Part shown: piece after piece, positions 1 through 21,088 of the stretch
Layout of the letters: every line of letters begins with the position of its first letter
How positions within the stretch are numbered: position 1 is the first letter of the stretch
Source of the DNA: a virus
Length of the DNA: 21,088 nt
Reading direction: 5' to 3' (one strand)
IMG/VR virus record: IMGVR_UViG_3300035696_002027
Notes under the pieces: generated by a model
Database searches by the model: none
The model's input: only the letters and a program-made list of their open reading frames with translations
Told to the model about the DNA's origin: nothing
Position numbers and translations under genes: made by a program

Positions 1-1203
1 GGTCTGCAGCCCCTTCCTCTTCTGGACACGGAAGAGGCACCCCTCAACCCGCCGGACTACGCGGGCACGCTTCTCGACCTTGCACGGCGCTTCTCCGCCA
101 ACCGTGTTGGTTACGAGGACTGGGCAACGCAGCTGTTCCCAGTCGTCGAGTCTACGGCTTCTCCGCCCGTACAGCCTTACGGTGTGGCCGTTCGGCCGCC
201 GGATCTCATCGGAGGTCTGGACGAGGTCTACGACAATTACTTGCCGCCGGAGTTTGCTGGGTCGGTCACCCAGCTGCCTCTCGGAATCTACTTCCGAGAC
301 AAGGACTTCCTAGGTAAATCGCTTTACCAACAGATCAACTCCACAGGAATCGGTGCCAACTCGTACGGCACCTTCACCTTCCTCGAGTACGAGTCCGCTC
401 TTGCTCCTTCGGCTCCTGGCACTTCGACCTGGGAAGGCACGGAGTTCGTTTGCGGCAATACGTCGGGTACGGCAGGGGTCGGCTCCGAAGCTGTTCTTCG
501 TGTCGACGGCACCTCGAACCCGGCGAGCGTCACGGTCTTCAAGACAACTCGTGGCGGAGCTGCCTGGTCCGCTACTCCGCCTTGGGTGGGTGGCGTCATC
601 TCGTCTCGCTTCCCCAAGCTGCGCCCGAACATCAACGCGGGTTCTGTTCTCGTCGGTTCGGCCTTCCTCGTTCGGACTCAGCCCGAGACTCAGGGGACGA
701 CCGAAATCCACATGGGCAGCGAACTGCAGATGTTCATCGTGACCCAAGCGGTTCCTGCCTACTTCAAGGAGACGAACGTTTCCCACTCGGCAGCAGGAAC
801 GAACGAGGGGTTCACAGCAGTTGACCGTTACCGTCTCCTCGGCAAGCCCCTCGAGGCCCGCCGCGGTTACGTGGACATGTCGATCCTGCCGGTTCCTCCG
901 CCTCTGTTCGTGACCAACATCTACGACAACCCGCTATTCTACGGTTCGGCGGACGTGTCGCTCAACTCGCAATTCCAGGGCACTCTGCCTGTCACGGTCA
1001 ACGGGCAGACGATGTTCACGCTTCCCAGCCGTCCGCAAGACCCGACTGCGGTTCTTGTGTGGCTCAATGGCGTAAAGCTCGAGAGTGGCGTGAACTACAC
1101 AGTCAGTGGCACCACCAACCAAACGCTGACGTACATCGTTTCGCTCAGCAATCCGGCGCTCGAGACGACAGACATACTCGAGGTTTGGTACCTTCTGTTC
1201 TAA
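1..1203 (+). CDS. 5'-truncated structural protein of unknown function (possibly a tail or baseplate component). Frame 1 has no stop codon from base 1, so the gene probably begins upstream of the window.
   Basis: Frame 1 is open from position 1 to the TAA at 1201-1203; the ORF-track start at 184 is a GTG. The protein is Gly/Thr/Ser-rich with beta-like segments (VWLNGVKLESGVNYTVSG) and no catalytic motifs. It sits immediately upstream of the giant fibre-like gene. Confidence 0.55.
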   Translation, partial: GLQPLPLLDTEEAPLNPPDYAGTLLDLARRFSANRVGYEDWATQLFPVVESTASPPVQPYGVAVRPPDLIGGLDEVYDNYLPPEFAGSVTQLPLGIYFRDKDFLGKSLYQQINSTGIGANSYGTFTFLEYESALAPSAPGTSTWEGTEFVCGNTSGTAGVGSEAVLRVDGTSNPASVTVFKTTRGGAAWSATPPWVGGVISSRFPKLRPNINAGSVLVGSAFLVRTQPETQGTTEIHMGSELQMFIVTQAVPAYFKETNVSHSAAGTNEGFTAVDRYRLLGKPLEARRGYVDMSILPVPPPLFVTNIYDNPLFYGSADVSLNSQFQGTLPVTVNGQTMFTLPSRPQDPTAVLVWLNGVKLESGVNYTVSGTTNQTLTYIVSLSNPALETTDILEVWYLLF

Positions 1204-1215
1204 TAGGACTATCCG

Positions 1216-4200
1216 ATGACGCAGCCGCGCAAAGAACAGATTAATGACCAGAGGACGTACTACACCCGGGTTGACTCCGTTGGTGTGACGACGCCCATCC
1301 CATTCGGCACGCCGGATGTGCCTGGTGGGACCGTTCAGACGATTCAAAACACGATCGTCGAGAACTACTACAACGAGTTCCTGGCTGCCACCATCACCGG
1401 AACTCCCGGCGGTGCAGAGCAAGACACTCCCGCGTACTTCTATGGAAACTCGGGACCTTTCTCTCCTCCCGTTTCCTCAGGCTCGACGTTTACCATCACA
1501 CTTCCTGGCATCAACTCCGGGAACCCCGTCGCCATCACATTCCAGCCGTCCGATGTTTTCGACATTGGCGGCATTCCGTACATCACGACCTCGCAAGTCG
1601 CCAAGCGGATCAACCTCGCGTTGACGGCCGCAGGAGTCTCTCCGACTTCCCCTGTCGCAGTGAACAGCAATGGTCAGCTCTTGCTGCTTTCCGCCAACAG
1701 CTCTGGATACACGTACGGAGAAACAGCGTTCATCACCGTCAACGACCTGACGGTCGGTGTTTGCACGGCTCTCGGTCTTGCACCCAGCAACACAGCCACT
1801 TCGGTCGGGATTTCGTCTCCCAAGCGCGGCATCGTCACGACGGTGATGAATGACACGCCCATCAGCCCCAACGGGCCACAGCTTGGAGGTCTGGTCCAGC
1901 TTCTGCTGCCGGATGCTTCGCCGGCGATAACGAAGTCGCCGATTCAGATCAACGTCGGTGGACTTGGGAATCTGCCTCTCTACCCATCAGGGCAGTCCAT
2001 CATAGGAGGCCTTCAGCAGTTCACGAACACTGCCGGGAACTCGAAGTTCACTGTCCAGTACCATAGGCAGGGCGCGGTCCCCGGCAAGGTTGTTACCAAG
2101 GGTGGAAACTTCTCTACCCTCTCGAATACCGACACTTTCCAGGTGACGGTCAATACAGTTAACCCAGCACTGTTCGGTCTACCAGGCACAATCTCTGCCG
2201 ACCCGGCCATTCAGACATACACCTTCACGGTCTCCTTCTCCAGCACCCCAACTGGAGCCAGCGACGTTATCGCAGCGGTGAACACCGCATGGAATGCGAA
2301 CGCGGTGGCTCAAGGATTCCCCGCTGGGACAGAAGCCGGACGCGGTGGTGTCTACGGCAATGTTGCCGGGCCCTGGCAGTTCATCAATGGTCTGGACCAG
2401 TTCTGGATCGTATTCAACGGTCAGAACCCAGCGACGAACGCGGTGAACATCACACCTCCTGGGTTCAACGGTGTGGTGACGTGGACTGCCACGGACCTGA
2501 TGACCTTCATCAATGCCCAGATCACAGCTTCGGCGGCGAACGGGCAAGGAACAGCATCAGTCGGTCCAGGCGGCACCATCCAGATCACGAGTGCGCTCAC
2601 TTCAGGTCCGAGTTCTACAGTTCAGATCATCGCTGGCGATCTGAACAATCCGTTTGCCGCTCCTACGGGTCCGGGCGATCTGGTGACGACGCTCGACAAG
2701 CTCGGAATTTCTCCTGGCGTTTACTCGGGGTCTGTAATTGCCAGGCCGTACGGCAACGCGGCCACTCCAGAAGACATTGTGTTTGCCTGTCCGGACCACA
2801 CGGTCCAAGACCCGTACGGCTCTCCATCCGGAATTACCATCACTGGTTCTTCTACCGTGATGGCGAAACTCGGCCTGAGTGGTACGACGATAACTGGAAA
2901 TGTCACGATCGGCACAGAGCCCGTGACCCCTCCGATCGTTCACGCCCTCATCCCGGAGATGATGTACTTCGGGGAAGTCCCGGAGAATATCGAGACTTCG
3001 ACCGATAGGTTCCTTACGACAGATGAACCTTCTCCTGTCGCTCCAGGCTCTGGAACTGGTAACCTCGGTACGTCTCCGCTTCTCGGTCTCGACGGAAAGA
3101 TCAACCCGGACCTCGTCCGCAAGGTGTTCGACGTACTGAGTGTCGACTCGCTTACGCTGGGTGCTAGGCAGACAGGCTACCTGCAGGGCAATGAGATAGC
3201 GCGAGTCCTCACTCCGTTCAGCGCGTCCTCGGGCAGCGGGATGACTTTGCTGTGGCAGGGAGTGTCTACTGCTGGACTGACGGGGATCGGCGCCTCGCAG
3301 ATCATGCGGCTATACGCCGACTACGCCGGCGGGTTGTGGCTCACTACGAATGCGGCTCGCTTTGGGGCAGCCACGCCGCTTCAGTGGGATAAAGACCCGG
3401 GTCAAACTGGCCAGTCGGCTTCGGCCATTTACATCGGACAGTCCACGACAGCGGGCGTTCCTAAGGTGGAGTTCCTGTACGCGCCGGCTTCTGCCTCGAA
3501 TCCGTTCATCTTCGGTGGGTCTATCGGGACAAGTGCCAACGCTCCTGTTGGGGTCGACCCTTCCGGCGCTCTTGGTGGAGCTCTCGCGTTCTTGCTCGCG
3601 GGAACTGCCAGCACAGCAAGCAACGAGAACATCATTCCTCGTCTTCTGGCCCAGGTAGCTCCGAACACCTTTACTCTGGTTTGGCAGACCGTTCAAGTCG
3701 CCGGAACAGAAAACGTCCGAGTTTACAGCTACGTTTCGGGAACCTCGCAAACCGAATACTGGTTGACCGTCAACGCTTCGTGGACTGGCATCGCGTGGAC
3801 GAAGGACACCTCCGGGGTGAACGCCTACGCTCTACAACTCCAGACGGGAAACAATCCCGGAACTCTGCCCACTGGCATCGGCGTACAGTCCGGGCTTTTC
3901 CTCTACTACCGTGCGCCGGGGGATAATACTCCGTGGGCTACCTGGACGGCCAATGGCGGGACCACGGGACCCAACAGCTTTGCTCCATTCTCCGTCACCG
4001 GTCAGAACGGGACGGGAGGTGGCACTCTCAACGCGAACAACCTGAGGCTCGCCGATCCTGGTCAGCCCAACTTCCCGGACATTAAGGCACGAATCTCTGT
4101 TCCGATGCGTCCGAGCGTGCCTGTTGGGGCTCCGTTCCGCACTGGGCGAGTCTTGGTATCCGAATTTGGTACTGGACCGCAAGGGACTCCCACCATGGGA

Positions 4201-5241
4201 GTCATCGGCGCAAACGGAGCGGCGACGATTACGGCTGTCGGTGGTGGGCCTGGCTCCAACCTCGCGACCATCAATGTCCCCAGCATTGTCACTACTGGTT
4301 TCACTGCTAGTATGCAGGGTCAGTGGGTCGAGATCACCGGAGCTGCAAATTCTGGAAACAATGGCATCTTCCAGATCGCCAACGTTCTGAGCACAAGCTC
4401 GGTCCAATATGTCAACCCGCACGCCTCGCTACCTGATGCGAATAACCCAAATATTTACTGGGCCATCGGTGGCTCCGGCTTCGGGCAGATCTGCCGAATC
4501 TACCGAGGCCAGGGGTTCCAGGGTAACGGCGGTTTCGGGCCTCAGCCGTACGACTTTGTGGCCATGACCGTGAATGCCGCCTGGAACAACGCCAACTGGA
4601 TTCCGGACCTTCCTGGCATCCCTGCTACAATGCAGATGTGGTTCGCGGCTCCGGAAAATCAGGGTGGTGTCAATGCCGGAACCGGATACACGCAGTTCTT
4701 CACTGTTCAGCCTTCCGGCTTCACTCCGTGGGTCGATTCTGACTGGGTATGCGTGACTAGTATCAGCTCCAACGGAATCGAAGTTCCGCATTTGGATGAC
4801 ACATACAACATCAACGCCATACCTAACCTTGCCAACACGGCTACCCTGGTCAAGGCGTGGGGTAACATCATCATCGCTCCAGGGAATCCGCCCACGTTCT
4901 ACTGGTATCCAAACGGATCTGGCTCCAACGCTATCTTCGATAGCTACAATCTTTCCAGTATCTCTTGGTCGAGCGGAAACCCGTCCGCCGTCACTTTTAC
5001 GATGAACGCGGGAATGGATGCGGGGAACTTTATCGTGTTGGCAAAGCCGATTGCCAGCTTCATCGTCAACTTCCCGACTGAAGATTTCGAAGTTGGCGGA
5101 GTTCCGGCCGCCTCCAATCAGTTCGAGCTGCAGTTCTTTAATTTCTCTCCAGCTTCTTTCTGGGGAACTAGTGGACCGCCCACTAACTCCCTCGAGACTC
5201 TCGAAGGTGGAGCTGAGTTCATCGTGATCGGGAGGCAATGA
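1216..5241 (+). CDS. Giant (1341 aa) Gly/Thr/Ser/Ala/Asn-rich structural protein; putative tail fibre, tail spike or receptor-binding protein.
   Basis: A single uninterrupted 4-kb ORF, with ATG 12 nt downstream of AGGA. Composition is low-complexity (G, T, S, N, P, A) with no Walker or catalytic motifs. Such composition is typical of phage fibres and adhesins. The alternative-frame and antisense ORFs here are Arg/Ser-rich artefacts of high GC. Confidence 0.8.
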   Translation: MTQPRKEQINDQRTYYTRVDSVGVTTPIPFGTPDVPGGTVQTIQNTIVENYYNEFLAATITGTPGGAEQDTPAYFYGNSGPFSPPVSSGSTFTITLPGINSGNPVAITFQPSDVFDIGGIPYITTSQVAKRINLALTAAGVSPTSPVAVNSNGQLLLLSANSSGYTYGETAFITVNDLTVGVCTALGLAPSNTATSVGISSPKRGIVTTVMNDTPISPNGPQLGGLVQLLLPDASPAITKSPIQINVGGLGNLPLYPSGQSIIGGLQQFTNTAGNSKFTVQYHRQGAVPGKVVTKGGNFSTLSNTDTFQVTVNTVNPALFGLPGTISADPAIQTYTFTVSFSSTPTGASDVIAAVNTAWNANAVAQGFPAGTEAGRGGVYGNVAGPWQFINGLDQFWIVFNGQNPATNAVNITPPGFNGVVTWTATDLMTFINAQITASAANGQGTASVGPGGTIQITSALTSGPSSTVQIIAGDLNNPFAAPTGPGDLVTTLDKLGISPGVYSGSVIARPYGNAATPEDIVFACPDHTVQDPYGSPSGITITGSSTVMAKLGLSGTTITGNVTIGTEPVTPPIVHALIPEMMYFGEVPENIETSTDRFLTTDEPSPVAPGSGTGNLGTSPLLGLDGKINPDLVRKVFDVLSVDSLTLGARQTGYLQGNEIARVLTPFSASSGSGMTLLWQGVSTAGLTGIGASQIMRLYADYAGGLWLTTNAARFGAATPLQWDKDPGQTGQSASAIYIGQSTTAGVPKVEFLYAPASASNPFIFGGSIGTSANAPVGVDPSGALGGALAFLLAGTASTASNENIIPRLLAQVAPNTFTLVWQTVQVAGTENVRVYSYVSGTSQTEYWLTVNASWTGIAWTKDTSGVNAYALQLQTGNNPGTLPTGIGVQSGLFLYYRAPGDNTPWATWTANGGTTGPNSFAPFSVTGQNGTGGGTLNANNLRLADPGQPNFPDIKARISVPMRPSVPVGAPFRTGRVLVSEFGTGPQGTPTMGVIGANGAATITAVGGGPGSNLATINVPSIVTTGFTASMQGQWVEITGAANSGNNGIFQIANVLSTSSVQYVNPHASLPDANNPNIYWAIGGSGFGQICRIYRGQGFQGNGGFGPQPYDFVAMTVNAAWNNANWIPDLPGIPATMQMWFAAPENQGGVNAGTGYTQFFTVQPSGFTPWVDSDWVCVTSISSNGIEVPHLDDTYNINAIPNLANTATLVKAWGNIIIAPGNPPTFYWYPNGSGSNAIFDSYNLSSISWSSGNPSAVTFTMNAGMDAGNFIVLAKPIASFIVNFPTEDFEVGGVPAASNQFELQFFNFSPASFWGTSGPPTNSLETLEGGAEFIVIGRQ

Positions 5242-5864
5242 TGTTTCCGGTTATCTATCACGACACTATTGCTATTCCCAACAGGCAGGAATTCAACATT
5301 CGTGTGGATTCCTTGTCGGAGACTCAGCTAGTACTCCGAGCATGCAAATTCGTTGTAGGTGGTCAAGTCTACACGCTTGCTACTGACGTGTCATTCGACG
5401 CGACCAACATAAGTCTCATTGCGGAGTTGTGGGGAACTCCGGATGGGAAAGCACAGCTTCTTGTCTATGACCGTCGCATTCTTCGGTTCGTAGACATGGC
5501 TTCCGGCCAGGCGATGACCCAAACATACGGGTCTAGACTAAGGCCCGTTGTAGTTCATGTGTCTTACCACAAAAACCTGATCACCAACCAACAGTATATT
5601 GGTGATTATTTCCTAGTAAACAGGCTTCTGAAGTCCCAAGAAGTCCCAGCGGACAAGATTCTTCTTTCACCTTCATCGTCGCCACCGTCCCCAGCTGTTA
5701 CGGAAGCGAACGTCCCGGCTCTGCAAAAAGCCCTGGCTGCTTTTCAAGCTACGCAAACAGCTTCAGCCCCGCCACTCAAAAAGTGGTCGGAGCTGAACGC
5801 GACGGAGCAGCAGGAAATGATGGCTAAAGTCGCTGCTCAGATGGGTCTGGTCGCGAAGGCCTAA
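5241..5864 (+). CDS. Hypothetical protein, candidate fibre-assembly or accessory protein. Its start overlaps the stop of the giant gene.
   Basis: GGAGG at 5231-5235 is followed by ATGATG at 5238-5243. The second ATG (5241) has the correct 5-nt spacer and overlaps the upstream TGA, which indicates translational coupling. The ORF has a lower-GC centre. No recognisable motif. Confidence 0.55.
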   Translation: MFPVIYHDTIAIPNRQEFNIRVDSLSETQLVLRACKFVVGGQVYTLATDVSFDATNISLIAELWGTPDGKAQLLVYDRRILRFVDMASGQAMTQTYGSRLRPVVVHVSYHKNLITNQQYIGDYFLVNRLLKSQEVPADKILLSPSSSPPSPAVTEANVPALQKALAAFQATQTASAPPLKKWSELNATEQQEMMAKVAAQMGLVAKA

Positions 5865-6448
5865 TTGCAGATCCCGCAGGCCTGACCAGCACCCATTCCG
5901 TGCGACTGGCAGGGACCGAGGTTTCCTGCGAGGCACGTGAGGACCGATCCTCCCTGCTGGAAGCAACCGATGATGGTCTGCTCCTGCTGGCAGGTCAGGG
6001 GCTCGTTCCAGGTGTCGTTGCAGTAGTTCTCGATGCAGTTGACACACTGGAAGCTGCCGGCGTCCCAGTCGAGCTGGCAGGTCGTGCCGGAGTCCATACC
6101 GCCAGAGCTCGAGCCGGATGAACTTCCACTGGAGCTGCCGGAACTCGAACCTGAGCTGGATCCACTGCTTGACCCGCTGGAGCTTCCCGAGCTGGATCCA
6201 GAAGAACTTCCGCTGGAGCTGCCCGAACTGGATCCGGACGAACTTCCCGATGAACCCCCGCTGGAGGAACCCGTCTCGTTTCCTGCCTCGGTCGGCGGGT
6301 CGCCGGTCTTCTGATCGGGCGACGAGTCCTGCCCTGACATGAGGTCGGAGTCGCCTCCGGCGTCCGGAGCATCCCCCGAGCTGAAGGAACTTCCGCCGCA
6401 TCCGACGAGGGCTGCACAGAAAACCAGAAAACTGACTGCGAACTTCAT
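5861..6448 (-). CDS. Secreted lipoprotein with a long (GSSS)n flexible linker and a Cys-rich C-terminal domain.
   Basis: The minus-strand ATG at 6446-6448 is preceded by GGAGGAGAG. The N-terminus MKFAVSFLVFCAALVGCGG is a signal peptide with lipobox LVGC. About 15 tandem GSSS units follow, then a 10-Cys domain (CQLDWDAGSFQCVNCIENYCND...ACGICN). Its stop codon overlaps the convergent stop of 5241..5864. Confidence 0.7.
   Translation of the reverse strand: MKFAVSFLVFCAALVGCGGSSFSSGDAPDAGGDSDLMSGQDSSPDQKTGDPPTEAGNETGSSSGGSSGSSSGSSSGSSSGSSSGSSSGSSSGSSSGSSSGSSSGSSSGSSSGSSSGGMDSGTTCQLDWDAGSFQCVNCIENYCNDTWNEPLTCQQEQTIIGCFQQGGSVLTCLAGNLGPCQSHGMGAGQACGICN
6098..6271. repeat. Imperfect tandem 12-bp repeat array encoding (Gly-Ser-Ser-Ser)n on the minus strand; the plus-strand reading is ELPELDP-like.
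   Basis: Units such as gaacttcc(a/g)ctggagctgcc(g/c)gaact... recur across about 170 bp. The translation is SSSGSSSG about 15 times within the lipoprotein. Confidence 0.7.
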
Positions 6449-6461
6449 TTCATTCTCTCCT

Positions 6462-6524
6462 CCAATTGGCTACATGGAGGCCATCAGAATTTCCGAATCC
6501 CAATTGGATACTTCCAATTGGATA
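6462..6524. promoter_or_regulatory. Divergent intergenic control region with three copies of the palindrome CCAATTGG; the second and third are followed by ATA, and all three by AT-rich sequence. A candidate plus-strand sigma70-like promoter TTGGAT-18 nt-TATGAC (6518..6547) lies inside it.
   Basis: CCAATTGG occurs at 6462-6469, 6500-6507 and 6514-6521 in the AT-richer 120-bp gap between the divergent genes 5861..6448(-) and 6570..7001(+). The -35-like hexamer overlaps the third palindrome. Confidence 0.35.
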
Positions 6525-6569
6525 TACTTATCTGGCCTTCCTATGACCCGCCGGAGCCGAGGAAGCACC

Positions 6570-7001
6570 ATGAAGATTCGTACCGCAATGCTGTTCAGTC
6601 TCTGCCTCACGGTGGCGCTTTTCAGCTCGAGTCTCGCGTTCGCACAGACCCCGTCTCCTGCGCCTGCTGTGATCACGACGCAGTCTGCGATCGTGGTCAT
6701 TCTCGCGCTGATCGTGGGCTACATCGGCCAGGCGGTCAACACGGGAAACCTCTTCGGCATCGTGACGACGCCGAAGGCATGGATTCCCTACCTGACCCTC
6801 TTCGGGTCGTTCCTCGCGGCCTTCGGGACCTCCATTCAAGGAGATTCCACACTCAACAGCGCTGCCTGGTTCAACGCGGTGACTGCCGGGTTCTCGGCTC
6901 TCATGGCGGCGGCGGGCGGTTCCGCGGCGCACACTCACCTCAACGCTCACAAGACCACGGCCGCCAAGACGGCCCCTCCCCCTCCCGCAAAGGCGGCCTG
7001 A
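6570..7001 (+). CDS. Small membrane protein with a cleavable signal peptide and 2-3 transmembrane segments (holin-like or envelope protein, function unknown).
   Basis: ATG at 6570 follows GAGGAAG with a 4-nt spacer. The N-terminus MKIRTAMLFSLCLTVALFSSSLAFA-QT is followed by hydrophobic helices (AIVVILALIVGYIG, WIPYLTLFGSFLAAFG, AVTAGFSALMAAAGG). The upstream ATG/GTG extension (6339) has no RBS and crosses the divergent regulatory region. Confidence 0.6.
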   Translation: MKIRTAMLFSLCLTVALFSSSLAFAQTPSPAPAVITTQSAIVVILALIVGYIGQAVNTGNLFGIVTTPKAWIPYLTLFGSFLAAFGTSIQGDSTLNSAAWFNAVTAGFSALMAAAGGSAAHTHLNAHKTTAAKTAPPPPAKAA

Positions 7002-7003
7002 AC

Positions 7004-7408
7004 ATGAAGCTCTTCCGCGTTTTCGCGCCGGCTGCAATCGTCCTGGGCCTCGGCCTGGCGGTCGGTGGAACTCAGACTGGCTGCGGCTGGTTCTCGAGCA
7101 ACAGTCCTCAGGTCACCTCTGACGTTGGACAGATCGCTAGCTGCGTCATCGCCCAGATGTTCCAGGGCGTGACTGACCCGCTCAAGATCGTGTCAGCCTG
7201 CGTTCCGGCGACTCTCGCGGACGTGGAGCAGATCATCGCGAGCATCATCAACTACTACGACCAGCCTGACGCGGCCGTGGGTGACGCGCACCCCGGCGTC
7301 GGCAAGCCGCCCTTCGACAAGCTGCCCGCCAGCGTCACGAGCGCCCAGCTCGCAAGCTTCAAGCAGCTTCACGATCAGACCAAGGCCCAGATGGCAGGAG
7401 CGAAGTGA
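7004..7408 (+). CDS. Secreted or lipoprotein-like small protein (N-terminal signal sequence; function unknown).
   Basis: ATG at 7004 lies 2 nt after the upstream TGA (6999-7001). MKLFRVFAPAAIVLGLGLAVGGTQTGC is a signal peptide with a Cys shortly after. Its stop TGA 7406-7408 overlaps the next ATG. Confidence 0.55.
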   Translation: MKLFRVFAPAAIVLGLGLAVGGTQTGCGWFSSNSPQVTSDVGQIASCVIAQMFQGVTDPLKIVSACVPATLADVEQIIASIINYYDQPDAAVGDAHPGVGKPPFDKLPASVTSAQLASFKQLHDQTKAQMAGAK

Positions 7409-8280
7409 TGGCATTCTTCAAGGGAGCCAAGAAGTCTCAGCCGCACAAGCTCGCCTCCAAGAAGGCGGGAGCTTCTCACCCGGTCATCGCCGTGATGCTT
7501 GCTGCGGCGAGCATTCCGGCGTCCTGTGACCTCGCCCCGTACGAGCCTACTCGGCTCGACCAGGGCCAGTCCGGGTCGTGTACGGCACACTCCTTCTCGG
7601 GGAGCACCTCGACGGCTTGCCGCAAGGCGGGCATCGTCCTCGGATTCGAGCCCAGCCCGCGCGAGACCTACGCCACCACGCGTGGAATCGAGCGTGCTGC
7701 GGCGACCCCGGCAGGGACCCCTCTTCCCGCCCTCACGGACTCGGGCGCTGAGCCCGCGGATGTGTTCACGGCCGGGTCGACCTTCGGCACTTCGCCGATG
7801 CTCGGCCCGACTCCGGACGGCCGCAACTCCGACATTTGGACGGCCGCTGACACGACCGCCCAGCCGGAGAATGTCAACAACGAGCCCGATGGCAACCAGC
7901 TGCAGACGGCTGGTACTTCCATCGTCACGGGCGAGTACGCTATCGACCCGACTGCCGCCAACGTTTCGGACGTTGTCGCTGCAGCCATCGCTTCGGGCTT
8001 CCCGGTCTACGTCGCGTTCTTCTGCGACACGGCCTTCGAGCAGCTGCAGGTCGGCCAGATCGCGCAGCCGCCCAACACGAACGACCCGAACGGCGGCGGT
8101 CACGCCGTCTATCTGTCCGGTTACACCACGAACGCGGACGGAACCCGCACCTTCATCCTCAGCAACAGCTGGGGAACCGGATGGTGCGACAACGGCCGGT
8201 GCCTCGTCAGTGAGGCATGGCTCAAGGCGACGTGGGAGCTCTACGTCATGGACGTTCAAGTCCAGAAGGCGGCCGCGTGA
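7408..8280 (+). CDS. Papain-family (C1A) cysteine peptidase with an N-terminal basic plus weakly hydrophobic signal-like segment.
   Basis: All three papain signature blocks are present. DQGQSGSCTAHSF matches the QGSCGSCWAF block with the catalytic Cys and the oxyanion-hole Gln. GGGHAVYLSGYT matches the His block DHAVAAVGYG. NSWGTGWCDNGRCLV matches the block NSWGTGWGENGY. AGGAG lies 9 nt upstream, and the ATG overlaps the upstream stop (TGATG). Confidence 0.8.
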   Translation: MAFFKGAKKSQPHKLASKKAGASHPVIAVMLAAASIPASCDLAPYEPTRLDQGQSGSCTAHSFSGSTSTACRKAGIVLGFEPSPRETYATTRGIERAAATPAGTPLPALTDSGAEPADVFTAGSTFGTSPMLGPTPDGRNSDIWTAADTTAQPENVNNEPDGNQLQTAGTSIVTGEYAIDPTAANVSDVVAAAIASGFPVYVAFFCDTAFEQLQVGQIAQPPNTNDPNGGGHAVYLSGYTTNADGTRTFILSNSWGTGWCDNGRCLVSEAWLKATWELYVMDVQVQKAAA

Positions 8281-8735
8281 TGCGATCCATCCTCTTCTTT
8301 TCGGTCATCTGCGGTGTTGCCTGCATGGGAATGGCGGGGTGCCCTCCGACTCCACCCAACCCTCCAGTCACCGATTCAGGCGTCGCGGACACCTCGCCTC
8401 CTCCGCCTCCGGTCCCAACAGCGGATTCGGCTCCTACACCTCCTCCGCCGACTCCCGTCGTCGACGCATCGCCGCCTCCGCCGGCGCCTGTGGTTGACGC
8501 GGGCCCTGCTCCTTCCACGGATCCGTGTGTGAACGCATGCGCCCAGATGAACTCTGTGGGCTGCGCTCAGCAGGCGGACTGCGGCAAGGTCCTCGGACTC
8601 GTCAACGCCAACCGGACAAATCGTAACCCCAAGACCGGAAATGCACTGACCTGCACCGATCTTCTGGGCGTGAAGTCCTCGGCCGACGTGACCGCGAACG
8701 GCTGGACCTGCGGCGGCGCAAGCAAGAAGCACTGA
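8280..8735 (+). CDS. Proline-rich lipoprotein with a C-terminal 6-Cys domain.
   Basis: ATG 8280-8282 overlaps the upstream TGA 8278-8280. MRSILFFSVICGVACMGMAGC is a signal peptide with lipobox. A roughly 80-aa Pro/Thr/Ala-rich linker (PPTPPNPPV...PPPPAPVV) follows, then a Cys-rich globular tail. Confidence 0.65.
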   Translation: MRSILFFSVICGVACMGMAGCPPTPPNPPVTDSGVADTSPPPPPVPTADSAPTPPPPTPVVDASPPPPAPVVDAGPAPSTDPCVNACAQMNSVGCAQQADCGKVLGLVNANRTNRNPKTGNALTCTDLLGVKSSADVTANGWTCGGASKKH

Positions 8736-8764
8736 AGTCCACGTCTTGAGCGTAAGATCGGGTG

Positions 8765-10849
8765 ATGGTCTCGCCCGCTCTTCTTGAGACGATTCGACAG
8801 ATCCGCACGAAACAGGATCTGAAGCTCCGGCCCTCGCCGTACTTGCGCGACAAATACGTCGACGAGTACGGCGACGAGCGTCCTGTCGCTTTGCGCAACT
8901 ACCAGGCGCAAGGCGTCATGAACATGCTTCAGATGGAGCGGATGCTCCTCGGGGATGACACTGGTCTAGGCAAGACCCTCGAGGTCCTGTCGACCATCGG
9001 CTACGTGTGGATGAAGGAACCTGAGTATGTTCCTATCATCATCACGACCAAGTCCGCGCTCTTCCAGTGGGAAGGCGAGACCAAGCGCTTCATGCAGGGG
9101 ATGGAAGCGGTCACCGTCCACGGTTTGCCCTTCGAGAGGCACGCCATTTACGAGGAGTTCTTCCTCCGTCACGACCCGGAAAAGAAGCGGCTGCTGATCT
9201 TGTCATATGACATGATCATGTACGACATGCATGAGGCCGTGATCAAGGAGAAGAAGAAATCTCCACGTCCAGGCTTCAACAAGGAACTCGAGGCAGCACG
9301 GGAAGCCAGTAAAGCTGCGGTTATCCTCTTCGATGCCGAGAAAGAGGTGTTCGAGAAGCACTTCCGTGACAAGCCCTGGACGATGCATCAGTACATCGCC
9401 GACTATGCCACCAAGGAAGTGAAGCCGGACCCTCCGCCTGGATTCGAGCCCGAAGATAATAAGAGGCTCTTGGCTTACTGCGAGACTCGTCAAGCGGCCA
9501 TCGACGCGGAACAGAAACTCAAGGACCTACGCCTCGAGGCCGCTCCCCCAAAGCATGTCCCGGGCATCATCGACTACGTGCAGCGGATGAAAGAAGCTCA
9601 TCCGCATATCAAGTTCGTCCTGGTTATGGACGAAATGCACAAGCTCAAGAACCACAAGAGCCAGTTCCACGAGAAGACGGCGCTCCTGTCGAAGTACGCG
9701 CAGCGTCTCTATGGTCTGACGGCCACGCCGGTCAAGAACCGACTCATGGAATTCTGGAGTCTTTTCAAGATCATTCAGCCGTCTCTGTTCCCGAAGATCT
9801 CGCACTTCCAGAACGAATACTGTGTCACCCGGCTCCAGGCTATCGGTGGCGGCAGGCAGGTGCTTCTCGTCGTCGGATACAAAGACCTCGAGAAGTTCGT
9901 CGCGATGATCGAGCCTTATTACCTGTCGCGCAAGAAGCATGACGTGGCCAAAGAGCTCCCGGAACTCATCTCGCTCGAAATCGAGTGCGAGATGACGGAG
10001 CTCCAGGAGGAGCTTTACGACCTGGCCGAGACGGGTCTTCTGGCCAAGAACGACGACCCGGATACCCAGGAATCGGACCTCTTGAGCGCCATGGTCATGT
10101 GCCAGCAGGCGACCGATTCTCCGGAGCTGCTCGAGGATGAGGTCGGCAATAAATACGTCGGCCCGTCGTCCAAGATAGACGCTCTCATCGAACTGCTGCA
10201 GAACGAGGCGGCGGACGAGAAGATAATTGTCTTCTCCAAATACGAGAAGATGATCACTCTCGTCGAGGCGGCTCTCAAGAAAGAGAAGATCGCCTGCACG
10301 CGCATCACGGGCAAAGAGAACAGCGCTCAGGTCCGAGACAAGAATCGGGCGAAGTTCCAGGACATGAACTCGGGCGTCAACGTAATTCTCATCACGACAG
10401 CCGGCTCCGAAAGCCTCAATCTGCACTCGGCCGAGAACTTCGCGCTTCTCGACATGCCCTGGAGTTGGGGCGACTACCTGCAGCTCATCGGACGCGCTCT
10501 TCGAATCGGGTCGCTGCACAAGACGGTGGTCGCGCACCACTTTTTGGGTACGAAGCGGGACGGCGGCAAGACCATCGATCACCAGGTCCTCAAAGCGCTG
10601 CGAACGAAGAAGAAGCTTGCGGACAAGGTCGCCGGAGAGAACCTCAAGGGCGGATTGAAGTTTGTCGAGTCCGACTCCATGAAGGATGTTCTGGACGGAA
10701 TGCTCGCTTATCAGAACAAGCTCAAGCCCGGGACCAAGAAGACGCTCAAGAAGAGCAAGGCAAAAGTTGCAGCCGCGGCCGCCGCACCAGTTGCAACAGT
10801 CGAAGAGGTCCCGCTGGCCATCACGTACTTGGACCTGTCGGACGTGTAA
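8765..10849 (+). CDS. SNF2/RAD54-family DNA-dependent ATPase/helicase.
   Basis: Motif I LGDDTGLGKT, motif II DEMHKLKN (DExH), motif III LTATPVKNRLMEFWSL, and C-terminal helicase motifs (ILITTAGSESLNL, QLIGRALRIGS). ATG at 8765, with a GTG at 8762 just upstream. Confidence 0.9.
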   Translation: MVSPALLETIRQIRTKQDLKLRPSPYLRDKYVDEYGDERPVALRNYQAQGVMNMLQMERMLLGDDTGLGKTLEVLSTIGYVWMKEPEYVPIIITTKSALFQWEGETKRFMQGMEAVTVHGLPFERHAIYEEFFLRHDPEKKRLLILSYDMIMYDMHEAVIKEKKKSPRPGFNKELEAAREASKAAVILFDAEKEVFEKHFRDKPWTMHQYIADYATKEVKPDPPPGFEPEDNKRLLAYCETRQAAIDAEQKLKDLRLEAAPPKHVPGIIDYVQRMKEAHPHIKFVLVMDEMHKLKNHKSQFHEKTALLSKYAQRLYGLTATPVKNRLMEFWSLFKIIQPSLFPKISHFQNEYCVTRLQAIGGGRQVLLVVGYKDLEKFVAMIEPYYLSRKKHDVAKELPELISLEIECEMTELQEELYDLAETGLLAKNDDPDTQESDLLSAMVMCQQATDSPELLEDEVGNKYVGPSSKIDALIELLQNEAADEKIIVFSKYEKMITLVEAALKKEKIACTRITGKENSAQVRDKNRAKFQDMNSGVNVILITTAGSESLNLHSAENFALLDMPWSWGDYLQLIGRALRIGSLHKTVVAHHFLGTKRDGGKTIDHQVLKALRTKKKLADKVAGENLKGGLKFVESDSMKDVLDGMLAYQNKLKPGTKKTLKKSKAKVAAAAAAPVATVEEVPLAITYLDLSDV

Positions 10850-10860
10850 AATAGACCCGC

Positions 10861-11295
10861 ATGACGCCCCACGAACTGTGCGAAGTAGCGAAGCGGGGAG
10901 GACTCGTTCTCTGGATGGGCGGTTCCATTGAGAGAATGATGGTCAAGGAGCATCAGATCCTCTCGTATGACGCCAACAAGGACGACGACCCGCCCGGCAC
11001 TTTGAATAGGCAGCCGTATTCGCTCATGGATACGTACTTCTGCGTAGAAGTCGATGAGTCCATATTCAAGATCCGAACAGAGACGCAGACCGTTCTGCGG
11101 GAGTGGCACAAGGATCACCACCAGGCGGATCTTATCGAGAAGACGGCTGTTTTTGCTCCGGCGTTCGGTAGGGCGTACTGCATGGAGCACGATCGCGCCA
11201 AGACCATGGGCAAGGATCCCACAGAGCCTCAATTCAAGAGCCACGTGGCCATCCGGTGCTGGGAAGTTCTGATTTCGGGGTACCGAACGGGCTGA
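10861..11295 (+). CDS. Hypothetical protein (144 aa).
   Basis: ORF between the SNF2 gene and the Zn-ribbon gene, tightly spaced (1-nt gap to the next ATG). No recognisable motif and no clear SD. Confidence 0.4.
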   Translation: MTPHELCEVAKRGGLVLWMGGSIERMMVKEHQILSYDANKDDDPPGTLNRQPYSLMDTYFCVEVDESIFKIRTETQTVLREWHKDHHQADLIEKTAVFAPAFGRAYCMEHDRAKTMGKDPTEPQFKSHVAIRCWEVLISGYRTG

Positions 11296-11296
11296 A

Positions 11297-12112
11297 ATGG
11301 CTGCATGCACGATTTGTGGCAACGCCGGCGTTGTAGAACGTGACGGCAAACTCCTCGAGTGCGAATGCTCGGAGCTGCGTCGTATTGCCGCAAGCATGCC
11401 GTCCTATATCAGGACGGCCAAAGTCCAAGAAGCTCACCTAAAGACTTTGGTGGATGGCAAGACCCGACTGATAGAGTCGGTGGACCGGTCGCTCTACATC
11501 ACGGCCTATTGGAACGACATGCGAGCGTTCATCAAAGTCGTGATGCTCAAGCATCGCAATAAGTTCCTGCGCATCATCTCGGACCGGGAGCTGCGGGATG
11601 TTTTTGTCGGCTCCGCCTCAAGGAGCGCCCGCGGGGAAGACAGCAAAGAGGCTGTCTACAATAGCATCGAAGACTTGGTCAAATCCCCGGCTCTTCTCAT
11701 CATCCGGCTCAATGAGCTGAAGTACAAGAACAAGGCGGCTTCCAGCGTTCTAGAAGAAGCCATGTGCTACAGGCTGGATAGGAACCAGCCTATCTGGCTG
11801 CTCAACAATCCGCTCGACCGGTTCGTCCGTGGTAGTGTCGCTTGGTCCGAGACTGTGGAGTCCCTTTGCTCCTCAATACTTCATGTCCGCGTGGACCAGA
11901 TCAACCAAGTCGACGGATTCATGGAACCACGTCCTGTGAACTCCGTGGCTGACAGTCCTCTCGCCCCTGAACAAGCAGCGCCGTCGAGGTCGACCTCGCC
12001 AAAGTCGACTTCAAAGAAAACAGTTCGTTCAGCGCCTGATGAGGAAGAGGAAGAGCTTCCCAGCGGGCTGGGTGCTTTCGGTCGGGGTATCAAGCCGGGG
12101 AGGAGACTCTAG
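11297..12112 (+). CDS. Zn-ribbon-containing protein of unknown function; positional candidate for a helicase loader or replication accessory protein.
   Basis: N-terminal CTICGN-x14-CEC (C-x2-C...C-x-C) with a helical remainder and no Walker A. It sits directly upstream of the DnaB-like helicase with a 2-nt gap. Confidence 0.5.
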   Translation: MAACTICGNAGVVERDGKLLECECSELRRIAASMPSYIRTAKVQEAHLKTLVDGKTRLIESVDRSLYITAYWNDMRAFIKVVMLKHRNKFLRIISDRELRDVFVGSASRSARGEDSKEAVYNSIEDLVKSPALLIIRLNELKYKNKAASSVLEEAMCYRLDRNQPIWLLNNPLDRFVRGSVAWSETVESLCSSILHVRVDQINQVDGFMEPRPVNSVADSPLAPEQAAPSRSTSPKSTSKKTVRSAPDEEEEELPSGLGAFGRGIKPGRRL

Positions 12113-12114
12113 TC

Positions 12115-13623
12115 TTGGAGCGCATACTTCGCAGCGTATTGCAGGTAGGTGGTCATCCGGAAGTGGATGAAGCCCTCCAAAACTGGATGAGGCTCCAGGA
12201 GTACGAGCTTGATTATCCGCACGACGAAGATCGGAAGATCTACAATTACCTCAAGACGTTCTACAACCAAATGTCGGCGCCGCCCGACATTACTCTCGTC
12301 CGCGAGTTTTTCGAGAAGCAGGATGATGTAGAGACCGTCAACCGCGTCAACGAGATTTCGAAGACGCAGCACCAGATTCGTACGAACTTCATCGCGATTG
12401 TCCGTTCGCAGCAGGAGCAGCAGCAGGTCAAGGCGTTCGTTTTGGCTGCGCGCGACGCTTCGGCTATTGCGGAGCACGGGCGTAATCTCGAGAAGCCCGT
12501 CAACGGAAAGAAGCTGCTCAAGGGAGTAGTCGACGCCACCAACTTCTTCTACGAGAAAATGTCGGGTTTCGCCCGGGTCGAGACCGGCGAGAAGCTCGAG
12601 GGCATCGTCACTGACGACGCTGATGAGTTCCTGGAAGAGTACGAACAGGGCGAGCTAACAAGCAAGTTCGCGGGTCGCAACGTCATCGGCCTCGAGCCGG
12701 TCGACGTGGTCTGCAAGGGCCACAGGTCCGGCGAATTTTGGGTGCATTGCGCTGCTCCCGGAGAGCTGAAGACGACGCTCGCCCTGAACTACGCCTACAA
12801 CAATTCATACCTGTTCGGTCGCAACATCTTCTACGGAATCTTCGAGATGCCGTACAAGCAGCTTCGCCGGCAGCTTTTCGTTGTGCACTCCTCGCACGGC
12901 AAGTTCGTCACCGATTGGTATCGAGAAGACCGCAAGCGCGGGCTCCCTCCCGAGCAGTGCTACGTCGGGCTCGACTACCAGAAGGTGCGCGACTACGAAC
13001 TGGACGAGATCGGCAAGAAGCGTCTGCGCATCGTCGCGCAAGACTTCAAGGCCACCTGCCCTGGCAAGCTCTACATCTGGCGGCCCCAAGGGCAGGGCAC
13101 TCTCGTCGAAGACGTGCACCGCCGGGCCGAGATGTTCCACAACAAGTACGGATGCGACGGCATCGTGCTCGACCACATGGGATGGCTCAAGCCTAAGTTC
13201 AAATCGGTCAACACGATAGATCGCGTCAACGACGTGGTGTCCGAGTGTCGAATGATGGCGCTCTCCTTTGCTCGAGGGCGCACCGTCCCGGTCTTCGGCC
13301 TCTACCAAATCAACCGGCAGGGAAAGCTTCGGGCAGACAAAGAAGACGGCCGCTACGACTTCTCAGCAATTGCATACGCCAACCGCATCGAGCAGGATGC
13401 GGACGTTATCACCTACACCTACTTGAATCCGGCCCTCCGGAAAGACGGCAAGTTCTATCTGGGCTGTATGAAGAACCGTGACAATCCGGTCTTCGACAGG
13501 ATGGTGGGGAAGATAATTTGGCAGTCCAAGCGCATGCGGCATATTGATTCTGGTCTTCTGGATGTAAACAACGACCAAGCCATCATCCGCACGAGCCTCA
13601 CGATGGAAGATATGGTCGCTTAG
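12115..13623 (+). CDS. DnaB-family replicative helicase with a non-canonical Walker A.
   Basis: Blocks alignable to DnaB: AAPGELKTTLALN against ARPSMGKTAFALN, IVLDHMGWL against IDYLQLM, YQINRQG against SQLNR, and NRIEQDADVITYTY against SIEQDADLIMFIY. A TTG start at 12115 sits 9 nt after GGGGAGGAG; an alternative ATG is at 12184. The Walker A second Gly is replaced by Leu (G-E-L-K-T-T). Confidence 0.8.
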   Translation: MERILRSVLQVGGHPEVDEALQNWMRLQEYELDYPHDEDRKIYNYLKTFYNQMSAPPDITLVREFFEKQDDVETVNRVNEISKTQHQIRTNFIAIVRSQQEQQQVKAFVLAARDASAIAEHGRNLEKPVNGKKLLKGVVDATNFFYEKMSGFARVETGEKLEGIVTDDADEFLEEYEQGELTSKFAGRNVIGLEPVDVVCKGHRSGEFWVHCAAPGELKTTLALNYAYNNSYLFGRNIFYGIFEMPYKQLRRQLFVVHSSHGKFVTDWYREDRKRGLPPEQCYVGLDYQKVRDYELDEIGKKRLRIVAQDFKATCPGKLYIWRPQGQGTLVEDVHRRAEMFHNKYGCDGIVLDHMGWLKPKFKSVNTIDRVNDVVSECRMMALSFARGRTVPVFGLYQINRQGKLRADKEDGRYDFSAIAYANRIEQDADVITYTYLNPALRKDGKFYLGCMKNRDNPVFDRMVGKIIWQSKRMRHIDSGLLDVNNDQAIIRTSLTMEDMVA

Positions 13624-14135
13624 GCGGCTCTCTTCACGATCATCGAGCACATCTCCACAAATTCATCGTGGGTCATGTCAGTTTTCATCTGATTCACAGT
13701 TCTGGTGACCCATTGAATGTTGTCGATCGCATTTAGCCCTCCACGTGATCTCGGCACTATGTGATCGAGTGTTGCGTTATCGCCTGGGATTAGCTCGATT
13801 CCCGTGTAGACGCATTTTCGCTCTTGTTTTTCAAACGACTCCAAGAGCGCTGGTCCTAGGGACTGGTCTCCCATATTGTTTTGAGCACAGATGCGGAACC
13901 AACATTCTATTCCATATTTTCCGCACGTTGCTGGTTCACGACCACACTGATAGCAGACTCTGTTCTTAAGTCGGTGTTTCCTAACACCTTGGATATACTT
14001 GGTTTGTTTCTTCCCGCATTTACTGCATTTATCAGTTTTACGGTCATTTTTCTTGCCGCAAGCCGTGCATAACCCTTTCTTCTTTCGTTCAGCTCTGCGC
14101 TTCTTCATATAATTTCGACCATATTCTTTACCCAT
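13620..14135 (-). CDS. Free-standing HNH-family endonuclease (homing-endonuclease-like) with N-terminal Cys4 zinc ribbons.
   Basis: LDHIVPRSRGGLNAIDNIQWVTRTVNQMK is an H-N-N variant HNH core. CTACGK...CSKCGK and CYQCG...CGKYGIEC are zinc ribbons. GC is markedly lower (about 45%) than the flanks. It is the only minus-strand gene in this block, and its stop overlaps the DnaB stop by 4 nt. Confidence 0.85.
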   Translation of the reverse strand: MGKEYGRNYMKKRRAERKKKGLCTACGKKNDRKTDKCSKCGKKQTKYIQGVRKHRLKNRVCYQCGREPATCGKYGIECWFRICAQNNMGDQSLGPALLESFEKQERKCVYTGIELIPGDNATLDHIVPRSRGGLNAIDNIQWVTRTVNQMKTDMTHDEFVEMCSMIVKRAA

Positions 14136-14196
14136 ATTACTCTATCCGATAGAAGTCGTAAGAGTAATAAGATAGTTGCCGGATTCCGGATCCGGA
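14135..14196. promoter_or_regulatory. Structured leader and operator-like region. It contains a 9-bp inverted repeat (TATTACTCT/AGAGTAATA, 14135-14143 and 14161-14169) that includes the HNH start codon, and a perfect 12-bp palindrome TCCGGATCCGGA (14185-14196).
   Basis: Read directly in the AT-rich divergent gap between the HNH gene (-) and ORF 14234/MVP (+). Confidence 0.3.
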
Positions 14197-14233
14197 CCTA
14201 AAACCCGGAGCACCTGGCTGGTAGAGTGGCTCA

Positions 14234-14557
14234 TTGGCCACAATCAGTCATTGGGGTGCAGAGGTTGAAGCGGACCCGGAGTGGCTCCTCGACGAGCCGG
14301 CTTTTGGTTTACTCCAGAAGCCTATGGCCGACGCCTTTGCGGAGGTCGAGAAATACGACGTGCAGGTTCAAGGCGCGGTCCTTGTGCGGGGCCCCGATTC
14401 AGTATTGGAGCTGACCGTTTACAGTAAAGACTCGTCTAGACAGCACGTCGCTAAAATCCCATATTGTCTAGAGTGCCAAATGCCTTGGCCTGCAGGAAAC
14501 CCGCATCCGGACAACGATTGTCCGATGAAGGTAGTTGATCACGTCATGTCCACATAG
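14234..14557 (+). CDS. Small hypothetical protein (107 aa from TTG; internal ATG at MADAF) with a C-terminal CxxC...C motif.
   Basis: ORF upstream of the MVP gene in the same orientation. The start is uncertain (TTG, weak SD). C-terminal YCLECQ...DCP. Confidence 0.3.
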   Translation: MATISHWGAEVEADPEWLLDEPAFGLLQKPMADAFAEVEKYDVQVQGAVLVRGPDSVLELTVYSKDSSRQHVAKIPYCLECQMPWPAGNPHPDNDCPMKVVDHVMST

Positions 14558-14611
14558 GTGGCGGGCGTCCGGTGTAAAAGGTAGCATATCTCACGCCCTA
14601 AGGAGGCGCCC

Positions 14612-21088: not shown

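Follow-up and report, generated by a model that had tools for sequence, protein, structure and literature searches.

Gene arrangement at the locus

The stretch of DNA analyzed here, 21,088 nt of the IMG/VR virus record IMGVR_UViG_3300035696_002027 (in the following called the window), is by its sequence a fragment of a jumbo phage; its SNF2 and DnaB relatives sit on IMG/VR contigs of 127–452 kb. The first open reading frame (184..1203) encodes the C-terminus of an upstream tail-like protein of 1100–1600 aa. Copies of this protein in related phages match PHROG 1101 'tail protein' (E about 2e-7), and a profile of the first ORF retrieved only noise from PDB sequences. Next follows the gene of a fibre-like giant protein of 1341 aa (1216..5241, plus strand), which is conserved at its N-terminus and variable at its C-terminus. 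No family or fold match was found for it, and its receptor-binding role is presumed. A model of its N-terminal 430 aa, built from a 12-sequence alignment, reached a pLDDT of 49, and Foldseek searches of BFVD and the PDB gave TM-scores ≤0.15. A first-pass annotation of this DNA had placed a structural operon here; judged by the PHROG match in the relatives, these are plausibly tail or fibre genes. Behind the giant protein gene lies an accessory gene (5238 or 5241..5864, plus strand; TAA stop at 5862–5864). Its 208-aa product is an orphan in the protein database, and in the relatives the gene has 30–33% identity or is replaced.

Facing this accessory gene is the gene studied here, a prolipoprotein coding sequence of 195 aa (5861..6448, minus strand) with an ATG start and a TAG stop at 5861..5863. 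Plus-strand blocks flank it on both sides, and no other gene between them is on the minus strand. The two convergent coding sequences overlap by 4 nt (CTAA, 5861..5864, on both strands), which leaves no room for a terminator, and a scan of the junction found none. The convergence and the 4-nt overlap agree with the first-pass annotation, whereas the stop codons, to which that overlap had been ascribed, have only 2 nt in common. The same geometry recurs, as had been pointed out, between dnaB (12115..13623, plus strand) and an HNH gene (13620..14135, minus strand), again with a 4-nt overlap. The proposal that the lipoprotein gene was inserted like the HNH gene did not hold, and a homing-endonuclease-type insertion was rejected: six related phages have the gene at this very site and on the same strand, with convergent junctions of −7 to +1 nt among the orthologues. 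The HNH gene is absent from the matching site in the closest relative, L001.

On its other side, across a divergent intergenic region, the lipoprotein gene borders a membrane/lysis-like cassette. The latter encodes an envelope protein with a signal peptide and about three transmembrane segments (6570..7001), an envelope protein with a signal or lipobox-like sequence (7004..7408), a papain-like peptidase (7405..8280; Peptidase_C1, E=1.4e-8) and a Pro-rich lipoprotein whose C-terminus is about 70% conserved (8277..8735).

Leader, start codon and coding strand

Six nt upstream of the ATG lies the strong Shine-Dalgarno site GGAGGAGAG (6455..6463, minus strand; CTCTCCTCC on the plus strand is its reverse complement), already recognized in the first pass and conserved in the related phages L001, L029 and L030. 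Together with the palindrome CCAATTGG, the Shine-Dalgarno site makes up a conserved leader, ATGTAGCCAATTGGAGGAGA (6456..6475, minus strand), whose 20 nt are identical in L001; it also occurs in L029 and L030, and four of the six genomes keep the Shine-Dalgarno leader. Two further palindromic boxes, TATCCAATTGG(A/G), are found in the divergent intergenic region (6500..6521). All three CCAATTGG sites of the 21-kb window fall within 6462..6521, against 0.2 sites expected, and none of 100 shuffled sequences reached three. No sigma-70-like promoter was found by a scan of this intergenic region. Its position on the opposite strand, its own leader and the palindromic boxes may give the gene a timing distinct from that of the flanking operons.

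Five complete positional orthologues retain the start ATG and the signal peptide, and gene callers annotated the orthologues in the relatives at full length. The window's own JGI call (P0001) starts only at M118 and comprises 78 aa, and the ENA gene call at L037 is in the wrong frame. Due to composition, five of the six frames are open over the GSSS repeat described below. That the minus strand is the coding one, as originally assigned, is borne out by the repeat itself, since its units vary by about 50% in nucleotides and 13 of 14 read GSSS in this frame only. The plus-strand ORF with the ELPELDPEE repeat had rightly been dismissed: an ELPEL-type ORF also lies antisense to the L037 linker, and this antisense frame stayed open in 100% of 20,000 synonymous recodings (43% for the other antisense frame), so it is an artefact that is open for any Gly/Ser coding. 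The +2 frame on the same strand is open over the repeat as well. An overlapping gene in this frame was considered and rejected, as the avoidance of T|AG junctions (permutation P = 0.0035) vanished against the window-wide context bias. Throughout the window, Ser codons after NNT are AGY in 9.6% of cases compared to 31% elsewhere; given this bias, the probability of 0 of 9 AGY codons after NNT in the repeat is 0.40. The open +2 frame is therefore explained by the avoidance of TAG across the whole window.

An annotation artefact, with the real gene being either the 78-aa C-terminal ORF or the ELPELDPEE ORF of the plus strand and the long minus-strand ORF a by-product of Gly/Ser-type sequence free of stops, would be in line with the short JGI call and with the open frames. 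We regard it as highly improbable, because five relatives, in which the gene is called at full length, keep signal peptide, lipobox and start in the reading frame of the repeat, because it is only in the minus frame that all differences between repeat units are synonymous, and because any Gly/Ser coding leaves the antisense frame open, which recurs in L037. Comparison of the sequences thus shows 5861..6448 on the minus strand to be a genuine jumbo-phage gene with expression of its own.

Signal peptide, tether and repeat

The first 17 residues constitute a signal peptide with a lipobox (MKFAVSFLVFCAALVG|C; 6398..6448, minus strand). With K2 in the n-region, residues 7–17 reading FLVFCAALVGC and the lipobox LVGC, the window protein conforms, like five orthologues, to the PROSITE rule PS51257, which asks for a lipobox with its Cys within the first 35 residues and K/R among the first 7. 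This substantiates the lipoprotein signal noted before, the predicted lipid-modified residue being Cys17 (codon 6398..6400), and the signal peptide would direct export and lipid attachment at this residue. The N-terminal 53–60 aa are 40–67% identical across the relatives (67% between window and L030, 48% between window and L001). A near-identical signal peptide is present in a lipoprotein of a Myxococcota MAG, the sole hint at the host, possibly a member of the Myxococcota.

Residues 18–123 (6080..6397, minus strand) form, by composition, a disordered acidic Ser/Gly tether of 106 aa with 47% Ser, 25% Gly, 4% hydrophobic residues and a net charge of −9. Within it, aa 60–117 (6098..6271, minus strand) are repetitive at the protein level, with 13 GSSS units, one GGSS unit and a terminal GG. 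The span of the repeat had been given exactly in the first pass, its 15 GSSS copies had not. Neither is it the 12-bp tandem repeat of DNA described there: the repetition is at the protein level with scrambled codons, all six Ser codons and all four Gly codons occur, and no 12-nt unit is identical to another (mean identity 50%, 44% between adjacent units). Read in the minus frame, and in no other, all differences between the units are synonymous. Within the array, exact direct repeats reach 12 nt at most. Tandem Repeats Finder did not detect a period-12 array in the repeat region; its sole report was a 36-nt period with 2.1 copies of 89% identity at 6174..6247. The RNA of the repeat folds no better than shuffled sequence (z = −0.74).

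In the window and the five orthologues the tethers are 106, 95, 106, 108, 101 and 141 aa long, hence about 100 aa (95–108) in five of the six complete genes, and their sequences are unrelated. The repeat units differ by phage (GSSS, DTGTTDSG, IPQDSG, GGSDS), and the linkers of the relatives hold exact DNA repeats of 24–50 nt. What these comparisons do bear out is turnover of the linker through tandem duplication over evolutionary time, the relatives having different repeat units of which some are exact in DNA.

The first-pass annotation had further considered the repeat a hotspot of contraction and expansion, and the linker length possibly phase-variable. Neither suggestion was confirmed: the 12-nt units are too dissimilar for slipped-strand mispairing, and the units are multiples of 3 nt, so that gain or loss of copies cannot turn the gene off. 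With units that are in frame, about 50% identical and never identical, and without a period-12 array, a phase-variable simple-sequence contingency locus was rejected as a class. The notion of a slippage hot-spot, with GSSS copy numbers that shift fast within populations, could draw on the duplicative evolution of the linker, namely the 36-nt duplication and the exact repeats in the relatives. We nevertheless judge it very unlikely, given the lack of identical units, the 12-nt limit of exact repetition, the absence of on/off switching and a tether length kept at 95–108 aa in five of six complete genes. Moreover, when copy number was compared across samples, the coding sequences of L031 and L032, from two samples, did not differ even though they contain a perfect 15-nt x 4 repeat. 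Breaks of Logan contigs in the L001-type repeat were dismissed as a sign of length variation: the 32-nt exact repeat there exceeds the assembler k-mer, which we take to be k=31, and the breaks are accounted for by this artefact. No second copy of the window's gene was found among 5.8 billion clustered or 1.84 billion representative proteins, and contigs 94–95% related to the window end short of the lipoprotein gene.

The cysteine-rich head

The remaining 72 residues, aa 124–195 (5864..6079, minus strand), form a head with the pattern C-x10-C-x2-C-x4-C-x9-C-x8-C-x9-C-x7-C-x10-C-x2-C-N. The 10-Cys tail described earlier is thereby verified; the protein has 12 Cys in total, C11 and C17 in the signal region and ten at aa 124–194. 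The ten head cysteines would fit five disulfides formed outside the cytoplasm. Even Cys counts are a property of all heads in the family (10 in the window, then 12, 12, 8, 10 and 26 in the five orthologues), and head sizes range from 51 to 199 aa.

The head is an orphan. A word-indexed search of 5.8 billion clustered proteins matched only the window's own contig, and an exhaustive phmmer search of 1.84 billion representative proteins returned the head itself and one spurious match. P0002 was rejected as a homolog of the head, since the match was driven by the repeat and lacked a common Cys pattern. The target and its orthologues had no match in Pfam, PHROGs, NCBIfam or PADLOC, the head had none in a PDB sequence search, and the target had none in phage records by tblastn (50,697 records) or megablast. 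An AlphaFold model of the head from the single sequence was unusable (pLDDT 39.5). Comparing heads across the relatives yielded no match between any two, and the score of the window head against that of L001 was no better than with shuffled sequences (z = 0.3). A common C-x2-C-x4-C core, noticed by eye, lacked statistical support and was discarded. The heads of L037 and L006, with Cys-rich repeats and a YWTN propeller, are of an obvious binding type.

A positional family in related jumbo phages

By synteny, a minus-strand lipoprotein gene occupies the same position in L001, L029, L030, L031, L033 and L037. The gene order in this clade is a tail-like protein, a giant fibre-like protein, a small accessory gene and then the lipoprotein gene on the opposite strand. 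The alignments show a positional family in which anchor, leader and tether length are kept, whereas each phage has its own repeat unit and its own head. Such exchange is what one would expect if the protein works at the surface of the host cell. Identity to the relatives drops along the giant protein from 59–68% to 0–48%, amounts to 0–33% for the accessory gene and is nil for the head; for the next three genes it is back to 58–93% in most of the relatives' copies. At the DNA level, similarity to L001 ends near 3837 and returns at 6346, within the lipoprotein gene. All seven genomes differ in both fibre tip and head.

Between the giant protein gene and SNF2, at the same locus, the more distant jumbo phages L002, L012, L018, L020, L003 and L006 also encode lipoproteins. 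Like the target, these have a lipobox, a low-complexity Gly/Ser/Asp/Thr linker and a Cys-rich head. They differ from it in that their genes, except that of L006, are on the plus strand and in that their heads carry a CVPxxC...CG...DGCG...C..C motif and 17–58 Cys. BLASTP detected no similarity between these lipoproteins and the target.

Possible functions

Our best functional guess, offered tentatively and by analogy, is that the protein masks a receptor and excludes superinfection in the manner of the lipoproteins Llp of T5 or Ltp of TP-J34. The disordered tether of about 100 residues would hold the head on a flexible leash from the host membrane, with the Ser-rich spacer setting the reach as in Ltp. 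The head would bind and mask an envelope component, most likely the phage's own receptor. Such masking would prevent superinfection and save progeny from being lost to debris, as for the Llp of T5 and BF23.

A tethered module acting on a host surface or periplasmic component other than the phage receptor, for example by blocking rival phages, disturbing cell–cell contact or exchange of the host or binding a polysaccharide, is a possible though doubtful alternative. It accounts equally well for the architecture of export signal, leash and disulfide-rich head, and agrees with the binding-type heads of L037 and L006 and with the CVPxxC...DGCG heads on Gly/Ser linkers at the same locus in the distant relatives. 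It leaves unexplained, however, why the gene is found where the fibre-like gene ends in its variable part, within one and the same trough of divergence. The divergently adjoining envelope-protein cassette (6570..8735) brings in a further reading, a lysis accessory that acts as an o-spanin-like or other envelope-disrupting outer membrane lipoprotein in concert with the membrane proteins encoded next to it and with the papain-like peptidase. Being a lipoprotein and having cysteines that can form disulfides are features of spanins, too. We consider this role unlikely, because the gene is on the strand opposite to the cassette without an embedded or following partner gene, and its head is replaced while the putative partners remain 58–93% identical, that is, without co-variation. 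In addition, the mature protein of 179 aa with its tether of about 100 aa is not Pro-rich, and the Pro-rich lipoprotein of the cassette itself (8277..8735) is the better o-spanin-like candidate.

A conserved N-terminus joined to a replaced C-terminus, and a possible Myxococcota host, also recall polymorphic lipoprotein toxins comparable to SitA of myxobacteria. In such a toxin, a conserved N-terminal part would serve delivery and the toxic domain at the C-terminus would be exchangeable. A toxin of this kind is very improbable here. There is no downstream immunity gene, as the 3′ end abuts the convergent accessory gene (−7 to +1 nt), and no toxin family was matched in Pfam, NCBIfam or PADLOC. 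Furthermore, disulfide-rich heads of 51–199 aa with even Cys numbers fit extracytoplasmic binders and not enzymes that act in the cytoplasm.

Returning to superinfection exclusion, this reading can be extended to the locus. The clade may carry an undescribed recognition/exclusion cassette composed of the variable tip of the giant fibre, the accessory protein and the convergent leash-and-head lipoprotein, the tether of about 100 disordered residues being selected as a molecular ruler and the repeat and head being exchanged together with the fibre tip. We propose this with considerable reserve, as a possibility rather than an expectation.

On its own, the target gene is an ordinary-looking orphan, and the pattern of the family is more informative. 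The family marks a host-interaction hot-spot in an uncultured jumbo-phage clade, shows a disordered linker conserved in length and not in sequence, and offers unrelated small disulfide-rich heads that are probably binders of envelope targets. If the exclusion idea is true, pairs of head and fibre tip would identify the receptors or hosts of phages known from metagenomes only. If the cassette exists, the heads would make up a rich, so far unused collection of small binders that mask receptors, and the length of the tether would tell how far the receptor lies from the lipid anchor in the host envelope. For annotation, the locus illustrates that Gly/Ser repeats keep almost every frame open; gene callers were misled twice, in the 78-aa JGI call and in the ENA call at L037.

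Comparison with known systems

With the o-spanins, which are outer membrane lipoproteins of the Rz1 type, the target has in common its small size, its cysteines, its nature as a phage lipoprotein and the nearby putative lysis cassette. An o-spanin gene points the same way as the i-spanin gene of the lysis cassette and lies next to or inside it; the target gene has neither this orientation nor an embedded or overlapping partner, its product is not Pro-rich, and its head does not co-vary with the neighbouring membrane proteins.

The known Llp and Cor proteins are much smaller and are not known to have long linkers. Mature Llp has about 60 aa, whereas the mature target protein has 179 aa including the long tether and the ten head cysteines. 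Sequence similarity to Llp was found neither in PHROG or Pfam nor by tblastn of the 50,697 phage records, and the same searches, with the head an orphan, gave no sign that the target belongs to the Llp/Cor family. The resemblance would be one of arrangement. The llp gene of T5 adjoins the receptor-binding gene, and its product is a superinfection-exclusion lipoprotein (PMC9586334). The Llp of BF23 is not homologous to that of T5, does the same job and is encoded within the host-recognition module (PMC4728585). Versions in related phages can be mutually non-homologous yet equal in job, and they are part of a swappable host-recognition module (PMC9586334, PMC4728585). As in T5 and BF23/DT57C, the target is a phage lipoprotein gene; its candidate host-recognition neighbours are the accessory gene and the giant protein with its variable C-terminus, a presumed receptor-binding fibre, downstream of the homologue of the PHROG 'tail protein'.

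Ltp of the Streptococcus thermophilus phage TP-J34 belongs to the lysogeny module of a temperate phage with a Gram-positive host, while the target stems from a jumbo phage and has a far longer spacer. The effector of Ltp is a pair of helix-turn-helix-like repeats without disulfides; Pfam and PHROG searches found no such C-terminal domain in the target, which has the 10-Cys orphan domain instead, and Pfam, PHROG and tblastn of phage records revealed no sequence similarity between the two proteins. In its layout the target follows Ltp, in which a serine-rich spacer lies between the lipid anchor and an effector domain (PMC3952083): the predicted anchor at Cys17 is followed by a spacer of 47% Ser and 25% Gly (aa 18–123) and a C-terminal domain that is a candidate effector.

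Lipoprotein gene and expression signals

The minus-strand gene at 5861..6448 appears in the ORF list with an ATG start and 195 amino acids. Its Shine-Dalgarno site (CTCTCCTCC on the plus strand at 6455..6463, the reverse complement of GGAGGAGAG) lies 6 nt upstream of the ATG. The N-terminus, MKFAVSFLVFCAALVG followed by C, satisfies the PROSITE PS51257 lipobox rule: the lipobox reads A-L-V-G-C with the cysteine at position 17, K2 falls within the first seven residues, and the six positions preceding the lipobox are free of charged residues. Ten of the 12 cysteines lie within the last 72 residues. The first-pass annotation of a lipoprotein signal, a Shine-Dalgarno site and a 10-Cys tail was thus correct. 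The convergent plus-strand gene ends with TAA at 5862-5864 and the lipoprotein gene with TAG at 5861-5863, so that the coding sequences overlap by the claimed 4 nt; the DnaB and HNH genes meet in the same arrangement at 13620-13623, again as described.

Gly/Ser repeats mislead gene callers. JGI's call for this gene (P0001, 5864..6097, minus strand) is truncated to the 78 aa that follow the repeat, and the ENA call across the Ser/Gly linker of the orthologue in the related phage contig L037 (8718..9536) is a wrong-frame Arg/Pro-rich "protein".

The GSSS array is a protein repeat

The repeat occupies residues 60-117 at 6098..6271, where it had been placed, but consists of 14 units and not 15, namely 13 GSSS and one GGSS, with a final GG. 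The 12-bp tandem DNA repeat proposed earlier does not exist as such, because the repetition is at the protein level. The array draws on all six Ser and all four Gly codons, the 12-nt units share a mean identity of 50% (44% between neighbours) with no identical pair, and the longest exact direct repeat in the array is 12 nt. The sole period returned by Tandem Repeats Finder was one of 36 nt, equal to three GSSS units (2.1 copies, 89% identity). These statistics indicate that the array grew by duplication of a 12-residue block that already had mixed codons. All differences between units are synonymous in the minus frame only, which is direct evidence for selection on that frame.

The repeat is open on both strands, as had been noted, but this has no significance of its own, being an effect of composition. 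When the Gly/Ser stretch was recoded synonymously 20,000 times, the antisense frame yielding the ELPELDPEE ORF (6033..6314) stayed open in all cases, bearing out the rejection of this ORF, and a second antisense frame was open in 43%. An ELPEL-type antisense ORF recurs opposite the Ser/Gly linker of L037. The open same-strand +2 frame hinges on missing junctions of NNT with AGY (permutation P = 0.0035). We dropped it as unusual since the other genes of the window avoid these junctions too: AGY makes up 9.6% of Ser codons following NNT vs 31% otherwise, and against this background the probability of 0 of 9 such junctions in the repeat is 0.40. TAG is also strongly avoided across the whole window (72 observed vs 259 expected from base composition, 3.6-fold rarer); both avoidances keep off-frame ORFs open and inflate ORF lists. 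The repeat RNA showed no unusual structure (z = -0.74).

The suggestion of a phase-variable linker fared poorly: the units are in frame and dissimilar in DNA, and tether length is conserved, all of which is evidence against phase variation in this gene. The L031-type gene was identical in two samples even though its 15-nt x 4 array is perfect. For the L001-type phage, Logan contigs terminate inside the linker, at a 32-nt exact repeat. As this is just above the k-mer of the Logan assemblies, which we take to be 31, these breaks are an assembly artefact. No second copy of the window's gene was found in the collections searched, where contigs 94-95% related to the window end short of it.

A positional family in jumbo phages

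The window codes for two helicases (SNF2 and DnaB-like), a primase zinc ribbon, an HNH endonuclease, DnaJ, a papain-like peptidase and a major-vault-protein homologue, and IMG/VR contigs with SNF2 and DnaB relatives measure 127-452 kb, plus one 36-kb fragment. The vault homologue (14612..17275, plus strand, 887 aa; Pfam MVP_shoulder, E=1.2e-23, and Vault_3, E=1.6e-8) is also present in L001, where the first 148 aa are 70% identical; a 2023 preprint (10.1101/2023.11.10.566534) had already described viral MVPs from gut phages. The 144-aa ORF at 10861..11295 has no counterpart in any relative.

The first ORF (1..1203, listed as 184..1203, plus strand) is open from base 1, cut by the left edge of the window, and represents the C-terminal 400 aa of a longer protein, 81-89% identical to relatives; their versions measure up to 1610 aa, the shortest, of 1123 aa, being truncated at a contig end. 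Related proteins match PHROG 1101 "tail protein" (E about 2e-7). The following giant gene (1216..5241, plus strand, 1341 aa) has unnamed homologues of 968-1552 aa without a Pfam domain, which share the N-terminus and lose similarity towards the C-terminus, a pattern typical of fibres that may apply here. A Foldseek search with its model (pLDDT 49) gave no match. This region also houses further selfish elements in relatives. In L029, a GIY-YIG/HNH homing endonuclease (4190..4966; PHROG 314, E=6e-24) lies between the tail-like and giant genes, and the SNF2 gene (12017..) has grown to 1038 aa and gives a faint LAGLIDADG match, possibly an intein.

Six related phages, L001 (= L038), L029, L030, L031 (L032 identical), L033 and L037, share one gene order: tail-like (scored only where the contig extends that far), giant and one or two small accessory genes on the plus strand, then a minus-strand gene. 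The order continues on the plus strand with two small membrane or secreted proteins, a papain-like peptidase and a Pro-rich lipoprotein, followed by SNF2, complete in L001, L029 and L031; in L033 a single 257-aa gene replaces the two small ones, and the L030 and L037 contigs stop before the full order. The minus-strand gene encodes a lipoprotein with the signal peptide (S/I)(F/L)LVF(C/V)AALVGC in all five genomes with a complete gene, the L037 N-terminus lying off its contig. Gene callers gave these orthologues full length (183, 290, 180, 357 and 202 aa). The SD-bearing leader ATGTAGCCAATTGGAGGAGA is identical among the window, L001, L029 and L030, and the convergent junction is tight in all orthologues (-7 to +1 nt).

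Judged by gene order, the lipoprotein gene is a member of a conserved positional family and not an insertion like the HNH gene, as had been proposed. It is kept at the same place in six relatives and the HNH gene is missing at the equivalent L001 site, so the common stop-to-stop geometry does not imply a common origin. The HNH gene itself (13620..14135, minus strand), which overlaps the DnaB stop by 4 nt, looks like a homing-type insertion; in L001, DnaB directly precedes the homologue of a 107-aa gene.

In more distant jumbo-phage relatives, the giant protein is followed by plus-strand lipoproteins with Gly/Ser-rich linkers and heads with 17-31 Cys (L002 7828..8826, L012 4969..5943, L020 4925..5899, L018 5014..6120 and L003 8928..9497). 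Their heads share the motif CVPxxC...CG...DGCG...C..C, for which there is no Pfam or NCBIfam model.

Conserved tether length, exchanged heads

The first 53-60 residues are 40-67% identical among family members, and beyond them all sequence changes. The GSSS of the window is replaced by DTGTTDSG in L001, IPQDSG in L030 and GSSS/GGSS followed by perfect (GGSDS)x4 in L031, and L033 and L037 have long runs of Ser; at the DNA level, some of the repeats are exact over 24-50 nt. The heads have 72 aa with 10 Cys in the window, 87 with 12 in L001, 51 with 12 in L029, 163 with 8 in L030, 59 with 10 in L031 and 199 with 26 in L033, and L037 carries Cys-rich repeats and a YWTN propeller. No head-to-head similarity was recognisable among the members. 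Counted from the lipid Cys to the first Cys of the head, the tethers measure 106, 95, 106, 108, 101 and 141 residues in the window and the five complete orthologues, suggesting selection on tether length. Every complete tether is acidic (net charge -9 to -27) with few hydrophobic residues. Cys numbers are even in every head, as would be expected if all of them form disulfides in an oxidising, extracytoplasmic compartment.

Protein identities to relatives along the window form a trough centred on the convergent junction: 77-91% for the tail-like C-terminus, 59-68% for giant-protein residues 1-400, 33-52% for residues 801-1150, 0-48% over short stretches for its last 190 residues, 0-33% for the 208-aa accessory protein (5238..5864, plus strand) and nil for the head. 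Values recover to 40-67% at the lipoprotein N-terminus (without a match in L031 and L034) and to 58-93% in most relatives for the next three genes (35% or no match in L034; the 143-aa protein unmatched in L033). DNA similarity to L001 ends near 3837 and returns at 6346, inside the lipoprotein gene. The neighbouring genes of L030 are 81-93% identical to those of the window, yet its tether sequence and head are wholly different. Together, this pattern and the DNA breakpoints delimit a variable unit comprising the putative fibre tip, the accessory gene, and the linker and head of the lipoprotein; one of its boundaries falls within the lipoprotein gene itself.

Intergenic palindromes and the adjacent cassette

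The 21-kb window has three CCAATTGG palindromes, all of them inside 6462..6521, 60 nt of the intergenic region 6449..6569 that separates the divergent lipoprotein gene from the 6570 gene; 0.2 would be expected, and 0 of 100 shuffles contained as many as three. The box beside the Shine-Dalgarno site belongs to a 20-nt leader that is identical in L001 and present in L029 and L030. This box likely represents an operator or promoter element, without a known binder.

The plus-strand genes at 6570..8735 possibly form a lysis or envelope cassette. They encode a holin-like protein with a signal peptide and about three TM segments (6570..7001), a protein with a signal or lipobox-like TQTGC (7004..7408), a papain-like Peptidase_C1 (7405..8280) and a Pro-rich lipoprotein (8277..8735; lipobox MAGC, GTG start overlapping the peptidase stop). 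The C-terminus of the last is about 70% conserved among relatives, and it is a candidate o-spanin-like protein.

Possible function

The protein carries signals for export and lipidation, a spacer that is long and disordered, and a Cys-rich head, and its gene has its own conserved opposite-strand leader in a probable host-interaction hot-spot. No sequence or fold relative of the head was found, and these lipoproteins have no described family. Three features raise their interest over that of a routine orphan: the conserved tether length despite unrelated repeat sequences, the wholesale replacement of the head, and the recurrence throughout the jumbo-phage clade, extending to more distant relatives whose Cys-rich lipoproteins with Gly/Ser linkers occupy the same locus.

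The head would be tethered to the host membrane and bind an envelope component. By analogy with known phage lipoproteins, we tentatively favour a role in receptor masking or superinfection exclusion; that the head is a generic tethered binder of a different envelope target is a somewhat more doubtful reading. Participation in lysis, which the adjacent cassette might suggest, seems unlikely: the gene and the cassette lie on opposite strands, the head shows no co-variation with the membrane proteins encoded next to it, and the 8277..8735 product is the better spanin-like candidate. The reading as a polymorphic toxin is rejected, since there is no immunity gene and the heads are disulfide-rich.

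A bacterial lipoprotein of ~650 aa in L036 (3893..5941; MAG Deltaproteobacteria bacterium HK-STAS-MYXO-11, 947-kb contig) has a signal peptide, SLVFCAALVGCG, nearly identical to that of the phage, followed by an Asp/Ala/Gly/Pro-rich stretch. The likeness, limited to the signal and tether region, weakly hints at a host in the Myxococcota.

For receptor masking or superinfection exclusion, the closest working precedents are T5 Llp, BF23 Llp and TP-J34 Ltp. The T5 llp gene adjoins that of the receptor-binding protein, and its product blocks FhuA (PMC9586334). The target blocked by BF23 Llp, which lacks homology to T5 Llp, is BtuB, and this Llp makes up a module together with its receptor-binding gene (PMC4728585). 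In TP-J34 Ltp, a serine-rich spacer links the lipid anchor to an effector domain (PMC3952083). There is precedent both for the plan of the protein described here, a phage lipoprotein with a Ser-rich spacer and an effector domain, and for its position beside a putative host-recognition gene.

Follow-up and report, generated by a model that had tools for sequence, protein, structure and literature searches.

A predicted xylellain-type papain-family peptidase encoded between membrane-protein and lipoprotein genes in uncultured phages

Enzymes of phage lysis serve as a source of antibacterials; few types of catalytic domain are, to our knowledge, known among them. Canonical endolysins carry no export signals, and the parts of lysis cassettes are usually interchangeable. 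The o-spanin is a small Pro-rich outer-membrane lipoprotein with Cys, and the i-spanin combines an N-terminal transmembrane (TM) helix with a periplasmic coiled coil. C1A enzymes, members of the papain family, are classically protein endopeptidases; we know of none for which cleavage of peptidoglycan, a polymer with D-amino acids, has been demonstrated. In one short bacterial C1A enzyme, xylellain, the N-terminal segment reportedly blocks the active site, and the enzyme is said to be regulated by a bound ribonucleotide. The gene for staphopain is immediately followed by that for its cognate inhibitor, staphostatin. Horizontal transfer of xylellain-type C1A peptidases into Caudoviricetes and giant viruses has already been recorded, and prokaryotic C1A enzymes without signal peptides are intracellular (PMC10380794). 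Accepted endolysin modules include cysteine peptidase domains of the papain family (C39-like), as in mycobacteriophage Lysin A (PMC3314691). A literature search returned nothing specific on C1 (PF00112) domains in endolysins or lysis cassettes.

Here, we describe a C1A peptidase gene of 290 codons (7408..8280, plus strand) within a 21,088-nt stretch of viral DNA, hereafter the window. The open reading frame (ORF) starts at ATG 7408 or GTG 7405 and stops at 8278-8280, with a Shine-Dalgarno-like AGGAG motif 9 nt 5' of the start. The TGA stop of the upstream ORF (7406-7408) shares one nucleotide with the ATG of the peptidase gene (7408-7410), forming TGATG, and the TGA of the peptidase gene (8278-8280) shares one with the ATG of a lipoprotein gene (8280-8282). 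A preliminary description of this DNA had proposed translational coupling through TGATG, which these 1-nt stop/start overlaps at both ends bear out: the gene is translationally coupled into a cassette of envelope-protein genes. A promoter and terminator scan of positions 5000-9200 yielded nothing informative.

A Pfam search of the product returned Peptidase_C1 (PF00112) at 35.6 bits (curated cut-off 20.7; E = 1.3e-8) and, weakly, Peptidase_C39_2 (E = 0.031), with no I29 or other N-terminal domain. On the single sequence the PF00112 match spans only residues 184-264, whereas the family profile aligned with xylellain over its full length (3ois_A; E = 7.5e-42; profile positions 5-286 against chain residues 31-290). 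Alignment with cathepsin K and xylellain located the oxyanion-hole Gln52 (codon 7561-7563) and the catalytic Cys58 (7579-7581) in the segment QGQSGSC (7561..7581, plus strand; alignment A1), DQGQSGSC falling opposite QGQCGSC of cathepsin K and DQGRIGSC of xylellain. The segment from His232 (8101-8103, in GGGHA) to Asn253-Ser254-Trp255 (Asn codon 8164-8166, in NSWG; 8101..8172, plus strand) likewise aligned with the His and Asn blocks of both enzymes. Across 38 homologs of 27-86% identity (alignment A1), Gln52 and Cys58 are each at least 90% conserved, and no variation occurs at His232, Ser254 or Trp255 and almost none at Asn253; a conserved disulfide pattern is absent from this alignment. The AF2 model of the protein (pLDDT 95.8, pTM 0.93) matched 286 PDB chains at E <= 0.001 in a Foldseek search; the best 50 of these are all C1A enzymes (xylellain, cathepsins B/K/L/H, Der p 1 and Lpg2622), with xylellain 3OIS at the top (TM 0.69/0.75). 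Because the Pfam match lies above its cut-off, the catalytic tetrad is aligned and conserved, the AF2 model is confident and 3OIS is the best match, sequence and predicted structure together identify the product as a genuine two-lobe C1A cysteine peptidase of the papain family and, specifically, as one of the short bacterial xylellain type. The preliminary description had anticipated much of this from the Gln, Cys, His and Asn blocks, all four of which a proper alignment places correctly; its papain-family (C1A) assignment agrees with the PF00112 match, and its view that the protein is more than a CHAP or NlpC/P60 domain is upheld by the full C1A catalytic set and the papain-fold structural matches.

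The N-terminus was read differently. Its first 40 residues (7408..7527, plus strand), which contain the stretch KKSQPHKLASKKAGASHP-VIAVMLAAASIPASC, form an extension that replaces the propeptide and carries the motif G-A-[KR]-x-S-H-P-x-K-L-A ... S-H-P-x-I-A; they had been likened to a signal-arrest-release (SAR) or lipoprotein signal. Such an N-terminus would make the protein an exported enzyme with a holin-independent exit, and its closest subfamily does offer some encouragement, in that V26-I36 is uncharged and Ala-rich (15-residue Kyte-Doolittle mean 2.09), with six Lys before it and ASC after. However, the uncharged hydrophobic core V26-I36 comprises only 10-11 residues, and many homologs at 45-55% identity place Arg, Lys, Asp or Glu inside the segment, in contrast to the conserved, weakly hydrophobic N-terminal TM segment of ~20 residues that defines a SAR domain. 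Over the N-termini of 104 homologs, the best 15-residue hydropathy has a median of 0.93. Nor does Cys40, in the context P-A-S-C40, behave as the invariant Cys of a lipobox ([LVI][ASTVI][GAS]C): in the 38-sequence alignment only the window protein and P0002 have it, and a listing of N-termini adds the 'ASC' Cys of P0001 and P0003, with V or A in the other homologs. The peptidase's 'IPASC-DL' is the counterpart of 'LPxSVDL', the first strand of papain-type enzymes, Cys40 occupying the V position. In the family profile the extension aligns with residues 31-~60 of the xylellain chain, that is, with the N-terminal extension of that enzyme, and in the AF2 model it is a packed component of the fold (pLDDT 86-98) whose hydrophobic segment forms an 8-residue helix (pLDDT 98). 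Alignment and model thus cast the Ala-rich N-terminus as a built-in extension of the enzyme rather than an export signal, and we regard an exported enzyme of the SAR or lipoprotein type as extremely improbable. With the signal reading gone, the accompanying suggestion of a secreted effector loses its support. A Tat signal was rejected as well, as the 'RR' of GARRSHP is not conserved and lies ~15 residues ahead of the hydrophobic run.

At its other end the protein closes with VQVQKAAA (8254..8277, plus strand), an Ala-Ala ending that recurs across the phage clade. Among full-length clade members, 38/100 end in AA and 48/100 in AA or VA, where ~2% would be expected; an AA-type C-terminus was found in 0/13 ordinary bacterial-type relatives. 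The ending looks like a cytoplasmic degradation tag of the ssrA type, as recognized by ClpXP.

The family comprises 104 clusters (50% identity) at E <= 1e-30, and the members of the window's clade are all stand-alone proteins of 250-350 aa. Searching 50,697 phage genome records by tblastn returned no match for the peptidase, none for its lipoprotein partner and three for an ordinary xylellain-type relative, in line with the earlier remark that C1A enzymes are uncommon in phages. No member of the clade was found in GTDB representative genomes, and the clade therefore looks phage-restricted. The Burkholderia jumbo phage FLC9 encodes a relative whose neighbours are hypothetical genes, without any lysis context. 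As a pointer to the host, the phage DnaJ gave only 32-38% identity, to genes of many phyla.

The peptidase gene keeps constant company. Directly upstream, on the plus strand, lie genes for a 143-aa membrane protein (6570..7001), which by sequence and hydropathy has a signal-like N-terminus, about three TM helices and a basic tail, and for a 134-aa protein (7004..7408) with one N-terminal TM helix, a 'TGCGW' motif and a Cys-containing domain of ~100 aa. The two products are fused as one protein in L001, and the domain encoded at 7004-7408 is part of a single multi-TM protein of 217-264 aa in L001, L019, L020 and L021; the two ORFs are best read as the N- and C-terminal halves of one polytopic membrane partner, split here, and the product of 6570-7001 is a holin candidate. 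Using a custom HMM, we found the 7004-7408 domain directly 5' of the C1 gene in the window and in L001-5, L009, L011 and L019-21. In the lineages examined, the gene for the polytopic membrane protein lies directly 5' of the peptidase gene.

Downstream, 8280..8735 (plus strand) encodes a 151-aa lipoprotein with the lipobox MAG/C (cleavage at the slash), a Pro-rich linker of ~60 residues and a helical six-Cys domain of ~65 aa. The six Cys are conserved (alignments A3 and A4), family members measure 112-156 aa, and their Pro content is 16-17%. AF2 modelled the C-domain at pLDDT 91-95 and the linker at 52-68; the C-domain has no known fold match. The lipoprotein gene lies directly 3' of the C1 gene in all loci in which it was detected (the window, L001-8, L010, L012 and L019-24), and conversely all lipoprotein homologs with examined context come after a C1 gene. 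One apparent peptidase-lipoprotein fusion, P0072, was rejected as a true fusion: it keeps the lipoprotein signal internally and has lost the peptidase C-terminus, so that a frameshift is most likely. Of the lipoproteins that the preliminary description saw on both sides of the peptidase, the downstream one stands on its canonical MAG/C lipobox, whereas the upstream one is the detached C-terminus of the polytopic membrane protein, and its 'QTGC' does not form a canonical lipobox. A divergent lipoprotein gene farther upstream (5861..6448, minus strand) is a possible further member of the cassette; its translation combines a lipobox LVG/C with a Ser/Gly-rich (SSSG)n linker and a C-domain rich in Cys. 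Lipoproteins at the equivalent position in L001 and L004 are only weakly similar, and in L019 and L020 the membrane-protein gene is preceded by genes for small Cys-rich lipoproteins.

Neither the membrane protein nor the lipoproteins nor other small neighbours matched anything in Pfam, PHROGs, NCBIfam and PADLOC, and they therefore cannot be named as holin, spanin or defence proteins. Their association with the peptidase is nonetheless consistent: the genes were found together both in a jumbo-phage lineage (the window and L001-5) and in unrelated phage contigs of 27-102 kb that have no other genes of the window. Membrane protein, C1 peptidase and Pro-rich six-Cys lipoprotein thus form a trio whose conservation extends over uncultured phages that are otherwise unrelated, which is a new result; in many such phages, some of ~240 kb, the peptidase family is locked to these two partners.

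The surroundings of the trio, which often follows tail genes and has an Rv2525c-like glycoside hydrolase gene close by, offer further hints to its role. In L019 the cassette follows a tail module (DUF2460, Gp84_N/BR0599 and a 1339-aa Phage-tail_3 protein) and precedes a signal-less Rv2525c-like glycoside hydrolase; hydrolases of this kind lie 0.4-3.6 kb from the C1 gene in L006, L010, L013, L019 and L024. Within the window, very large structural-looking proteins are encoded upstream of the cassette, including one of 1341 aa (1216-5241) that has no similarity to the host-specificity protein of L019, and in L007/L008 a GroES gene lies immediately 5'. In the cultured Alicyclobacillus phage MMB025, the protein annotated as endolysin, encoded after the tail fibres, joins Peptidase_C1, Rv2525c_GlyHyd-like and PG_binding_1 domains in one chain; its C1 domain is 31.7% identical to P0109, itself ~27-31% identical to the window protein. 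Among phage proteins in BFVD with the fold of the peptidase are some named 'Peptidoglycan binding-like', 'N acetylmuramidase' and 'Lysin A'. Of the three functions offered in the preliminary description (unconventional lysis enzyme, secreted effector, processing protease), the lysis enzyme is the one favoured, if circumstantially, by the post-tail position in L019, the nearby Rv2525c-like hydrolases and the MMB025 fusion.

Conservation of the trio in unrelated phages, together with the post-tail position, the proximity of hydrolases, the MMB025 fusion and the BFVD names, argues for a role in lysis. We put at about even the chance that, in an uncultured large phage, the peptidase is a lysis endopeptidase that is made in the cytoplasm, depends on a holin and works with the lipoprotein. 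Such an enzyme would be made without an export signal and fold in the cytoplasm, as the lack of a signal or lipobox and of a conserved disulfide pattern indicates, and its 40-residue extension would probably cover the active site and keep it quiet, by homology with xylellain. Late in infection, it would enter the periplasm through lesions made by the upstream polytopic membrane protein acting as holin. There, it would cut a peptide target of the envelope, either the stem peptides or cross-links of peptidoglycan or an outer-membrane tether protein, beside a glycoside hydrolase and the outer-membrane-type lipoprotein, which may dock or regulate it. Expression tests should allow for holin-dependent release and for possible autoinhibition by the N-terminus. 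Should a complete papain-family protease prove to be a lysis component, it would extend the enzyme classes known in lysis by one, and possibly the envelope targets too.

Several observations count against a lysis role. C1A enzymes classically cleave proteins. Searches within +/-10 kb in the lineage of the window revealed neither a glycoside hydrolase nor any other muralytic gene, and no holin family matches the membrane protein encoded upstream. So strict a pairing with a single lipoprotein family is unlike the interchangeable parts of lysis cassettes, the FLC9 relative lacks a lysis context, the Ala-Ala C-terminus resembles a degradation tag, and the C1 domain of MMB025 is only distantly related. 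A more ambitious version, which we consider improbable, would make the trio a protease-driven lysis device, in which the released peptidase docks on the six-Cys domain of the lipoprotein and cuts the staples between outer membrane and wall, or processes the membrane-protein/lipoprotein pair. If true, this device would be an alternative or adjunct to spanins for the final lysis step in diderm hosts.

Other functions would account for part of the same evidence. The peptidase could remain in the cytoplasm as a regulatory or host-takeover protease that cleaves host or phage proteins, its envelope neighbours reflecting operon history or serving as substrates before their export. Such a role would sit well with the missing export signal, with an N-terminal extension common to intracellular xylellain-type enzymes, with the intracellular location of signal-less prokaryotic C1A enzymes (PMC10380794) and with the absence of a conserved disulfide pattern; the tail reminiscent of ssrA-type ClpXP tags, the FLC9 homolog outside any lysis context and the GroES gene directly 5' in L007/L008 point in the same direction. 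We nevertheless hold it to be rather unlikely: genes for the membrane protein and the lipoprotein recur beside the peptidase gene, their stop and start codons often overlapping, in phages that share nothing else, the MMB025 fusion joins a C1 domain to cell-wall domains, and canonical endolysins are likewise signal-less.

The faithful pairing with the lipoprotein would also be expected if the two proteins acted on each other, the six-Cys domain being either a specific inhibitor or a substrate or pro-form that the peptidase processes, for example by trimming a spanin-like pair to trigger outer-membrane disruption. The two genes co-occur both ways in all contexts examined and overlap by 1 nt in the window, the C-domain is predicted to be compact, is confidently modelled and matches no known fold, and a cysteine peptidase gene followed by that of its cognate inhibitor is an established arrangement (staphopain/staphostatin). 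Against this, the predicted compartments differ (cytoplasm for the peptidase, export for the lipoprotein), no similarity to known inhibitor families was found, and the fusion-like P0072, with its lipoprotein signal peptide retained internally, is better read as a frameshift; we regard this pairing as decidedly unlikely to be the explanation. It is very improbable, in turn, that the peptidase is a virion-associated tail lysin acting on the wall at entry, with its gene closing the tail module rather than forming part of a lysis cassette. The gene does directly follow those for very large structural-looking proteins in the window and, in L019, the one for the host-specificity protein, and its product has no signal peptide, but a stand-alone enzyme of 290 aa without a structural or tail-attachment domain makes a poor virion part, and its constant neighbours are host-envelope proteins (a polytopic membrane protein and a lipoprotein) rather than components of the virion. 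A prohead protease was rejected, both fold class and neighbours being wrong.

Set beside described systems, the peptidase most resembles xylellain (Xylella fastidiosa, PDB 3OIS), with which it shares the Gln/Cys/His/Asn set, a short extension in place of the I29 propeptide, the lack of a signal and a similar size, at an identity of only ~21%. In place of the xylellain-type motif 'YGWxPDxPDxRD', the phage clade has 'GA[KR]xSHPxKLA...SHPxIA'; it differs further in an inter-lobe insert of ~30 residues (TPDGRNSD...NVNxEPD), in the frequent Ala-Ala end and in the membrane-protein and lipoprotein genes that flank its gene. The MMB025 endolysin (PV686781.1, CDS0095, 753 aa), a label given by annotation and not by experiment, likewise has a Peptidase_C1 match above the Pfam cut-off and a position after the tail fibres, and its hydrolase domain is of the family that several phages in the window's clade encode beside their C1 genes. 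Unlike the peptidase, it is a multidomain protein with PG_binding_1, from a phage of a Gram-positive host, and has no annotated membrane-protein or lipoprotein partners. The N5 (C39-like) domain of mycobacteriophage Lysin A and the CHAP and NlpC-P60 domains have the clan-CA fold in common with the peptidase and serve as wall-cleaving modules of phages (PMC3314691); Lysin A is among its structural matches in BFVD. They are, however, minimal modular domains, whereas the peptidase is a stand-alone two-lobe C1A enzyme with the oxyanion Gln and Asn-Ser-Trp.

As an arrangement of genes, the trio recalls the lambda-type holin/endolysin/Rz-Rz1 cassette: a membrane protein, a signal-less enzyme and a small Pro-rich lipoprotein with Cys, encoded with overlaps at the end of a structural module. 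The parts differ, in that the trio shows no match to holin or spanin families (none to PHROG spanins), its lipoprotein (112-156 aa), with a folded six-Cys domain of ~65 aa, is larger than typical o-spanins, and its inner-membrane partner is polytopic in most lineages, whereas an i-spanin is a single-TM coiled coil. Its enzyme is a predicted C1A protease, as opposed to the muramidase, transglycosylase or amidase of lambda-type cassettes. In the staphopain-staphostatin pair, as in the trio, the gene for a papain-fold cysteine protease is tightly coupled to a small, constant downstream partner gene; staphostatins are cytoplasmic beta-barrels, whereas the partner in the trio is a predicted exported helical lipoprotein in which we found no similarity to them in sequence or fold.

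The ORF running from ATG 7408 to TGA 8278-8280 on the plus strand translates into a 290-aa protein, which the preliminary description took to be a genuine papain-family (C1A) peptidase; profile, alignment and structure comparisons bear this out. The protein matched Pfam Peptidase_C1 at 35.6 bits (curated cut-off, 20.7; E = 1.3e-8) and PHROG 16701, ‘peptidase’, at 4.7e-6. Searching PDB sequences with phmmer returned cathepsins K, B, H and L, dipeptidyl peptidase I, Der p 1 and a bacterial ‘cysteine protease’, with QGQSGSC aligned to QGQCGSC of cathepsin K and GGHAVYLSGY...NSWGTGW to NHAVLVVGY...NSWGESW. Gln52, Cys58, His232 and Asn253 pair with papain Gln19, Cys25, His159 and Asn175. A database search yielded 138 homologs, every one derived from a metagenome or MAG; aligning 38 of them (27-86% identity) showed H232, S254 and W255 to be invariant and Q52, C58 and N253 to be conserved in at least 90%. 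Judged by sequence, the C1A catalytic apparatus is complete. An AlphaFold2 model from the same alignment (mean pLDDT 95.8, pTM 0.93) retrieved C1A enzymes throughout the 50 Foldseek matches listed against the PDB, led by xylellain of Xylella fastidiosa (3OIS; E = 9e-14, TM 0.69/0.75). The family profile aligned with xylellain over nearly its whole length (positions 5-286 to chain residues 31-290; E = 7.5e-42); cathepsins came next, near 1e-14 and over the C-terminal lobe only. Since profile and top structural match both point to xylellain, the peptidase belongs to the ‘short bacterial, xylellain-type’ branch of C1A.

A GTG lies in frame at 7405; we assign the start to ATG 7408 because homologs begin with MAFF, MGFA or MPFA. 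An AGGAG lies 9 nt 5’ of this start. From a basic stretch, an Ala/Ser-rich run and an ‘ASC’, the N-terminus had been read as a SAR domain or lipobox, a reading against which four observations speak. Cys40 occurs only in the window protein and P0002 within the 38-homolog alignment, a listing of N-termini adding P0001 and P0003; the remaining homologs have V or A there, and ‘IPASC-DL’ corresponds to the strand that opens the mature papain-type domain, ‘LPxSVDL’ (ALPPKVDL in xylellain). The uncharged hydrophobic core spans V26-I36 only, and the best 15-residue Kyte-Doolittle mean of the N-terminus (2.09) approximates that of an internal strand-helix segment of the same enzyme (1.93), the median for the N-termini of 104 homologs being 0.93. 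Many homologs of 45-55% identity place Arg, Lys, Asp or Glu within the hydrophobic segment, for example VIRAALDAT, AVKRALAAASLP and PKIAAKLAAG. Finally, the full 40-residue extension aligns, in the family profile, with the N-terminal extension of xylellain and is modelled within the fold (pLDDT 86, 94, 98 and 98 per ten-residue block), the supposed hydrophobic helix being an 8-residue helix at 25-32. On these grounds we rejected the SAR/lipobox reading: the peptidase has no export signal. In the phage clade, the extension carries a conserved motif, G-A-[KR]-x-S-H-P-x-K-L-A ... S-H-P-x-I-A, which replaces the YGWxPDxPDxRD of ordinary bacterial xylellain-type relatives (P0108-P0119). Part of the N-terminal sequence of xylellain reportedly blocks the active site, and by homology to that segment the extension would most simply be autoinhibitory. 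The 38-homolog alignment contained no conserved disulfide pattern, consistent with folding in the cytoplasm.

The peptidase is translationally coupled within a trio of genes that comparison of 24 loci (tblastn and HMMs built from neighbour genes) revealed to be conserved. The TGATG overlaps noted earlier hold at both junctions and measure 1 nt each: the TGA of the preceding ORF (7406-7408) overlaps ATG 7408, and the ATG of the following ORF (8280-8282) overlaps TGA 8278-8280. Directly 3’ of the peptidase gene, in the window (8280-8735) as in L001-8, L010, L012 and L019-24, lies a lipoprotein gene. In its product, PP comes after the lipobox (xAG↓C or xAA↓C), and a Pro-rich linker leads to a C-domain of ~65 residues, in which six Cys are conserved. 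A search with this lipoprotein family returned 44 proteins, and a C1 peptidase gene precedes the lipoprotein gene in each of those whose context was read; the pairing thus holds reciprocally among these contexts. The peptidases of L023 and L024 are very divergent yet retain Gln, Cys, His and NSWG. The sole interruption of the pair seen is a 116-aa ORF in L022 (5574-5924, minus strand), which may be a small mobile endonuclease. One homolog, P0072 (396 aa, on a 75.9-kb ENA contig), resembles a peptidase-lipoprotein fusion; as its junction lacks the peptidase C-terminus and keeps the lipoprotein signal peptide internally, a frameshift or assembly error is more likely than a real fusion.

The upstream partner is a polytopic membrane protein whose last TM helix precedes ‘TGCGW’ and a Cys-containing domain of ~100 residues. 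A single ORF encodes it in most lineages, of 217-264 aa in L001 (9228-10001), L019, L020 and L021, but it is encoded by two adjacent ORFs in the window (6570-7001 and 7004-7408), L004 and L005, the second beginning at its own TM helix. Of the lipoproteins initially placed on both sides, the downstream one stands by its lipobox; the upstream one (7004-7408), with a non-canonical Q-T-G-C and a single membrane-protein ORF as its equivalent in other loci, is instead the detached C-terminal part of the membrane protein. Trio-bearing phages at 35-60% peptidase identity share no further window gene, and the trio therefore moves as a unit. A divergent gene at 5861-6448 (minus strand) encodes another lipoprotein (lipobox LVG↓C, a long (SSSG)n Ser/Gly repeat, Cys-rich C-domain), which varies greatly among sister phages, the pattern that a surface or exclusion protein would be expected to show; the L001 protein at this position has 357 aa and 29 Cys.

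The source of the window (58% G+C) is an uncultured jumbo phage, as follows from syntenic ~240-kb contigs and from vault-like gene matches in large phage records. Peptidase relatives at 82-86% identity, in the same gene order, lie on 242-kb JGI, 240-kb IMG/VR viral and 72.7-kb NCBI MAG contigs. The major-vault-protein-like gene (14612-17275, plus strand; 887 aa; MVP_shoulder 1.2e-23, Vault_3 1.6e-8) encodes a protein 42-43% identical to those of ‘uncultured phage’ records LR756500, LR756501 and LR756503 (462-735 kb) and kept at 70-79% identity in sister contigs L001 and L004. A search of GTDB representative genomes returned no member of the peptidase clade. Family searches further identified an SNF2 helicase (8762-10849), DnaB (12115-13623) and a DnaG zinc-ribbon protein (17533-18183). 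Just after dnaB, on the opposite strand, lies an HNH endonuclease gene (13620-14135, minus strand; HNH_5, HNH_4 and HNH matches), probably a recent homing-endonuclease insertion since the syntenic loci L001-L005 gave no tblastn match to it. On the 242-kb sister contig (L004, 11367-14483), the SNF2 helicase has 1038 aa, versus 695 aa in the window, and a faint LAGLIDADG_3 match, which suggests an intein or homing-endonuclease insertion. Chaperone genes carried by these phages comprise a full DnaJ in the window (18662-19762, minus strand; J domain, CXXCXGXG, C-terminal domain) and a GroES (Cpn10, 1.6e-17) at 9710-10000 in L007/L008, where it immediately precedes the C1 gene. The window DnaJ shares only 32-38% identity with the bacterial DnaJ proteins found and therefore gives no host clue. 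At 1-1203 (plus strand) no stop interrupts the first reading frame from base 1 onward; the 339-aa ORF at 184-1203 is therefore just the C-terminal part of a far larger protein, whose counterparts in L001 and L004 have 1610-1616 aa; neither it nor the next, 1341-aa, protein had family matches.

In some lineages, the trio occupies a lysis-type position. On the 59-kb contig L019 (peptidase 60% identical to the window’s), DUF2460, Gp84_N/BR0599, a Phage-tail_3 host-specificity protein of 1339 aa and an ORF of 148 aa come first. Next are a coiled-coil protein whose C-terminus has a TM helix and a small lipoprotein rich in Cys, then the membrane protein, C1 peptidase and lipoprotein of the trio; a 56-aa ORF separates these from an Rv2525c-like glycoside hydrolase that lacks a signal. 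Such a slot after the tail genes is the usual site of a lysis cassette. L006, L010, L013 and L024 also have a member of this hydrolase family (PF08924), at a distance of 0.4-3.6 kb from the C1 gene; none lies within 10 kb of it in the jumbo-phage lineage. C1A peptidases are indeed uncommon in phages, as initially supposed: P0109, an ordinary xylellain-type relative, matched only 3 of 50,697 sequenced phages, namely gp163 of Burkholderia jumbo phage FLC9, the unannotated 595-kb record LR756511, and the annotated endolysin of the cultured Alicyclobacillus phage MMB025, encoded between tail fibres and integrase. By Pfam, this 753-aa endolysin comprises Peptidase_C1 (residues 39-225; 27.9 bits, cut-off 20.7), an Ig-like stretch, an Rv2525c_GlyHyd-like domain (403-572; E = 1e-28) and PG_binding_1 (603-659; E = 1.7e-18). 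Because it fuses C1 and peptidoglycan-binding domains with the type of hydrolase that neighbours our clade’s gene, it links C1 peptidase and hydrolase.

We propose, at about an even chance for the joint mechanism, that the peptidase would build up in the cytoplasm with its extension over the cleft, be let out by the upstream membrane protein in the role of holin, and cut a peptide bond of the envelope alongside a glycoside hydrolase and the downstream lipoprotein. Peptidoglycan peptides would be the conservative guess at its substrate, given the MMB025 fusion. C1A enzymes, however, are protein endopeptidases, and the consistency with which the gene is paired with that of an outer-membrane-type lipoprotein may point to a protein substrate or a docking partner; that the lipoprotein is itself inhibitor or substrate of the protease seems quite unlikely. 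A protease working in the cytoplasm, like its bacterial relatives, is unlikely though credible: the peptidase lacks a signal, the FLC9 relative sits amid hypothetical genes, GroES adjoins the C1 gene in L007/L008, and an Ala-Ala C-terminus, for which the expectation is ~2%, is found in 38 of 100 phage-clade members and in no sequence among 13 ordinary bacterial-type relatives. These ends (...QKAAA, RKAAA and KEAA in the window, 8254-8277, and among P0001-P0107) resemble the ssrA-type ends recognized by ClpXP/Tsp as degradation tags. A tail-associated entry lysin is distinctly improbable, and export by SAR domain or lipoprotein signal, as first suggested, very improbable in light of the N-terminal evidence. 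The preliminary observation was real, and its interpretation has been corrected in part; the proposed function is a testable, still unproven hypothesis.

Known systems offer partial parallels. MMB025 carries C1, hydrolase and peptidoglycan-binding domains on one chain, and the hydrolase is a separate neighbour gene in several phages of the window’s clade. Phage proteins of this fold in BFVD bear the UniProt names ‘Peptidoglycan binding-like’, ‘N acetylmuramidase’ and ‘Lysin A’, and in mycobacteriophage Lysin A, C39-like domains of the papain family are recognised as peptidase modules (PMC3314691). A xylellain-type enzyme in a phage is rare but already known, since a papain-family survey records horizontal acquisition by giant viruses, Myoviridae and Siphoviridae (PMC10380794). 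Literature searches on C1/PF00112 in endolysins or lysis cassettes yielded no description of the trio, whose presence at lysis-cassette positions in many uncultured phages appears unreported. The peptidase alone is a further member of a documented family; what is new is the fixed trio.
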